Of a DNA stretch of 64,000 nucleotides, positions 1 to 64,000 are shown piece after piece; position 1 is the stretch's first letter; every line of letters starts with the position of its first letter. This stretch comes from a virus. Its lineage: Duplodnaviria > Caudoviricetes. The notes under the pieces were generated by a model that did not search any database, had not been told where the DNA came from, and worked only from the letters and a program-made list of their open reading frames with translations. The stretch lies in the IMG/VR virus record IMGVR_UViG_3300042291_001013. The stretch is one strand, 5' to 3'. A program made the translations under genes and the position numbers.

Positions 1-21
1 AGTTTTCTCCTAAAAATATAT

Positions 22-540
22 TTAACGCAAGAATTCCTCGGGGTCTAAATCATAGTGTAGACTGTCAATTCGATGTACGCCCAGTTTGTACAACACATAA
101 CTGGCCACACTGCTTCCACGGCCCACACCCCAAATCAGTTGATTGTCACGCATGGTATCCACTAGATATACCAAGTAACGCAACAGGTCGAATAAATTTC
201 GTTCTTGGAACAGCAGTAGTTCTTGTCCACAGCGTTGTAATTCTGCATTGGACTGGCACATGCCCAACACATGTTCAGCAATGTCCAAGGAAAGATACTG
301 GTCGGGCATGAACCAACGACTCTGACAATCATGATCAAATTGTTCAGTGTCCATGTCCTGGGCCAGATCATTGTAGGCTATGAGCTTGGGCACATTGTCC
401 AGCATCAAAGCCGCAGTTTCCAAGTTCACACTTGCATCCACAATCATGCCGTTCAAGTTAGTGGGATCAAGTCCAGACATGATCAACTCAACAAGATCAT
501 TCTCGCTGAATACCATTTGTCCGTGTTGATCAGTTTTCAT
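22..540 (-). CDS. dnaE: DNA polymerase III alpha (DnaE)-like, N-terminal fragment of a split polymerase
   Basis: IWGVGRGSSVASYVLYKLGVHRIDSLHYDL..FLR matches the DnaE GRGS region. The start is moved to ATG 540 (MKTDQHG), which overlaps the upstream stop. The protein ends before the catalytic DxD. Confidence 0.8.
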   Translation of the reverse strand: MKTDQHGQMVFSENDLVELIMSGLDPTNLNGMIVDASVNLETAALMLDNVPKLIAYNDLAQDMDTEQFDHDCQSRWFMPDQYLSLDIAEHVLGMCQSNAELQRCGQELLLFQERNLFDLLRYLVYLVDTMRDNQLIWGVGRGSSVASYVLYKLGVHRIDSLHYDLDPEEFLR

Positions 541-1123
541 CTCGACTAAAATTTGCATAAACCACAGTGTTGGCACTTTGCACTGAATTGTCGGGCCAGT
601 CCAGGTGCATTTCGTTCCAACCAGTTGATGTAACCTTGACCACATTGTCCGGCATTGCCACGGGTTCAATTGCGTCATGCTGTGTGTTGGCTTGATGCCA
701 CCAGCCTTGGTCTGCAAAAGGCCCAGCAACATCATCTTCACTGTGTTGATACCATACACTGTCGCCCAGCACACTGGACACATCCAGCTGTGTAATAGTC
801 ATTCTACCTTCCATCACTGCGTTGAGTTTGTAGTATAGCATCATGCCCACTATTTGGTCAACAGGTTCTTCAGGCAAAGTGGTAACATTGATACCAAACA
901 AACTGAGCATTTCTGCACGTTCGCTTTTTTGATTTATAAAAACTGTGCTTTCCAGAATACCGTGTATGAAATACTTGGCACGATCCATGGCCACGTTGGT
1001 GCTGATGGGATCAGCGGTTTGTGTGATCATGCTCACGCTCACACTGTATTGATTCATTTGTAACCGATCTTCAAAATAGATTCCGGCCAAGAACTCAAAG
1101 TCGTATTGTAATTTTACATTCAT
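530..1123 (-). CDS. hypothetical phage protein (197 aa)
   Basis: Long ORF, coupled to the dnaE fragment by overlap. Confidence 0.75.
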   Translation of the reverse strand: MNVKLQYDFEFLAGIYFEDRLQMNQYSVSVSMITQTADPISTNVAMDRAKYFIHGILESTVFINQKSERAEMLSLFGINVTTLPEEPVDQIVGMMLYYKLNAVMEGRMTITQLDVSSVLGDSVWYQHSEDDVAGPFADQGWWHQANTQHDAIEPVAMPDNVVKVTSTGWNEMHLDWPDNSVQSANTVVYANFSRDEN

Positions 1124-1356
1124 TTGATTTGAATTTTGTTGTCAAAGTTGATGTCGGTGGCTTGCTTGCGATAACTCTCTTGTAGCTTTTCTTGATATTT
1201 GTTTTGGTAACTTTCCAGGGCCATGCGTACCTGATTGCAGAGATGTGCGTTTCCAGACCGTATGGCAATGGATAACTTGTTGCTAAGATCGCTGACTTTA
1301 GCACTGAGGTCATCAATGCTCAAATCATCTAAGTTATTGATTAGTGGGTGTTCCAT
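1120..1356 (-). CDS. hypothetical coiled-coil protein (78 aa)
   Basis: ORF overlaps the next start and has its own sigma70 promoter directly upstream. Confidence 0.7.
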   Translation of the reverse strand: MEHPLINNLDDLSIDDLSAKVSDLSNKLSIAIRSGNAHLCNQVRMALESYQNKYQEKLQESYRKQATDINFDNKIQIK

Positions 1357-1361
1357 GCTTT

Positions 1362-1390
1362 ATTATAACTGGAACTCAACACAGAGTCAA
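1362..1390 (-). promoter_or_regulatory. sigma70-like promoter TTGACT-N17-TATAAT, 5 nt before ATG
   Basis: Read directly on the minus strand. Confidence 0.7.
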
Positions 1391-1399
1391 CCTTTAAGG

Positions 1400-2902
1400 T
1401 TAACTCCAGTTGCCCACACTGGCCACACTGTTGGTGCCAATTGGCGTTAGTTTAAAATAACTGTTGGCCAAAATACTAGGCGAACCGCCTGGCGCAGAAG
1501 TGTACTGAATTTGCGGAGTAAATGTTGTGGCGCTGTTGGTTCTGATAACGCCACGAATCCAAAGAGTGATGTTTTCAGTTCCTGATGATGAACTGGGAGT
1601 GACTGTTAGGGCAGAAACTGCGGTTCCAAACACTGTGGTTACCGCACCAGTTGATGGTGTTGGAGCACCGGTACTGCTGGTGGCTTCAACTATGTATTGA
1701 ATACTGGTCAAGGGTTGACTCACTGCAAACAGTGTGTTCAATTGATGAGCTGTTGTTCCCAAGGTACGTGTGATCACATACATGCCTTCTATAAAATAGC
1801 TGGTGCCGGCTGGCAAGGTAACTGTGCCGTTTGTGGGCGAATTGAATACTTTTTGTGCTGCCGCTGAGTCATTGGCCACATAATTTGAAGTCAACACAAT
1901 AAAGTGCTCAGCTGGTAGTACTCCGCGTTGTTGTGCTTGTGGTGTACCATAAAGAACCACACCGTCAAATTCAATTGCACCGGCTGCCGCTGTGCTGAGG
2001 TTTGTGCCTGACGCCAGCACAATTGGTGCCTGGCTAGCTGAGCCAGCAGTGGGACGAATAAAGCTGTTGACGTTACCGCCCGTGACGTTGCCTGTGGCAC
2101 TGACCAACCCGGCTGTGACTAGGTTACCACCAACAATGTTTGCTGTTGCTGATACTTCGCCAGCTGTGGTAAGATTACCACCTGTGACGTTGCCCACTGA
2201 AATCACGTTGTTTGCAACTTGCACGGTTCTAAACCAAGCAGTTTTGGCAACAGTGTTGGCAACAATGTTACCTGTGGCAGTGACGTCGTCTAATGAAAGG
2301 TCAGCGCCAGAAAAGTTTGTGAGGCCACGGTTTAGGTCAAATACAGTGATAGTAGTACCATTGTCATAGCTGCCAAAGGCAAATTCATAATAGCCTGTGG
2401 CTGTGAATGTAATGGTGTTTGTACCTGCGTTGTAACCTTGGATACCTGCGGTGCCCAGATATGTTGTGGCGCCAGTGAACTGAACAGTATGCGCAAGGTT
2501 CTGGATGTTGAACTGCAACTTCAAGTAGCCATAGGTGCCATTTGACGCCCAGCCACTGAAACTCACGTTGATACTGCCAGATGTGGCAATGGACTGATAG
2601 TGACCGGCACCGTAAATTACACTGATTGCCCCAGATGTTCCTGTGGGCGAAAGTTTGGTAGCACTGAACCCTTGAATTCGTGTGTTGTACAACAACACAT
2701 TGCCCATGTTGTTGTCCAGACTGGTACCAGTCAAGGCTGCTTTAAAAACGCCCTTGGTTTGTAGGTCGGTAATTTCGTCTGCGGCATCCTGAAAATTCAC
2801 CTTGATGTTGGTAAAGTTATCGCGGAAACCTTGCGAATTGTTGTCTTGACCGGCTACTGGATAAGAGCCGTCAATGTTGTTTGGGTTAATTGCACTTGTC
2901 AT
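1400..2902 (-). CDS. virion structural protein (baseplate or tail associated)
   Basis: 500 aa, T/G/N-rich with GNVTGGN repeats, inside the structural block. Confidence 0.7.
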   Translation of the reverse strand: MTSAINPNNIDGSYPVAGQDNNSQGFRDNFTNIKVNFQDAADEITDLQTKGVFKAALTGTSLDNNMGNVLLYNTRIQGFSATKLSPTGTSGAISVIYGAGHYQSIATSGSINVSFSGWASNGTYGYLKLQFNIQNLAHTVQFTGATTYLGTAGIQGYNAGTNTITFTATGYYEFAFGSYDNGTTITVFDLNRGLTNFSGADLSLDDVTATGNIVANTVAKTAWFRTVQVANNVISVGNVTGGNLTTAGEVSATANIVGGNLVTAGLVSATGNVTGGNVNSFIRPTAGSASQAPIVLASGTNLSTAAAGAIEFDGVVLYGTPQAQQRGVLPAEHFIVLTSNYVANDSAAAQKVFNSPTNGTVTLPAGTSYFIEGMYVITRTLGTTAHQLNTLFAVSQPLTSIQYIVEATSSTGAPTPSTGAVTTVFGTAVSALTVTPSSSSGTENITLWIRGVIRTNSATTFTPQIQYTSAPGGSPSILANSYFKLTPIGTNSVASVGNWS

Positions 2903-2914
2903 TGTTTGTCCTAG

Positions 2915-5900
2915 TTACACCAAAATATCAGCTTTGGGAAATACCAGATATTTATCATTGCGATCGGTGGGATCGTACATATCCACAGGTATTTCAAACG
3001 CCATACTGCCTTCGTCAAATGTGGTTTCTGTACTGGTAATAGTGATCAACGGTACCCAGCTGATTTTACTGAGTCCTGCGGCAGGACTGCTGGGGTAATA
3101 GACCTGAGCACTGCGATAGAAGCTACCACGGGTAACTTGCACGTAGTCAAATTCTGCAGTTTGATCAATCAAGTTCAGGGTCACTTGCGTGGTCAAGGGA
3201 TCAACTGAAATTTCGTAAATTGCCATGCGCTCATTTGCAGGCACAGCAAGCATAGTGCCAGCGGCAGTGGTCAGTGCCAGTACTGATCCTCCCTCAGTGG
3301 CAGTTATCTTGAATTGCGTGCCGCTTACAATATCATACACATAGTAGGTTTGGTTGATCACAATACCGCCAATTACCCCACTGGTAAACACTATTTGTTG
3401 ACCCACACGTATTCCGTTGGTTGAGGCACAAGTAATGATATTGGTGATAGTGGTGGTAGCAGTACAGGTAAAATCAGTTCCGTCGGGCACAGTTTCAGCT
3501 TCATCAAATGATTCACCATCTTGGCTGTACCCCACTGAATCATAAGGATAGATATAGTCTTGCCAGGCGTCGTCATCAGTGGAGTATTGGCTACCCGGCG
3601 GCCCGTCGTAATTTTCTTGTTTGACAAATATCAGCATGTTTCCATTGATATTGCTAATTTCTCCGTCTAGGCCGCCGAGGTCATTGATGTACTGCAAGGT
3701 GCGCTGGTTAACATCAGCATAGGCCAAGTCAGTGGCAATATCCACGGTGCCCAAAAAGTTATATCCAGCAGTGTTGAATCGGTCAAATGTGGTAAGACTG
3801 GGTGTTGGGGTCCAACCTTGAGTTTCAGTATCCCAGTTGCGACTCAAGGTGCGGTCAAGGATGTATCGATCTACTTTGAAGTCTACTCGATTCAGTTGCT
3901 CACCAAATTGACTTTGAATATAGTAAGAAATCTGTCTACTGCGTTCAGGGTAGGTATAACATATTACCCAGGCTGGAGTAAAGCCCAGCACACGGCCATC
4001 GGTCTGTTTGCTGGTCATCCATAGTGGCAATTTGGTTGATATCTGCCCCACAACGTCAATCACTTGATTGCGCATGTCAAACAAGCTGTTGGGATACACT
4101 TGCGTGAGCACAGTACTACCATCAGCAGGGTCAATAATAGGGTAGGCCAAATTTAAAATTTGACTTACACTTTCGCCTTGATTGTTTGTGAGATTGTCAA
4201 TGATCTTGCTGTACACAACTTCATATACAACTTCGCCTGTGATAGGATCCAGGGCCTGAGCTGTTTCAATTTGCCCCAGTACCAAATTTTTCCAGTAGTG
4301 GTTCTTGAACAGACTTTCAGTATATCTATCCAAGGTATCCGGTGCAAGTCCATAGGCATGATTATAATTTACTCGCGTGGCTTTGCCAAAGAACGGATCG
4401 TCAGGCCTAAAAATATATTCAGGCACAAAAATAGTGTCGTTGGTCAAGAGTTCCTGGATCAACACACGGTCATTATTGGGCGGCATGGCTTGAATAATGA
4501 GATTTTGATAGGGCTCGTTGTAAGCACGTTTGACCTTGAGAACAAAAGTTTTGTTCACGCTCACAACGTCACGCACACCAGTGGCTTTCATCACAGGCAC
4601 AAGATTTGCGCCTGATCCGCCAAATGCTTCCACAATGGTTATGATAGCTGGACCATTGTATCCTGAACCTTTGTTGCTGACTTCAACTGTTGTTATGGGA
4701 CCAGTTGTGCTGGGGAAAACGTTGCCAATAAACACATTGCCCACCTGAGCCTGTACTGCCGCGGCGCCAATGGGAGTGCTAAATTCAATAACTGGCAAGT
4801 TGATAGTGCTGTAACCTGAGCCGCCGTTGACCACAGTAACACTGTCAACTTCGTAAACAATTTGCTCAAGATCTTCAGCATAGGCATTGACTGTAAATCT
4901 AAAGGTCAAGTCCCAGGTAGTGGTGTCCTGGTCAAAGGTGGTGTAGCCCAAGTCCACAGCAAAGGTGTTGAATGTTACTCGCCCAGATATTTCTCCTGAC
5001 GGTAACAATTCTAGTCCCTGCGGTAATTCATTAAATGCCCCGGACTTCAACCGATAAAACAGTTCTCTGCCGCCACGATTGATAGCTTCAACTTTGAGCA
5101 AGCTGGTATCGCCGTTGTCAATAATACCAAGGTCAGCAGGAGTGGTCCAGTTTACTTCAGCATCAACTGCACCACTGATGGTAATCAAGAATGGATAAGG
5201 ATCGCTGGCCACCACGAGATTGGCAGTCATAGTACCAGCACCATTGCTGACTGTGGCAGGAGTGGCGCTGCCTAGTAGAGTTGTAACTGTAAAGGTGGTG
5301 TTGTTTACCACACTGAACACATAGTATACCAAGGTGGGCGATGCTGTAATACCACCAAATGCAGTTCCAGTAAACACAATGGGTTGCCCCACACCAATCT
5401 GCGCTGTGCTGTTACAGGTAATATAATTAGTGCCAAATGTAGTAGCAGTACAGGTAATAGGATTGCCTACAAACTCACTTTGATACACAGTGACGTTGAA
5501 ACTGTATTCAACTTCGGTAACACCTTGGTCAGGCACATAACCATAGTAGTATCCACTCACAGGATCTAACTCCAGGCCCGGTGGCAATCCAGCACCTTCG
5601 TTCACAGCAATAGCATACTTAATGTCAGCAGTGTCGTAGTCATTGCCAATGAATTGGTATGCATAGTAGTTGTCACCACGCACAATACCAAGATTGCTGG
5701 GGCTGGCGTTGGTCAAGAAAGGTTTGCGTTCGTTGGTTTGATCTGCTGTGACTGTGGTTGTGTCAACTGTGATAGTTGTGACGTCGGCTGTCATGGTGGC
5801 TCGATCGTACACATAGAAGTAGAATGTTCTTAGGTTACTGGACTTGCCGTCAGTGACTTCCAGGGTAAATTGATAGTTTTTGCTCTGCGCACTAACAATA

Positions 5901-6742
5901 AAGTCATAAGGCAACAGATCTTGAGAAGTGTTATCATAGCCGGCTGTTTCATCTACGTTGACCGCAGGTTGAATGTATCCAGAAATCAGCCCATCAGCAC
6001 TTAGCGTAATGCCGCCTGGAAGCTCACCAGCGGCCAAGCGCACAAACGCAGTTTCGCCTGGATCATCACTGGTAAAATCAATCTGTATGTCTAGCTCATC
6101 GCCATCAAAGTAAGTGCCCAAGCTACCAGCTGGCGTGACAAATTCAGGTACGTCATTGCCGGTAATGGTCAGGGTAAATGTGCGGTCCTTGATGGCTTCA
6201 ACTATGAGTTGATTGTTTACACGATTATAGGTGTAGGCTCTAATGGTAAATTTGTCAGTAACGTCCTGGGCCACTTGATTGGGGATACCTTGTAAACTGG
6301 CTGTTGCCATGGGAATACCCACAATGGTGCCACTGTCACTAATCTGTATGCCTGTGGGCAAGGATCCAGCTTGTAAGTTGTAGTACACATGCTGTGTCAA
6401 TATGGCTTTCATGTAGCCAGTGCCAGTGGTCAGTGCAATGGGTGTGGTGGAAAATTCTGTGGTGCAGATTTGAAATTCAGTACTGCTGATAACTCTAAAA
6501 ATAAAATAAAGAGTGTATGTGTTTGCCCCACCAAACCCAGTGCCGTCAAATGTTACGTTTAGGCCAGCATACATTCCTTCGGTACTGGTGCAAGTAAAGG
6601 TGTCTGTTGTGGCCGAAGATGTGGAAACAATGGGCTGATTGGTCAAAGGCACTGTTGATGCCAAGAGATTATACTGGAAGAATATGCCTTCGGGTACAAC
6701 TCCCAGGCTTCCTGCCGGTGTAATCCAATTTGGTGTTGACAT
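2915..6742 (-). CDS. baseplate wedge-like large structural protein with Ig-like repeats
   Basis: 1275 aa, repeated (W/F)xTPAGSLG and LPxGLxL Ig-like modules, C-terminal DKYLVFP, TAAATA late motif upstream. Confidence 0.75.
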   Translation of the reverse strand: MSTPNWITPAGSLGVVPEGIFFQYNLLASTVPLTNQPIVSTSSATTDTFTCTSTEGMYAGLNVTFDGTGFGGANTYTLYFIFRVISSTEFQICTTEFSTTPIALTTGTGYMKAILTQHVYYNLQAGSLPTGIQISDSGTIVGIPMATASLQGIPNQVAQDVTDKFTIRAYTYNRVNNQLIVEAIKDRTFTLTITGNDVPEFVTPAGSLGTYFDGDELDIQIDFTSDDPGETAFVRLAAGELPGGITLSADGLISGYIQPAVNVDETAGYDNTSQDLLPYDFIVSAQSKNYQFTLEVTDGKSSNLRTFYFYVYDRATMTADVTTITVDTTTVTADQTNERKPFLTNASPSNLGIVRGDNYYAYQFIGNDYDTADIKYAIAVNEGAGLPPGLELDPVSGYYYGYVPDQGVTEVEYSFNVTVYQSEFVGNPITCTATTFGTNYITCNSTAQIGVGQPIVFTGTAFGGITASPTLVYYVFSVVNNTTFTVTTLLGSATPATVSNGAGTMTANLVVASDPYPFLITISGAVDAEVNWTTPADLGIIDNGDTSLLKVEAINRGGRELFYRLKSGAFNELPQGLELLPSGEISGRVTFNTFAVDLGYTTFDQDTTTWDLTFRFTVNAYAEDLEQIVYEVDSVTVVNGGSGYSTINLPVIEFSTPIGAAAVQAQVGNVFIGNVFPSTTGPITTVEVSNKGSGYNGPAIITIVEAFGGSGANLVPVMKATGVRDVVSVNKTFVLKVKRAYNEPYQNLIIQAMPPNNDRVLIQELLTNDTIFVPEYIFRPDDPFFGKATRVNYNHAYGLAPDTLDRYTESLFKNHYWKNLVLGQIETAQALDPITGEVVYEVVYSKIIDNLTNNQGESVSQILNLAYPIIDPADGSTVLTQVYPNSLFDMRNQVIDVVGQISTKLPLWMTSKQTDGRVLGFTPAWVICYTYPERSRQISYYIQSQFGEQLNRVDFKVDRYILDRTLSRNWDTETQGWTPTPSLTTFDRFNTAGYNFLGTVDIATDLAYADVNQRTLQYINDLGGLDGEISNINGNMLIFVKQENYDGPPGSQYSTDDDAWQDYIYPYDSVGYSQDGESFDEAETVPDGTDFTCTATTTITNIITCASTNGIRVGQQIVFTSGVIGGIVINQTYYVYDIVSGTQFKITATEGGSVLALTTAAGTMLAVPANERMAIYEISVDPLTTQVTLNLIDQTAEFDYVQVTRGSFYRSAQVYYPSSPAAGLSKISWVPLITITSTETTFDEGSMAFEIPVDMYDPTDRNDKYLVFPKADILV

Positions 6743-6775
6743 GTGTTAAGACCTTGTTGTTATATTTATTGGTGG

Positions 6776-7336
6776 TTAGAAACCATTGGTCAAGCTGTTG
6801 TAGAATATACGACCAGATATTGAACTGGTTCCACCAATAGTAAACGCAAAATTGCTTTGAGCAAAAAAATCGTAGGTGCCAAAAAAGTAGTACTCATACT
6901 CTTGGGGCAAATAGGTTGACCACTGTATTCTAATAGGCACATAGCTGTTGGCCGTGGCAGTGAAGTTAGCACCAGTGGTACCATTTTGAATTAGTGCTGT
7001 GTAGTTGCTGCCGTTGTAACCTGACTTGGCAGTGTTACCGGTCCAGATATAACAGGTGCTGTTGCCACCACCACCCCAATTGTATGCAGTAGCGCCACCT
7101 CCATTAAAAGTATAATATTCTGCATAGGTGCACACAGCACCCAATTGGATTGCAGACGAACTTGCTGGTCTGTAATATCCAATCCATTGATAAGTTACTG
7201 AATATGCTCCACCTTCAGATGACTGTGTGCCAATGTCAATAGGTGATAGTTCTAGGCCATATGTGGTATTAACAAGACCATTGGCATAGATAATGTTTTG
7301 GCCTGTGCCAGCCACGGCTGCCATGATACCACTCAT
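6776..7336 (-). CDS. tail-fibre-associated protein
   Basis: 186 aa, aromatic and Gly-rich beta protein directly downstream of the fibre gene. Confidence 0.6.
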   Translation of the reverse strand: MSGIMAAVAGTGQNIIYANGLVNTTYGLELSPIDIGTQSSEGGAYSVTYQWIGYYRPASSSAIQLGAVCTYAEYYTFNGGGATAYNWGGGGNSTCYIWTGNTAKSGYNGSNYTALIQNGTTGANFTATANSYVPIRIQWSTYLPQEYEYYFFGTYDFFAQSNFAFTIGGTSSISGRIFYNSLTNGF

Positions 7337-9685
7337 TTAGGTGATTCCTGTTCCTGAAATATACCAAGTATCTGAAGCCACCTTGATCAAGGATGCCTGT
7401 CCATACTGTGCTAGTGTACGTGCTCCAGTGGTGCCTGTGCCGGCCAGTAATAAACTAACACCACCTGCTGGGCTAATTGTAGTTGATGCACTGGCTATAA
7501 CAAGTATAGCAGTACCAATAGTAAAGGCCACTGATGCATTGGTTGGAATTGTGATTGTGCCTGAGCCATAATAGTGTTTGCCGCCATCCTGTCCTGTTAG
7601 TGTACCAAATGCAGTGATCTGCGGTAGGTCTCTATAGCCAATTGTGTAGTTTGCACTGGTGACAGTGGCAGTGTTGCCAGTCACACTCAAACTGGCAGTT
7701 GACGTCAGTGCCGCAGATATAACGTTGCCGCCGTTGACGTTGCCGCTAACACTCAAACTGGTACCACTAACACGAGCTGATGCAACAACGTTGCCACCTG
7801 TAACGTTGCCTGTGGCTGATACTAAACCTGCGGTGTTGACATTACCACCAGTGACATTGCCGCTTACTGTGGCAAATCCGCCTGTGATAACGTTACCACC
7901 AGTAACGTTGCCAGTGGCACTGACTGTTGTGGTAGAAGTAATTGCACCTTGTGCTTCAACCCCACCCAGTACCATGCTTCCATATGCGGCCACACCTGTA
8001 ACAACTTCGTTAAGGATTGTGACTGACGTTGCCGCAAGCAGTTTGCCAGCTGAGTTGTCATAGCCAATAAAGGCTATTTTTTCTGATGTGTCGTACCAGT
8101 ACAGTGCTTCGCCGCGGTCCTTGCCGTCGTTGCTTAACAGCGGATCATTGTTGGGTCCACGACCAATGTTGATAATGGGATCTTGTATTGCCAGAGTAGT
8201 AACGTTGTTGTATTCTGTAGTACCGCCCACAATCAAGTTACCAGTAATAGTAGTGGTGCCGCCTACGCTGAGTGTGCCTGCTGTAGCAATGTTGCCACCT
8301 GTTATAGTTCCGTTGGCTGTGAGTGCGGCAGTGGATTTGTTAAAGGTCAATGCACTATTTGCGTTGGCTATGTTGTTATCGTTAAAGATAATCTGCGTGT
8401 TGGCACCTGGAGAAGCAATATTACCACTGATGTTACCAACCACATTGCCTATAAAGTATGGCGCCACCACGTTGCCAGCAGCCTGCACTTCGCCACCGGT
8501 GTTGATGTTACCGCCAGTGACGTTGCCAGCTACTGATAGCGATACCAGCGCACCAACTTGTGTAATGTTGGTTTGACTGGCAGTGGTCAGAGTACCCACA
8601 ATGTTGCCACCAATCAGCGTTCCTGCGGCGCTGACGTTGCCGGCTGTGACAAGATTTGCACCCACAACGTTACCTGATGAAGAAATCAATGCCCCAGTTA
8701 CTCGCTGTGTAGCATTTACGTTGTTACCAGCAATGTTACCACCAGTTAAGTTTGCAGTGATATTACCGCTGGAAATCAAACTGCCAGTAAACACCGCGCC
8801 CACGCCTTCAACGTTGCCAATACTCACAATGTTGGCACCTGTAATATTACCAGTGGCATTGACCGTTGTGCCCAGTGTTATGGCGTTGGCATCAATACTA
8901 CCAGTGCCGCCCAGAGCATTGCTCACAATCAAGCTGTTTAGGTTGCCCACACTCTGCAAGGTACTTGTGGTTACGTTGGCACTGAGCACGTTGTAAGTTA
9001 GCGAGGCCGCATTTGAACTAACTGTAAAACCTGTTAAACCCGCACCGTTGCCCACAAAAAAGTTGGCGGTCATTGTACCACCTGCTGTGATTGCACCTGC
9101 GGCACTGACCTGTCCAGCAGTGGTCAAGTTACCACCTGCTACGTTACCAGTTGCAGCCACGCCACCACCTGTTACAAAGTTCTGTGCCAGAGCGTTACCT
9201 GATGCACTAACAATTCCTGCTGTGGTAAGGTTACCACCACTGGCGTTGCCAGTCACTGCCAGCGAAGTCAGTGTGCCCACAGTTTGCAAGCTGGAGTTTA
9301 CAACGTTGGAGCTCAGTGTTGCACCAGTAATAAGTGCAGCCGGAGCACTGGAAATAACCCCAGTTAATTGACTTCCGTTGCCAAAATAGAATCCACCTGC
9401 TGTGATGTTGCCTGTAGCTGAAATTGTGGTGTTTGCCAGGAATGTGCCTTGTAGCGTGGCGCCTGTTCCTGAAACCACCAGCACGTTGGCCACGTTTGCG
9501 GAACTAACGCTGACTGTGGCGTCTTCAATAATGTTGATGTTTGAAGAACCGTTAGAAATACCTGACACACCACCGATGTTAAACAGTTCAGTGAAGTTAG
9601 AGTTGGTCTTGGTAAACGCCGTACGAATTGGGTCACCTTGCCCGTCGTTTGCTACGTTTCCTATGTCAATTAGTTGTTGTGCCAT
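7337..9685 (-). CDS. tail fibre or baseplate-attached fibre protein
   Basis: N-terminal IDIGNVANDGQGDPIRTAFTKTNSNF resembles the T4 gp9/gp10-type attachment motif. Many GNVTGGN repeats. Confidence 0.8.
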   Translation of the reverse strand: MAQQLIDIGNVANDGQGDPIRTAFTKTNSNFTELFNIGGVSGISNGSSNINIIEDATVSVSSANVANVLVVSGTGATLQGTFLANTTISATGNITAGGFYFGNGSQLTGVISSAPAALITGATLSSNVVNSSLQTVGTLTSLAVTGNASGGNLTTAGIVSASGNALAQNFVTGGGVAATGNVAGGNLTTAGQVSAAGAITAGGTMTANFFVGNGAGLTGFTVSSNAASLTYNVLSANVTTSTLQSVGNLNSLIVSNALGGTGSIDANAITLGTTVNATGNITGANIVSIGNVEGVGAVFTGSLISSGNITANLTGGNIAGNNVNATQRVTGALISSSGNVVGANLVTAGNVSAAGTLIGGNIVGTLTTASQTNITQVGALVSLSVAGNVTGGNINTGGEVQAAGNVVAPYFIGNVVGNISGNIASPGANTQIIFNDNNIANANSALTFNKSTAALTANGTITGGNIATAGTLSVGGTTTITGNLIVGGTTEYNNVTTLAIQDPIINIGRGPNNDPLLSNDGKDRGEALYWYDTSEKIAFIGYDNSAGKLLAATSVTILNEVVTGVAAYGSMVLGGVEAQGAITSTTTVSATGNVTGGNVITGGFATVSGNVTGGNVNTAGLVSATGNVTGGNVVASARVSGTSLSVSGNVNGGNVISAALTSTASLSVTGNTATVTSANYTIGYRDLPQITAFGTLTGQDGGKHYYGSGTITIPTNASVAFTIGTAILVIASASTTISPAGGVSLLLAGTGTTGARTLAQYGQASLIKVASDTWYISGTGIT

Positions 9686-9773
9686 GTTTAGAGTCCTGTG
9701 TTGTATTTACCAGAACCCTAGACTGCGTCAACATAGCTTGATCATGGCTAAATACAAACAATCGGAGCGATCA
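9686..9773. promoter_or_regulatory. back-to-back TAAATA late-promoter motifs between divergent tail genes
   Basis: TAAATA on the minus strand near 9705-9710 and on the plus strand near 9749-9754, each followed by an SD-like motif and ATG. Confidence 0.55.
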
Positions 9774-11444
9774 ATGTCATACATTATAAACAACACCCGT
9801 GGAAACGTCATTGCAGTTGTGGCTGACGGTACTGTTAATACCTCAGCCACAGATCTTGCGTTGGTGGGTCGCGGACTTACAGAGTACGGTGAGTACGAAA
9901 ACGAAAACTACGTATATTTGCTGGAAAACTTTGCAAATAACTCAGCACCCTTACAGCCCATTACAGGACAGCTTTGGTATGATATTGGCAATGACGTAAT
10001 TGCCACTTACACGTCGGGAAACATCTGGAGCAATCTGGCCAGCCAAGACTATGTGCAGGCACAAAAGATTAGCCCAGTTTTTACTGGGGTACCAATTGCA
10101 CCCACTGCATCAGCAGGCACAGCCAGCACACAGCTTGCTACCACTGCGTTTGTGACCAACAGTCCACAATTTAGTGGTGTACCTACTGCGCCCACTGCCA
10201 CTCCCGGAACCCTGGGCAATCAAATTGCCACAGTGGGATTTGTAAACAACAGTCCACAATTCAGCGGGGCTCCACTTGCGCCCACAGCCGCTCAAGGTGT
10301 GAGCAATACTCAAATTGCCACAACTGAATTTGTCACCCGCGGTCCACAATTTAGTGGAATCCCCACAGCGCCGAGCACTGCAAATAATGTAAGCACTACT
10401 CAATTGGCCACAACAGAATTTGTACAAAATCAAAAAGTCAGTCCGGTGTTTACTGGCAATCCCACTGCACCCACAGCCGTGTTTGGAGACAACACGTCAA
10501 GCATTGCTACCACAGCATTTGTACAAAGCGAAAAGTTTAATACTGGATTAACCGGGGTGCCAACTGCTCCTAATGCTCCTTTGGGCACTGCAAATACTCA
10601 AATTGCCACCACTAACTTTGTGGCTATATCAACTGCGGCTCTGCCCACAATGAGTCAGCAAAATGCCAACGCAGTAACCATTTCAGGCGGTGCTATATTT
10701 GGTATTACTGATCTTGCTATTGCAGATGGCGGTACTGGTGCCAGCACAGCCGCCAATGCAAGAGACAACTTGGGCCTGGGCACTTTGGCCACTCAAAATG
10801 CCAATGCTGTTAGTTTTACCGGCGGCAACATGGGCAATATTGGTATCACTGGCGGTACTGTTACTGGACTTAACGTTCCGTTGGCATTGGTATCTGGTGG
10901 TACTGGCTCAGACAATGCCACACAAGCACGTACCAATTTGGGACTGGGATCAATGGCCACGCAAAATGCCGGCGCAGTTGCAATCACAGGCGGCACAATT
11001 GGTGGGTTAGGTACGCCAATCTCACTGGCTGATGGTGGTACTGGCGCAGCCACACAAGATCAAGCAAGAACAAACTTGGGCATTGGCACCCTGGCCGCAC
11101 AGGCTTTTGACAATGTGGGTATAACTGGCGGTACCCTGACAGGAATTAGTTTGTTCCAGGCAGCCAACGTAAATATCACTAGTGGTACCCTAACAGGTAT
11201 TGTGGATCTTGGTGTAGCAGATGGCGGCACCGGGGCAAGCGATCCCGTTAGTGCTAGACAAAATCTTGGCGCTGCCGCAAGCTCTGTGCAGATTATTGCG
11301 GGCGCAGGTCTGCAAGGTGGTGGCGACTTAGTTGCCAGCAGAACACTAGCAATTGCCACAAATTCAAACGGTTACGGAGTGAGATATATCAGTAACGATG
11401 ATCCAAGTGGTGGCAACAACGGTGATATTTGGTACCAAATTTAA
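9774..11444 (+). CDS. tail fibre protein
   Basis: Start moved to ATG 9774 (GGAG upstream; MSYIINNTRG). Six PxFxGxPTAPT..TQIATTxFV repeats and four DGGTG/SGGTG..ARxNLG repeats. Confidence 0.8.
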   Translation: MSYIINNTRGNVIAVVADGTVNTSATDLALVGRGLTEYGEYENENYVYLLENFANNSAPLQPITGQLWYDIGNDVIATYTSGNIWSNLASQDYVQAQKISPVFTGVPIAPTASAGTASTQLATTAFVTNSPQFSGVPTAPTATPGTLGNQIATVGFVNNSPQFSGAPLAPTAAQGVSNTQIATTEFVTRGPQFSGIPTAPSTANNVSTTQLATTEFVQNQKVSPVFTGNPTAPTAVFGDNTSSIATTAFVQSEKFNTGLTGVPTAPNAPLGTANTQIATTNFVAISTAALPTMSQQNANAVTISGGAIFGITDLAIADGGTGASTAANARDNLGLGTLATQNANAVSFTGGNMGNIGITGGTVTGLNVPLALVSGGTGSDNATQARTNLGLGSMATQNAGAVAITGGTIGGLGTPISLADGGTGAATQDQARTNLGIGTLAAQAFDNVGITGGTLTGISLFQAANVNITSGTLTGIVDLGVADGGTGASDPVSARQNLGAAASSVQIIAGAGLQGGGDLVASRTLAIATNSNGYGVRYISNDDPSGGNNGDIWYQI

Positions 11445-11454
11445 AGATTAAAAT

Positions 11455-13761
11455 ATGCCATTAGTAGTCAGGGCCATAGGCCACACAGGACAAACCCAAC
11501 GATTGGTTTGGAATCAAGGTAACAATGTACCGGTTACTGCTTACCTTTGGGGTGGCGGTGGTGGCGGTGGTGGCAATGACAGCAACCCAGGTGGCAACGG
11601 CTCAGGTGGCGCATTCAGCACCACCAACTTCACAGTCAACGAAGGCGACGAACTGCTTTGCGCCGTGGGTGGCCCTGGGGGCCCTGGGGGATCGGGTAGC
11701 AATGCACCCGGAGGATTTGCTGGCGCCAGTTTTATGGCTCAGGGAACAGGCACTTTTTGGGACAGCAGAAGTAATATTGCAAACGGCAATTTTTCAAACG
11801 GAAATATTGGAGCAGGACAACCCTACAGCAACGGTGCCTATTGCAGTTTTTTAAACACGTATGGAATTTGGAACGCCAACTCATTGGGCGGCGTCTATAG
11901 TGAAAATCTTGATGTTGTGTGGAATGTGAGTTTTGCCACCACCGGATACTACAACTTTACCATCAGCTGTGACAACCGAGCTGAGCTGTTTATTGATGGC
12001 AATTTTGCTTGTTTCAGCGATAATTTCAGAACAACTTTCCAACAGTTGTTTTACATAACTGCTGGCACACATAGTATTAGAGTAGTTGGTCTCAACACTG
12101 GCGGTCCTGCGGCAATGGGATTAACTATTAGCGGCGGCACCGGTGATACTGTTTTCAATACTAGAACCACACCAGCTACTCCTCCAGTTTATCCAGCTAC
12201 TGGATATAATAATTCCAGTGTATTTCAAAATGAATTTGGTGTTTGGGAGTCACCATACCAAATCTTCTGCAATCGATCATACAGTGTGCTTTTTCCTACG
12301 TCAGGATCATACACCTTCCAACTTAGTGTTATATACACCGCCACTGTCACTTTAGATGGGGTTACTATATTGCAATCAACAAATTCCTACATCAACCCGC
12401 AGCCTAGTAATGTCACCCTGGTTGTCAGTGCCGGTTATCACCAATTGGCATTTACTGCACAGGGTGTTGATGGGGAAGACGGACCAGGATCAATTGCTTT
12501 GTTAGTGACCAGCAACTCTCAACAATCATATACTGGTGGGCGCGGAGGAAACTCTGGAGGTGCTGGTGGCTCAGGTGCTGGCGGAGGTGGCGGAGGTGCC
12601 ACAATTGTGTACAAGAACGGCTCCGTAATGGCCTGTGGTGGCGGAGGAGGTGGCGGAGGCGGAGGCGGTAACGTAGGAGCCGCAGCCGGACAAAGTGCGC
12701 CAGGCGCCAAAGGACAGGCACCTGTGGGAACACCAGCTGGACAAAACGGAACCAATAAAAACGGCGATGGTGGCGGAGGTGGTGGAGGTGGTGGAGGCTT
12801 AGGCGGCGGCAACGGAGGTGAATCACCAGGTGGTGACGTGGGTGGGCAAGCAGGTGCGTATGGCCTAGGTTCTGGAACCCCAGTTGAACCCAATGGTGTC
12901 ACGCCCGGAGCATCAACTAGCTCTTTTTACAAAGGCGGCACCGCTGTGGGCGGGGTAACTGCACAACAAGGCACAGGCGGCTATGCTGTGTTGGTATTTG
13001 ATGTAGGCGGCACATTTGTTCATCAAAATGGCAACTTTACCGTGGCACAAAAAGTCTGGATCAAAACCGCAGTAGCCTGGCAAAGAGTCAAAACTACCTG
13101 GGTCAAGGACAACGGCGCATGGGAACCAGTGCTGGGATTTTTTGCTCCGTACTTTACACCTATAGACGGATACTGGGGCAGTCAGCCACGTGATGCTGAT
13201 GGCGATGCTGGTGCTGGAGGCGGCGGCGGCGGATGTAAGATTATTTGCCAGAAGTTGGCCGAAATGGGCTTCTTTGATTCAGCAATGAACACAGCTGATC
13301 AACAGTTTGGCGTAATGCTACGAGACCAAGATCCTGATGCCTACAACGGCTATCTGCGTTGGGCACAGCCTGTGGTTGATTTGCTAGACGGCAAAGGCAG
13401 CGTGAAGTTCCGCAAGATTGTGTTGTTCTGGGTGCGTGATGAACAGCGTCGTCAACAGATTCAAAGCAACATTGTGGCACATTACCTGGATGTTATTGCT
13501 AGGCCCTGGGCAGAAGAAATGGCCTATCGCATGAAGGCCGAAGGACATGATCACAGCAATCCAGCTGGACGTTTTATCATGAACATTGGATTACCAATGT
13601 GTCGTGCTATTAGCCGATTTGGCAAACGTAAAGAGTTACCAATGTGGCTCAAGACTGTGTTGATCTGGGCAACTACCACTGTGTTGTTAGTGGCAGTGAC
13701 TGTGATATCCACTGTGGATAAAGTGATCAACCGAGTACGTAAATTATTCAAGAAAGATTGA
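11455..13761 (+). CDS. Gly-rich tail or receptor-binding-like protein with C-terminal CKIIC domain and hydrophobic helix
   Basis: 768 aa, poly-Gly tracts and beta-sandwich segments, then GGGGGCKIIC and a terminal hydrophobic stretch. Confidence 0.65.
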   Translation: MPLVVRAIGHTGQTQRLVWNQGNNVPVTAYLWGGGGGGGGNDSNPGGNGSGGAFSTTNFTVNEGDELLCAVGGPGGPGGSGSNAPGGFAGASFMAQGTGTFWDSRSNIANGNFSNGNIGAGQPYSNGAYCSFLNTYGIWNANSLGGVYSENLDVVWNVSFATTGYYNFTISCDNRAELFIDGNFACFSDNFRTTFQQLFYITAGTHSIRVVGLNTGGPAAMGLTISGGTGDTVFNTRTTPATPPVYPATGYNNSSVFQNEFGVWESPYQIFCNRSYSVLFPTSGSYTFQLSVIYTATVTLDGVTILQSTNSYINPQPSNVTLVVSAGYHQLAFTAQGVDGEDGPGSIALLVTSNSQQSYTGGRGGNSGGAGGSGAGGGGGGATIVYKNGSVMACGGGGGGGGGGGNVGAAAGQSAPGAKGQAPVGTPAGQNGTNKNGDGGGGGGGGGGLGGGNGGESPGGDVGGQAGAYGLGSGTPVEPNGVTPGASTSSFYKGGTAVGGVTAQQGTGGYAVLVFDVGGTFVHQNGNFTVAQKVWIKTAVAWQRVKTTWVKDNGAWEPVLGFFAPYFTPIDGYWGSQPRDADGDAGAGGGGGGCKIICQKLAEMGFFDSAMNTADQQFGVMLRDQDPDAYNGYLRWAQPVVDLLDGKGSVKFRKIVLFWVRDEQRRQQIQSNIVAHYLDVIARPWAEEMAYRMKAEGHDHSNPAGRFIMNIGLPMCRAISRFGKRKELPMWLKTVLIWATTTVLLVAVTVISTVDKVINRVRKLFKKD

Positions 13762-13762
13762 C

Positions 13763-14164
13763 ATGGGAATTAGTATTCAAGAGTTTTTGGCAGGCCGTGT
13801 GGCTTGCCCAGTTTGCGACGCTAGCGGTGACCAAGAGCATTGTATTACTGCGTTGCTCAGTCGTGAAGACAGTTGTATTTTGTTCAATTCGATGTTTCAC
13901 AATCAAAACGCCAGAACACATTCGGACACCAAACTGTTGCAAGAAATACGTGCCACAACCAGTCCACAAGTGGTACTAGACTACTACATACGAAGTGAAC
14001 AGGTTACTCAACGCATCAATGCCAGAGAAGATCGAGCCGATGTTTGGAATCGTGTTTACAAAACTTACATTCCCAACATGTTGGTCAAGGTCCGTGCTGG
14101 CAAAAAAGAAGATGCCATCAAGACCATTGATGGCATGTTGCGCGAGATTGAAAAGAAATACTAG
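13763..14164 (+). CDS. hypothetical protein, CFI-box-CTERM-like helical domain
   Basis: CPVC..HC..C motif and [20 protein letters not shown] pattern. Confidence 0.5.
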
Positions 14165-14481
14165 ACTGAAAAACTGCTGCCGCAGCCGCAAGTTGACACT
14201 GCTTGCGGATTGTTGATCACAAAGCTAGCGCCTGCTAGATCTTCTTTGTAGTTGATTTCACTGTTTTGCAAGTACTGCCAGCTCATTGAGTCTACCAGCA
14301 CCTTGACATTGCCATACGCAAGATCAAAGTCATCTTCGTTTTGTTCTTCGTCTAGAGTAAATCCATAGCTGAATCCTGAACATCCCCCACCTTGTACAAA
14401 CACTCGTAGTTTGAGATTGGGGTTGTTATCTTCGGCTAGAATATCTCGGAGTTTTTCCACTGCGGATTCAGTCAAGTTCAT
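14161..14481 (-). CDS. erpA: A-type Fe-S carrier (ErpA/IscA/HesB)
   Basis: [17 protein letters not shown] and CGCGSSF motifs; TAATG coupling to the SOD gene. Confidence 0.92.
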
Positions 14482-15023
14482 TATAGTCTTTCGTTGCAAA
14501 CGTCCCAGTCAATGATCTTCCAGATATTGTCTAAGTAACGTTCTTTGTCGCTTTGGTAGTCCAGGGCCCAGACATGTTCCCACCAGTCCACCAGTACACA
14601 AATATCAGTGCGCACTTGGTGGTTGGGAATGGTTTTGATGTCGCCCCCGGTGCTGAGATAAACCCAACCTGATCCTTGGATCTTCATTGCGGCTTCTTTG
14701 AAAGCTTCTTTGAAATCTTCGTAGGTTTTAAACTTTTCTTCTATCAGCGCAAGTACTGCACCACGGGGGCGATTGGCACCTTTAGGAGCCCTAAGCTGAG
14801 GGAAGAACTTATTGTGTAAAAAACTGCCAGCACGATTAAAATTCGCATTGCCTTCTCCTGCGTTGTAACGCTTGGCATAGCCCCGGGCCAAGTGTCCATA
14901 ATGGTATTCTAAACTTTCTTTACTCAACACTGGTTCAAGGTCTTTTTCGCCGTAGGGCAAGGGAGTGGTTTCCAGTTTTGCTGGACGGGTGTTTGCTTCA
15001 ATCAAGTCAATTTGTTCACGCAT
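14481..15023 (-). CDS. sod: Fe/Mn superoxide dismutase
   Basis: LPYG..LEP, HY, LHN, QGSGW and DWWEH ligand motifs. Confidence 0.9.
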
Positions 15024-15031
15024 GTTAGTAT

Positions 15032-16165
15032 TTATACACCCAAGCAGTAGGCTTTGCTGTAGATTGGTTTGGTATCTAACGGAGCATTAGGGTGTAGCAG
15101 ATGAAATGCACCCAACCACTCCATAAAGTCCTTTTCAGCCACAACGTTTAGAATACCGCGCAGATAAACCTGTGCAGTGTCGTTGTCTGCTTTGATACCA
15201 TCCACCAACAAAGGTTCAGCCTGCGACGGATCAATATTGAGATAGTCGTTGCCAGTGACTTTTAAGCTGACATTTTTTCTATAAAAATGTTTTTGTTCGC
15301 AACTGACCCCGGCTTTGACTTCATCATGACGCCCACAGGATCTAGCATAGGCTCTGTAACCCCAGACACTGTCTGCGTTAAAAGCCACGTGAGCCGTGGT
15401 ACCATTATTGAAGGGTTTTGCTAGCTTTTGAGCTATCTGTTTCATGCCATTCTTGAGCAAATGGCTTTGTTTGAGATGCAGTATTGGGTCAAGAAAAAAG
15501 TTTTCATAATTTTTGGTGCCCATGCTCTGTCTAAAGGCACGGTCCATAACTGAACTCCAGTACACCCCATTGCTGTAGACCACATGCGGTTTTTCGTGCC
15601 CAGTGATCATGGCCCAATTCTTACTGGCATGATTTTTGTCACACAAGAATTCGCCAATAGCGTCACTTGCCGCTTGACCCATGATCAACAAACTGCCACG
15701 ATCTTCCCAGAGCCAATTTTCATTTTTAACTTCTAGTTTTTTGAGTTTGGTATCGTTTTTGTCAAGAAAAGTAATTGTGGTAGTTGGATCCCAGTGGTTG
15801 TTGTGTATCCAATCCACAGTGCTCATGGGAAACCAAGTCTCTAACTGTTCGTTGCCCATGATGACAATTTCATCAATGTGCAGTTTATTACGTTTGAACA
15901 CATTGTAAATGGTATGGCTGTCAGTACCACCACTCCAGAACAAAATCAGTCTATCGTATTTGTTGCGCAGTTGGATAGCACGACGGTCCATCAAAGTTTC
16001 AAAACTTTCAGTCGGATTAGCTCTCCAGTTTAGTTTGTCGTACTCGGCATCATTGCAATACATGTGGACAGTGCCACCAGTACGAAATGCTTCGTGCTGT
16101 GCTAGATAATAGTTGTTGAACTGCTTACCATTACAGGTATAATGGTACTGATTGTATATCGGCAT
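15032..16165 (-). CDS. PP-loop (SGGxDS) nucleotide-binding protein of unknown function
   Basis: LILFWSGGTDSHT motif; start moved to ATG 16165, just after infA. Confidence 0.6.
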   Translation of the reverse strand: MPIYNQYHYTCNGKQFNNYYLAQHEAFRTGGTVHMYCNDAEYDKLNWRANPTESFETLMDRRAIQLRNKYDRLILFWSGGTDSHTIYNVFKRNKLHIDEIVIMGNEQLETWFPMSTVDWIHNNHWDPTTTITFLDKNDTKLKKLEVKNENWLWEDRGSLLIMGQAASDAIGEFLCDKNHASKNWAMITGHEKPHVVYSNGVYWSSVMDRAFRQSMGTKNYENFFLDPILHLKQSHLLKNGMKQIAQKLAKPFNNGTTAHVAFNADSVWGYRAYARSCGRHDEVKAGVSCEQKHFYRKNVSLKVTGNDYLNIDPSQAEPLLVDGIKADNDTAQVYLRGILNVVAEKDFMEWLGAFHLLHPNAPLDTKPIYSKAYCLGV

Positions 16166-16169
16166 GAAT

Positions 16170-16388
16170 TTATCGACGTCTAGTAATGCGGCCTTTGGTA
16201 ACATCGTATGGGCTAAATTCAATTTCCACACGATCACCCAATAGGATTTTAATGTGGTGCATGCGCATCTTACCAGATATAAAACCAGTCACAGGTTTTT
16301 GTTGTCCATCTACCAGTACGCGGAACATAGCATTGGGCAATACCTCTAGGATAGTGCCGTCCATACGAAATCCTTCTTCTTTAGCCAT
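16170..16388 (-). CDS. infA: translation initiation factor IF-1
   Basis: [38 protein letters not shown]. Confidence 0.95.
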
Positions 16389-16398
16389 TGACTCTTAC

Positions 16399-16773
16399 TT
16401 AGTTGAATTTCAACTCAGCAGTGACCTTCTTTAGCCGATCAAAGCGGAAACTGCGCCACTCTTTTTTCTCTAGATCAAACACGCGGATACTGTGCTCGTC
16501 GGGCTTTTTGCGTTCTTTGCTTTCTTTAACAATGCCGTCAACTGGCCCGGTAGGTGCTAGGGGCAAATGATCTGGGTTTAGGGTACAAAGCATTTCGCGA
16601 TCTGAGCCGTCAGACTTGGTAAAAATCACTGTGATGGAATCTTTTTGTAACAGGCTTCTAATCCAATCGCGAATGATGGCCTTGTTGGCATCATCTGCTT
16701 CTTGATACTGTGTGCCCGGTGCTCCCTTGAGCAGTCGCACCACTTCTTGCTTTTCCCACAGGTTGATATCCAT
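16399..16773 (-). CDS. WYL-like / SH3-fold phage protein
   Basis: FTKSDGSDREMLCTL and VFDLEKKEWRSFR; SD GAGG before MDINL. Confidence 0.6.
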   Translation of the reverse strand: MDINLWEKQEVVRLLKGAPGTQYQEADDANKAIIRDWIRSLLQKDSITVIFTKSDGSDREMLCTLNPDHLPLAPTGPVDGIVKESKERKKPDEHSIRVFDLEKKEWRSFRFDRLKKVTAELKFN

Positions 16774-16808
16774 TAATTCACCTCTATAAGTTAGTTGACG
16801 TTTTTTCT

Positions 16809-17198
16809 TCATCCGCGACGCATTTTAGAAATTTCAATTGCTTCTTCATCTGAAAACACAGGCACTGCATTTGACTTGTGCATGGTAGCAATACCCTTGA
16901 CCTTGGTGCCAGTGTAGACTTTGGGCGCGGCCAAGGTAGCGTTGCCGCCTGTGTCACGGCTGGGCAAGTGGGCGGTACTTCGGCCGGGTGGCGCACTCAG
17001 TTTGTAAACCAGTGGTTCAGCGGCCAGAGCACGTTTACGGCGTTTTTCTTCTAGCTCAAGTCCTTGATTCTTTAGCAGTTCTTTCCACGAAGCGTCAAGC
17101 TCACGTGCCTTACGAGCCTCGTCAGCATTGCGGAATTTTACCTTGCCTCGGCGTTTGCCACTGAGGCTGAGACTGGGGTGATGTAAGTGCATGCTCAT
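16809..17198 (-). CDS. conserved phage hypothetical protein
   Basis: C-terminal KGIATMHKSNAVPVF motif typical of T4-like phages. Confidence 0.65.
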   Translation of the reverse strand: MSMHLHHPSLSLSGKRRGKVKFRNADEARKARELDASWKELLKNQGLELEEKRRKRALAAEPLVYKLSAPPGRSTAHLPSRDTGGNATLAAPKVYTGTKVKGIATMHKSNAVPVFSDEEAIEISKMRRG

Positions 17199-17491
17199 TG
17201 TGATACTCCTAATAGGAAGGCTGTGGCAAGAGCGCCGGATGCAAATCGATAACCTTGTTCATACAATCCATTTTGTTGGTTGAGATGATTGAAGTAAAAG
17301 TAATGTGCTCCACATTCATATCCATGACGCACTAACCACATATCCCAATCTTCTACAAGTTGATGCATCTGTTTTCGAATTCTATTTTGCTCAGCAGAGT
17401 CTTTGGTATTCCCATACTGGGTTATTAGCGGATCAAAAAATGAATCCACGTAGACATATTCAGTAAGATGCGGGTATAACTGTTTCTTCAT
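17195..17491 (-). CDS. hypothetical protein (98 aa)
   Basis: ORF preceded by a consensus promoter. Confidence 0.65.
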   Translation of the reverse strand: MKKQLYPHLTEYVYVDSFFDPLITQYGNTKDSAEQNRIRKQMHQLVEDWDMWLVRHGYECGAHYFYFNHLNQQNGLYEQGYRFASGALATAFLLGVSQ

Positions 17492-17497
17492 GCCTTG

Positions 17498-17526
17498 ATT
17501 ATAGCATGAGTAGGATTATTTGTCAA
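17498..17526 (-). promoter_or_regulatory. consensus sigma70 promoter TTGACA-N17-TATAAT, 6 nt before ATG
   Basis: Read directly. Confidence 0.8.
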
Positions 17527-17841
17527 TTACTTAAAAAGTATTAAGGCCATGCACCCGGCTTGCAGTATAAAACCAAAGCCAATTGTGATGATGTTGAGCA
17601 TGTCTTTGAGCACCACTGCTCGCAAGAACAACAGCACCAGACCGCCCCACAAGAACAAGATCATGTCCAGACCCGGGGTGCGATCACTCAGCCCGGTCAT
17701 CAAGGCCAGGAAACTGGGCAAGGTTGCACAGTGTAACACAATGGCTGCCAACCAGCCCAGTGTGTCTGCTGAAAGTGTTGCCAGGCTGTTTTTAAGGTAT
17801 TCGCGAATGGCAATGATTGTGACAGGAAACTTAAAAGGCAT
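17527..17841 (-). CDS. membrane protein (about 3 TM)
   Basis: Hydrophobic 104 aa, coupled to the hydrolase gene. Confidence 0.65.
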   Translation of the reverse strand: MPFKFPVTIIAIREYLKNSLATLSADTLGWLAAIVLHCATLPSFLALMTGLSDRTPGLDMILFLWGGLVLLFLRAVVLKDMLNIITIGFGFILQAGCMALILFK

Positions 17842-18416
17842 TATCTTTCTCCATAGAAAATGTGACGACCAATTTTGTCAATTCGAGGCAGTCTCCAGCC
17901 CGGACTAACATAGTCTGCATGGTAGTAGAGTGCGTTTGTTAAACCTGGTAATCTAAAGTTTTCCAACAAGACCTTTTTGGCCACCAGTTCACTTTCAGCC
18001 CACAAGGGCGGATACACTGGTCGAGTCTTGTGTGTGGTTTCGCACACCCAACTGAACTGACAGATTACTTTTTCGTAGAATACATTTTTCTGATAGATTA
18101 CCCCACATACACCATCACCAAATTTCCCGTGGGCCACACGGTTCATTGTGACTTGGGCTACTGCCACTTTGCCTTCAAAAGGTTCTGAGGCTGCTTCCCA
18201 GTAGATGTTGCGAGTCAAGCATTCCAGTTGCTTGATCTTTTCTGTAGTGCTGACATAGCCGGCTGGCATTGATTCCACGCCGGATCGAAGATCACTTAGC
18301 TTCTGATTGCATACTGCAATCACAGCCAAGGCCACCAGCCAAAGTCCTGCGACTCGGAAGGCCCGCGAACTCCAGGTGGCAAGTTGATCACTAATATAGT
18401 TTACTTGTGTTTTCAT
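17841..18416 (-). CDS. cell wall hydrolase (SleB/CwlJ, Hydrolase_2)
   Basis: CLTRNIYWEAASEPFEGKVAVAQVTMNRV, CQFSW, ALYYHADYV, IGRHIFY. Confidence 0.9.
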   Translation of the reverse strand: MKTQVNYISDQLATWSSRAFRVAGLWLVALAVIAVCNQKLSDLRSGVESMPAGYVSTTEKIKQLECLTRNIYWEAASEPFEGKVAVAQVTMNRVAHGKFGDGVCGVIYQKNVFYEKVICQFSWVCETTHKTRPVYPPLWAESELVAKKVLLENFRLPGLTNALYYHADYVSPGWRLPRIDKIGRHIFYGER

Positions 18417-18503
18417 GGTAGTTTTACTTACTCAGATGGTTGAGGATCCGGACATTACCGGGCCAAAAAGGCGCCATTTTGTAGTAAACGGCGCTGTTAA
18501 CTA

Positions 18504-19322
18504 TTAAAACTTGCAGACCGGAATTGGTAACATCTTGTGCATGTTACGGGCTCGAGTTTCTTGGTACTGCTTGAGCTTTTTTCTATCATTGGCTGACAAT
18601 TTGGCACTGCCGGGCATGTCAGAGTCTACGGCTTTGCATCGTTTCAAAAAGTCCAGGGCCATCATGCGCTCAAGATCTGGATAGCTCATGCCCAGTTGAC
18701 CTTCGTCAGTGCGACCATCATCCCACAAACCATCTGTGGGTTCGGCGTCAATGATCTCTTGTGGCAAGCCAAAATCACGGCCCATGTCCCACACTTGAGT
18801 TTTCAAGCAGTCACCAATGGGGCTGATGTCCACACCGCCATCACCGTACTTGGTAAAGAACCCCACACCAAAGTCTTCCACTCGGTTGCCTGTTCCTACC
18901 ACAATGCCGTTGTTGCATTGCGCAACCTGGTACAGCGTCATCATGCGTAGTCTAGCACGTGAGTTAGCAAATGCCAACGTTATGGAATCGCTGTTCTGAA
19001 CCACTGGCCACTGGCATACTGGCTCAAGTTTCTTTTCAAATGCTGAGAACACCGGGGTTAGATCCATGCTTATGTGTGTGACGTTTGAGTAGCGTTCCAG
19101 CAACCAACCAGCTTGCATGCTACTACGATTGTCTAACTTCTTGTTTTGCCGAATGGGCATTTGCACCACAATGGTTCGGAGTCCTGTTTCAGCACACAAA
19201 GTGGATACTACACTGGAGTCAATACCTCCTGAAATTCCCACCACAAAACAGTGAATTTTGGCACTCTTGGCATAGGAGCTCAACCACTTCACAATGTGGT
19301 TGATTCGCTTCCGGGGCGTCAA
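18504..19322 (-). CDS. nadE: NH3-dependent NAD+ synthetase
   Basis: VGISGGIDS, RARLRM, GTGN, FFTKYGDGG; probable TTG start in a TTGA overlap. Confidence 0.9.
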   Translation of the reverse strand: MTPRKRINHIVKWLSSYAKSAKIHCFVVGISGGIDSSVVSTLCAETGLRTIVVQMPIRQNKKLDNRSSMQAGWLLERYSNVTHISMDLTPVFSAFEKKLEPVCQWPVVQNSDSITLAFANSRARLRMMTLYQVAQCNNGIVVGTGNRVEDFGVGFFTKYGDGGVDISPIGDCLKTQVWDMGRDFGLPQEIIDAEPTDGLWDDGRTDEGQLGMSYPDLERMMALDFLKRCKAVDSDMPGSAKLSANDRKKLKQYQETRARNMHKMLPIPVCKF

Positions 19323-19876
19323 CGCACTTTTGGTGCTGGCATTGACTTTAGTTTGTTCCACATCTCGGCTTTTTGTTTGCATTTCTTCTCCAGTTTACGA
19401 TAGCGTTCGCCTAGTTTTCTAAGATCGTCCCAGTCCTTTTCCATGTCAGGATTGGGGGTAAGAATGTTCAGTCGTTCTTCTACCTTCTGCATCCATTGTA
19501 ACATACTTTTGCCGTTGATGTCAATGTCAGCTTTCTCGCCTGTGAGCGATATCTTGCCTGAGTTGCTTTGAGTATACAGCCCACCGACGGTGCTTTTATC
19601 ACCCCAGGATTGAGTGTTGGGCCCAATAGTGAATGTTTGTCCAATTGCACTGGTATTGGTGCCAGTAGTCCACTGCACATTGGCATTAGAACCGCTGGCA
19701 CCAATGCCACCATTACCGACAACACCACTACTGATTTTAAGATTACTCAAATCAAATGAGTCAACTATTGATACAGATATGGGACTTGTAACCGACGACG
19801 TTATCATTGAATCAAAACTTCCAATGGTCAACGTGTCTATGGTTCCATATTCTCCAATTTCTTTTGTACTGTCCAT
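19319..19876 (-). CDS. hypothetical protein (start uncertain)
   Basis: S/G/T-rich N-terminus and a C-terminal coiled coil. Confidence 0.6.
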   Translation of the reverse strand: MDSTKEIGEYGTIDTLTIGSFDSMITSSVTSPISVSIVDSFDLSNLKISSGVVGNGGIGASGSNANVQWTTGTNTSAIGQTFTIGPNTQSWGDKSTVGGLYTQSNSGKISLTGEKADIDINGKSMLQWMQKVEERLNILTPNPDMEKDWDDLRKLGERYRKLEKKCKQKAEMWNKLKSMPAPKVR

Positions 19877-20016
19877 GTGCCATCCTTGTTGTCTATCCAT
19901 TGAACTGTGTCGCCGACTGCCCATCCCAGTTCAGCACACAACTCATTGCCTAGGTCCAGGAGTAGTTCTCCTGGGTGGTCTGGGTCATCAACTACTTGCA
20001 AGGTCCGTGTGTTCAT
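19837..20016 (-). CDS. AbrB/MazE-like small DNA-binding protein
   Basis: LLLDLG.ELCAELGWAVGDTVQW pattern. Confidence 0.6.
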   Translation of the reverse strand: MNTRTLQVVDDPDHPGELLLDLGNELCAELGWAVGDTVQWIDNKDGTWTVQKKLENMEP

Positions 20017-20152
20017 ATCGTTGTTGGTGGGTGCGGGTTGCACGAGCTAGTTTTTCCCGTAGCAGTTGCTCTCGTTGTTCGGGAGTTAGTGTTTGGGGCC
20101 ATTCCGTGCGATCCGGGACTTGATATTGTAGTTGACTATCTTTTACAATCAT
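19988..20152 (-). CDS. small hypothetical protein (54 aa, not in ORF track)
   Basis: Manual translation MIVKDSQLQY...DLASS; ATGA overlap with the upstream gene. Confidence 0.4.
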   Translation of the reverse strand: MIVKDSQLQYQVPDRTEWPQTLTPEQREQLLREKLARATRTHQQRYEHTDLASS

Positions 20153-20337
20153 TTTGCTACGGTCAACGCTTCTTTCTCAGCAGTGATTTCTTTGCGGCGT
20201 TCCTTGATGCCTTTGCTCATTTCTTGCAGGGCTTTACGTGCTCGAGCTGCCGCGGCCTTGACACCTTTGGCTGTGAACTTCTCGTTCTCGGCAATGTATG
20301 ATTCGTAGGCAGCTACGATTTGTTCGTGTTGGGTCAT
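20149..20337 (-). CDS. histone H1-like (Hc1-type) nucleoid protein
   Basis: EKFTAKGVKAAAARARKALQE..K..KERRKEI; consensus promoter at 20367-20395 and strong SD. Confidence 0.7.
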   Translation of the reverse strand: MTQHEQIVAAYESYIAENEKFTAKGVKAAAARARKALQEMSKGIKERRKEITAEKEALTVAK

Positions 20338-20410
20338 GTTGTTTCTCCTTGTAATGACTAATAGTAATTATACAGCCGCTAGGCGCGGTTGTCAATATCT
20401 AGATGCTCAA

Positions 20411-20659
20411 TTAATCTAAATAAATGTGGCGTCGGGTCCAGGTATCCCATACTGTCACGGCACTCATGCCATGTACCCATGTGACCCTAAACGTTTCAAA
20501 AGACTTTTGATCGTGAAGCATCATTCTGTTGCCGGTAACAGATGCATTGTCAACTCGATTTTCTTTGAGCCATGACCTAAGCAGTTGTTCTGCTTGGGTG
20601 GTGTTACGTAGGATTACAATGTACAGTGGCTCTACCGCACGGTAGGATGTTATGGTCAT
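20411..20659 (-). CDS. hypothetical protein
   Basis: ORF in a coupled gene run. Confidence 0.6.
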   Translation of the reverse strand: MTITSYRAVEPLYIVILRNTTQAEQLLRSWLKENRVDNASVTGNRMMLHDQKSFETFRVTWVHGMSAVTVWDTWTRRHIYLD

Positions 20660-20913
20660 TAATGGATTATGGTACCCTGTGGGATTTCTATTGGGCCCAA
20701 AGTATTTAATTCTTTGAATACTTCTGCAAACTTTTCATCTAGTTCTATTACATCTTGATCGTGTTCGGCGGCCACAGTATCTTGTACCCCCAGCAACCTC
20801 ATTATGGCACCCATGCGCACTGTTTTGAAGTTGTTGCGATACATGATAGCCATGATGTCCATCATTACCGATCTAATTTGTTCATGAAGTTGATCTGGAT
20901 CTTCGGTCTGCAT
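20659..20913 (-). CDS. hypothetical protein
   Basis: ORF in a coupled gene run. Confidence 0.6.
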   Translation of the reverse strand: MQTEDPDQLHEQIRSVMMDIMAIMYRNNFKTVRMGAIMRLLGVQDTVAAEHDQDVIELDEKFAEVFKELNTLGPIEIPQGTIIH

Positions 20914-20945
20914 ATAGTAATTATCATCTCAATACAAAGATGTGA

Positions 20946-20967
20946 AAAAGCGGCCCGGGGGCCGCTT
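20946..20967. terminator. intrinsic terminator hairpin
   Basis: AAGCGGCCC-ggg-GGCCGCTT inverted repeat. Confidence 0.65.
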
Positions 20968-20985
20968 GTTTGGAGCATTGGGCCA

Positions 20986-21342
20986 TTAGGCTTTGACTGC
21001 TTCCAAAATAGCCTCGGCAGTCACTGCCTTTTTAGCAGACTTGGCTTTTACACCTGCGCTGGCTTGTACTTTGACTTCGCCTTTCTTGGCAACCTTGCTC
21101 TTCTCAGCCAGTTTATTGGCCACAGCATAGTTGGCATCACCATCAGTAATGCCTTGCTCTGTGAGATACTGGAGAGCTTGCAGTTTGGTCATTGGCTCAG
21201 GGAGCTCAACAAGAGTGATGTTGGTAGCACCTGCCTTGTTCAGGATCTTGATGCGAGCCACTAGATCGTTTGCAAAACGAGCCTTAGTTACACCATTGTG
21301 GGTTGCGGTACCTGCTACGGTAAAAGTTTTTTCTTTTGACAT
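20986..21342 (-). CDS. hypothetical Lys/Ala-rich protein
   Basis: Start MSKEKTF; promoter at 21410-21438. Confidence 0.65.
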   Translation of the reverse strand: MSKEKTFTVAGTATHNGVTKARFANDLVARIKILNKAGATNITLVELPEPMTKLQALQYLTEQGITDGDANYAVANKLAEKSKVAKKGEVKVQASAGVKAKSAKKAVTAEAILEAVKA

Positions 21343-21475
21343 AAGTTGCCTTTCAAAGTTGCCTATAAAGTTTAAAAAAATGCCTTGCATTACTGCTCAA
21401 CATATCAATAGTATAGCAAAAGAGCAGTTATTGGTCAAGTCTTTTTTGCTATAATTTTGATTCGGTTTGCCCAAA

Positions 21476-21604
21476 TTACTGAGCCAATTCTTTGCTTTGA
21501 TTTTGGATGGTTTGCACGCCTCGATCAAACATTCGAGCAATGCCCGAAAAGCCAACGGCACTGACCACCAAGCCTAAAACGAATCCAATTATGAGTTTGC
21601 TCAT
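21476..21604 (-). CDS. small membrane peptide (42 aa, not in ORF track)
   Basis: Manual translation MSKLIIGFVLGLVVSAVGFSGIARMFDRGVQTIQNQSKELAQ; TAATG coupling. Confidence 0.6.
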   Translation of the reverse strand: MSKLIIGFVLGLVVSAVGFSGIARMFDRGVQTIQNQSKELAQ

Positions 21605-21753
21605 TATTTCTTCTCCCGAATGTCAACGCTGGGTTTAGGTTCAACCCATTTGCCCACGTCTTGCAAATCTTGTCCGGCACCTTTGAGGGTACCTGCCACG
21701 GTGCCACAGGCACTCAAGGCCAGGGCAGTTAGAATAACCATTAGTGTTTTCAT
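21604..21753 (-). CDS. entericidin A/B-like lipoprotein (49 aa, not in ORF track)
   Basis: MKTLMVILTALALSAC-GTVAGTLKGAGQDLQDVGKWV...; lipobox LSAC; SD AAGGA. Confidence 0.7.
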   Translation of the reverse strand: MKTLMVILTALALSACGTVAGTLKGAGQDLQDVGKWVEPKPSVDIREKK

Positions 21754-21762
21754 GATGTTTCC

Positions 21763-22542
21763 TTAGATAATGCTCACACGATTGAGTTGAGTAGTACCGT
21801 CTCTGTGAGCTTTGACGGTACCCAGGATGGTGTGTTGTACACCAGTAGCCAGTTGTTGGCGGTATGCAAAAAACACCGCACAATTGTCTGTGGTAATAGC
21901 AGTTGCGTACCAAGTGTTCCATTGCTGGCTGTAGTTGGTCTTGATGATCTCCACGCTCAGTTGAACCTTGTTGCCAGGTTGCCCCACATAGTTGCCTGTG
22001 GCCTGACGCACTCGTTCTTGAGTGGCCTGGCGCTCTAGGGCACGAGCATAACTTGCAGGAAGACTTGCAATCACAGCCAGCTCGTATTTGTTTTTGACTG
22101 TATCAAATTCTTCTGCCACAGCCAGCACCTTGCTGGTTGCAGAGTCAAACTCTGTGAGCTTGTTTTTAAGAGCACGGAAGGTAATGTCGTTTTGCAGGAA
22201 CTTGCGGCACTCCTGCCCTTGTGCAATATCTTCTACAGTGAGCACAGCAGGATTGGCCAAGATGTCCACCATGATATCACGGTTGCGTTGTTTCTCAACT
22301 ACACTTGTATTCTTGTCTTCGTCAAAACGGTATTGAGGTTCTTTTACATAAGCACCGTTGATGCGTTGTGCCGCCACTGCCGCACCCCAGACATTGTCTA
22401 AAGAGTGCTTGGTACCCTCAGGCTTGGCTCGAGGTTGCCACGTTTGGCGTGGCTGATAGGGTTCAGCATCGTAGTCGTCAGCATGACCCATGCGTCGAAC
22501 TTGTTCGCTGGTCATATTTGATACGTCAACAAATCCTGGCAT
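21763..22542 (-). CDS. hypothetical protein with C-terminal OB-like domain
   Basis: Start MPGFVDV; ends VKAHRDGTTQLNRV. Confidence 0.65.
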   Translation of the reverse strand: MPGFVDVSNMTSEQVRRMGHADDYDAEPYQPRQTWQPRAKPEGTKHSLDNVWGAAVAAQRINGAYVKEPQYRFDEDKNTSVVEKQRNRDIMVDILANPAVLTVEDIAQGQECRKFLQNDITFRALKNKLTEFDSATSKVLAVAEEFDTVKNKYELAVIASLPASYARALERQATQERVRQATGNYVGQPGNKVQLSVEIIKTNYSQQWNTWYATAITTDNCAVFFAYRQQLATGVQHTILGTVKAHRDGTTQLNRVSII

Positions 22543-22552
22543 GTTGGTCACC

Positions 22553-22792
22553 TTAGCAATAAAAAGTTGTTTGAAAGCCCAGGGCGGAATAAACACATTC
22601 TCGCACAGCAGTGTCAGTGGCCTCGCCAAAGTCTTTTTGTTTGCTCAATTCACACAGAGCGCGATAGGTCTCGGGCCACGTCAGTTTGCTTTCACGAGCT
22701 GACACAACCAAGGCGTGGACTGCGGCGTTGCCAAGTTCTGTAAACATGTCGTAGTCTTTGACAGCCTCTGTCAAGTTGTATTCGATTTCCAT
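22553..22792 (-). CDS. hypothetical early protein
   Basis: SD-led MEIEY, plus an in-frame ATG at 22816 that lies 6 nt after the -10 box. Confidence 0.65.
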   Translation of the reverse strand: MEIEYNLTEAVKDYDMFTELGNAAVHALVVSARESKLTWPETYRALCELSKQKDFGEATDTAVRECVYSALGFQTTFYC

Positions 22793-22822
22793 TTCAGTTC
22801 CTTTTTGCGTTGTCATGTCCAT

Positions 22823-22851
22823 ATTATAGCATTTGAGCAATTATTGGTCAA
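22823..22851 (-). promoter_or_regulatory. repeated early promoter TTGACC-N17-TATAAT
   Basis: Member of a repeated promoter family. Confidence 0.8.
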
Positions 22852-23186
22852 CCGCGGGCAATACGATAAGTGATGCCTTGATCAGTAACCACTTTGGTGA
22901 TGTCGCCTTGCACAATGTAGTCTTTTTCCAACAGGGCCAGAGTCTTGCGATCACGCACATGAGCTTGATCCAATTTGATAGTCACAAACTTCTTGCGATA
23001 TGTAATAAAGGCACTCTTGGCAGAGTACACCATTTCTAGTCCCAGCTTCATGCGTTCTGCACGAACCTTTTGGGCGTCAGTGTACAGGGTGCTGGCGGCA
23101 TAACTTTTCATTGCCGCGTCACGTGCGGCAAACCATTTGTATGCGCCGATTTCTGCTTCTTGTGTACCTAAAAATTGTGCGTTCAT
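22848..23186 (-). CDS. hypothetical early protein
   Basis: Own promoter and SD; stop codon lies inside the next -35 box. Confidence 0.7.
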   Translation of the reverse strand: MNAQFLGTQEAEIGAYKWFAARDAAMKSYAASTLYTDAQKVRAERMKLGLEMVYSAKSAFITYRKKFVTIKLDQAHVRDRKTLALLEKDYIVQGDITKVVTDQGITYRIARG

Positions 23187-23215
23187 TCTGGCTCCTGTTT
23201 GCTGTTTATGTGTAT

Positions 23216-23244
23216 ATTATAGCATTTTGGGATATTTTGGTCAA
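23216..23244 (-). promoter_or_regulatory. repeated early promoter TTGACC-N17-TATAAT
   Basis: Read directly. Confidence 0.8.
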
Positions 23245-23246
23245 CC

Positions 23247-23276
23247 AAAAAAGTGTTGCAAAAATGCAACACTTTT
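23247..23276. terminator. intrinsic terminator hairpin
   Basis: AAAAGTGTTGCA-aaaa-TGCAACACTTTT. Confidence 0.7.
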
Positions 23277-23278
23277 AC

Positions 23279-23752
23279 TTACACAGTAACCACTTTCCAA
23301 GCCAGTTCTTCTGCCAAGGGCTTGAGTTGATTGCTCAGAGCAGTTTCGCCATAGGTGTCGCCCACGTACCACACACCATCTCGCATGATGTAGTAGTACT
23401 CGGCACCACAGTTGTCGCATTGTTCCATGAACTCTGCAAAGGTGTGAGCCACTTTGAACTCTGAGCCTGACTCGCCACGATCGCGGCCATAAAAGGTACA
23501 CCAGTTTTCAGTCAACAGTTTATAGCCTGCGACCTCTTCAGCCCGCAGTTCAAAATGACTAAACGCATGTTTCTCGCCCAGTTCAGGACGCAGGCTTGAC
23601 AGGTCGCCTAGAGCCACAAGGTTATTGGCCTTGGCACTGTTATAGTGCTCTTGCAGGATCTGGCCATTGTGCTCCAGGTAGCCGTCCCAGTGGCAGTAAA
23701 CTGATTTGACTTTGTCACCGTGCATGACGCCAATTCTTGAACGTGTTCCCAT
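23279..23752 (-). CDS. conserved phage hypothetical protein
   Basis: MGTRSRIG..VYCHWDGY pattern; SD AAGGAG. Confidence 0.7.
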   Translation of the reverse strand: MGTRSRIGVMHGDKVKSVYCHWDGYLEHNGQILQEHYNSAKANNLVALGDLSSLRPELGEKHAFSHFELRAEEVAGYKLLTENWCTFYGRDRGESGSEFKVAHTFAEFMEQCDNCGAEYYYIMRDGVWYVGDTYGETALSNQLKPLAEELAWKVVTV

Positions 23753-23762
23753 TTTGGACTCC

Positions 23763-24086
23763 TTAGATAGATTTAGAAATTTTGAAACCTTCGGCCTTCA
23801 AAAACGCAATAGCATCTTTGATCTTTGTCTGTTTGCGCTCCACTGCCGCAATCGCTCTTACAGCGGCTTCTCTAGTCTTGCCACCAACCTTTGTACCGGT
23901 ATTGGTGTGGACTCCGCGGTAGCATGTGGTAGCATCAATAAAGGTTCGTTGTGTATAACCATACATGCAAAATTCTGCACTTTCTTGTCCCATTGGCAGT
24001 TGTGGTTTAGTGCTTTTACTTGGATATTTGGCATTCCAATATTCTTCAAATTTGCCTAACTTACGGACTGTATCTTTTGTAGTCAT
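23763..24086 (-). CDS. hypothetical early protein
   Basis: Start MTTKD; promoter at 24117-24145. Confidence 0.65.
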   Translation of the reverse strand: MTTKDTVRKLGKFEEYWNAKYPSKSTKPQLPMGQESAEFCMYGYTQRTFIDATTCYRGVHTNTGTKVGGKTREAAVRAIAAVERKQTKIKDAIAFLKAEGFKISKSI

Positions 24087-24116
24087 TCGGAACTCCTTTT
24101 GCGTTAATATGTGTAT

Positions 24117-24145
24117 ATTATAGCAGTTTGGGATTATTTGGTCAA
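24117..24145 (-). promoter_or_regulatory. repeated early promoter TTGACC-N17-TATAAT
   Basis: Read directly. Confidence 0.8.
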
Positions 24146-24327
24146 CCAAAATAGTTTTCCACAGCACCCTCAATGCCTTCTTCAAAGGTATCGCCGTAGA
24201 GCCCTTCGATGTCCTGTTCAAAGAACTTCACCAGTTCTTCTTTGGAAGGAGCCTTGCCATTGAGTTCTTTGGCGTACTCTTTGACTGATTTGATAACATG
24301 TTTTGGAACAGTAATCGTAATCTTCAT
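24142..24327 (-). CDS. hypothetical early protein
   Basis: Start MKITI; SD AAGGAG; stop lies inside the next -35 box. Confidence 0.65.
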   Translation of the reverse strand: MKITITVPKHVIKSVKEYAKELNGKAPSKEELVKFFEQDIEGLYGDTFEEGIEGAVENYFG

Positions 24328-24357
24328 TTGGAACTCCTTTTGCGTTAATATGTCCAT

Positions 24358-24386
24358 AGTATAGCAGATTGGGAATTATTGGTCAA
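24358..24386 (-). promoter_or_regulatory. repeated early promoter TTGACC-N17-TATACT
   Basis: Read directly. Confidence 0.78.
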
Positions 24387-24389
24387 CCC

Positions 24390-24420
24390 AAAAAAAAGCC
24401 CTACAATCTGTAGGGCTTTT
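24390..24420. terminator. intrinsic terminator hairpin
   Basis: AAAAGCCCTACA-atc-TGTAGGGCTTTT. Confidence 0.75.
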
Positions 24421-24434
24421 GTAGTACTTGAGTA

Positions 24435-24644
24435 TTACTTTTTAAACTCGCGTTGTACATAGTACTCGACCAGTTTACGCTGGATCATTGTGACCAAGTT
24501 GTTGTGATCTTCGGGCACCACAAACCTATAAGGGCATCGTCCCCAAGATCCGCGTTTGACAAATTCATGGTACCAATGTCTATGATCTTTGCTGTTTGGA
24601 TCAAAAACAGTCCAGGGCCGGCAGTTTAGTTCTAGCATGCTCAT
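24435..24644 (-). CDS. hypothetical protein
   Basis: 69 aa, WGRCPYRF pattern. Confidence 0.6.
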   Translation of the reverse strand: MSMLELNCRPWTVFDPNSKDHRHWYHEFVKRGSWGRCPYRFVVPEDHNNLVTMIQRKLVEYYVQREFKK

Positions 24645-24647
24645 GTT

Positions 24648-25199
24648 TTACACCTTAAAGTAAGAGTAATGACTGTCCAAATTCCAAGTTGCAGGGTCTA
24701 TTGCAGTACCATCATGTGTTTCTAGCTGAATACCAAGTGCTTGGTATCGTTGCCAAAACCAATAAATGTCTGGAGTCGTTGATCCTAGCTTGGTGCTATT
24801 TAACTTTTTGTGCTTGGCGGCACTCAAACGGCAAGTAGGAATATTGAGTGTTTCATCAACTGTGAGTCGATCACGCAACAACAAGTCACGAGCCACCTTG
24901 GCCGGGATCACATGCTCAAACTCTGTTTTGGTGCCATGCGACAAACCTTTTTCAAAATAGTGAGCACCAATGTTTTCCTTTATTGAATAGTTTTGGTAAC
25001 GACGTACCGCTTGATCAATCTTGTCACGAGTCAACCGTGCAAATTGATCTTCAACAGCAAGTGCTTTGTATACTGCAACAGCATCGGTGATTTCAATAAC
25101 TGCCCATCGATATGTTGCGTCATAACTGGCGCCACTGCGTTTGACCGGTGTGAGAGTTGTTTGCGTAAACCCACTAACACGTTCTAATAGAGTTTTCAT
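24648..25199 (-). CDS. putative HNH-like nuclease-domain protein
   Basis: TEFEHVIP motif (EHxxP); starts 1 nt after the upstream stop. Confidence 0.5.
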   Translation of the reverse strand: MKTLLERVSGFTQTTLTPVKRSGASYDATYRWAVIEITDAVAVYKALAVEDQFARLTRDKIDQAVRRYQNYSIKENIGAHYFEKGLSHGTKTEFEHVIPAKVARDLLLRDRLTVDETLNIPTCRLSAAKHKKLNSTKLGSTTPDIYWFWQRYQALGIQLETHDGTAIDPATWNLDSHYSYFKV

Positions 25200-25200
25200 A

Positions 25201-26391
25201 TTAGAACAAGTCCTTTGCGTCCAACACAAACGCACTGAATGGTTGCTTGGGAAACTTGAACTTTACGCCCTTGGGCTTGGCCCAGGTCGCATTGAGTTGA
25301 TGCCAGAAAAATGCAAGACCTTGTGGTGTGTTCTTGGCATTGCGCGGAGCATCGGGCCACAAGTTCTTGGGCATACCTTTATGCATCTTGTTGTATGCAT
25401 TGATATTGGCTTCATGCACCTGAGTCCAGTAAGGGCCGCGGGCATCAAAGTTTGCGTCAAACAAGCCGATACAATGATTTGCCAAGTCCACAATGTCAGC
25501 GTCCGAGTACACAATGTCCTGTTGCTCACACAAGTTCAAAAACTCAATAATGATAGGACTTTCCTTGCTGTTGATAGCTCGTTGCTGAACGTCCACAATG
25601 TGTCCTGCGTATACTGCAAATTGCCGCACAACTTCAACGCTAGATTCCAGCACCTCTTGTAGGCGACTCAAGGCACCAATTTCATTGGTGTTGTTGAACT
25701 TGTCAGCAGTTACAAACACGCCAGCAGTGTCAAGATGTGTCCACTTGGTGTGCGCATCCACCCAGTCTTGTTCAGTCACCCCATCAACTTCAACACCGTA
25801 AACCATTTGTTCAAAGATGTCAATGAGATCTAGGGGCTTTTTACCTGCGTTCTTGCCGGTAGTGGTGTTCATGTTGATAAACAGGTTGCGCAGATCCGCA
25901 CGGCTTGTGACGTCATAAATGTTAGCCGGTACCATGACAGTGGTAAGATCCAAGTTGAGTGCATCACGTGCAATTAGGTACATGGCTAATGCAGTGTGCT
26001 GACTGTCCCATGCACCCCAGAGGTTACCATGGCCAAACACCTGCATGGGTTGTGCTTGGTAGTCACGGAAGTTGGTAATAATTTTGATAATCCACTGCAA
26101 GTCCGGTTCGCGTTGCATGGTGGTATCAACCATGATATCCATCATGGGGATGTCTGTCGCTTGCACTAGTCGAAACAGTTTTCGATTGTTGAAGTCCTTG
26201 ACATTTGGATAGCTCTTTTTAAAGGCTTGGATTGCCTTTTTAAGACTTGACGCCCAGTTTGCCTTTGCTTGTGCAGTAGGCAATGAGTTGATGGTGTCGT
26301 TTAAACGATCAACCAGGGTAATGAAATGTGAAGTGGAGTTGCGAAATTTCGCGTTACGCTGAGTCGCGTAGAGAGAGTTGGCTTTTGCCAT
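25201..26391 (-). CDS. ParB/Srx-like N-terminal domain protein
   Basis: MQREPD..WIIKII..F..P.QV..WDSQHT resembles the DGQH motif family; SD AAGGA. Confidence 0.6.
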   Translation of the reverse strand: MAKANSLYATQRNAKFRNSTSHFITLVDRLNDTINSLPTAQAKANWASSLKKAIQAFKKSYPNVKDFNNRKLFRLVQATDIPMMDIMVDTTMQREPDLQWIIKIITNFRDYQAQPMQVFGHGNLWGAWDSQHTALAMYLIARDALNLDLTTVMVPANIYDVTSRADLRNLFINMNTTTGKNAGKKPLDLIDIFEQMVYGVEVDGVTEQDWVDAHTKWTHLDTAGVFVTADKFNNTNEIGALSRLQEVLESSVEVVRQFAVYAGHIVDVQQRAINSKESPIIIEFLNLCEQQDIVYSDADIVDLANHCIGLFDANFDARGPYWTQVHEANINAYNKMHKGMPKNLWPDAPRNAKNTPQGLAFFWHQLNATWAKPKGVKFKFPKQPFSAFVLDAKDLF

Positions 26392-26537
26392 GATAGTTTC
26401 CTTAATTGGTAGCGAATATAGCAGTAGCGACCGAATTGTCACTAGCACCATTTTTATCACTAGCTAATAAAATAAGTTAATTTCTTAACTTACGTCAAGT
26501 ATACGACAGAAACACACACAAGGTCAAGTCTTTTAAA

Positions 26538-26567
26538 GAAAAATCCGCAAAACAATTTGCGGATTTA
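26538..26567. terminator. intrinsic terminator hairpin
   Basis: AAATCCGCAAA-ac-aaTTTGCGGATTT. Confidence 0.65.
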
Positions 26568-26576
26568 GTCGTTTTT

Positions 26577-27317
26577 TTACAACACTCTTACAGCTACTTT
26601 TTGGTGCCGGCTTACTCGCCCAATGTATTCATAGTTGACGCCGTACATTTTGCAATGCTCTTGCCAGGCCTTAAATTCATCCAGTTGCCAACCTGGGTAG
26701 TTCATGTACTCATCAAACACAATCACAGTTCCAGGCACAATGTTGTTTTTCAAGTTGTTTAAAACTGTGACAGTGCTGGAATACAAATCACAATCCACAT
26801 GCAATAACGCAATGGGTCTGGTCAATTGTACTTTTTCCTTGAACCCAGGCAAGGTCTGATCAAACCAACCAACCCATAACTGACAGTTTTTTCTTACTCG
26901 GGGCAGGTTGCTACGTGCAAAAAAGCCTTTGCGCATGCGGCTGGTCCAGTCTTCGGGCAAGCCCTCAAATCCATCAAATCCATGCACAGGTTTGTTGGGC
27001 AACCAATGAGCAAATTGATTCAGTGTACGACCTGTAGCAACACCAAATTCTAACACTGTGCCTCTAGACAACAGGTCAGTATCAAGTTGCGTGGTTGTAA
27101 TCCATTTGTGAAGATCGTAGTCAGTGTCAAAGTTGGGCACAGCTCTCATGTGTTGTAAAACATACTGAGCTGATTCTTCTGACGCCAACCTTACAGCAGT
27201 GAACTCTGTGTCTATAACATCAGTGTATTGTCCCAGCAGTTGTTTCTGGGCACGACTGGGCTGTGGGTAACGCCACCATTCTTCTAGTCTGTCTCGGATC
27301 CTGTATAAGTCTATCAT
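26577..27317 (-). CDS. class I SAM-dependent methyltransferase (TylF / Methyltransf_24-like)
   Basis: VLEFGVATG, HGFDGFEGLPEDW, LLHVDCDLYSS, IVFDEY. Confidence 0.85.
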   Translation of the reverse strand: MIDLYRIRDRLEEWWRYPQPSRAQKQLLGQYTDVIDTEFTAVRLASEESAQYVLQHMRAVPNFDTDYDLHKWITTTQLDTDLLSRGTVLEFGVATGRTLNQFAHWLPNKPVHGFDGFEGLPEDWTSRMRKGFFARSNLPRVRKNCQLWVGWFDQTLPGFKEKVQLTRPIALLHVDCDLYSSTVTVLNNLKNNIVPGTVIVFDEYMNYPGWQLDEFKAWQEHCKMYGVNYEYIGRVSRHQKVAVRVL

Positions 27318-27646
27318 GTGATTAATATTTCCTCGTTGTTTGCACGATCACTGTATATGCGTTGACCAAGTCGGCGTATGGTATCTGCAGACATTTGCGG
27401 ATTGGCTTCAAACATGTCTCGTATGTCATCAGCAGTGATACCGTCTGTGGCACAGACAACATAGATTTCATAGTGTCGTTGCATATTATAACGTGCGCGA
27501 AGCATGAGATGGTGAATATTTGGGATGGTATATTTTAGTTCTTCGCCTTTGAGCGCGGCCCAGGTGCGTTGCTGTGCATCCAAGGTAATGTCGCCAATGT
27601 ACTCTAGTCCAGTGTTATCCCAGACCACAACAAACTGATGGTCCAT
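27314..27646 (-). CDS. hypothetical protein
   Basis: ORF, ATGA coupling. Confidence 0.6.
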   Translation of the reverse strand: MDHQFVVVWDNTGLEYIGDITLDAQQRTWAALKGEELKYTIPNIHHLMLRARYNMQRHYEIYVVCATDGITADDIRDMFEANPQMSADTIRRLGQRIYSDRANNEEILIT

Positions 27647-27820
27647 TTAGAATCCTCGTGTGTCTAACACAATCATGGCACCGATTACCAGCCACAACAC
27701 TGCTAGTCCATACTGGCCCAGGGCCAGGTAGTTCAACGCCGCCAGCAGGTTCAGCCCACCAACAGTATATCCAATCGCTTTACGGTTGCGACCAATCCAG
27801 ATTAAAATTTTGTTTTTCAT
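27647..27820 (-). CDS. small two-TM membrane protein (57 aa, not in ORF track)
   Basis: Manual translation MKNKILIWIGRNRKAIGYTVGG...DTRGF; fills the gap exactly. Confidence 0.6.
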   Translation of the reverse strand: MKNKILIWIGRNRKAIGYTVGGLNLLAALNYLALGQYGLAVLWLVIGAMIVLDTRGF

Positions 27821-28053
27821 AGCATGAACTTTTTAAGATATTGCCTAGCGTCAGCATATTGCCCATGTACCTTGGTCAGCATTTCTTCCATGCTTTCCAA
27901 AATAATGAGACGTTGCAACACTTCGGCCTGTGCTTGGTCCTCAGCATCCAGTAGCTGGTACCACTCAAGATATTCTTCAGCAGTTTCAAAGCTCCACATG
28001 AGATCGCACATTTCTACTTGGTCCGGGGTAAGATTTTCCAGTTGAATCGACAT
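27817..28053 (-). CDS. hypothetical protein
   Basis: Start MSIQLE; consensus promoter at 28084-28112. Confidence 0.6.
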   Translation of the reverse strand: MSIQLENLTPDQVEMCDLMWSFETAEEYLEWYQLLDAEDQAQAEVLQRLIILESMEEMLTKVHGQYADARQYLKKFML

Positions 28054-28114
28054 TGTGACACCTATCAAAGTTTTTACACTGTGATTATACAACATTGTGA
28101 ATTAATTGTCAAGC

Positions 28115-28357
28115 CTACTGCCAGTACAGTGTAAAAGCAAAGAAGTCGCGTTCAGAATCAAAATAAAAAATGTAACGTCCAGGCCCTTGATCGTTGCTCA
28201 TTTCCACCAGTTGCCAACGCCAATCATCTCGAAGCTCACTCTTGCACCAATCCAAAATCCCATCAAGTTGTCCAAAAGGTTTGAGGATTTCGCGAGCGTA
28301 CCGAAAACTTTCTTTGTCTCTGATTTGATAGTCTGGAGATTGTTTTAGCTTGATCAC
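28115..28357 (-). CDS. small protein, F-x3-D/A-x2-F-x-L-x-W family
   Basis: YIFYFDSERDFFAFTLYW. Confidence 0.6.
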   Translation of the reverse strand: MIKLKQSPDYQIRDKESFRYAREILKPFGQLDGILDWCKSELRDDWRWQLVEMSNDQGPGRYIFYFDSERDFFAFTLYWQ

Positions 28358-28396
28358 ACCAATAATTATCGTGTTATGTTTACGTGTTGCAAATTT

Positions 28397-28609
28397 TTAC
28401 TGCCATTTCAGTTGATAGAATGTTGCCAAGGCTGGATTTTGAAAACTAAACACTGTGTGCTTTGGGCGTTCCTGCGTGAAGCCATCCCAATGTGCTGGAT
28501 GATATTCCCACTCAAAATCTTCATGCATGATCAGCCCATCCTGCACCAGTTGATCTCTGAGCCACATGGCCTCAACGGGCTCTATGTCTCGCAAGATAAC
28601 TCTATACAT
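28397..28609 (-). CDS. small protein, same family
   Basis: TVFSFQNPALATFYQLKW. Confidence 0.6.
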   Translation of the reverse strand: MYRVILRDIEPVEAMWLRDQLVQDGLIMHEDFEWEYHPAHWDGFTQERPKHTVFSFQNPALATFYQLKWQ

Positions 28610-28833
28610 CTGGCCTGTCCATTCTTTAACACAAACAACATGCGATCCTGTGGATCACGAAACCACCACACCATTTCATTTATGTTGATTTCAGTGATGT
28701 AGCGATTGCCAGGTAAGCCGAATGTTTCTATGCCCCAGATAGACACTTCGTCCCACTTGGTTATGGTGTCATAGGGCCGGCCCCAGGTCAAGTGAGCACC
28801 GTGTGGGAAATCAGGGTCTTGCAAGCCATTCAC
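28582..28833 (-). CDS. small protein, same family
   Basis: MVWWFRDPQDRMLFVLK. Confidence 0.55.
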   Translation of the reverse strand: MNGLQDPDFPHGAHLTWGRPYDTITKWDEVSIWGIETFGLPGNRYITEININEMVWWFRDPQDRMLFVLKNGQARCIELSCET

Positions 28834-29059
28834 TCCTTATAATTGAGTCACACTTGACCCAATTTCGTTCGTAGTACAGTCGATTGTCTGAGATACCAAA
28901 GTGGTTGCAAAAACTCTGTCCGTAACGTTGATCAACCAGGGCATGCCAGGTGTAGATTTTTTGCCACTCATGATAATTATCTTCGCTAACCGAACCAGGT
29001 TCTGCGCTGTTTTCTTGGGCGTACATGATGTCGCGTACCATGTGTTGTAGTCCGGTCAT
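28811..29059 (-). CDS. hypothetical protein
   Basis: ORF in a coupled run. Confidence 0.55.
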   Translation of the reverse strand: MTGLQHMVRDIMYAQENSAEPGSVSEDNYHEWQKIYTWHALVDQRYGQSFCNHFGISDNRLYYERNWVKCDSIIRSEWLARP

Positions 29060-29346
29060 TGTGATTTCTTTGTAATTAAGTCGTCAGTGCAACCTGTGCA
29101 GGTTGCTTGTTTACACACATTGGTCCTGGGCGACCACTCAGTTAATGCATTGCCAAGATAATCGTTCTTACATTCTCCACTCCAGACATCAAAGTTTTTG
29201 TCAATATAAAATCTAGTTTCCCCGGCACTGCAATTCCATCCTTGCCACTGATCCAAGCCTTGGTTGTGTAGCCAGTTGGCATACACAAGGTGTTCTTGAC
29301 CTTGGTCATCAGTCACGCGGCAGTTGTAGTTTTGATGTTTAATCAT
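29056..29346 (-). CDS. Cys-rich SPASM/twitch-like partner of the radical SAM protein
   Basis: WNCSAG..FYID..WSGEC..YLGN..C..C..C. Confidence 0.6.
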   Translation of the reverse strand: MIKHQNYNCRVTDDQGQEHLVYANWLHNQGLDQWQGWNCSAGETRFYIDKNFDVWSGECKNDYLGNALTEWSPRTNVCKQATCTGCTDDLITKKSQ

Positions 29347-29899
29347 GTATGAGATTGATGCTGTGACTGACATTGTGCAAATTCAGCAACTCTTGATAGT
29401 GTGGGAAATTGTGTCGATTCCAAGCTTCATCCATGATGTTGACATGACAACTTTTTGCCGGGCGTGTCATCACAGCATTGACTGCAATCACAGTTTCAAA
29501 GAACTTTTGTTCTTTCCAAAACTCTGAGTGAGTACTGAAACTGATTGCATCTACTAGCTGGGCCAGTCGTAGATAGTAGTCAGTACTGGCGCTACCATTG
29601 GTGGTCACAATGATTTGACTAATATCAAAGTTGTTGCGCAAGTGTTTGATCAAGGGCAAGAAGCTACGATTGGCAGTGACTTCGCCACCGGTGAAACTGA
29701 TTTTGTAAGGCAACCCCTGGGCATGTGTTTTGTCATAGAAGTTTTGCCACACCTGCTTGAGTGTGTCCAGCTCTGGGTGCGCACTGGTATCATCATGCAA
29801 CTCAGCAGGACAATACGAGCATGCATAGTTGCACCGTGATCCAATCATCCAAGTCATGCTTATGGCAGGCACAACTGGTTCAACTTGAACAATTTTCAT
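29339..29899 (-). CDS. radical SAM protein (core only)
   Basis: CNYACSYC (CX3CX2C), ISFTGGE, TTNGS. Confidence 0.85.
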   Translation of the reverse strand: MKIVQVEPVVPAISMTWMIGSRCNYACSYCPAELHDDTSAHPELDTLKQVWQNFYDKTHAQGLPYKISFTGGEVTANRSFLPLIKHLRNNFDISQIIVTTNGSASTDYYLRLAQLVDAISFSTHSEFWKEQKFFETVIAVNAVMTRPAKSCHVNIMDEAWNRHNFPHYQELLNLHNVSHSINLIHD

Positions 29900-30634
29900 T
29901 TATGGCAAACGCAAATCGTAAAGTTGATAATACCAACGGTCAGCATGGTAACCACGAAAGCTACTGGGTCTAACGCGATGTTTCAGCGCCACTTGTTCGC
30001 GTTCAAACAAACTGTCAATCATGCCCATCAAAGGATTGTCAGTCCTGATTGAAAACGCAAAAGGTATACCACCAGTTCCGGTTGTCCACCAGTACTGATT
30101 GATTTCTCCTGATCGACGACTGCGAAATATCTTACGCAGTGGCTGGAAGGACATTACCATGGGTTGTGAATCTATCAGCACTGGAGAGATGGCTTTGCTG
30201 TTGACAGTATTTTCTACCACATGGTCAATGTCAAGATCTTCTGCGTAAAAATACGGCAAGCGATACAACATGCCTATTTCTTCTTTGGTAATCTCCAACT
30301 GATCAGTTACCAGGGCACCCAGCTTGCGTCTAAACTCACTAACCTTCCCGTTAACGTTTTTTAACGCAGACATCACCAGTCGTTCACGATAGTACGTTCG
30401 CAAGGCCTGAGCCTGTTCAATGTCATCCTGCCATACCACTACATTGTCAATGTCTTCCCAACGACGTGCAGGGGTTTCTTTCCATATACGATAGCTGGCA
30501 CAGGCACAGGCAATGGGATCTTGTTTGAAAGTTATAATCTTTTTGGATGGTGGGTTCCCTATTAGGCGACCTTCAACATCGTCAAGCAAGTCTTGAATCC
30601 ATGGTGTGGCGCCAACAATTTGTACATTAGGCAT
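29900..30634 (-). CDS. hypothetical protein
   Basis: Long ORF in the operon. Confidence 0.65.
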   Translation of the reverse strand: MPNVQIVGATPWIQDLLDDVEGRLIGNPPSKKIITFKQDPIACACASYRIWKETPARRWEDIDNVVVWQDDIEQAQALRTYYRERLVMSALKNVNGKVSEFRRKLGALVTDQLEITKEEIGMLYRLPYFYAEDLDIDHVVENTVNSKAISPVLIDSQPMVMSFQPLRKIFRSRRSGEINQYWWTTGTGGIPFAFSIRTDNPLMGMIDSLFEREQVALKHRVRPSSFRGYHADRWYYQLYDLRLP

Positions 30635-30636
30635 GT

Positions 30637-31365
30637 TCAATCCCAAAGAGCTTGGTAGTATTTGCCAAACAAGCGGAAGCCGTTGTCAATTCGAGCTTGA
30701 ACTACCTTCATACCTTCATAATCGCACTTGTAGGTGTCCTTGGGACCTTTGCCCATTTGGTAGAACTTGTGTTCTCCTTTGGGCACTTCGTTGCCATCTG
30801 CGTCCACAGGAATCCAAAGAATATCATGTTCGCCTTCGCGGAATGCTTCTTCCCACGAGTCATCCACTTTGCATTCAAACGCAAAGATCATTTCGCCCAT
30901 GGCCCAGTCCCAACGCTTGAAGTGGTTTTCATCTGTGTCCCACTCGTTCTTCTTGGGAGGTGCCGCAGTGCTTTTGAGTTCGTCAGGCACATCCTCATCG
31001 TCTACAAACGGACTACCATGCTTGACTTCTTTCAGTTGCCGGAGCATGGGCAGGATAATAGGACTCAGAGTATGATCCATGCTCCAGGTGTCATAGTGAT
31101 CAATCTTTACATAGTTGATGGCCGGATGCACTCGATCCCAAACCCATGCAATAGCTTTGCTGATGGGGGTGAGTCGATCACTCCATTTTTCCACCCACTC
31201 TGGGCGTTCCACATATTTGTGTTCACGCTCTTCGGCCAGTGAACGAATCACAGTTTTGTCTCGACTGCACTTGCTCCAGTCAGTCCAAAAGAACGCATAG
31301 TCCAACATGGTGTAGGGACTAATCCAGTGATCTCGATACTTACTAATGTAAACTTTCATTACCAA
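30637..31365 (-). CDS. conserved T4-like hypothetical protein
   Basis: DTWSMDHTL..IILPML, RWDW..EMIFAF, LFGKYYQALWD. Confidence 0.7.
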   Translation of the reverse strand: MVMKVYISKYRDHWISPYTMLDYAFFWTDWSKCSRDKTVIRSLAEEREHKYVERPEWVEKWSDRLTPISKAIAWVWDRVHPAINYVKIDHYDTWSMDHTLSPIILPMLRQLKEVKHGSPFVDDEDVPDELKSTAAPPKKNEWDTDENHFKRWDWAMGEMIFAFECKVDDSWEEAFREGEHDILWIPVDADGNEVPKGEHKFYQMGKGPKDTYKCDYEGMKVVQARIDNGFRLFGKYYQALWD

Positions 31366-31565
31366 TCTCCGTTATCTATCCAAATACGCACAATTAAAAA
31401 TGTCCAGCCCACTGACCAGCATCTTTCATTGGGGCTGGGCCAACCATCGTTGTAGTCTCGTCTGGCCCAGGGTACCCAACGCCAATGATAGGGATTCAGT
31501 GTTATTATAACACTAAGTCCACTATAGGCCAACCACTTTAAATATCCACGGTTAGAAGTTTCCAT
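31359..31565 (-). CDS. hypothetical Trp-rich protein (start uncertain)
   Basis: Fills the gap between two genes. Confidence 0.45.
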   Translation of the reverse strand: METSNRGYLKWLAYSGLSVIITLNPYHWRWVPWARRDYNDGWPSPNERCWSVGWTFLIVRIWIDNGDW

Positions 31566-32404
31566 TCTTCAGCCCTCGCTTCATGTCCAGCATATCCACG
31601 TGGGTTGCACACCACACGAGTTTCACCAACCATGTAGTCAAATGGGTGATGAGTATGTCCATGTGTCCATAGTTTAATCTGTGGACGATCCTTGATAAAC
31701 TCCTCCATGTCCGAACTGTAGCCACCGTTCATGATGGTATCGTGTTTGTACATTTCATGAGTGCTCAACCGACTTGGTGCATGATGCCCAACCACAACAT
31801 ACTTGTTGGGGTCTTCACCAAGAAAAGCAGTTACCACTTGAATATACTCTTTCATTTTCACATGTTCCGTCACAGCGTCTTCGGGGCTGAACTTGGCCAC
31901 GCGAGTTCGAAACTCACCTTCTTGTGTTCTAAAGTGAACTGGCACGGCGCTGTTTTGAATAACACGGAAGTCATTCATCATGGTTCGCATGTGATACAAT
32001 GTGAGTTCATCTCGATTGTTCATGTCGGTCCACAATGTGCCACCAATAAAAGTCACGCCATTAATTACTTTGATTTCACGTTCCAGAATATACAAGTTAC
32101 TCAAGTGTGCCAGTTTACGACGCACTTCACCTAACTCTGTAGCAAAATCACTGTGATAGTATTCATGGTTGCCCATGATGTAGATCACGTGGGGAAAGTT
32201 TGCGGCGCAACGCTCAAAGAAATCATGAAACATTTCCGAACGCCACCGAGCAAAGCCCATGTCAGTTTGTCTACGATCGCGCATGTCTAAGTCAGCGGCC
32301 ACACAGATATCGCCGCTGAGAATTAGTACTTCGGCATTGTCAGTGTTAACAATGTCCAAGTCTCCAAACTCAAGATGGATATCAGATGCTACTGCTATTT
32401 TCAT
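31538..32404 (-). CDS. metallophosphoesterase (calcineurin-like)
   Basis: SDIHLE, SGDI, GNHEYY, GHHAP, HGHTH motifs. Confidence 0.9.
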   Translation of the reverse strand: MKIAVASDIHLEFGDLDIVNTDNAEVLILSGDICVAADLDMRDRRQTDMGFARWRSEMFHDFFERCAANFPHVIYIMGNHEYYHSDFATELGEVRRKLAHLSNLYILEREIKVINGVTFIGGTLWTDMNNRDELTLYHMRTMMNDFRVIQNSAVPVHFRTQEGEFRTRVAKFSPEDAVTEHVKMKEYIQVVTAFLGEDPNKYVVVGHHAPSRLSTHEMYKHDTIMNGGYSSDMEEFIKDRPQIKLWTHGHTHHPFDYMVGETRVVCNPRGYAGHEARAEEWKLLTVDI

Positions 32405-32768
32405 TTTTAATCTCTTGAAGTTGTTTTTTCAATACTTGCAATGCTGTGTTATCACCGTTATACAACGAAGCTGACTTGCCTGGATATCGTGTTTTGAATT
32501 TTTCAATGATCTCATCAAGGTCAGCGCCCTGACACACAAAGTCCATGGTAAAGCTATGGTAACAAAGGTACTGATCTTGGTATTGCTCAATGGTAAGTGG
32601 GATAAGACGATTTTGTGCCAATTCTTCAACCACTTCATTTAGCTCTTGACTGACATGGGCTTCAATTCGGCGTGACAACCACAGTACCAACAAGTTAAAG
32701 GCTACGATTACCAGGGCCGCTACCAGGAGCATTTCGCCCACAAACATTAAAAGTTCAGACATTTCCAT
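32382..32768 (-). CDS. membrane-anchored hypothetical protein
   Basis: N-terminal TM helix; TAAATA just upstream. Confidence 0.6.
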   Translation of the reverse strand: MEMSELLMFVGEMLLVAALVIVAFNLLVLWLSRRIEAHVSQELNEVVEELAQNRLIPLTIEQYQDQYLCYHSFTMDFVCQGADLDEIIEKFKTRYPGKSASLYNGDNTALQVLKKQLQEIKNENSSSI

Positions 32769-32781
32769 AGTATATTTACTT

Positions 32782-33081
32782 TCAGCCTCGCATGGATTCT
32801 AGTGTGATCAGTTTGCCTAACTCAGCATTGAAGTCATGATCATCGGGCACAACATAGATCTTGTTGTCATGGCGGTCAGTCTTGTGATCGTATCGCCTAA
32901 ATGAAACAATTTTTCCACCATTGGCAGTGGTTATTGACAAGCTGAGATTCTCATGCCAGTCATGCTCGCGAGCAATTGATCTACTGGCCTTGGTCATTGG
33001 CATTACCTCATTGGTAGCATTGCCTGCCTCTTCCCAGTCTTCGCGAACCCACTTAACTACTATGCGTTTCAACCACTTCAT
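32782..33081 (-). CDS. hypothetical protein
   Basis: Start MKWLKR; ATGA coupling. Confidence 0.6.
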   Translation of the reverse strand: MKWLKRIVVKWVREDWEEAGNATNEVMPMTKASRSIAREHDWHENLSLSITTANGGKIVSFRRYDHKTDRHDNKIYVVPDDHDFNAELGKLITLESMRG

Positions 33082-33530
33082 GCTGTTTTCCTTTGCTTCA
33101 AATATTGTTCCCACTGCACCCACTGATTCCGAACCAGGAAACCCCAATCACGTTGTTTAGGGCCGGGACAGAACAAGGTCCAACAGTCCACGCCTGGATC
33201 AAGTTCCACTCTGTGGTACTGATTGGCTCGTGCCCAACGAAAACTGCCAGCCCCACACCACTTGGCAAGTTCGCCAATCTTGCGCCCTTGTGCATCAAAC
33301 TGCGGTCGCCATTCCCAGTAGCCACCTTTCAAGATCACAGTAAAGAAAGGCCAAGGATGATCATGTACATCATCCGGATCACTCTTGAGAAACTTGTGTA
33401 CAAAGATGTTGAACGGGAATCGTTTCCTATCCTTGAGAAACACATAGTAGCGTTCCAAGTAAGGCTCACCATTCACACGGTCCATGATTATGCGATATCG
33501 ACCCAATCGCTGAAAGAGTTTTTTAAGCAT
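33078..33530 (-). CDS. cupin-fold phage protein
   Basis: HDHPW..ILKGGYWE..YHRV..WTLF. Confidence 0.65.
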   Translation of the reverse strand: MLKKLFQRLGRYRIIMDRVNGEPYLERYYVFLKDRKRFPFNIFVHKFLKSDPDDVHDHPWPFFTVILKGGYWEWRPQFDAQGRKIGELAKWCGAGSFRWARANQYHRVELDPGVDCWTLFCPGPKQRDWGFLVRNQWVQWEQYLKQRKTA

Positions 33531-33536
33531 ACAGTT

Positions 33537-33565
33537 ATTATACAGGAAAAGTTAATAGTGGTCAA
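33537..33565 (-). promoter_or_regulatory. promoter TTGACC-N17-TATAAT, 6 nt before ATG
   Basis: Read directly. Confidence 0.75.
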
Positions 33566-33567
33566 AT

Positions 33568-33593
33568 GAAAAACCCGGCATTGCACCGGGTTT
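33568..33593. terminator. intrinsic terminator hairpin
   Basis: AAAACCCGG-cattgca-CCGGGTTTT. Confidence 0.7.
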
Positions 33594-33634
33594 TGTACCA
33601 CTGTGGACTGTTTGGGCAGTCCAGCGAGTTTGGG

Positions 33635-33901
33635 TTAGACCAAACCAAGTGCCATAGCTTTGTAACCGGCGGCTACAATTTTACGGCTAGGTTTGCCAAT
33701 CACATACTCAGTGACCTTGACACCGTTACCAGCTTTGCGTTGGTTTGCATAAACTGCAAAACCAGCTTGGCGAACACGGCTAACTTCAGCCGAAATGTTC
33801 TTGATGCCAAAACGCTTTTCAGCCTGGCTAGCGGTAACTGCCTCACCATTGATCATGGCATTGAACAGTTTGTAAGTTTTTGTATCTTCGTTAAAACGCA
33901 T
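33635..33901 (-). CDS. winged-helix-like DNA-binding protein
   Basis: GEAVTASQAEKRFGIKNISAEVSRVRQAGF; SD AGGAG. Confidence 0.65.
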   Translation of the reverse strand: MRFNEDTKTYKLFNAMINGEAVTASQAEKRFGIKNISAEVSRVRQAGFAVYANQRKAGNGVKVTEYVIGKPSRKIVAAGYKAMALGLV

Positions 33902-34122
33902 GTTAAATCTCCTTAAAAAGATGCCGTTGCGTACACAGCATTTAGCTATTATATGAGATCTGTGCGACAAAATCAAGCAGTTTGGCAAAGTACTTTTTCA
34001 ATACAACTATATTTGGCCAGGCTCGCCAAAACGTGTCAACGACTGCATGGTCTGTGGCGTTATATATGTGTAGCAGGAAGGTTCTTGCTACAGTTTCAAC
34101 CTTAACCTAAATGGAGAAAACT

Positions 34123-34356
34123 ATGAAACAATTGATCACTCTCATCGCCACTACTGCTTTTGCAGTTACCGCTTTTGCTCAGGCACCTGCTGCCAAGAAA
34201 GAAGAAGCCAAACCTGCTGTTGCCGCTCCTGCCGCTCCTGCCGCTCCTGCCGCAAGTGCTCCAGCCGCACCTGCCAAGAAAGAAGAAGCTAAAAAAGCCG
34301 ACACTAAAAGTGCCGACAAAGCTGGCGATAAAAAAGCCGAAGCTCCTAAGAAGTAA
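34123..34356 (+). CDS. secreted Ala/Pro/Lys-rich low-complexity protein
   Basis: Signal peptide MKQLITLIATTAFAVTAFA followed by APAAKKEE repeats; SD GGAG. Confidence 0.75.
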   Translation: MKQLITLIATTAFAVTAFAQAPAAKKEEAKPAVAAPAAPAAPAASAPAAPAKKEEAKKADTKSADKAGDKKAEAPKK

Positions 34357-34552
34357 TCCATTTAGGCTTTCGTCAATTAGGTACCAAGGACTTGTTCCGT
34401 CTGAGGTTCTAATTGACGATGAAGATCTAATTTCGTCAACCCGAAGGCCAAGAGTTGTACATGATCAAATCAATGATGACGATGAACTTTCGGATTACGT
34501 AAAAGCAAGATTGCTAACAGCCCGGATACTGGCTATGAAAAAGTATCATGAG

Positions 34553-34578
34553 ATTTGGGGCTGATGCCCCAAATTTCA
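34553..34578. terminator. hairpin or terminator
   Basis: GATTTGGGGC-tgat-GCCCCAAAT. Confidence 0.6.
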
Positions 34579-34658
34579 TTTTGTACGCACAATTGATAAA
34601 TACCAAGAACAGAACAATTCTGTCACTGTTCGGATCAAAAACATACAAGAGCGTAGAT

Positions 34659-35090
34659 ATGTTACACACCATCACAACCATTACTGAAGATTTAGAAACA
34701 CTGATCCTGGACGATCCTGTACGTCCCGAGATTCCTGTGAGTCAACGTGTTAATTCCAACTCAAGAATTTACATGCTCAAAGATGGAGACAAAACGTGTG
34801 CAGTCACCTGTGTAAAGTTTTTGGAAAGCATTCCAGCCGCAGTAGACGACATGGTTGGTTTGGTTGGGAGTGCCACAACTGCGGTATTTTACACCATTTG
34901 GAGTTACACCGCAGGTGCTGGACGAGATTTGATTGTTAAAGCTCAAGAATCAATCAAACAAGAGTTTCCTGGCATCCAAACCTATGTGACCTTGAGTCCC
35001 AAGACCGAGATGGCCAGAAAGTTCCATCTAAAAAATGGTGCCGGTATCTACCGCGAAAATTCCACCACTATAAATTACATCTATAAGTAA
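34659..35090 (+). CDS. hypothetical protein, possible GNAT-like fold
   Basis: FYTIWSYTAGAGRDLI..VTLSPKTEMARKFHLKNGA. Confidence 0.55.
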   Translation: MLHTITTITEDLETLILDDPVRPEIPVSQRVNSNSRIYMLKDGDKTCAVTCVKFLESIPAAVDDMVGLVGSATTAVFYTIWSYTAGAGRDLIVKAQESIKQEFPGIQTYVTLSPKTEMARKFHLKNGAGIYRENSTTINYIYK

Positions 35091-35160
35091 TAGGCTCGTG
35101 TAGCAATCTTGTCCTGCAAGGGGCGGGACTTGATAACACACACATACACAGGAGAAAAAC

Positions 35161-35382
35161 ATGAGCAAAACACCTTACGAGATCCGTCTCGAACTTCTCA
35201 AACTGGCCAACGAAATCTTGTTGACACCAGTCTACCAAAAACGATCAGCATTAGAAATGGAATGGAGTCACAAGCGAGAGCATGATTCTACTGTTCCTTT
35301 TCCGACCATGCCAGAGTTTCCTGGTACCGCTGACGTAATAGTCAAGGCCGAAGAACTCAAAAAGTTTGTAGACCAGGCGTAA
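35161..35382 (+). CDS. conserved phage small protein
   Basis: MSKTPYEIRLELLKLA pattern; SD AGGAG. Confidence 0.7.
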   Translation: MSKTPYEIRLELLKLANEILLTPVYQKRSALEMEWSHKREHDSTVPFPTMPEFPGTADVIVKAEELKKFVDQA

Positions 35383-35387
35383 AAGAT

Positions 35388-35409
35388 GAAAGCCCCGCAA
35401 GGGGCTTTC
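35388..35409. terminator. bidirectional terminator
   Basis: GAAAGCCCC-gcaa-GGGGCTTTC between convergent genes. Confidence 0.8.
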
Positions 35410-35425
35410 TTGTGAGTGGTACAGG

Positions 35426-35758
35426 TTACTTGTGCCAATGTCCTTCAAAACAGTGCCGCATTTCGTGCCCCAATACACTTAAAGTGGTATTGCGTCCGGT
35501 ATAGACTCTACAGCTGGTGGCGTTGAATTGAGTGCAACCCACATATCTGCGGCCTTCCATAAGCGGACTCATACCACGACAAGCCGCATCAATGTCATCT
35601 ACCACAATCCATTCCACTCGTTTGATTGGGTATGTGGACTGAGCTGTGAACTCCAAATCATATTTGCCGCTTGGGGGCATGGGTTGAGCGCCAGCGCAAC
35701 CAATCAAGCTGACCAGCATTGCAACAGATAAAAATTTAACCACGTACCGATTTGACAT
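35426..35758 (-). CDS. lipoprotein
   Basis: Lipobox LIGC; HEMRHCF metalloprotease-like HExxH. Confidence 0.6.
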   Translation of the reverse strand: MSNRYVVKFLSVAMLVSLIGCAGAQPMPPSGKYDLEFTAQSTYPIKRVEWIVVDDIDAACRGMSPLMEGRRYVGCTQFNATSCRVYTGRNTTLSVLGHEMRHCFEGHWHK

Positions 35759-36086
35759 GTTTGCAATCTCCTCTAAATTTGAATCCTGAACAGGTGCATG
35801 CCCAGTTGCCGTTGAGTTCTGTCACTTGGTAAACGTCGCCTTTGCTACCATGCACTTGGGTCACACGGCCTTCGGGCTCTTCCTCTTGCAGTTTGGTCTT
35901 GAACTGCACAGAGTTAACTGCAAACTTGCGCCCACGCAGATCAATGCGAATTGGGTTTTTGAATATCTTGATGGTGGTATCACGTGGACTGCGGTAAGCA
36001 TACATCTTGGTCTTGGAGTCGTTCAGCAAGTAGATGCCGTTGGGAGTGTGGTCTTTCCAATCAGTTGTTTCAGCAAACCATTTCAT
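35736..36086 (-). CDS. SWIM zinc-finger protein
   Basis: WACTCSGFKFRGDCKH. Confidence 0.75.
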   Translation of the reverse strand: MKWFAETTDWKDHTPNGIYLLNDSKTKMYAYRSPRDTTIKIFKNPIRIDLRGRKFAVNSVQFKTKLQEEEPEGRVTQVHGSKGDVYQVTELNGNWACTCSGFKFRGDCKHVKSVRG

Positions 36087-36283
36087 TTGGGCATGCTTTC
36101 TATCAAGGTTTTCATAATAACTTGCATGCGAACCAGACCTTGTTCAGGTGTTTCTTGTGGCACACACGCGGCCACAACCTTTTGTTGTTGAAACTTTAGT
36201 GCCGCGGCCTCACAAGCCTGGGCAGTGGAATATTGCCCTACATTTTGTGTGCCAGTGGCCAAGATCAAAATCACAGTCCACAT
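36083..36283 (-). CDS. small secreted protein
   Basis: Signal peptide and a Cys pair. Confidence 0.5.
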   Translation of the reverse strand: MWTVILILATGTQNVGQYSTAQACEAAALKFQQQKVVAACVPQETPEQGLVRMQVIMKTLIESMPK

Positions 36284-36285
36284 AA

Positions 36286-36408
36286 TCAAGTCCTCTTTTG
36301 CATGATACCGGCCAACACTTGCCGGGCTTGGGTAAAATCAGTGATGGGCAGTTCCATGGGAACCCAACCTGTGTAGGGCTGAGTCCAACGAATGGTGTAA
36401 AGAGTCAT
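36286..36408 (-). CDS. small protein (40 aa, not in ORF track)
   Basis: MTLYTIRWTQPY...; SD AAGGA. Confidence 0.5.
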   Translation of the reverse strand: MTLYTIRWTQPYTGWVPMELPITDFTQARQVLAGIMQKRT

Positions 36409-36420
36409 TATTTTGATTCC

Positions 36421-36504
36421 TTAAATTTTAGTAAGAATCCAAACCTTGACAGCAAAGATCACTGCCACCACTGCCACCGTTACAAGAATTTCCAAGTCTG
36501 TCAT
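36421..36504 (-). CDS. single-TM peptide (27 aa)
   Basis: MTDLEILVTVAVVAVIFAVKVWILTKI. Confidence 0.5.
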   Translation of the reverse strand: MTDLEILVTVAVVAVIFAVKVWILTKI

Positions 36505-36505
36505 T

Positions 36506-36649
36506 TTAGATTCCGGTATGAAAAGGATTGCGTCTACGCAGATGGGCCAGTGCGGCTTCTTTTGAATCAAAGCGACCACTGATGGGCGTCTGATGTGCGC
36601 CACGCACAATGTACCATCCGCCCAGTAAACCGTTGTAGATAACTTTCAT
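36506..36649 (-). CDS. small protein (47 aa, not in ORF track)
   Basis: MKVIYNGLLGGWYIVRGAHQTPISGRFDSK..; SD AAGGAG. Confidence 0.6.
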   Translation of the reverse strand: MKVIYNGLLGGWYIVRGAHQTPISGRFDSKEAALAHLRRRNPFHTGI

Positions 36650-36658
36650 ATCAACTCC

Positions 36659-36985
36659 TTAGTCTGCTCTTGAACTCATGTATGCAGTGATGCCATGCGC
36701 CTTGAGAACATCAGCGTAGGCCTGGGCACCTGCTTCTTTGATGTCCATGCTTTGCGTAAATGAGCCGCCGGGGTTCCAAAGTTGAAGTCCGCCACCATAA
36801 GCAGGCTTGAAGCCCACAGTTTTCAGCGCACGGCCCAGTTTGGTTGACGCCTTTTCGCTCACATGCACCCAGGCAAAACCACAGTAGCCGGGCTCGCCGT
36901 GCCGGGCACGAAAGTCTGCTTCGGCTTTTTGGGCCGCCGCTGTAGCGGTGTTGTGTACAGATTCAATATTTTCTAGTGCAAGCAT
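36659..36985 (-). CDS. conserved phage hypothetical protein
   Basis: CGFAWV motif; promoter at 37015-37043. Confidence 0.7.
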   Translation of the reverse strand: MLALENIESVHNTATAAAQKAEADFRARHGEPGYCGFAWVHVSEKASTKLGRALKTVGFKPAYGGGLQLWNPGGSFTQSMDIKEAGAQAYADVLKAHGITAYMSSRAD

Positions 36986-37014
36986 TTTGGCTCCTGTTGC
37001 GTTAATATGTGTAT

Positions 37015-37043
37015 ATTATAACAAATTGGGAATATTTGGTCAA
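37015..37043 (-). promoter_or_regulatory. repeated early promoter TTGACC-N17-TATAAT
   Basis: Read directly. Confidence 0.8.
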
Positions 37044-37141
37044 CCACGCAACCGTTTCATCAACAACTGATTCAGGGTTGGTTTGAGTCCCAACTTCTTG
37101 CGCAAGAGTTCACCCAGAGTTGGCTTTTTTTGTTTTGGCAT
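37040..37141 (-). CDS. basic 33-aa peptide with internal duplication (not in ORF track)
   Basis: MPKQKKPTLGELLRKKLGLKPTLNQLLMKRLRG; own promoter and SD. Confidence 0.55.
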   Translation of the reverse strand: MPKQKKPTLGELLRKKLGLKPTLNQLLMKRLRG

Positions 37142-37171
37142 CTTTGTTTCCTTTTTTGTTTTCATACTCGT

Positions 37172-37200
37172 ATTATAGCAAATTGGGAATATTTGGTCAA
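37172..37200 (-). promoter_or_regulatory. repeated early promoter TTGACC-N17-TATAAT
   Basis: Read directly. Confidence 0.8.
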
Positions 37201-37204
37201 CCAG

Positions 37205-37456
37205 TTAAAACCGCAATTTTGCAAAGAAAATCCACTGTTCGTAGTTCTTGATCTGCTCCTGCAAGCGGGTTTCAATTTCTGTGTACTTTTGTGTTACACA
37301 TTTACGCCTGCGACATTCTACACTTTCTCGGCTGAGCTCTTCGCAGATTCTCCGACAATTTTGGTACATTTTGTCCAGGTCCTTGCGAGCTTGTCGCAGG
37401 TGACTTTTGAGTGCGGCTTCTGTCCGCAATTCTTCTAGCCGTTTTGCATAATCCAT
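37205..37456 (-). CDS. hypothetical coiled-coil protein
   Basis: Promoter TTGGCC-N17-TACAAT lies 6 nt upstream. Confidence 0.6.
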   Translation of the reverse strand: MDYAKRLEELRTEAALKSHLRQARKDLDKMYQNCRRICEELSRESVECRRRKCVTQKYTEIETRLQEQIKNYEQWIFFAKLRF

Positions 37457-37581
37457 GTCACTATTGTAGCATCTTGGGATTTATTGGCCAACCTAGTGGT
37501 TTGTCACTAAACTCAGTGAAAACCATGGGTTTTGTTGAAGTGCAACAGCGACTCATGGTAAATACTGATGAGGAGAAAACC

Positions 37582-37749
37582 ATGTCTGAACTGATGACAA
37601 AATTATTAGAACGCTTGGCCGAGATGTTTCCAGGTGAGAGATACCAATCTCGATTGGATGCATACATTACTAGCAGACGTCCATGTGACGTATTTGATGT
37701 TGAACGATTTGAACAAGAGTTCAACAAGGAATTCAAGGGGTGGATATGA
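37582..37749 (+). CDS. small hypothetical protein (DUF3563-like)
   Basis: TAAATA and AGGAG upstream; RLDAYI..DVFDVER pattern. Confidence 0.55.
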   Translation: MSELMTKLLERLAEMFPGERYQSRLDAYITSRRPCDVFDVERFEQEFNKEFKGWI

Positions 37750-37832
37750 AACAAGTATGGAATGCCCTAATAGCCTGGGCTGAGACAATGGCCAAGTATC
37801 GCAAGGCCACTCGATATCACGGATACTACTGA
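37746..37832 (+). CDS. 28-aa peptide (not in ORF track)
   Basis: MKQVWNALIAWAETMAKYRKATRYHGYY; ATGA coupling. Confidence 0.45.
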   Translation: MKQVWNALIAWAETMAKYRKATRYHGYY

Positions 37833-38074
37833 GGTTCTAGTAACCATCCCTGTCCTGACACTTGATGATACCATCGATAAAAAGGTTCAGAGATAGTTAA
37901 CTTGCCATCAATAGTTAGGTACTGATACTTGGGCAATATTTCAATGCTGTCAACGGTTACTGCATCGTTGACGTTGAATACCAAATGGTCATGCAGACCA
38001 CAAGTGGCAACTGTGTTATTAATTGAAACAGTCAAGTGCTGTTCAGTATCCAGCAGATCTAAAAAGTTCTTCAT
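37826..38074 (-). CDS. hypothetical protein, partner of the radical SAM gene
   Basis: Overlaps the radical SAM 3' end. Confidence 0.55.
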   Translation of the reverse strand: MKNFLDLLDTEQHLTVSINNTVATCGLHDHLVFNVNDAVTVDSIEILPKYQYLTIDGKLTISEPFYRWYHQVSGQGWLLEPQ

Positions 38075-39308
38075 ATTCTGGTAGACAGGTTACAATACTG
38101 TTGCCGCGCCTGGATTCAAGTTGTTTCACAAACTTTACTAAATCTGGCAAGCGACTACTTTCATCTGGTGCATTTTTTAAATAGTTTACATAACTTTGTA
38201 AATCTTGCACTATTTGGTTGTGTGCTTGATTTGGATCACGGATGTTTAACACCACACTACCTCCAGCATCTCGATCAGCAATCCATTGCTCAAACTGAGA
38301 AATCACTTGCGCCCTGAATTCTAAGGGCAGTACTGAAGGTCTCATGAATTCTGGACGGTCTAAAAAGTTACAACTCTCAACAGCAATGCCATGATCGTAA
38401 GCATAGTCGTACACACTTAACAAATGTCTAACTGACAATGCTGTGGGCGTAGTACGAAATTGCATTAACCAGTTGTGTTGCTTGGATAACTTTTCCCACT
38501 TATCTAATGTTTCGTATATTCTAGGCAAAGTTGCAGGCCAACGTACATAATCATTTACGGTGGTGAATGCTTCTATACTCATTCCAAGATTAACGCCGCT
38601 AAACTTTGTTAATAGGTCAACAACTTCTTGATCCCAGGTAATAAGATTGGTAGTGAATCCAATAGTAGCTGTTTGGTGTAGTCCGGCTCGAATTAGTGAT
38701 TCAAGAATAATTTTAAATGCCGGTGTGATTAGAGTTTCGCCGCCAATGAAATGCAGATATTGTATGTGCGAGCTCTGTTCCAGAGTGTGAATAAACTTGT
38801 TTACCAACTCAGGATCATCAGTCCAGTTAGGTAACGGCAACTGATCAATAAAGCCCAATTGTTTCCATTCAGTGGCCAATCTTGAACTAGATTCCGGTTC
38901 GCAAAACACACAAGCAGAATTACAATAATTGCCAAGATCAATTTGCCAGTCCTGCGGCAACTGTGTAAACTCCGCAGACTTGAACGTTTCTACCCAGGGC
39001 GAACTCGCCAGAGTTTTTTCAAACTGTTCCAGCCTAACGCCAACTTTAAGTAACTGTTTTTGCCTACCGCTAACCTTGTTGTGCTGTTCCATCAAATGGC
39101 ATTCTCTACAGCCCGGTGGTGCTGATCCATTCAACATACCTGCTCGCACACTGCTCATGTGCTGTTGGAAAAATTCTAGTGGAGAAACATCTCGTATGTT
39201 GGACTGTGAAACAGTTTTGTCCGCCCATCTACAATATGTCATACCACCGTTGTTGGTGATACGCATATGGAGCCAAGGGCTAGAACAAAACTGATCTTTT
39301 AATGTCAT
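38043..39308 (-). CDS. radical SAM protein with N-terminal twitch/SPASM-like domain
   Basis: CSSPW..C..CREC; [11 protein letters not shown]; HFIGGET. Confidence 0.85.
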
Positions 39309-39892
39309 TGTCGTGTAGTTAGGATTTTGTCAGCAAGACCATACTCAACTGCTTCGCCAGCAGTCATAAAGAAATCACGCTCCATGTCTGCTTGCAGTTG
39401 CTTGCGAGTCTTGCTGGTGTGTTCTACGTATATATCTGTCAGTACTGACTTCCAACGCAACAGTTCTCGTGCTTGGATTTCAACATCTGTTGCCTGTCCT
39501 GATGCACCGCCCAAGGGTTGGTGAATCATGTGTCGTGCGTTGGGCAGGATATAACGCTTGCCCTTGGTACCGCAGGTGGCCAACAGTGACCCCATGCTGG
39601 CAGCCTGTCCCATCACAATAGTACTAATGTCGGGCTTGATAAATCGCATGGTATCATAGATGGCCATGCCTGCTGTGACTGACCCGCCCGGTGAGTTGAT
39701 GTACAAGCTGATGTCCTTGTCAGGATTTTCACTTTCTAAAAACAACAACTGAGCCACAATTAAGCTGGCACTGTGTTGGCCAACTTCACCATCTAGCATG
39801 ATCACACGGTCTCGTAGCAGTCGGCTGTAGATATCATAACTGCGCTCGCCTTTGCTGGTGTGCTCAATAACGATGGGTACTAAATTACTCAT
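39305..39892 (-). CDS. clpP: ATP-dependent Clp protease proteolytic subunit
   Basis: [36 protein letters not shown]. Confidence 0.95.
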
Positions 39893-39943
39893 AAGGTCTC
39901 CTTGTAGATAGCATAAGTATAGCATAGATTCCTGGAAAAACCA

Positions 39944-41548
39944 ATGCGTGATTTACTCAACTTACTCGATAAAGTAGCTTTGCCCTTGATTGAAGGGGTA
40001 GGACTGTCCAATCGCAAGCCTGGCGAACGATTCAAAAACTCTGTAGAAGATATTGTTACCTTTCAAGGTTTAGAATTTTACCCACAATCAGGTGCTTACC
40101 CTGCTGATCAATTGCAGGACGCTGTGGCACAGATTGCGCAACAGATGGGCATAGGAATTGAGCAAATCCACTGGACCAATGCTGAACCACCTGGTGGTGC
40201 TGGTTTTGGTATTGCTTCGTTCACAGGCGAGGATGGTAATTCGTACTACCTGGGTCGCTACTTTAAGAATGTTAGTCCAAATCGTACACAAAACAACTTC
40301 CCACATGATGCTATTCCTGGTGACTTCAAGTACCAAAGCAAAGCAGGACAAAAGGAAAACTCTGGTCTCAAGCCCAGTGAATGGTTGACCCAATTCAAGG
40401 ACAACACTCCTGACACAATTTTACAACAGTGCATTGCCAAGTTTGGTGCAGGCAGTTCAGAAGCAACAGCATTAGATGCATTTATCAATGGAGATGTTCC
40501 GTTGCAAGTAGCCCGAGGCATGATGAATGCCGGTGCATTCCGTGACTACTTTGCTGAAGTACTACAACCCATTGCCTTGGTCATGGGCAAAAATGTATCA
40601 GGTAATGCCGCAGAAGCTGCCAGCATTTTCTTTGGCACAGGCGCAGACTATAGTGATTGCACAATCAGTTTTAATTCTAATACCATTGGTGGCCTGTACG
40701 ACAGTTTGCTGGTGAGTCCCCAAGGCAAACAGATCAAGCTGTCTAGCAAAGGCAAAGACGGTGCGTCAGCATCGGTGACCAACTTGCAGAAGAGTGTGCA
40801 AGAACTTGCCAACGTTCCTGCCGGTAAAAAGTTGCTGTCAAATTTTGCAAACGAAATTGACATACTAAACACCATTGAAAAACAAGGACACTTTGGTGCT
40901 CCACTCAAGTTGGCTGTTCAGTATGGCATGATTACCGACAAAGAAGCACAACAAGTAATGAGTCTCAAACAATACGGGCCCAATGATCAAATCATTGGCT
41001 CGGGCATTCTTAGTAAAAAATTAGAAGGCATGTATCAAGGACGTAATGCTAGAGACGCAAGTCGTATCATTCCCATTGAGCATTTGACTGCGGCCATTGC
41101 TTACAAAGTTGCTGACCATGTAAACAAAAACACCAACTTTGGCAGTGCGGCATCTCAGATTCTCAACAATGCGGCTCTGGTGCAAATGTACACTGACACC
41201 AAAGACGATGCTGAGACCATTACCATAACCAAACTCACTGCGGTATATCCCAGCCAGACAGTTACTGGTGTGTTATTGGATGCTTCAAAGGTGTACTTCT
41301 CCACAGGTGGCAAAGGCAACTACACGTTTACTATTTTGAAAAATGGTGCCACGCCACAAGATGTCAGTCCTGTAGATGGTATTGACAGTATTGAAGGAAC
41401 AGCCCCAGCCGTGCCGGCTACAAACGACCAATTGGATCAAGCTGTAGCACAGCCCAGACTGCGTGGACCTGGAGCCAAGATAGCAAAAACTGCCGCTGAA
41501 CCTAACTTTGACGAAAAAGTGCTAGGTCGTAAGAAACAAACTCGTTAA
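39944..41548 (+). CDS. large hypothetical protein (possible virion internal protein)
   Basis: 534 aa; LIE near the N-terminus; YDSLLV..IKLSSK. Confidence 0.6.
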
Positions 41549-42120
41549 CGAGTCAGTTGGCTGATGTGATCACAGATGCCCAGTTGCAAGGCATCATCCG
41601 CACCTAGATAAACATCATGCGGTGGCAACAGATGTTGCTTGATTTGGTCTTCGCTTAGACCTGTACAATCTATGTAGTGCTGTACCATGCGTTTTTGTGT
41701 GAGTTCAAACTCTTTAATTGTGGCCAACAGTTCATGATGTTTGCCATCACTGCCCCAGGCATACTGGTGACTCATGATTGATGTATTGGGAGTAAGAGTT
41801 CTACGTCCCGGTGTTCCTGCCAAAAAGATCAACAATCCGGCACTGGCAATTTGCCCCAGACCCACAGCTTTGATTGGAATGAGAGAACTGCGCATGACAT
41901 CAATTAGTGCAAATGCCGAACTCATATCCCCACCTTCTGAACAAATCATCAGCAAGAGTTCTTTGCGTTTTCTCTTGGCCACAAAGTTCTCGTGCAGGAT
42001 CCACTCAATTATGGGTTTGATGTTGTCATCATCAACTTCGCCCATGAAAACGTACATTCCTGCGTCGGCCAAGGCTTGGGTATGAGTCTGCTCAATTGTT
42101 TGTGTGGTTTCGGTGGTCAT
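41545..42120 (-). CDS. divergent ClpP-family (S14) peptidase
   Basis: ICSEGG, QIASAG (Ser), MSHQ (His), D.YL.A..AL.LGI.D. Confidence 0.8.
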   Translation of the reverse strand: MTTETTQTIEQTHTQALADAGMYVFMGEVDDDNIKPIIEWILHENFVAKRKRKELLLMICSEGGDMSSAFALIDVMRSSLIPIKAVGLGQIASAGLLIFLAGTPGRRTLTPNTSIMSHQYAWGSDGKHHELLATIKEFELTQKRMVQHYIDCTGLSEDQIKQHLLPPHDVYLGADDALQLGICDHISQLTR

Positions 42121-42131
42121 TTTAAAGTAGA

Positions 42132-42157
42132 GAAAGCGGTGTTTTGGCACCGCTTTT
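42132..42157. terminator. terminator hairpin
   Basis: AAAGCGGTG-ttttgg-CACCGCTTT. Confidence 0.65.
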
Positions 42158-42170
42158 ATTTATACGCCGT

Positions 42171-42995
42171 TTATCTAAGTGTAATTTGTCCAACTACAGC
42201 ACCGGGCTTTTGAAGGGCCTCGTCCCGACGCCGCTTGTATTCAGCATTGTCCACGTCCAGTAATTTTATGTCACCCTGCGATGTTGGGGCAGATTCTGTG
42301 GGTTTTTCAGGTACCACAACCGGTGTCACCTTGCTTTGCGGGGCCAAACTGCGCTCTAGTGCTTGGTCAGCGTTTTGCTCACGTTTGGCATCGGCCGCTT
42401 CATTCTTGTCCATGTCACGTTCTGCGGCACGACCACGTATGTCGCCTTCACGTTGTAAACGAGACTGATCTCGACGTGTTTGGATTGCATTGGCCGCTCC
42501 CACGGGCAATCGCAACAGCACATAGACCTTGTAGGCTTGGCCATCATGAGTGACTTGACTGTCTACTCGTTGTGCTCCACTAAGCTCGCCGCGAGCATTT
42601 TTGCGTGTGACCTGCTGGTAATTCTCAACCATGGCCTGGCCACGATCAGCTCGGTAGCTGTTGGTCTGTGTGGTAATTCTAGCATACATCTGCTCAACCA
42701 GCTTGCGTTCTGCTGACATACGTGCTTTGTCGTATGCCATTTGCTCATCGCTGGATGTAGCTGTGCCCACTGCAAAGGTCATGTCTGCGGTATCTTCGGG
42801 CATGTTGACAAACCAAGCAGGAGCCTGTGCCACTGTGCGAGCCTGACGCTGGGGCAGGGCGTAGGGATGTGATACCAGTGCCTGTGCCACAGCCACTGGC
42901 TGTGCTGGCAAGGGTGCCGGAGTATCAACTGTTTTGGGATTGCTACTGCATGCCGCCAATGTTGAAACAGCCACAGCCAAAATTGAATATTTCAT
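42171..42995 (-). CDS. LPP20-like lipoprotein
   Basis: Lipobox LAAC; PAWF..AVGTA..AYDKAR..A. Confidence 0.65.
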   Translation of the reverse strand: MKYSILAVAVSTLAACSSNPKTVDTPAPLPAQPVAVAQALVSHPYALPQRQARTVAQAPAWFVNMPEDTADMTFAVGTATSSDEQMAYDKARMSAERKLVEQMYARITTQTNSYRADRGQAMVENYQQVTRKNARGELSGAQRVDSQVTHDGQAYKVYVLLRLPVGAANAIQTRRDQSRLQREGDIRGRAAERDMDKNEAADAKREQNADQALERSLAPQSKVTPVVVPEKPTESAPTSQGDIKLLDVDNAEYKRRRDEALQKPGAVVGQITLR

Positions 42996-43039
42996 GATTA
43001 CCTCTAGTGAGTTACAATACAAGTAGTTTAACACAGTTG

Positions 43040-43606
43040 TCAAAATTTGTCAACGACTACCCAATCCGTTTTGCGAATCTGGCAAATGATGCCTTGGTAG
43101 TTGTGGATGTCCTGTCCGGTAAAGGAAGGTTCAGTAAACCAACGACATCTAGTGCCGTTGTGCCAGAACTCATTGGGAAAATTTGGATGCGGTCTAAATT
43201 GATGTAGCTGAGCATGCACACCAATTGCTACGTTTCGAGCTGGATTGAAATCGTCACGATCTGTACACACCATGACCCTTTGCGTGGCCACTTGGCTGGG
43301 TCCTGCTTGCTCACGTGCATGACTGTCTGCTCGAGTTTGGGCAATACCACATGCTTCGGCACTGGGACGATCTCCTGGCCAATCATGATAGCCTGAAGCC
43401 ATGTACCATGCACTGCCAATACGTGCTTGAAAGCTGACTTCACAGCGTTGATACCCGGCCAGTCCTGGCGTTGGCACAACATGCTGACGAATGCCCGAAC
43501 GTTCTTGTATTTGCACATTGCTGGCAGTGCTGGTGCGATCAGTCAACACACAGGCCGCTTGTACTGTTACAGGCAGTAATGCCAAAATTACTAGACGTTT
43601 TAACAT
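43040..43606 (-). CDS. secreted Cys-containing protein
   Basis: Signal peptide ..VQA-AC; several Cys pairs. Confidence 0.6.
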   Translation of the reverse strand: MLKRLVILALLPVTVQAACVLTDRTSTASNVQIQERSGIRQHVVPTPGLAGYQRCEVSFQARIGSAWYMASGYHDWPGDRPSAEACGIAQTRADSHAREQAGPSQVATQRVMVCTDRDDFNPARNVAIGVHAQLHQFRPHPNFPNEFWHNGTRCRWFTEPSFTGQDIHNYQGIICQIRKTDWVVVDKF

Positions 43607-43944
43607 TCTGCCAGTTCCCGAAGTAGGTAGTTGATGTATTTGTTGGGATTTCCATGAGCCATGTCATAGTTGACCAAGTAAACTCTAGGGTTGGTCACCA
43701 GTTGGTCGCTACGCCACATCAGTCGCATACGTGCGGCAAACTGTTCTTCTTGAGAGAGTCGTTGTCTTTGCAAGAATTCAATTTGTTCTTGTTTGCGACG
43801 GCAATCAACTTGATAGTAGTTAAGGTCCATGGATGTCATGGGCACTCGTTCAGGCATGGGTTGCGTTGCACAGCCACTAAACAGGCTGACAGTGATAACG
43901 CAGATGCCAAATACGGTAACGAATTTGCGCACGGTAGTCTTCAT
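43600..43944 (-). CDS. lipoprotein
   Basis: Lipobox FSGC. Confidence 0.6.
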   Translation of the reverse strand: MKTTVRKFVTVFGICVITVSLFSGCATQPMPERVPMTSMDLNYYQVDCRRKQEQIEFLQRQRLSQEEQFAARMRLMWRSDQLVTNPRVYLVNYDMAHGNPNKYINYLLRELAEC

Positions 43945-44122
43945 AGGCACGTTCATTTTGCAAGGGTTGACGAGGAACAGCCAGCTGGGTTTGATACCAG
44001 TTTATAATGGCCACGCGGTTGGCGCAGTCAGTGGGCATCACTGCTACTGACGCAGGAACACGTTGGTCGTAAGTGCTACAACCAACAAGTGATAACAGAA
44101 CCATGGCTAGAATTGTTTTCAT
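43877..44122 (-). CDS. lipoprotein
   Basis: Lipobox LVGC. Confidence 0.6.
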   Translation of the reverse strand: MKTILAMVLLSLVGCSTYDQRVPASVAVMPTDCANRVAIINWYQTQLAVPRQPLQNERAYEDYRAQIRYRIWHLRYHCQPV

Positions 44123-44125
44123 TCC

Positions 44126-44317
44126 TTAACATTCTACGTCTATGTGACGTCCTTTGTCCGAGTCCAAACGAACATTTCGTGCAACACGTTCTGCAATGAT
44201 TCTATCAAAGTTGCGTTTCTCAACTACCTTGCGATAGTCTTCTTCACGCCGGTCTTGCAATTGAATCCGTTCCTGCCGATGCATCTGTAAGTTATGATCA
44301 ATTCTAGCAACGTTCAT
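44126..44317 (-). CDS. hypothetical charged protein
   Basis: ATGA coupling with the ArfA-like gene. Confidence 0.6.
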   Translation of the reverse strand: MNVARIDHNLQMHRQERIQLQDRREEDYRKVVEKRNFDRIIAERVARNVRLDSDKGRHIDVEC

Positions 44318-44463
44318 TCTTCAACTCGATTCTTGTGCTTGAGCTTGCGCTTAAAAACTGTTTTGGGCTGTTCCACACGACCGCGGAACGGCAGGTCTGA
44401 ATCGAACAGGGCTCGATGTCGACGTTCCTTTACAGGTGCTAGTGTGAAATGTATCGGCTTCAT
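44314..44463 (-). CDS. ArfA-like alternative ribosome rescue factor (49 aa, not in ORF track)
   Basis: MKPIHFTLAPVKERRHRALFDSDLPFRGRVEQPKTVFKRKLKHKNRVEE aligns by eye with the ArfA core [31 protein letters not shown]. Confidence 0.62.
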   Translation of the reverse strand: MKPIHFTLAPVKERRHRALFDSDLPFRGRVEQPKTVFKRKLKHKNRVEE

Positions 44464-44472
44464 AGTAGTGTA

Positions 44473-44501
44473 ATTATAGCAAAACAAGATTTATTGGTCA
44501 A
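44473..44501 (-). promoter_or_regulatory. early promoter TTGACC-N17-TATAAT, 9 nt before ATG
   Basis: Read directly. Confidence 0.78.
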
Positions 44502-44728
44502 GTGTTGGGTTCTGCATTGCAAAACTGCCAAAATTTAAAATCTGCATCACGCAGGCCCAACAGTTGGCCTTCAAAGTCTCTGTAGGTACAGCAACCATAG
44601 GCCTCGGGATATGACCAACTGCCTGATTCCGCGGCCTTGCGGTATCGAGTCACAGCAGCCTTGGCTGGGCCCGGCTTCTTGTAGTACTTGACTAAGCGGC
44701 CGGATTTATCGTAGACTACCCATCCCAT
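44498..44728 (-). CDS. hypothetical protein
   Basis: Stop overlaps the next -35 box. Confidence 0.6.
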   Translation of the reverse strand: MGWVVYDKSGRLVKYYKKPGPAKAAVTRYRKAAESGSWSYPEAYGCCTYRDFEGQLLGLRDADFKFWQFCNAEPNT

Positions 44729-44746
44729 ATCAATAATCCTTTTTGA

Positions 44747-45010
44747 TCAACCAAATTCGTACATGTACTGGGCAACCCTTGGATCCATCTTGATCAGATC
44801 TTTTGCCGCGGCAGTCAATGCACGATAACGAGCTTGTACTTGACTACGGGGCAGTTCGCCATCGCAGGTTAAATTTTCAGGACTCAATGCAGAATCAATC
44901 ATTTGGGCCACTTGCTTGCGGCCTTCAAAAGTGTCAACTTCATATTGACGACTTTTAAAAATTGCATTGTACTGATTTTCACGATCAATATAGGCTTGTA
45001 GTGCTTTCAT
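44747..45010 (-). CDS. conserved phage hypothetical protein
   Basis: SPENLTCDGEL motif; promoter at 45041-45069. Confidence 0.65.
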   Translation of the reverse strand: MKALQAYIDRENQYNAIFKSRQYEVDTFEGRKQVAQMIDSALSPENLTCDGELPRSQVQARYRALTAAAKDLIKMDPRVAQYMYEFG

Positions 45011-45040
45011 GTCTGGCTCCTGTTTGCTGTTTAAGTGTTA

Positions 45041-45069
45041 ATTATAGCAAATTGGGAATTTTTGGTCAA
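45041..45069 (-). promoter_or_regulatory. repeated early promoter TTGACC-N17-TATAAT
   Basis: Read directly. Confidence 0.8.
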
Positions 45070-45074
45070 CCGTG

Positions 45075-45100
45075 AAAAAGCCCCAAATTCTGGGGCTTTT
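45075..45100. terminator. terminator hairpin
   Basis: AAAAGCCCCA-aattc-TGGGGCTTTT. Confidence 0.75.
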
Positions 45101-45117
45101 AGAGTAGTACTAGAGTA

Positions 45118-45390
45118 TTACTTTTTAGAAGTTGCTGTGTAAGCCTTCATGATGCCTTCGCCAAATTTCACATAGTCAAATTTGGTAGTTTCTTGCACGG
45201 CTTTCACAGTTTCGCTGGCCACAGTGGTTGCGGCGTCTGTGGTAGCTTTGAATGCTTTTTTGGTGTATTCGGCTTGGTTGTCAATGAACTTGATCATTGC
45301 GTCTTTTACCAATTCGTTTGTGACGAAAGTGTTAACCCAAGTTCTTTTACCGGTTTGTACGGTGTCGATAAGTGCGTCTGCTGTAAACAT
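45118..45390 (-). CDS. phasin-like amphipathic helical protein
   Basis: Helical A/T/K-rich 90 aa resembling the phasin family; SD AAGGAG. Confidence 0.5.
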   Translation of the reverse strand: MFTADALIDTVQTGKRTWVNTFVTNELVKDAMIKFIDNQAEYTKKAFKATTDAATTVASETVKAVQETTKFDYVKFGEGIMKAYTATSKK

Positions 45391-45395
45391 AGTGT

Positions 45396-45413
45396 TCTCC
45401 TTAATTAAGCAAG
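45396..45413 (-). promoter_or_regulatory. ROSE-like SD-occluding element (UUGCU...AGGAG)
   Basis: TTGCTTAATTAAGGAG before ATG. Confidence 0.5.
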
Positions 45414-45533
45414 TTTGCTATAGGACCCGGCCTATCCAGCGTCCTATGTACTATTATATATGACAATTATGTTGCATTGCAACAATTATTTCTAGTGAAT
45501 GGTCACTAATAAATAACTGCATAGGAGACAAAT

Positions 45534-45842
45534 ATGTTACGATTTTTAAAAGGCTTTTTTGGCAAGGTTCGCCCGCCCGAAACCACTGCACCATACAAGA
45601 TAGACCCACCTGCACCACTCATGCCAACTGTGGTTGATATGTCCGTTTTCCCACATCTCACAGTAGACGGGCACGGAGATGTGCATGAAACCAAAAAGCC
45701 AGTGGCCAAAAAGCCAGTAGCTAAAAAACCTGCGGCTGCAAAAACACCGGCTGTTAAAACGCCTAGAACACCAGCTGTTAAACCCCCTGCAAAAACACTG
45801 GCTGTTAAAAAGCCCAGCCCCCGAAAACCCAGCACAAAATAA
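45534..45842 (+). CDS. Lys/Pro/Ala-rich histone-like protein
   Basis: KKPVAKKP repeats; TAAATA and AGGAG upstream. Confidence 0.6.
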   Translation: MLRFLKGFFGKVRPPETTAPYKIDPPAPLMPTVVDMSVFPHLTVDGHGDVHETKKPVAKKPVAKKPAAAKTPAVKTPRTPAVKPPAKTLAVKKPSPRKPSTK

Positions 45843-45866
45843 AAAAGCCCCGCAAGGGGCTTTTTT
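45841..45866. terminator. bidirectional terminator
   Basis: AAAAAGCCCC-gcaa-GGGGCTTTTT. Confidence 0.8.
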
Positions 45867-45888
45867 CTACTCAATTGTTGAGGTTGGT

Positions 45889-46890
45889 TTACTTGATCTG
45901 TGTCCAAACACGTTCACGGATTTGTTTTGTTAGTGCATCAGGCAAACTCACATAGTCTAGGTCCACAGCATCTTTCTTGCCATTCTTGAATGCCCAGTCA
46001 AAGAACTTTAGTACTTCGTCGCTGGTGGCCTTGTTCTTTGGCTCTTTGTACATGATGATAAAACTTGCCGAACTTATTGGCCAAGCATTGGGATTCTTTT
46101 GATCCACGATGCTCAGGCCCATGCCAGGAACTGAAAACCAGTCAGCACCGTCTGCGGCAGCCGCAAATGTTACATCATCTGGACTAACATACCGGCCTGA
46201 TTTGTTTTGTACTTGTAAGAATGTCATTTTGTTTTGTTTAACATAAGCATACTCTACATAACCAATTGCACCCTTAACTCTAGTCACGTTGGCTGCAACA
46301 CCTTCGTTGCCTTTGCCGCCCAATGAAGTGGCAGCTGGCCATTTGACTGCGGGACCACGACCTACTCGAGCCAACCACTCGGGGCTGACAGTGGCAAGAT
46401 AATCTGTCCAGTTAAATGTTGTGCCAGAGCCATCAGCACGATGAACAATGGTAATAGGTTGATCTGGTAACTGCTTACCTGGATTCAATGCTACAAGTCT
46501 AGGATCATTCCACTTGGTGATGTTGCCCAAGAACACATCAGCTAGTACTGGGCCAGTGATACGTAGTTCACCTGGCTTGAATCCGTCCAAGTTGATCACA
46601 GGAACTGTTCCGCCAATGATAGCTGGGAATTGAATCTGTCCGTTCTTGTCTAAGTTCTCTCCGCTAACAGGCGCATCAGTTGCGCCAAAGTCCACGGTCT
46701 TGGCATTGATTTGTCTAATGCCGCCTGAACTACCAATACTCTGGTAATTTAAACTTACTCCTGTGGCTTTCTTGTATCCTTCGGCCCACTTGTAGTAGAT
46801 TGGGTACGGGAAAGTTGCACCGGCACCCACAATATCCGCTTGTGCAGTAACGGCGACTGCGGCTAATAAAATTGCTAATAGTTTGTTCAC
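45889..46890 (-). CDS. pstS: phosphate ABC transporter substrate-binding protein
   Basis: GAGATFPYP, YQSIGSSGG, RADGSGTT, GAIGYVE. Confidence 0.95.
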   Translation of the reverse strand: MNKLLAILLAAVAVTAQADIVGAGATFPYPIYYKWAEGYKKATGVSLNYQSIGSSGGIRQINAKTVDFGATDAPVSGENLDKNGQIQFPAIIGGTVPVINLDGFKPGELRITGPVLADVFLGNITKWNDPRLVALNPGKQLPDQPITIVHRADGSGTTFNWTDYLATVSPEWLARVGRGPAVKWPAATSLGGKGNEGVAANVTRVKGAIGYVEYAYVKQNKMTFLQVQNKSGRYVSPDDVTFAAAADGADWFSVPGMGLSIVDQKNPNAWPISSASFIIMYKEPKNKATSDEVLKFFDWAFKNGKKDAVDLDYVSLPDALTKQIRERVWTQIK

Positions 46891-46944
46891 GTGGTTCTCC
46901 TTGTTGTGACAGATTTATTTAAGGAGAATCATATTACAATTTTG

Positions 46945-47232
46945 TTACAAAATCATACGAACCAACCCTACTGTGTCGATAGTGGTCAACAGTAAATAGT
47001 TAGCCAACATGCCAAAAGATTTCCTAGTCCAACTAGCCCAAGCATACAAACTACAGCCAGCAATCCAAACAGGATAAAGAGCAAGAAGCGGGGGATTGGG
47101 GACTGTGAGTGCCATAGTAATACTGCAACCCACACTAATAGCCCATGCAACAAGCTCAATAACAAAGCGAACTCGATTAGATTTAAAGTCATCTCGTATC
47201 CAAGTAAATGTGTTAAGAAATATATTGTTCAT
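46945..47232 (-). CDS. membrane protein (about 3 TM)
   Basis: Hydrophobic ORF. Confidence 0.6.
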   Translation of the reverse strand: MNNIFLNTFTWIRDDFKSNRVRFVIELVAWAISVGCSITMALTVPNPPLLALYPVWIAGCSLYAWASWTRKSFGMLANYLLLTTIDTVGLVRMIL

Positions 47233-48235
47233 AAAGTTGTTCACTTGCCAAGTTTTTGCCTTTGGCTTCGACTTGTATATCAAACTGATCACGAAAGCCC
47301 AAGACCCATGAATTCACAGCTGAATTCCAACAGAAGTCACTGTGGGCCCGGAGCTTCTGCTTCTTATAACCTCTAGCAAGAAGTTCAGCAAGGTCTGGTC
47401 GAACGTTTCGATCATGGTCGACCAAAACGTCCTCGCGACTAGTACTAAAATGCATTGCAGGACGAACACCGCGCCAGCTGTCAATAACCCGACTTGTACG
47501 AACGTCCTGCGGTTCGATGTATTCGCCTGTGTTGATCCAGTGGTGGTGTACATCCAACACAAGAGCCACATGCTGAGCCACAGCCAAAGTAGAGTCCAAT
47601 CCATTTGTCATCTCGTCATTCTCGATGGTCATCAAGTTCCTGGCCTCTGGAGTGAGGCGACCCAAGGTCTTTAGGAATTTAGCGGCACCACCTTTGCCAC
47701 TTAAATGTACATTTATCTTGAATCCGTGATCATGCCAACTTTTACCGTAACCCATCCACCGAGCCATGTCTGCGTGGTACTCGAATTCCAGTATTGATCG
47801 TTCAACAATTTCGTCCGACTCACTAGCCAGTACGCAGAATTGCCCAGGGTGAAAAGAGAGCCGCACACCAAGATCTCGAGCACGAGCACCGATCGGATCA
47901 AAGATCTTGGCACAGTGATCTTGAACATCCTGCTGTTGCCAAAACGGAATCCAATCTTCATGTGTGTATCCTTGTAGCATTTCTGAGCCTAGCCGCACCA
48001 TGCGTCGACCTTCGGGCAGGGTGGCCACACGCTCTATCATGAGCAGGGCCGCACGAGCATTGTGGTTCATGATGTCCCACTGACGCTGTTCCGCTTCGCT
48101 TTTGTGTTCGCGAAGCCACCTCATAGTAGTTGATCTGCCGTTTAGGTCACGGTCCTTTGCATTGACTTTCATGCCCCCACATTCATTAGGGTCATTGAGC
48201 CACTTGCAACAAAAGCCAATTCTAGGTGTAGTCAT
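47213..48235 (-). CDS. uvdE: UV damage endonuclease (UvdE/UvsE)
   Basis: RIGFCC, RLSFHPGQF.VL, IEND, LDVHHHW, HSD, VEAKGK. Confidence 0.9.
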   Translation of the reverse strand: MTTPRIGFCCKWLNDPNECGGMKVNAKDRDLNGRSTTMRWLREHKSEAEQRQWDIMNHNARAALLMIERVATLPEGRRMVRLGSEMLQGYTHEDWIPFWQQQDVQDHCAKIFDPIGARARDLGVRLSFHPGQFCVLASESDEIVERSILEFEYHADMARWMGYGKSWHDHGFKINVHLSGKGGAAKFLKTLGRLTPEARNLMTIENDEMTNGLDSTLAVAQHVALVLDVHHHWINTGEYIEPQDVRTSRVIDSWRGVRPAMHFSTSREDVLVDHDRNVRPDLAELLARGYKKQKLRAHSDFCWNSAVNSWVLGFRDQFDIQVEAKGKNLASEQLYEQYIS

Positions 48236-48241
48236 GTGTTG

Positions 48242-48270
48242 ATTATACAGCAATTTCCATTAATTGTCAA
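48242..48270 (-). promoter_or_regulatory. consensus promoter TTGACA-N17-TATAAT, 6 nt before the uvdE ATG
   Basis: Read directly. Confidence 0.8.
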
Positions 48271-48300
48271 ATACAATCTTCCGATATAAATACACGCACT

Positions 48301-48618
48301 ATGACCATTAAACTTATTGACACCTATGATAGAGCCATTGTTGAGCCATTGGGCATAATTCGGGAAGATTTACTGAATGATCGCTCTGAATTTGCTATGT
48401 TCCAGCCCAATAGTCTGTCCCGTGAATTCATGCAACAACAAGTTGCAGATGGACATTTTCCATCAACTCAACAGCCCGAAGACAGTATTGTTTGGACTGA
48501 CACCGAGTGCATTGTGACCATTGTTTGGAACGACCACAGTGCGGCAACATCACACAGTGCCCGAAAGTTGGCAGCTAACTATCCGGGCATGAAAAGCAGT
48601 GTGGTGGTTGAAGACTAA
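48301..48618 (+). CDS. hypothetical protein
   Basis: TATAAATA upstream. Confidence 0.55.
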   Translation: MTIKLIDTYDRAIVEPLGIIREDLLNDRSEFAMFQPNSLSREFMQQQVADGHFPSTQQPEDSIVWTDTECIVTIVWNDHSAATSHSARKLAANYPGMKSSVVVED

Positions 48619-49526
48619 CCGCGATTCAAATCCAGGGTAACACAATGAAAGCCGCCTCCTAGAGTGCGGCTTTGTCTTAGCCGCAAGGGAACAACTTCAA
48701 ATTTATAGCTCTTTAGAGTCTTGATTAATTCGGGTTGATCAGCATCGCAAATTACAGTGTGTGGATCTACTACCAGCATGTTCATGGCAATCCATTTTGA
48801 TGCATAGGGATACTGGTAAAAATCTTGTGCCACAACATCATTTACCCAGATTTTGTGCCAGCCATCAAACACTCGGGGCACAGTGTTGAATCCAACTCTT
48901 TGACTGTTCAGCAGTACCAGGCCTTCACGCAAGGGCACAATGGTTGAATCAATATGCACACCAGCATAAAAATTACACAGCTCTATTGTGACATCTGGAA
49001 ACTGCGCACACAACCAATCATACGCTTTTCGATTGCCTGACGCTGATTCCAAATACAACATTTTATCCCCAAGACGACAAACATTTGCCGCATCCAGTGT
49101 CATGCCTTCGTTACGGGGCATAAAGTGATAGTGCTCAGCTTCATCTACAATGTCATGATAGCATTGCAGTTCCATGTCTCTACAAGGATACATCATGGCA
49201 GGATTTACAATACTGTTACCATAAACCAGCAAACGATCACGAGGGCAGTAGTTATACATACCATCATGGGTTTGAAAGTTGAGTGGGTCTGGGCGCACAA
49301 CTTCTACACCAAGGCTTGTCAGTGTGGTTGCTAGTATATCTAAGTCTTCGTTGGCTTCATCTATGATGCGTTGTGGAGCCGGACCACGTGGAACCGGTGT
49401 TTCCTTCCAGGTGGTCTTTTCTGATTCTCGAGAAAACACAGGGTCCAGCACAGGCCAGTTGGCATGTGTAGCATCTCCCACAATCACTCGCCGAAGTGGG
49501 CTCCATTCATCATAACTTGATATCAT
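48615..49526 (-). CDS. amidinotransferase (glycine/inosamine-phosphate type)
   Basis: DEWSPLRRVIVG, CPRD, DAAN, HID, GGGFHC catalytic motifs. Confidence 0.88.
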   Translation of the reverse strand: MISSYDEWSPLRRVIVGDATHANWPVLDPVFSRESEKTTWKETPVPRGPAPQRIIDEANEDLDILATTLTSLGVEVVRPDPLNFQTHDGMYNYCPRDRLLVYGNSIVNPAMMYPCRDMELQCYHDIVDEAEHYHFMPRNEGMTLDAANVCRLGDKMLYLESASGNRKAYDWLCAQFPDVTIELCNFYAGVHIDSTIVPLREGLVLLNSQRVGFNTVPRVFDGWHKIWVNDVVAQDFYQYPYASKWIAMNMLVVDPHTVICDADQPELIKTLKSYKFEVVPLRLRQSRTLGGGFHCVTLDLNRG

Positions 49527-50041
49527 ATGTGTCCAGTAATTTGTAAAGTGTATCTAGGGGTTGAGCCTGCGTTGGCTGCCATATGAGGCGTATCATAATT
49601 CCATTCAACAGTGTCTCCGGCTTGCCAGCCTGTATAGGCTTGATCAACATACTCAGCATAGTGCCCTGGTTGCCAGTCTTCAAGAAATACAATAGCTCGG
49701 CGAATAGTACTTTCCAGTCCTTGTAGATTGAATAGTTGAATGTACTTGACGTAGCGATCCTGGTGCGTGGGCAGTATAGTGCCAGGCATCATTCTATAAT
49801 AGCTGGTGCCCACATCTTTCCACCCAAGCTCTTGATAAATTTCCACAAACCGTTGATTCCACTTGGGCTGTACTGATCGCATGTCGCACATGTCGCCAGT
49901 AAAGCGATTGGGGAAACCAAGGCTTAGCCAATTTGCCAAGTTGACTGGGTCGTTAAACTCTTCATTTATGTACAGCAGAGTTTTAAACTCGTCATCCCAG
50001 AACTGGGGAATGTGATATTTAATTGTGCCGTGTATTGCCAT
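49523..50041 (-). CDS. 2OG-Fe(II)-type oxygenase (Asp/Asn beta-hydroxylase-like)
   Basis: PTHQD (HxD), PH.AAN, RYTLQITG. Confidence 0.7.
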   Translation of the reverse strand: MAIHGTIKYHIPQFWDDEFKTLLYINEEFNDPVNLANWLSLGFPNRFTGDMCDMRSVQPKWNQRFVEIYQELGWKDVGTSYYRMMPGTILPTHQDRYVKYIQLFNLQGLESTIRRAIVFLEDWQPGHYAEYVDQAYTGWQAGDTVEWNYDTPHMAANAGSTPRYTLQITGHI

Positions 50042-51260
50042 AGTGTACAACCTCAACCTCAGCGGTTGATTCTAGTTTGCGCCAAGGGTCAACAATGATT
50101 GATCCTGGCTCAATAGCGCAGTAGGGTTTGGTGTCAGCTTGATCGCCTGTGTACTCATAAGTGATTTTGCGATTGTGTGCCCACAAAAATATTGCAGGGG
50201 TATCAACACCATCCACCACTTTGTCTTTGTTGTCAGCCAAGGGATCAACATACACAACTGATCTACCTTCCATTTCAACATAGTGCCCTACTAGAGTAGA
50301 GTAACTACCAATGCAGTATTCTACATCAGGCTTGTAGGCTTTGCCATGAATCACAATGGGCATGTTGTTGTTCATCACACTGATATCAACCAAGAACATG
50401 GCCAAGTTTTTTGCTTGTATTTCTCTAGCATGCATCACTGTGTCAAACAAGTCGTAACCAATGTTGTATTCTTTTGCCAACCAACGCAGAGCAATGTTGT
50501 CACGTGGGTGACATGCACCTGCATCACCCATGCCTGCTGTCATGTACTTGGGCCCCATGATACGCATGGTGCTACGTGCCAGTGCGTTCGTAACAACATC
50601 CACATTGATGTTACCAATGCGCAGAGCAAAGTCCTGAATCATGTTGACTAAGCCAACCTTGGCTGAAATGAATGTATTGTAAAAGATCTTGATGGCTTCG
50701 CACTCGTCCCAGGTACCAATTTCATAACGTGGATCGTTTTGCATTACCGTGTCATACAGCTCTCGTAGCTCACCGGCTAGTGCGTTGGGATTACCATCTT
50801 CAGTACCAATCATGATCATCTCAGGGTTCACCATGTCCCACTTAACTGAGCCCATGGCAATCAAGTAAGGATTGTACAAGAACTGATGTTTGGCATCCAA
50901 CAACGGCACAAAGTGTTTGCGAGTGGTGCCGGGTAATACTGTACTAATCAACACAATCTTCTTGGGGCTGGTTGCATATTTGTTAACATTCTTGATGGCG
51001 TCAATCACAGCCGTGTGCCCAAAGTCTCTAGGCTCCATGTGTGAGCTTGGGACCGACCCATCATAGCCCTCAGTATGCGGCGTGGGCACAGCAATAAAAA
51101 TCCATTCACTTTCATTAACAAGTTCGTCAATGTCGCAGACTTTTACACTGTCACTGACTCGTGGGTAAATATCGTAACCTCTGACTTCATGTTTCTCTGC
51201 CATGACTTCAGCGCAATCAAGACCCAACTTGCCAATCCCAATAAAACCAATTTTCTTCAT
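50019..51260 (-). CDS. UDP-glucose/GDP-mannose dehydrogenase family protein
   Basis: GxGxxG, IAVPTP, STVLPGT, K..YN.F, GAC.PRD, KAYKP. Confidence 0.85.
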   Translation of the reverse strand: MKKIGFIGIGKLGLDCAEVMAEKHEVRGYDIYPRVSDSVKVCDIDELVNESEWIFIAVPTPHTEGYDGSVPSSHMEPRDFGHTAVIDAIKNVNKYATSPKKIVLISTVLPGTTRKHFVPLLDAKHQFLYNPYLIAMGSVKWDMVNPEMIMIGTEDGNPNALAGELRELYDTVMQNDPRYEIGTWDECEAIKIFYNTFISAKVGLVNMIQDFALRIGNINVDVVTNALARSTMRIMGPKYMTAGMGDAGACHPRDNIALRWLAKEYNIGYDLFDTVMHAREIQAKNLAMFLVDISVMNNNMPIVIHGKAYKPDVEYCIGSYSTLVGHYVEMEGRSVVYVDPLADNKDKVVDGVDTPAIFLWAHNRKITYEYTGDQADTKPYCAIEPGSIIVDPWRKLESTAEVEVVHYGNTRHN

Positions 51261-52487
51261 ATGAGTGTTCCTTTAGATAGATTATATGACTATTTGTATG
51301 GTCTTTGCAACCATAACGATATCTTAATTTATCGCTGGTATCCACATGGCTCAAGAAAAAGAGAGCACTGCCAGTGGGTTGAAGATGATATTAAAACCCT
51401 AACGTTTTTTGATAGAATTACTAGACCTTATCTTGTGTGCCATGATCAAGAGCCTTTGAATTTTGCCCTGTATCAAACCATTCCCAAAAGTACTCTGCAT
51501 GATCTAGTAGACAGTAGATATTTGGCTTATGATCGAGTGCTATTACTACACAGCGAAAAACGCAGTCGCGAGCTAGCAAAATTTGAACAAGACGATGCAA
51601 TTGGAGTATACTATTGGGGACATGCCATGATTGCGCGAGATTGGTTCAGGTATGCTGAACACGATCAACGGCTGGCCAAATCTGCACCCAAAAAAGATTT
51701 TTTGGTATACAATCGTGCATGGAGTGGCACTAGAGAGTACCGACTAAAGTTTGCTGAAATGATAGTGGACAATGCCCTTGATTTGCACTGTCACATGAAC
51801 TTCAGTATTAATGATGGATTACCCTATACTCATCATCAGTTCAAAAACTCCAATTTAAAAATTGCAAGAACGGATCTTGAACAATTTTTTATTGCCAACG
51901 AGGCCAAGAGTTGTTTCAGTGCAGACTATGCCACACAGGACTACCGACAGACTCGAATTGAAATTGTGCTGGAAACACTGTTTGACGACACACGATGGCA
52001 CTTGACTGAAAAAGTACTGAGGCCCATTGCTTGTGGTAAACCGTTTATACTTGCAGCCACTCCGGGTAGTTTGGATTATCTACGCAGTTATGGATTTCAA
52101 ACATTTGGGCAGTGGATTGATGAGTCCTATGACAATATAGTTGACCCTAGAGAAAGACTGATTGCTGTGGTCAAAGAAATGAAAAAGTTTGCTAACCTGA
52201 GCCCTGAAGAAAAACAGCAAATGTGCCAACAGATGCAAGCAGTGTGTGATCACAACCGGGCTCATTTTTTCAGTGACGATTTTTTAAATCAAGTGCTGGG
52301 CGAATTTACTACAAACCTAGACCGTGCGTTAACCATAAGCAAACAACAGTGCTCGGCTCGTTGGCTTAAAGTTGTGTTGAGATCTGCAGGGTCAGTTGAG
52401 CGTTTTGTAAACCGAGATCCTGATGGTGCCACTCGAGAAGATTTAGTAAAATTCTGGCGGTGGTTTCAAGCCCGTGATGCCAAATAA
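51261..52487 (+). CDS. putative glycosyltransferase-like protein
   Basis: IVLET..LTEKVLRPIACGKPFIL..GF.TF..DESYD; start at MSVPLD. Confidence 0.5.
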   Translation: MSVPLDRLYDYLYGLCNHNDILIYRWYPHGSRKREHCQWVEDDIKTLTFFDRITRPYLVCHDQEPLNFALYQTIPKSTLHDLVDSRYLAYDRVLLLHSEKRSRELAKFEQDDAIGVYYWGHAMIARDWFRYAEHDQRLAKSAPKKDFLVYNRAWSGTREYRLKFAEMIVDNALDLHCHMNFSINDGLPYTHHQFKNSNLKIARTDLEQFFIANEAKSCFSADYATQDYRQTRIEIVLETLFDDTRWHLTEKVLRPIACGKPFILAATPGSLDYLRSYGFQTFGQWIDESYDNIVDPRERLIAVVKEMKKFANLSPEEKQQMCQQMQAVCDHNRAHFFSDDFLNQVLGEFTTNLDRALTISKQQCSARWLKVVLRSAGSVERFVNRDPDGATREDLVKFWRWFQARDAK

Positions 52488-52494
52488 ATATTAG

Positions 52495-54543
52495 ATGTTG
52501 AAAAAAATAGCATTAAGTCCTTGGACGGCCTTGTTAACATTGGCACTTGTTTTAAGTATAAGAATTGCTGATCCTGTCTTTGTAGAAAGTGTAAGACTGC
52601 GCTACTTTGACACGCTGATTACTGACCGTGCTGTCACTGTGAGTGAACAAATTCACGTGGTCAACATTGACGATCGCGCCATTGCTGAACGTGGACAATT
52701 TCCCTTTCCTAGAAGTCAGTATGCTGCCATAATCAAAGCCCTTGATGATCGCAATGCTGGTGTGATTGTGTTTAACATATTCATGCCTGATGCGGATCGT
52801 TTTGGGCAAGACTCTGCCCTGGCTCGGCAACTCAAACAGAGTACAGTGGTGTTGCCACACATGGCCACCAACGAAGACGCTGTGCCCAAGTACCCACCCT
52901 ACAGACCCGGAGTTTCTGTAATAGGCTCTGGCTTGCCGGGCATAGCGTATCAAAGTATTCAACCCAACGTGAGGTTACTAAATGAAACAGCAAGCGGTAT
53001 TGGTATTGTTAACACTTTGCCTGAAATCGACGGCGTTGTACGCCGAGTCCCCCAAGTCATCACAGTTGGAGAACAAGTCTATCCCTCCATCAGTCTTGAA
53101 ACGCTTAGAGTTGCTGCCGGAGATCCCAGCTTCCAGGTCCGAGTCAATGACGGAAGCGTTGAAGCAGTTAGAATTCCACAGTTTGGAAAAATTCCAACAG
53201 ACAATCTCGGTAGAATCTGGGTGGATTGGTCATCCCAGCCGCAAGAACATTCCTTGGCTGATTTGCCAAAGGACTTCCAAGGTGGAATTGTCATTGTTGG
53301 ACTCACCGCTCGCGGGCTCAACAACCCCGTCGCAACTGCAAGAGGAGAAGTCTATCCGCACCATTTGCAAGCCAGCGTACTAGCCACTGTGGCTGCAGGC
53401 ACAAATATTGTGCGTCCAGACTACGCAGACGGAGTTGAAATACTTGCTATTTTAGCCGCAGGTGTGTTATTATTAATTTTTACAAGGTGGGTTTATGTTG
53501 GACTGGCATCGTTGGTTGGAATATGCGCTGTACTTGCGTATGGCAGTTACTTTAGTTTTGTCAATTACCTTTGGCTATTTGACGTTACCCTCCCAGTCGC
53601 AGGCATCGTCCTCGTCGGGCTACACGCCTACGGAGTCAAGTTTGTCTCAGAGTTCCTCCAAAAACAAGCAATCAAAAAACAATTCGCAGGCTACTGTTCC
53701 AAGGAAGTGGTAGAGCTGTTGCAAAAAGATCCTGACTTGATCAAGCGCGGTGTGCGCAAAGACGTATCAGTTATGTTCAGTGACCTACGTGGATTTACTC
53801 CCATTGGTGAACACTACGGCGATGACGTAGCAGGACTTGGCCGATACATGAACGGCTACATGGACAGCATCAGTCAGCCCATGTTGGACAACAAGGGCAT
53901 GATCATCAAATATGTGGGTGATGCATCAATGCACATACATGGTGCTCCTATTGAAGACTTAAATCACGCACGAACAATCGTTGCTGTTGGCTTAGAAATG
54001 CTGGATGCTGTAGACGAATATACCAAGCTGATGGAAGCACAAGGCTTACCACCAGCCGCAATGGGGTGGGGTTGTAACACAGGCATTGGCTTTATTGGTG
54101 AGATGGGGTCAACAGAACGACACAGCTATGACATCTTGGGTGACATGGTTTCAACTGCGGCACGACTAGAAGCACGTTGCAAGGCCTATGGCGTGTTGGC
54201 CATTGTTGGTGCCGAAACTTACAATCGTACTCGAGATGACTTCTTCTATTTGTTGCTAGATAACTTACAACCCAAAGGCAAAACAGTAGCAGACTTGATC
54301 TACACAGTACTACGCACACGTGGTGCGGATTATACTAAAGAACTTGAAACCCACACCAAGATGCATGCCTTGTACAAAGAAAAACAATTTGATGCGGCAG
54401 TTATCTTATGCGAAGAATTGCACGGCAAGTTTGGCGGGCAAATGGACAAGTACTACAAGATGTGGATTGAACGCTGTGGGTTCATGAAGCAACAAGACTT
54501 ACCTGACAACTGGAACGGTGAGTTTGTTGCGCACGAAAAGTAA
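52495..54543 (+). CDS. CHASE2-domain class III adenylate cyclase
   Basis: N-terminal TM, CHASE2 (VVNIDD, FPFPR, DGVVRR), 3 TM, FSDLRGFT, KYVGD, GD.V.TAARLE. Confidence 0.9.
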   Translation: MLKKIALSPWTALLTLALVLSIRIADPVFVESVRLRYFDTLITDRAVTVSEQIHVVNIDDRAIAERGQFPFPRSQYAAIIKALDDRNAGVIVFNIFMPDADRFGQDSALARQLKQSTVVLPHMATNEDAVPKYPPYRPGVSVIGSGLPGIAYQSIQPNVRLLNETASGIGIVNTLPEIDGVVRRVPQVITVGEQVYPSISLETLRVAAGDPSFQVRVNDGSVEAVRIPQFGKIPTDNLGRIWVDWSSQPQEHSLADLPKDFQGGIVIVGLTARGLNNPVATARGEVYPHHLQASVLATVAAGTNIVRPDYADGVEILAILAAGVLLLIFTRWVYVGLASLVGICAVLAYGSYFSFVNYLWLFDVTLPVAGIVLVGLHAYGVKFVSEFLQKQAIKKQFAGYCSKEVVELLQKDPDLIKRGVRKDVSVMFSDLRGFTPIGEHYGDDVAGLGRYMNGYMDSISQPMLDNKGMIIKYVGDASMHIHGAPIEDLNHARTIVAVGLEMLDAVDEYTKLMEAQGLPPAAMGWGCNTGIGFIGEMGSTERHSYDILGDMVSTAARLEARCKAYGVLAIVGAETYNRTRDDFFYLLLDNLQPKGKTVADLIYTVLRTRGADYTKELETHTKMHALYKEKQFDAAVILCEELHGKFGGQMDKYYKMWIERCGFMKQQDLPDNWNGEFVAHEK

Positions 54544-54544
54544 T

Positions 54545-55282
54545 CTAAGTTCTTAATTTGGCAAGACCCAGTGCTCTAAACACTGTGAGCCACATCCAGC
54601 CTGCATCAAACTCAAACCATCGTCTGCTTAGTCGAGGGTTAGCAGGATCCAAATGATGGTTATTATGCAGGCATTCCCCACCAACAATAATATCCCAAGG
54701 AACAATGTTTCTGCTGTGATCTTTAGTTTCGCCATTTCTATATCCCCACCAATGTCCAATGCCGTTGATAACACCAGCGGCCCAGAATGGAATCCAAATC
54801 ATTTGTATACCCCAAATTAGCGGTCCCCACCAGCCAAATATCAAGGTGTTGAGCACAAAGAGAATGCCAATGCCAAGTCTGCTGTGAGGAGTGTATACGT
54901 TGTGCTCCATCCAATCAGCAGGAGTACCAACACCATATGCGTCAACCATGACTTTATCTTTTGATGCTTCATGATATAAGCCTGCTCCTCGAAAGAAAAC
55001 CTGTTGAATTCCATACACATGCGGTGAGTGTGGATCTCCGGGTTGATCACTGTGCCTGTGATGCTTGCGGTGGATAGCCACCCATTGCTTTGTGACCATG
55101 CCTGTTGTGAGCCATAACCAGGCTCGCATAAAGTGTTCAAGTATGGGGTGAAATTCTATTCCTCTGTGAGCTTGTCCACGATGCAAGTAAAGTGTCACGC
55201 ACACTATGGTAATGTGTGTCATTACCAGGGTTGCTATTAGTTCTGTCATCAAGTACTTAACTCTTTTCTGACTTGGCAGCAA
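54545..55282 (-). CDS. acyl-CoA (delta-9-type) fatty acid desaturase
   Basis: His boxes HRGQAH, HRKHH, HNNHH. Confidence 0.9.
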   Translation of the reverse strand: MLPSQKRVKYLMTELIATLVMTHITIVCVTLYLHRGQAHRGIEFHPILEHFMRAWLWLTTGMVTKQWVAIHRKHHRHSDQPGDPHSPHVYGIQQVFFRGAGLYHEASKDKVMVDAYGVGTPADWMEHNVYTPHSRLGIGILFVLNTLIFGWWGPLIWGIQMIWIPFWAAGVINGIGHWWGYRNGETKDHSRNIVPWDIIVGGECLHNNHHLDPANPRLSRRWFEFDAGWMWLTVFRALGLAKLRT

Positions 55283-55604
55283 TCTTATCTACTTCGTCCA
55301 TGGCTTCGTGAAACTTGGCATTGGCCGCAGATTCAACCTTTTGTGTTTCCATCACACGATCACTTTCAATCATTTTGCCACGCAGGTGCAACACAGTATT
55401 GACCTTTTGATTCAGTCGAATAAGATCATTGTCCAGCATGCGTATGCGGTCAATAAGAGCAATCAACACTGAGTTGGCATCTGAGATAACAGGCTTGACT
55501 TCTTTTGTGGCCCATTCCCACACATACTTGATGATATAGCCCATGCCCACTGCCATCACAATGGGAAAGCCATATTTGTTTACTAAATCTACTACTTCAC
55601 TCAT
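55257..55604 (-). CDS. single-TM coiled-coil protein (holin-like, GFPI family)
   Basis: YGFPIVMAVGMGY followed by a coiled coil. Confidence 0.55.
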   Translation of the reverse strand: MSEVVDLVNKYGFPIVMAVGMGYIIKYVWEWATKEVKPVISDANSVLIALIDRIRMLDNDLIRLNQKVNTVLHLRGKMIESDRVMETQKVESAANAKFHEAMDEVDKIAAKSEKS

Positions 55605-55788
55605 TTTTATTAGACCCTTCTAAAACAAATTGTACCAAGGGATCTACCTGGTGCAATCTTATCTTTCCATTGACTTCGATCATCTGCCAGAACTGTCCAT
55701 GCTTCCAGCCCAGTTTCTCAGTGTTTAATTCTTTGTCTGGTACAATGTATCCAGGACCCAGATCCCAATTATAATCTAGATGTAGCAT
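55597..55788 (-). CDS. small hypothetical protein
   Basis: LGWKHGQ pattern, possibly AbrB-like. Confidence 0.5.
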   Translation of the reverse strand: MLHLDYNWDLGPGYIVPDKELNTEKLGWKHGQFWQMIEVNGKIRLHQVDPLVQFVLEGSNKNE

Positions 55789-55990
55789 TGTATTTTCCTT
55801 TTTGTTTTTTGGCTTCAGATACCATGCGGATCCATTCTTTTTTTGCGGCAAGATCATCTTTCATTCTGTCAAGTTTTGTAGCGCGAGAGCTACCAGTTAC
55901 ACCCAAGACCATGATATAACCCAGTCCAAGGCCTAACAAAAGATATGCAATGTAACTTAAATCCAATACAAAATTAACTTCGTAAATCAT
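55769..55990 (-). CDS. single-TM protein
   Basis: Hydrophobic helix and basic tail. Confidence 0.5.
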   Translation of the reverse strand: MIYEVNFVLDLSYIAYLLLGLGLGYIMVLGVTGSSRATKLDRMKDDLAAKKEWIRMVSEAKKQKGKYNATSRL

Positions 55991-56271
55991 CAGTCTCTCC
56001 TTGCATCGTTTTTACCGTCAGCTCGTGCAATACGATCAGTATCGGGTTTGAGGCCTAGTGCGCTTGACACAATAGTGTCAATGCGGATGACATCGTGGTT
56101 CATAGTTCTGACTCGATTGTCTAGTGCAGTAATAATGCCGGCCATGCCCTTGATTGCACTCAGCACACCTGCCAGTAGTAGTTTGATTGTGAGATACACA
56201 AAGTATCCGCCAGCCAGTGCCACTGCTATTGGAAACCCTAGATCACCAATCAGTTTGAAAATATCCCCCAT
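55990..56271 (-). CDS. single-TM protein (holin-like, GFPI family)
   Basis: LGFPIAVALAGGY; TAAATA and AAGGAG upstream. Confidence 0.55.
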   Translation of the reverse strand: MGDIFKLIGDLGFPIAVALAGGYFVYLTIKLLLAGVLSAIKGMAGIITALDNRVRTMNHDVIRIDTIVSSALGLKPDTDRIARADGKNDARRD

Positions 56272-56298
56272 GTCGGCTCCTTGTTTTTATAGCAGTAT

Positions 56299-57375
56299 TT
56301 ATTGACTTTGGATAATGGTTATTGTGGTGCTGCCGCCCGAGTTAATTTTTTGATACACAGGAATACCATCCTGTTGTAAATCCAAGACGGCCCCTTGTTC
56401 TCGAGGCACAGTTAATTCAAAAATATGACTGCTGTATCTAGTTAAAACCAACTGGTCTGAATCAGTTACTCGCCATTTCAAGCCTGAACTTTCATCATAG
56501 CCCGGTAGCATACTCAGCGTGGTTGACATGGCTTCTTGAGTGGCCGACAACGCGGCATTCACAGCATCCAGTACATTGGGCAACAGGTCATCTTCTAGTT
56601 CATTGCGATCCAGCCGATTAAATGCATCCAGCTGATTGTCCAAGTCTGCAGGTTTTAAGAAGTCTTGGTCAAGAAAGTTAGTGTCCAGTACATTTCGACT
56701 ATCTCGTCGGTTGTCCCGGTTTTCTTCGCTGATTTCTCGGGGCCGACTAATGATCAACATGTTGTTGATGTTGGCTTGATCAATAGTGACTATCACTGGC
56801 AATGACGGTGCCCGATCAACAGAAGCAACCAGTGTGGCCTGATAGGCCTGTGTCATTAGTATACTGCCAGCTTGATTGGACACTTCAATAGCGCCTGTCA
56901 CACATGTTTTGTCGTCACAACTGGGCAACAGCATTATTAGACTACGACCCAGTTCGTCCACGGTCATTGAAAAGTCTGTGCCACGCACAGCAATAGAAGC
57001 TGTGGGTGTAGTAACTGCAACCTGTTGCGGGGAATTTTTGGCAATCTGGCCTGAAGCATACCTGGCTGTGCCCAGGGCAACTTTCATGGCCAACTTGCCA
57101 GTGCCCGACTTTGGGTCGTACACAAAGTCATCAATTATCAGCTTTGACTGCTCGGTAATTTTTACTTTGGTAGCATCATCAAAAGTCAATTCAGCTCGAG
57201 ATCTAGCTGTGACAATTGTGTCATTCATTTCCACTGCGGTATTCACAGCACTGGATATGCTTTTTCGGGCCCGTACTATTTCAGTAGGGCCAGACTGTTC
57301 TGTGACCTTGCCTACGCCGGCCCAAGTATTAGTCAGACTGAGTAATACTGATATTAATGTTATTGCCCGAAGCAT
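56299..57375 (-). CDS. FecR-domain secreted or periplasmic protein
   Basis: Signal peptide; F.D.T....E.S.L.ID; TPTA.IAVRGTDF. Confidence 0.8.
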   Translation of the reverse strand: MLRAITLISVLLSLTNTWAGVGKVTEQSGPTEIVRARKSISSAVNTAVEMNDTIVTARSRAELTFDDATKVKITEQSKLIIDDFVYDPKSGTGKLAMKVALGTARYASGQIAKNSPQQVAVTTPTASIAVRGTDFSMTVDELGRSLIMLLPSCDDKTCVTGAIEVSNQAGSILMTQAYQATLVASVDRAPSLPVIVTIDQANINNMLIISRPREISEENRDNRRDSRNVLDTNFLDQDFLKPADLDNQLDAFNRLDRNELEDDLLPNVLDAVNAALSATQEAMSTTLSMLPGYDESSGLKWRVTDSDQLVLTRYSSHIFELTVPREQGAVLDLQQDGIPVYQKINSGGSTTITIIQSQ

Positions 57376-57955
57376 TGACAGTTGCACTCTGAGTATTCAT
57401 ACCACTCTGTGACACAGTGATTGCATTTGGGACGGCACCAGAACCTGACCCAGTGACATTGATTGTGGCTGAGTTAGCTCCTGAACCCGAACTGTTATGC
57501 GTCACATGGTTGTAGTCACCTAGCACTGTGATGTTACTGGTGTGCGCACCGCCGTTGGATCCCAGCAAACTTTTAACATCATTGCTGTCACCTGTTATGG
57601 TATGCGTGATCGCAGACCCGCTACAGCTGGCGCTGATGCTGGTTCCGCAAGTTATGGTCTGTTGATTGCTGTCACCTATGACCGTGGACGTCACATCGGT
57701 GCCAGCACCGTTGACCAACTTGGCCAGCTGATTGTTACTGCCCGATTGTTCAATATACACAGTGTTCTGACCACCACCAATAAAGGCCGGCGCCAGAGCC
57801 GTGCCAATGGTGTTGTTGCTGCCTGCTTGTTTTAAAGTTACAGTGGTGCCATCACCAACTTGTTCTATATAAATTTCATTTGACGCTTGAACATGCGATA
57901 AAGCCATCATGCTCAATGCAAATATTGTCCCTTTAAGAGATCTTGTTATTTTCAT
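57329..57955 (-). CDS. curlin-like repeat protein
   Basis: Signal peptide; NEIYIEQVG and Q-x-G-x-x-N repeats. Confidence 0.65.
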   Translation of the reverse strand: MKITRSLKGTIFALSMMALSHVQASNEIYIEQVGDGTTVTLKQAGSNNTIGTALAPAFIGGGQNTVYIEQSGSNNQLAKLVNGAGTDVTSTVIGDSNQQTITCGTSISASCSGSAITHTITGDSNDVKSLLGSNGGAHTSNITVLGDYNHVTHNSSGSGANSATINVTGSGSGAVPNAITVSQSGMNTQSATVNASGNNINISITQSD

Positions 57956-58776
57956 TTTTGTTTTGTGGGCGAGTTACTATCCTCAACCTCATTCCTTGGG
58001 AGTGTGCCCTTTTTGTATGACCAAAGTCTTCGTTTTGCTCCTTCTTGGATCATTTCATACACCGCTTGTTCAATGGCTATTCGAACAGCGTATGTGGTGG
58101 GCTCATTTGTAGCGGCCCCGTTCTCAAGTTCAATAGACGTTGTTCCAACATCAACAAATTTAAGAACTCCTTGATTGTGAGCTGTACTGAAAACAGTTTT
58201 ACTCACAGCCGTATTCAGCAACACTTCCCCGGTGTTGACCGAAATAACTCGCATGGAAATAACAATCTCATCCACACGATATTGTGTACTGGCACCAATG
58301 CCCAGTATCCTAGCACCGGTGCCGCCACTTGTGATGTTGGTGTCATAACCAATGATGCCACCTTCAATCATGAGTCCAGCTATCAACAGTGGTTTGAGTG
58401 GTTTGGCATCTTTGCCTTCATACACTTCGCGCTGATTGCGAATTAGTTGACGTTCTTTGATCAAGTTGTCCAGGCTCACACGTTCAACCACTGTGAACCA
58501 ATTGGGTGTGTCTTGCAAGGCCTTGATTAGGAACACTTCGGCACCTTGTGTGACTGCTGTGGAAAACAGTGCCAGCTTGTCGTTGTTTTTTTTCTGACCA
58601 GTCTTGTCCATAAACCCGTACACAGCAATTGGTATTCTTGGTCCATCCAATTCAGGCAGTGTGGCCAACAAGTTCTGTCGTGGCACCAATTTGGGCGGCT
58701 GCGAATCAAACTGAATTTGGTCCAGACTGGCACACCCGCTCAACATCAACAGCAATGACAACACTAGTGCTTTCAT
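57952..58776 (-). CDS. csgG: curli secretion channel CsgG-like lipoprotein
   Basis: Lipobox LSGC; AVY.F.DKTGQ, STAVTQGA, VVER..L.NL.KERQLIR, EGGIIGYD. Confidence 0.9.
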   Translation of the reverse strand: MKALVLSLLLMLSGCASLDQIQFDSQPPKLVPRQNLLATLPELDGPRIPIAVYGFMDKTGQKKNNDKLALFSTAVTQGAEVFLIKALQDTPNWFTVVERVSLDNLIKERQLIRNQREVYEGKDAKPLKPLLIAGLMIEGGIIGYDTNITSGGTGARILGIGASTQYRVDEIVISMRVISVNTGEVLLNTAVSKTVFSTAHNQGVLKFVDVGTTSIELENGAATNEPTTYAVRIAIEQAVYEMIQEGAKRRLWSYKKGTLPRNEVEDSNSPTKQK

Positions 58777-59216
58777 CAAAATGCAAAACTCGCTAGTGGC
58801 ACAGTGATCTCTGTGCGATTGCCATTGCTTTCTAGAATGGTCATGGTGACATCAGTAGAAGTTTTAACCCAGCTGATGTTGGTGCCTTGAAAATCCAAAC
58901 TGCCTGTGGTTCCACCGCCGCTGAATAGTGAGTCTGCCAACTGCTTGCTCAACTGAGCATAGATGCGACTTTCTACGTTGACTAGGAATTTGGCTATGTT
59001 GGTTTGTTTGGCCGCAAGCTCGGCCTTGGCCAATCTGTTGGCTTCTTCTTCTCGTAGTTTTTGTCGGCGTGTGGCTTCCAGTTGTTCAATCGTAAGCACG
59101 TGACTACTGTAACCGACTCCTGAAAAAGCTGGCGAATTGAACTGATGTACCAGTTCAGTGGCTCCGGCCCGCAATGCTATCACAAGCAGGGCCATTATAA
59201 TTATTATTTTGTTCAT
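58776..59216 (-). CDS. csgF: curli assembly CsgF-like protein
   Basis: Signal peptide; ELVHQFNSPAFSG; directly upstream of csgG. Confidence 0.75.
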   Translation of the reverse strand: MNKIIIIMALLVIALRAGATELVHQFNSPAFSGVGYSSHVLTIEQLEATRRQKLREEEANRLAKAELAAKQTNIAKFLVNVESRIYAQLSKQLADSLFSGGGTTGSLDFQGTNISWVKTSTDVTMTILESNGNRTEITVPLASFAF

Positions 59217-59282
59217 AGAAAAACCCCACCTAGTATTTACGTGGGGTTTGGATTCTTAAACGGCTTGTTTTATTGCGCTGGG

Positions 59283-59636
59283 TTAGATTCGCACTCTAGT
59301 GCCGTCCCAGTCAGCCCCGGGGTCGTTGTCTTTGTAGTTTTTTACACGACTCAGCAAATCCACGTAAAATGTGTCTACTTCGCCGTTCCACTTGCCCATG
59401 AGACCTTCTATAGCATGTTCACAGTAGTTCCATTCACGTTGCTTGTAATAGTGAATGATATCATTGTGTACCTTTTTGTACGCATCTAAATTGGCAAATT
59501 CTGTCAATGGCAGTTTTTCTATCACGCAGTAGGCAGTTTTCACAGTGCCTTCTGCAACAAAACGAAATGTGTCTAGTTCTAGTACAGTGTAACTGTTGGG
59601 TATTTCTTTAAGAGCGTCGCCAAATATAATGTTCAT
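59283..59636 (-). CDS. standalone homolog of the cyclase C-terminal TPR-like domain
   Basis: YKQREW..C..L.GKW.GE.D.FY...R...W.G matches the C-terminus of the 52495 cyclase. Confidence 0.6.
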   Translation of the reverse strand: MNIIFGDALKEIPNSYTVLELDTFRFVAEGTVKTAYCVIEKLPLTEFANLDAYKKVHNDIIHYYKQREWNYCEHAIEGLMGKWNGEVDTFYVDLLSRVKNYKDNDPGADWDGTRVRI

Positions 59637-59660
59637 TGTATTTCCTTTTAAATATGTATC

Positions 59661-60449
59661 ATGAGTTTTGCATTTGATTTAATTTCTGACCTACACATAG
59701 ACACCTGGGGTCAATTTAGCTGGGAAAATCGCGCCACCTCTCCGGTGTGTATTGTGGCTGGCGACTTGGCTAGAGACCGAGACACAGTTACTCGTGCTCT
59801 GAGACACCTGGGCAAAATGTATCAGGCTGTGTTCTACATTGACGGCAACGATGAGCATACTGACTACAGAGAAAATCTTGGGGAAAGTTACCTAGATCTT
59901 GCTCGACGCATAGAACGCATACCCAACGTGGTATACTTACAAGACAATGTGGTAGTAGTTGACGGCATAGCAATTCTGGGCACCAACGGCTGGTGGGGCT
60001 TTGATTTTGATCTTACTATTGACAGTGAAGAAAGCCAGGACTGGTATGCTGACAAAGAGAACCTTAGTCCTGTAGCAATTTCCAGCATACGCAAAATGGG
60101 CAACACTGACGCCACTTACATGCTCAGCAGTGTGAAAAGATTACAAACACATCATGACGTCAAAAAGATTGTAATGGTCACACACACTGTGCCTGACCCA
60201 TCTTTAATCGAACACGACATTGACTTGGAAAATACTCCTAGATTCAATACCATGGGCAATCGTTACATGATGCAGGCTCTGGCGGCTGACACTGAAAACA
60301 AAATTGATACCTGGTGTTTTGGCCATTATCATGGATCAGTGGATCAAACCCGTTCAGGTATTCGATTTGTAAACAACTGTCGTGGACGAGCCGGTACACG
60401 GTTTGTGCAACATGTGTACCATCCCCGACGTATTGTTATTGACCTTTAG
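59661..60449 (+). CDS. metallophosphoesterase
   Basis: SDLH, AGD, GNDEH, THTVP, FGHYH. Confidence 0.85.
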   Translation: MSFAFDLISDLHIDTWGQFSWENRATSPVCIVAGDLARDRDTVTRALRHLGKMYQAVFYIDGNDEHTDYRENLGESYLDLARRIERIPNVVYLQDNVVVVDGIAILGTNGWWGFDFDLTIDSEESQDWYADKENLSPVAISSIRKMGNTDATYMLSSVKRLQTHHDVKKIVMVTHTVPDPSLIEHDIDLENTPRFNTMGNRYMMQALAADTENKIDTWCFGHYHGSVDQTRSGIRFVNNCRGRAGTRFVQHVYHPRRIVIDL

Positions 60450-60757
60450 GTCATTGATTCCGGCTCAAGTTTGATCTGCAAGGGATAACTTTGAGCACGT
60501 GCCAGCATGGTAACTTCTACACCTTTTTGTTCGGCAACTTCATAAGGAAGAACTGCCACAATTGCTGATCCTGCTTCATGAATATCCACAGTGATCTGTT
60601 CCGCGGTGTCTGCTGTGTAATCAAAGTAGTTGATCAAGGTTTCAACCACAAACTCCATGGTGGTCTGATTGTCGTTGAGATATACTACACGAAACAATGG
60701 TGGTTCTTTGACAGCTTCTAATGGTTTGATACGTGTGCGTGTTTCGCTTTGTGGCAT
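60446..60757 (-). CDS. clpS: Clp protease adaptor ClpS
   Basis: FRVVYLND..T.MEFVV..L..IHE.GSA.V..E.AE.K..YPL. Confidence 0.92.
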   Translation of the reverse strand: MPQSETRTRIKPLEAVKEPPLFRVVYLNDNQTTMEFVVETLINYFDYTADTAEQITVDIHEAGSAIVAVLPYEVAEQKGVEVTMLARAQSYPLQIKLEPESMT

Positions 60758-60816
60758 TTCAGTTCCTTGTTGGCAGTGGCAAGCACCGCGCTTGCCACTT
60801 TATTTACACTATTATA

Positions 60817-61269
60817 TTAGGAAGTGTAGGTGATAGCAATGGTCTTTGGCTTGGCATCTTCGGGCACTTCACGCTTTAGGTGAACGCTTAGAATACCAAG
60901 TTCAAGGTGAGCATGGCTGATCTCCACATGATCCGCAAGTTGAAATTCCCTACGGAAATCTCTATTGCTGATACCTTTGTGCAAATAGGTTGGCACAATC
61001 TTTTCGCTGTCGGCTTGATATTCTTTGCCTTCAATAATCAAGAACTTTTTGTCCTTGGTAACTGAAAGATTATCAAGCCCAAAGCCGGCCACAGCCAAAC
61101 TGATCATGTACTCATCTTCATTGATTTGTACAATGTTGTAGGGTGGATAGTTTGTGCTGGATTGTTGAGCACTCACACGCATGAGTTCATCAAACATGTT
61201 ATCAAAACCGATACCAAATTTGTGAATTGCGGGAATGTCGAACGAGCGAAGGGTGAGAGTTTTTGTCAT
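60817..61269 (-). CDS. small heat shock protein Hsp20 (IbpA-like)
   Basis: YPPYNI, LAVAGF, YLHKGI..R.F.R.F.L, L.LG.L.V.L. Confidence 0.92.
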   Translation of the reverse strand: MTKTLTLRSFDIPAIHKFGIGFDNMFDELMRVSAQQSSTNYPPYNIVQINEDEYMISLAVAGFGLDNLSVTKDKKFLIIEGKEYQADSEKIVPTYLHKGISNRDFRREFQLADHVEISHAHLELGILSVHLKREVPEDAKPKTIAITYTS

Positions 61270-61275
61270 TTGTTT

Positions 61276-61294
61276 TCTCCTTTATATAAGCAAG
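61276..61294 (-). promoter_or_regulatory. ROSE-like RNA thermometer in the hsp20 5' UTR
   Basis: TTGCTTATATAAAGGAG, with an upstream hairpin TGTAG..GCCC/GGG.CTACA. Confidence 0.6.
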
Positions 61295-61380
61295 ATGACT
61301 TGTGATGTAGCCCCACTATGGGCACTACAATGTTATTTATTATACGAGATTTCTTTTAGAACAAAACCAAATTGAGCAAA

Positions 61381-61605
61381 TCAATACAGTTTTCGGGGTA
61401 GACTCTGTGCGTCCAATTTCTTTTGCCAGCGATTCTTTGCGGCTGACTTTTTGCGTTTGCGCTCGGTTGTGGGTTTTTCGTAAAATTCTTTGGCACGGAC
61501 GTCATCCAGTATGCCTGAGGCCTGTATCTTTTTCTTGAATTTACGCAGTGCTTTGTCTACATTGCCATCTTGTACCAGTACGGATCTACCTCTTAATTTA
61601 ACCAT
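61381..61605 (-). CDS. rpsU: ribosomal protein bS21
   Basis: [14 protein letters not shown]...G...EFYEKPT..RKRK. Confidence 0.92.
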
Positions 61606-62800
61606 TGCTTTCTTTTAGTTCCTTTGGTGTATTTACTTGATCTGCATCAATATTCACCACTTGGATACCTTGCTTGCGATATCGCGACAAGTAAAACATA
61701 TGGGGCAATAACACACGTTCCAGTTCACTGTGCAAGCCACGAGCACCAGTTTTGTTTTTTATTGTGCGTTCGGCAATGAGTTCCAGGCTTTCGGGGCTGA
61801 ATTTCAATTCCACTTGATCACGTTCAAATAACCAGTTGTACTGACTGATGTAGCTGTGCTTGACGTCTTGCAGGATTCTCAGCAGATCTTTCTTGGTGAG
61901 CTCTTGCAAGGCAACCCAGCTGGGGAAACGACCCACAAATTCAGGGATCATTCCAAAGCGGATAAGATCTTCTGGGTTGGTTAGATCAAGATTGGCTGTG
62001 GTATCTGACGACACCTGTGCACCAAATCCAATGCTGGTACCTTTAACACGATTTTTAACAATGTTGTCCAAGCCCACAAATGCGCCGCCAGCAATAAACA
62101 AGATGTTGGTGGTATCAATCTCAATCATGTCTCCCGAAGGATGCTTGCGATTGCCTGTGGGAGTGACCCTGCACTTGGTGCCTTCTACTAGTTTAAGTAG
62201 CGCCTGCTGTACACCTTCGCCCGACACATCTCGTGTGATACTGGCACTCTCACTACGACGACTGATCTTGTCAATTTCGTCAATAAACACAATACCACGT
62301 TGAGTTTTTTCTACATCGCCTCCGGAAGCCGCAAACAGTCTACTGATCAAACTTTCTACATCATCGCCCACATAACCAGCTTCAGTAAGACTAGTGGCAT
62401 CAGCAATAACAAACGGCACATCTAGATAACGTGCTATGCTACGTGCCAACAGGGTTTTGCCTGAGCCTGTGGGGCCAAGCATGAGAATGTTGGTCTTTTC
62501 AATTTCAATTTCAGGGTTGGGATTGGCAATGCGTTTGTAGTGATTGACCACGGCCACACTGAGCACCTGCTTGGCAACATCTTGCCCAATTACATATTGA
62601 TCTAGATGTCGTTTGATTTCTTCTGGGTCCAGGGTTGCATTGACTTCAGGTTTGACTGGTAGGTCTTTTTGCAGTAGATCTTGACAAAGATCCACGCACT
62701 CGTTGCAGATGCTGACAGAATCGCCAACAATTAGTTTGGCCACAGCATCTTTGTGTTTGCCACAAAAACTGCAGGTATCAATGTTTTCATTTGTTTTCAT
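61598..62800 (-). CDS. clpX: ClpX ATPase
   Basis: CSFCGK zinc finger, [37 protein letters not shown]. Confidence 0.95.
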
Positions 62801-64000
62801 TATGGGAATTGGTTTGTTGTAAACGTTCGGCCACTTGTTCGCGTTCAGCATTGGTCAGCAGATCAGTATCATACTCGCCACTGCCAATACGTTCAATCAA
62901 GTGATCAATATAGGCTTCATCGTAAGTATAGCTGTCTGTGTGATTTTTGTCAACTTCAATCCAGTCATTACCGTTGTACTTATAGACTCTGCTGGGCAGG
63001 TGATCAACTCTTACAAAGGTGTCACCACGACCAGGATTGGGAGGGAAAGTAGTACCAAATCCTGTGTTGGTTGATTCTGGCAATTCATTATCGGCTATTA
63101 ATTCCATCCAGGGTAGTTTTGTAATTTTACCTTGGCTCAGCAACTGTCGTTGATGCTTGAGTGTGTCATCAGGATTTTGTTCTTTCCAGGTTTGTTTGGC
63201 AGCCTTGACACGTGGATCTTCTTCAGCTTCTTCTAGAGCTTCAATTTCCTGGTCAGTAAAAGGGCGTATTTCCACGCCTGGGGGTTCGGCCACAATGTTC
63301 ATGGCAGCGTCATCGTCACTGACCTTGGCAACCATGGGTTTACTGAACATCCAACTTTCGGGATACTGGAACCCTTGCGTTAGATAAGGGTGTGTGCTGG
63401 GATGGTGCTGTGGTGGATCTTTGGACAAATCTTTGTTTGCTAGATCTTGGATTTGTTCAAGTTGTTCGTCAGTTAATGGGCCATCGTCGGGTTCATACTT
63501 GGGCTCGTCATGTACAAAGCCTCCGGTGCCTTGTCGTGCCCATTCAAACTGTTTGTTGGCGGCCAGGATCAGTGTGAGAGCAAGAGGATCAAATACCAGC
63601 ACAATCATTATGATCATCCAACGCACTGCACGTTCTAGTAGATTGTCGTCGGGATTGTCCCCGTACAACAAAGCCGCAATGTATTTTATTGGTCCAACCT
63701 CGGCTTCAACCTTGCGTACCTCGGCGGCAATAGGCGCACGGGCATCGTTAAGTTCCGCAATAGACTTTTGCGACTGTGATATTTCAGCTTGAAGGCGACC
63801 ACGCTCTTTCTGCTGGGTTCTTCGCATAGCCACAGCTTTTTCGGCACCCGTTTCTGTTGTTGAGCGGCCCAGTACTTGGTCCACTCCTTCATCCATCTGT
63901 TTAAGTGCCTTACGGTTTGCTTCAATATTCTCTTTCTCGGTCTTGATCTTTTCATCATATATTGCTATTTTACTTGTAACATCACCGCTGACTAAACTTT
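62787..64000 (-). CDS. conserved phage membrane/coiled-coil protein (5' end outside the window)
   Basis: EAEVGPIKYIA..FDPLA; the frame appears to continue to the window edge. Confidence 0.65.
   Translation of the reverse strand, partial: SLVSGDVTSKIAIYDEKIKTEKENIEANRKALKQMDEGVDQVLGRSTTETGAEKAVAMRRTQQKERGRLQAEISQSQKSIAELNDARAPIAAEVRKVEAEVGPIKYIAALLYGDNPDDNLLERAVRWMIIMIVLVFDPLALTLILAANKQFEWARQGTGGFVHDEPKYEPDDGPLTDEQLEQIQDLANKDLSKDPPQHHPSTHPYLTQGFQYPESWMFSKPMVAKVSDDDAAMNIVAEPPGVEIRPFTDQEIEALEEAEEDPRVKAAKQTWKEQNPDDTLKHQRQLLSQGKITKLPWMELIADNELPESTNTGFGTTFPPNPGRGDTFVRVDHLPSRVYKYNGNDWIEVDKNHTDSYTYDEAYIDHLIERIGSGEYDTDLLTNAEREQVAERLQQTNSHNENK

What the first reader, a model, noticed from the sequence alone, without database searches (positions are those of the whole stretch)
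44314..44501. Unannotated ArfA-like ribosome rescue factor completing a phage translation toolkit (ArfA, IF-1, bS21)
This 49-aa ORF is absent from the ORF track. It aligns by eye with the ArfA core: RALFDSDLPFRGRVEQPKTVFKRKLKHKNR versus E. coli [32 protein letters not shown]. It lacks the hydrophobic C-terminal tail by which cellular ArfA is kept under tmRNA and protease control, so it may be constitutively active. It has its own early promoter. A phage rescue factor could free ribosomes stuck on host mRNA fragments, or counter RNase-based abortive defences. With infA and rpsU it suggests control of initiation, ribosome composition and recycling.
Basis: partly seen in the sequence, partly recalled or inferred. 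Interest (0 to 1): 0.8.

Follow-up and report, generated by a model that had tools for sequence, protein, structure and literature searches.

The report
Phage ArfA-like ribosome rescue peptide
A giant lake phage carries a real, conserved 49-residue gene distantly related to ArfA, the bacterial factor that frees stalled ribosomes; unlike the bacterial gene it ends in a normal stop codon, so the phage probably makes it regardless of the cell's main rescue system. No function has been tested.

Summary
The ORF is real. It lies at 44314-44463 on the minus strand and encodes 49 aa. It is under purifying selection (dN/dS 0.07-0.24) and has 64 close homologues on syntenic contigs of 238-361 kb.

The contigs belong to a jumbo phage lineage. 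The window holds tail-fibre and structural genes, and relatives are in IMG/VR at 97-99% completeness.

The Pfam and NCBIfam ArfA models do not match the protein. Reverse searches do point to ArfA:
- A profile of the family finds only E. coli ArfA chains in the PDB (E 0.0025).
- It finds only arfA in the whole six-frame E. coli genome (E 0.008).
- hhalign against canonical ArfA gives 94% probability (E 1.2e-7).

The RF2-contact segment and the KH motif are kept. The KGKGS loop, the hydrophobic tail and the mRNA hairpin are absent. A true stop codon follows in all 19 relatives read.

A near-consensus sigma-70 promoter ends 9 nt before the ATG, with no Shine-Dalgarno sequence, so the mRNA is probably leaderless.

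IF-1 and bS21 are confirmed in the window. Related contigs also carry a two-piece tmRNA (4 of 5) but no SmpB or release factor.

The ArfA label is not new. JGI already names these proteins ArfA, and two phage annotations exist. The scan also flagged this same stretch in another window. The variant and its context are new; its function is untested.

The parts
44314..44463 (-). ArfA-like gene: 49 codons plus a TGA stop at 44314-44316. Residues 16-31 match the RF2-contact segment of ArfA, and residues 34-46 form a basic tail with a KH motif at positions 42-43.
44473..44501 (-). Sigma-70-type promoter. The -35 box TTGACC is at 44501-44496, followed by a 17-nt spacer with a TG extension and the -10 box TATAAT at 44478-44473. 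Nine nt (44472-44464) without a Shine-Dalgarno sequence precede the ATG, so the mRNA is probably leaderless.
   Evidence: 11 of 12 consensus positions. One search shows the boxes and spacing conserved in 15 of 19 distinct relatives.
44126..44317 (-). Downstream 63-aa ORF whose ATG overlaps the arfA-like TGA (ATGA). This implies the transcript continues past the stop codon. The ORF is not conserved in relatives and has no family match.
16176..16388 (-). Phage-encoded translation initiation factor IF-1 (infA). Context only.
   Evidence: PF01176, 67.2 bits; present in 4 of 5 related contigs
61381..61605 (-). Phage-encoded ribosomal protein bS21 (rpsU), next to ClpX, Hsp20 and ClpS. Context only.
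   Evidence: PF01165, 72 bits; present in 5 of 5 related contigs; ClpX
41545..42150 (-). Phage-encoded ClpP, 2.2 kb from the ArfA-like gene. It is syntenic with the gene in relatives. Context only.

Best explanation
The gene encodes a divergent, phage-borne homologue of the alternative ribosome-rescue factor ArfA.

Inferred mechanism, by analogy with E. coli ArfA:
1. The basic C-terminal half (K34 to R46, with K42-H43) enters the empty mRNA entry channel of a ribosome stalled at the 3' end of a truncated mRNA.
2. The N-terminal half (A18, L19, L24, F26 and the strand G28-E31) docks host RF2 and holds it in the open, active form.
3. RF2 hydrolyses the peptidyl-tRNA and the ribosome is released.

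The phage encodes no release factor, so it must use host RF2.

Cellular arfA is made from a non-stop mRNA and is therefore silenced by tmRNA. The phage gene instead has a genuine stop codon, no internal hairpin or terminator, and no hydrophobic tail. It follows a near-consensus host-type promoter on an mRNA that is probably leaderless. Synthesis should therefore start as soon as host RNA polymerase reads the phage DNA, whatever the level of tmRNA activity.

The likely benefit is keeping ribosomes available when infection or host defence nucleases produce many truncated mRNAs. This would act alongside the two-piece tmRNA found in related contigs.

Shown: the gene is real, it is homologous to ArfA, its anatomy is as described, and its context is a phage. 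Inferred: ribosome binding, RF2 recruitment, timing of expression and biological role.
For: Real gene:
- 64 homologues with 15 invariant residues.
- dN/dS of 0.07-0.24.
- It is kept while its downstream neighbour changes.
- Three relatives translate it from a Shine-Dalgarno sequence instead of the leaderless promoter.

Homology to ArfA:
- The profile of 41 family members hits six PDB sequences, all ArfA, with a best E of 0.0025.
- The same profile run over the whole E. coli genome in six frames gives one hit, arfA, at E 0.008.
- A wider profile of 107 members run over 401 Pseudomonadota genomes hits three places, all canonical arfA.
- hhalign against 14 Pfam-type ArfA sequences gives 94.1% probability, E 1.2e-7, over 31 columns that include the RF2-contact segment.
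- The protein is 48% identical (pairwise E 2e-9) to the annotated ArfA of Pseudoalteromonas phage J2-1, which passes PF03889 at 40-41 bits.
- JGI names most close homologues ArfA.

Functional residues listed in the review PMC8012679 and in PMC6299226 align with invariant or nearly invariant family residues:
- A18 with A18.
- F25 with F26.
- Q27-E30 with G28-E31.
- K44-H45 with K42-H43.
- At 49 aa the protein is longer than the inactive 40-aa truncation.

Regulation:
- A stop codon follows in all 19 distinct relatives read.
- There is no significant RNA structure (z -0.9) and no terminator in the ORF.
- The promoter is conserved.

Phage context:
- Tail-fibre and structural PHROGs are in the window.
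- Relatives are in IMG/VR at 343-349 kb and 97-99% completeness.
- Related contigs lack SmpB and class-I release factors.
- They carry a beta-type two-piece tmRNA in 4 of 5 contigs. ARAGORN reads the tag ANDSQFALAA in two of them.
Against: - The curated ArfA models do not recognise the protein. Pfam and NCBIfam give nothing at E up to 10. PF03889 finds nothing in five related phage contigs.
- BLASTP against E. coli ArfA gives no alignment.
- The profile E-values (0.0025 and 0.008) are modest, and the aligned part is short and rich in basic residues.
- The conserved KGKGS loop is replaced by a stretch three residues shorter, and one proline is inserted before the key Phe.
- A18 is not conserved among all Pfam-positive ArfA sequences, so its match is weak evidence.
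- The host and its RF2 are unknown.
- There is no usable expression data.
- No experiment exists on any phage ArfA in the literature I could search.
Confidence: 0.68

Rival explanations
1. The peptide blocks rescue instead of performing it. It binds the vacant mRNA channel like ArfA but does not activate RF2 productively, so it excludes host tmRNA-SmpB or host ArfA from stalled ribosomes. This could shut off the host or protect phage nascent chains from tagging.
For: - The channel-binding tail and KH motif are kept, while the KGKGS loop is lost and a proline is inserted beside the RF2-contact Phe.
- E. coli ArfA(A18T) shows that binding can occur without activation (PMC8012679).
Against: - The RF2-contact segment is the most conserved part of the family: A18, L19, F20, L24, P25, F26, R27 and R29 are invariant. 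A pure channel plug would not need that.
- The lineage carries its own tmRNA, which argues against blocking trans-translation.
Confidence: 0.12
2. It belongs to a broader superfamily of small basic peptides (ArfA, DUF7230 and this LPF-type family) and has some other ribosome- or RNA-binding role not tied to RF2. Possibilities include recruiting RF1 as ArfT does, or modulating initiation on leaderless mRNAs.
For: - 42 of 107 wider family members give sub-threshold hits to DUF7230, against 9 to ArfA.
- The J2-1 protein passes both Pfam models.
- hhalign to DUF7230 gives 63% over the C-terminal 22 columns.
- The phage uses many leaderless promoters. That comes from earlier scan notes; here I tested it only for this gene.
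Against: - The N-terminal module aligns with ArfA but not with DUF7230.
- Profiles of the family pick out only ArfA in the PDB and in bacterial genomes.
Confidence: 0.15
3. It is a chance ORF, or the conservation comes from a gene or RNA on the other strand.
For: - The ORF is very short.
- A 59-aa ORF overlaps it on the plus strand.
Against: - dN/dS is 0.07-0.24 in this frame with synonymous sites near saturation.
- The start and stop are conserved across relatives, and alternative translation signals are used in this frame.
- 135 clusters at 50% identity have the same length and motif.
Confidence: 0.01

Closest known systems
E. coli ArfA (YhdL; Pfam PF03889; PDB 5MDV, 5U4I, 5H5U, 5MGP)
   Same: - The size matches the mature form: 49 aa against 52-55 aa.
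- The N-terminal RF2-contact segment is shared (A-L-x4-L-F-R-x-R-V-E).
- The basic C-terminal tail has Y/F-x-R-K-x-K-H-x-N-R with the KH motif.
- Profile searches are specific in the reverse direction.
   Different: - The protein falls below the Pfam and NCBIfam thresholds.
- The KGKGS loop is replaced by a stretch three residues shorter.
- A proline is inserted before the key Phe.
- There is no hydrophobic tail and no RNase III or terminator hairpin. A true stop codon is present, so tmRNA cannot repress it.
- It is phage-borne and probably leaderless.
Annotated ArfA of Pseudoalteromonas phage J2-1 (MF988720, ATN93434.1) and g10 of Citromicrobium phage RXM (PMC8953757)
   Same: - The J2-1 protein is a phage-encoded peptide of 51 aa that ends in a stop codon and lacks KGKGS.
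- It is 48% identical to the window protein over 40 residues.
- These annotations show that phage ArfA is already in the databases.
   Different: - J2-1 passes PF03889 (and also DUF7230), whereas the window protein passes neither.
- J2-1 lacks the LPF proline and has Q where the window protein has A18.
- It comes from a 142-kb marine phage with no tmRNA above the Rfam cut-off.
- RXM g10 is mentioned in one sentence of its paper, and I did not examine it.
Pfam DUF7230 (PF23876), small bacterial proteins of unknown function
   Same: It shares the C-terminal module F-R-D-K-T-K-Y-x-R-K-x-K-H. Many wider family members give sub-threshold hits to it.
   Different: - Its N-terminal half (N-P-V-A-K-H-A) does not align with the window family.
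- It is found in bacterial chromosomes: 10 of 400 genomes sampled.
ArfT (Francisella) and BrfA (Bacillus)
   Same: Both are small release-factor-dependent rescue peptides with basic C-terminal tails. BrfA shares the KH motif, and ArfT is not regulated through a non-stop mRNA (PMC8012679, PMC6299226).
   Different: Neither appeared in any of my searches. The literature regards them as independently evolved. I made no sequence comparison with them.

Membership tests
ArfA (PF03889 / NCBIfam ArfA) | Scores above the curated family model threshold | tested here: not met
   Pfam and NCBIfam give no match at E up to 10. PF03889 finds nothing in five related phage contigs. Only 9 of 107 wider relatives give sub-threshold ArfA hits.
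ArfA (PF03889 / NCBIfam ArfA) | Specific sequence homology to bona fide ArfA | tested here: met
   - The family profile hits only ArfA in the PDB (E 0.0025).
- It hits only arfA in the six-frame E. coli genome (E 0.008).
- The wider profile hits only canonical arfA in 401 genomes.
- hhalign gives 94.1%, E 1.2e-7.
- The protein is 48% identical to the Pfam-positive J2-1 ArfA.
ArfA (PF03889 / NCBIfam ArfA) | RF2-contact segment: residues 15-31, F25 in the RF2 pocket, the Q27-E30 strand, and A18 | tested here: met
   The test is by alignment only. A18, L19, L24, F26, R27, R29 and E31 align with E. coli A18, L19, L24, F25, R26, R28 and E30, and they are invariant or at least 90% conserved in the family. 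Contact with RF2 itself was not tested. A18 is not universal among Pfam-positive ArfA sequences.
ArfA (PF03889 / NCBIfam ArfA) | Conserved KGKGS motif in the mRNA-channel loop | tested here: not met
   The motif is replaced by Q-P-K-T-V with a three-residue deletion. PMC6299226 reports that none of these residues is essential in E. coli. The Pfam-positive J2-1 ArfA lacks the motif too.
ArfA (PF03889 / NCBIfam ArfA) | Basic C-terminal tail with a KH motif, and a length above the inactive 40-aa truncation | tested here: met
   K34, K38, R39, K40, K42-H43, K44 and R46 are present. H43 is invariant and K42 is at least 90% conserved. The protein is 49 aa long. The criteria come from PMC8012679.
ArfA (PF03889 / NCBIfam ArfA) | Made from a non-stop mRNA (internal hairpin cut by RNase III, or a terminator) with a hydrophobic tail, so that tmRNA represses it | tested here: not met
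   - An in-frame stop follows in all 19 distinct relatives.
- Folding z-score is -0.9.
- There is no terminator in the ORF.
- The next ORF overlaps the stop codon.
- The tail is absent.
ArfA (PF03889 / NCBIfam ArfA) | RF2-dependent release on non-stop ribosomes, and synthetic lethality with ssrA | not testable with these tools
   This needs genetics or a reconstituted translation assay.
DUF7230 (PF23876) | Scores above the curated model threshold and aligns over the full length | tested here: not met
   The window protein gives no hit. hhalign gives 63% over the C-terminal 22 columns only.

The most novel reading that the evidence does not exclude
A large, mostly viral family of stop-codon-terminated ArfA-like peptides of 45-55 aa is missed by the Pfam and NCBIfam ArfA models. 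I found at least 135 clusters at 50% identity and 52 IMG/VR loci. A pattern scan found no close relative in about 185,000 bacterial species genomes, and a profile search found no LPF-type member in 401 sampled genomes.

Giant freshwater phages would pair this deregulated factor with their own two-piece tmRNA and Clp proteins. The pairing would form a viral ribosome-rescue kit that keeps host ribosomes working while mRNAs are being cut, either by the phage itself or by mRNA-cleaving abortive-infection nucleases of the host. That would make it a counter-defence as well as a housekeeping function.
Probability: 0.3. Interest if true: 0.75.

Novelty: new variant of a known kind. Interest (0 to 1): 0.55.

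Why it matters
In bacteria ArfA is a back-up, built so that it appears only when tmRNA fails. This phage lineage carries a version with that safety catch removed, next to its own tmRNA, IF-1, bS21, tRNAs and Clp machinery.

If the peptide recruits host RF2, it would show that viruses actively manage ribosome stalling. It would also give a natural, minimal, constitutively made ArfA for structural and mechanistic work, with a loop three residues shorter and no KGKGS. And it would offer a testable route by which phages could blunt defences that cut mRNA.

The work also shows that the curated ArfA models miss a sizeable viral branch, and that Pfam DUF7230 probably belongs to the same superfamily.

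Tried and rejected
- Direct Pfam, NCBIfam and PDB searches with the single protein gave nothing. BLASTP against E. coli ArfA gave no alignment.
- PHROGs gave only a weak hit to phrog_2701, of unknown function (E 0.011).
- A pattern scan of about 185,000 bacterial species genomes for close relatives found none. The patterns were strict, so this does not show absence.
- The wider alignment was too diverse for that kind of scan.
- tblastn of three family members against 50,697 GenBank phage records found only phage J2-1.
- No whole genome is held for the window. The tmRNA, SmpB and release-factor tests were therefore run on five related IMG/VR contigs and not on this genome.
- Expression: no DNA-independent RNA holder was listed. 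Three RNA-library runs held about 5% of the sampled words. When laid, they gave only short contigs from relatives, and one 88-nt piece lay inside the ORF. This is evidence neither for nor against transcription.
- I looked for a conserved partner gene downstream. The overlapping ORF is not homologous in relatives.
- A standard one-piece tmRNA search in smaller ArfA-like viral contigs gave only tRNA-like hits below threshold.
- I did not predict a structure. ArfA is ordered only on the ribosome, so a model of the free peptide would not be informative.

Full report
**What is there**

On the minus strand, an ATG at 44463 opens a 49-codon frame that ends with TGA at 44314-44316. A longer TTG-initiated form of 57 aa would start inside the promoter described below, and relatives do not support it.

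The frame is a real gene:
- A word-indexed search of 5.8 billion proteins returned 64 homologues at 57-94% identity, nearly all 49-52 aa. An alignment of 41 of them has 15 invariant positions.
- Against 15 relatives, synonymous sites are close to saturation while dN/dS is 0.07-0.24.
- Nineteen distinct relatives all keep the start and an in-frame stop after 49-52 codons.

**Where it lives**

The window is phage DNA:
- It holds a tail-fibre protein and structural-protein PHROG matches, and many large ORFs without any Pfam family.
- Homologues sit in the same gene order (UvdE, UDP-glucose dehydrogenase, two ClpP genes, radical SAM) on contigs of 238-361 kb.
- A pattern scan of IMG/VR found 52 loci. 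They include contigs of 343 and 349 kb that CheckV rates 99% and 97% complete.
- The DNA is held by about 20 lake-water metagenome runs.
- Earlier notes of this scan describe the genome as a T4-like freshwater giant phage of about 350 kb. My own checks agree as far as they go.

**Is it ArfA?**

The curated models say no. Pfam and NCBIfam give nothing for the protein at E up to 10. PF03889 finds nothing in five related phage contigs. BLASTP against E. coli ArfA finds no alignment.

The reverse direction is clear and specific:
- A profile of the 41 family members, searched against 177,635 distinct PDB sequences, returns six hits. All are ArfA chains, with a best E of 0.0025.
- The same profile run over the whole E. 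coli genome in six frames returns one place, arfA (E 0.008).
- A wider profile of 107 members run over 401 Pseudomonadota genomes returns three places, and all three are canonical arfA genes.
- Profile-profile comparison with 14 Pfam-type ArfA sequences gives 94.1% probability, E 1.2e-7, over 31 columns.
- The annotated ArfA of Pseudoalteromonas phage J2-1 passes PF03889 at 40-41 bits. It is 48% identical to the window protein over 40 residues.
- JGI names most of the close homologues 'stalled ribosome alternative rescue factor ArfA'.
- A language-model neighbour search lists an ArfA cluster and a DUF7230 cluster among mostly unnamed ones. I treat that as a lead only.

I conclude that the protein is a true but divergent ArfA homologue that lies outside the curated family boundaries.

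**Anatomy against the known mechanism**

The review PMC8012679 and the paper PMC6299226 list what E. coli ArfA needs:
- residues 15-31 contact RF2;
- F25 sits in a hydrophobic RF2 pocket;
- Q27-E30 add a strand to the RF2 sheet;
- A18T blocks activation;
- the basic C-terminal part with a KH motif fills the empty mRNA channel;
- 40 residues are too few, while 46-48 are ordered on the ribosome.

In the HMMER and hhalign register, the phage residues line up with E. coli residues as follows. All of these phage positions are invariant or at least 90% conserved in the family.

| Phage residue | E. coli ArfA residue |
|---|---|
| A18 | A18 |
| L19 | L19 |
| L24 | L24 |
| F26 | F25 |
| R27 | R26 |
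| R29 | R28 |
| V30 | V29 |
| E31 | E30 |
| R39 | R41 |
| K42 | K44 |
| H43 | H45 |
| N45 | N47 |
| R46 | R48 |

Two differences stand out. One proline is inserted before the key Phe, giving the family's LPF signature. The conserved KGKGS loop is replaced by a stretch three residues shorter.

PMC6299226 reports that no KGKGS residue is essential in E. coli, and the Pfam-positive J2-1 protein lacks the motif too. A18 is not universal among Pfam-positive ArfA sequences, so I give that match little weight.

**Regulation**

Cellular arfA carries a hairpin that causes termination or RNase III cleavage. The protein is therefore made from a non-stop mRNA and destroyed through tmRNA tagging unless tmRNA is overwhelmed. 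The full-length form also has an unstable hydrophobic tail.

The phage gene has none of this:
- It has a true stop codon.
- It has no tail.
- Folding shows no significant structure (z -0.9).
- There is no terminator-like site in the ORF.
- The next ORF's ATG overlaps the TGA, which implies the transcript runs on.

A promoter reading TTGACC, 17 nt, TGnTATAAT (11 of 12 consensus positions) ends 9 nt before the ATG, with no Shine-Dalgarno sequence. The boxes and the spacing are conserved in 15 of 19 distinct relatives. Three others lack the promoter and have a GGAG-type Shine-Dalgarno sequence instead, and one has a longer leader.

The mRNA is therefore probably leaderless or nearly so, and read by host RNA polymerase. 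'Early' is an inference from the promoter type.

**Translation and rescue context**

IF-1 (16176-16388, minus strand; 67 bits) and bS21 (61384-61605, minus strand; 72 bits) are confirmed in the window. So are ClpS, Hsp20, ClpX and ClpP.

In five related IMG/VR contigs that carry the ArfA-like gene:

| Feature | Contigs with it |
|---|---|
| bS21 | 5 of 5 |
| IF-1 | 4 of 5 |
| Two-piece beta-type tmRNA | 4 of 5 (two above the Rfam cut-off) |
| SmpB | 0 of 5 |
| Class-I release factor | 0 of 5 |

ARAGORN independently calls the tmRNA permuted in two contigs, with the tag ANDSQFALAA.

The lineage thus appears to carry both the primary rescue RNA and an ArfA-type factor, while relying on host SmpB and host RF2. 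The beta-type tmRNA fits a betaproteobacterial host, which lies within the known range of ArfA. A first-stage note reports a two-piece tmRNA in this genome itself, but I could not read that region.

**How wide the family is**

An exhaustive profile search of 1.84 billion representatives found 135 clusters at E up to 0.001. Almost all are 35-60 aa and share the motif R-x-H-x2-L-F-x3-(L/T/S)-P-F ... K-x2-Y-x-R-K-x-K-H.

- Members I looked up sit in phage-like arrays of small genes next to nucleotide-metabolism genes.
- IMG/VR holds distant members on many contigs.
- In GenBank phages I found only J2-1.
- 42 of 107 members give sub-threshold hits to Pfam DUF7230, and 9 to ArfA.
- DUF7230 itself is a bacterial family, found in 10 of 400 sampled genomes. 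It shares only the C-terminal module with the window family.

**Literature**

I found no functional study of a phage ArfA. There is a GenBank annotation for J2-1 and one sentence on g10 of Citromicrobium phage RXM (PMC8953757). None of the listed jumbo-phage papers mentions ArfA, and DUF7230 appears in no paper. The library lacks most subscription journals, so this is not proof of absence.

**Verdict**

The main caveats are:
- The curated profiles fail.
- KGKGS is missing.
- Function is untested.
- The ArfA label already exists in JGI annotation.

What is new is the variant (stop-terminated, leaderless, LPF-type, short loop), its breadth in viruses, and its pairing with a phage tmRNA.

Noticed in passing
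L156-L165 (bacterial genomes G730, G033, G245 and others): Pfam DUF7230 is a bacterial family of small proteins (about 40-70 aa, N-terminal motif N-P-V-A-K-H-A). Its C-terminal half carries the same F-R-D-K-T-K-Y-x-R-K-x-K-H module as ArfA. Several members end in hydrophobic tails like the regulated tail of ArfA. The phage J2-1 ArfA passes both Pfam thresholds. DUF7230 may be an unrecognised ArfA-like rescue factor family.
   Followed up: partly
L146:1521-1966 and L147:1481-1959 (related phage contigs G304, G303): Relatives carry a permuted (two-piece) tmRNA of the betaproteobacterial type with tag ANDSQFALAA. SmpB is absent from the same contigs. The window itself encodes ClpX, ClpP and ClpS, so the phage may both tag and degrade stalled products.
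   Followed up: partly
window 42171-44122, minus strand: Four consecutive small ORFs just downstream of the ArfA-like operon start with signal peptides. Three have clear lipobox-like motifs (L-A-A-C, F-S-G-C, L-V-G-C) and the fourth has a weaker Q-A-A-C. None has a Pfam family. They may be phage lipoproteins, for example for superinfection exclusion.
   Followed up: no
P0095 (82-aa representative): In one relative the N-terminal signal and lipobox part of a homologue of window ORF 43600-43956 is fused in frame to the ArfA-like C-terminal half. It is probably a deletion or an assembly variant.
   Followed up: no
window 44314-44316 and the same position in L008-L028: The stop codon of the ArfA-like gene is TGA in 15 and TAA in 4 of 19 distinct relatives, and never TAG. 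Both codons used are read by RF2. Most of the TGA codons arise from ATGA overlaps with the next gene, so this may have no meaning.
   Followed up: no
window 45041-45069, minus strand: A second promoter has the same architecture (TTGACC, 17 nt, TGnTATAAT; 11 of 12 consensus positions). It lies before the 87-aa ORF 44747-45010. The region is a string of small early-type genes, each with its own strong promoter.
   Followed up: no
window 45889-46890, 47213-48253, 52495-54543: The phage carries PstS (a phosphate-binding protein with a signal peptide), the UV endonuclease UvdE, and a CHASE2-adenylate/guanylate cyclase.
   Followed up: no
L143:140-253 (bacterial genome G062, contig of 1750 bp): A Pfam-positive ArfA of only 38 aa has KGKGS and ends with a stop codon right after K-H-R. 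Stop-terminated short ArfA forms may therefore not be exclusive to phages. The contig is too short to tell whether it is viral.
   Followed up: no
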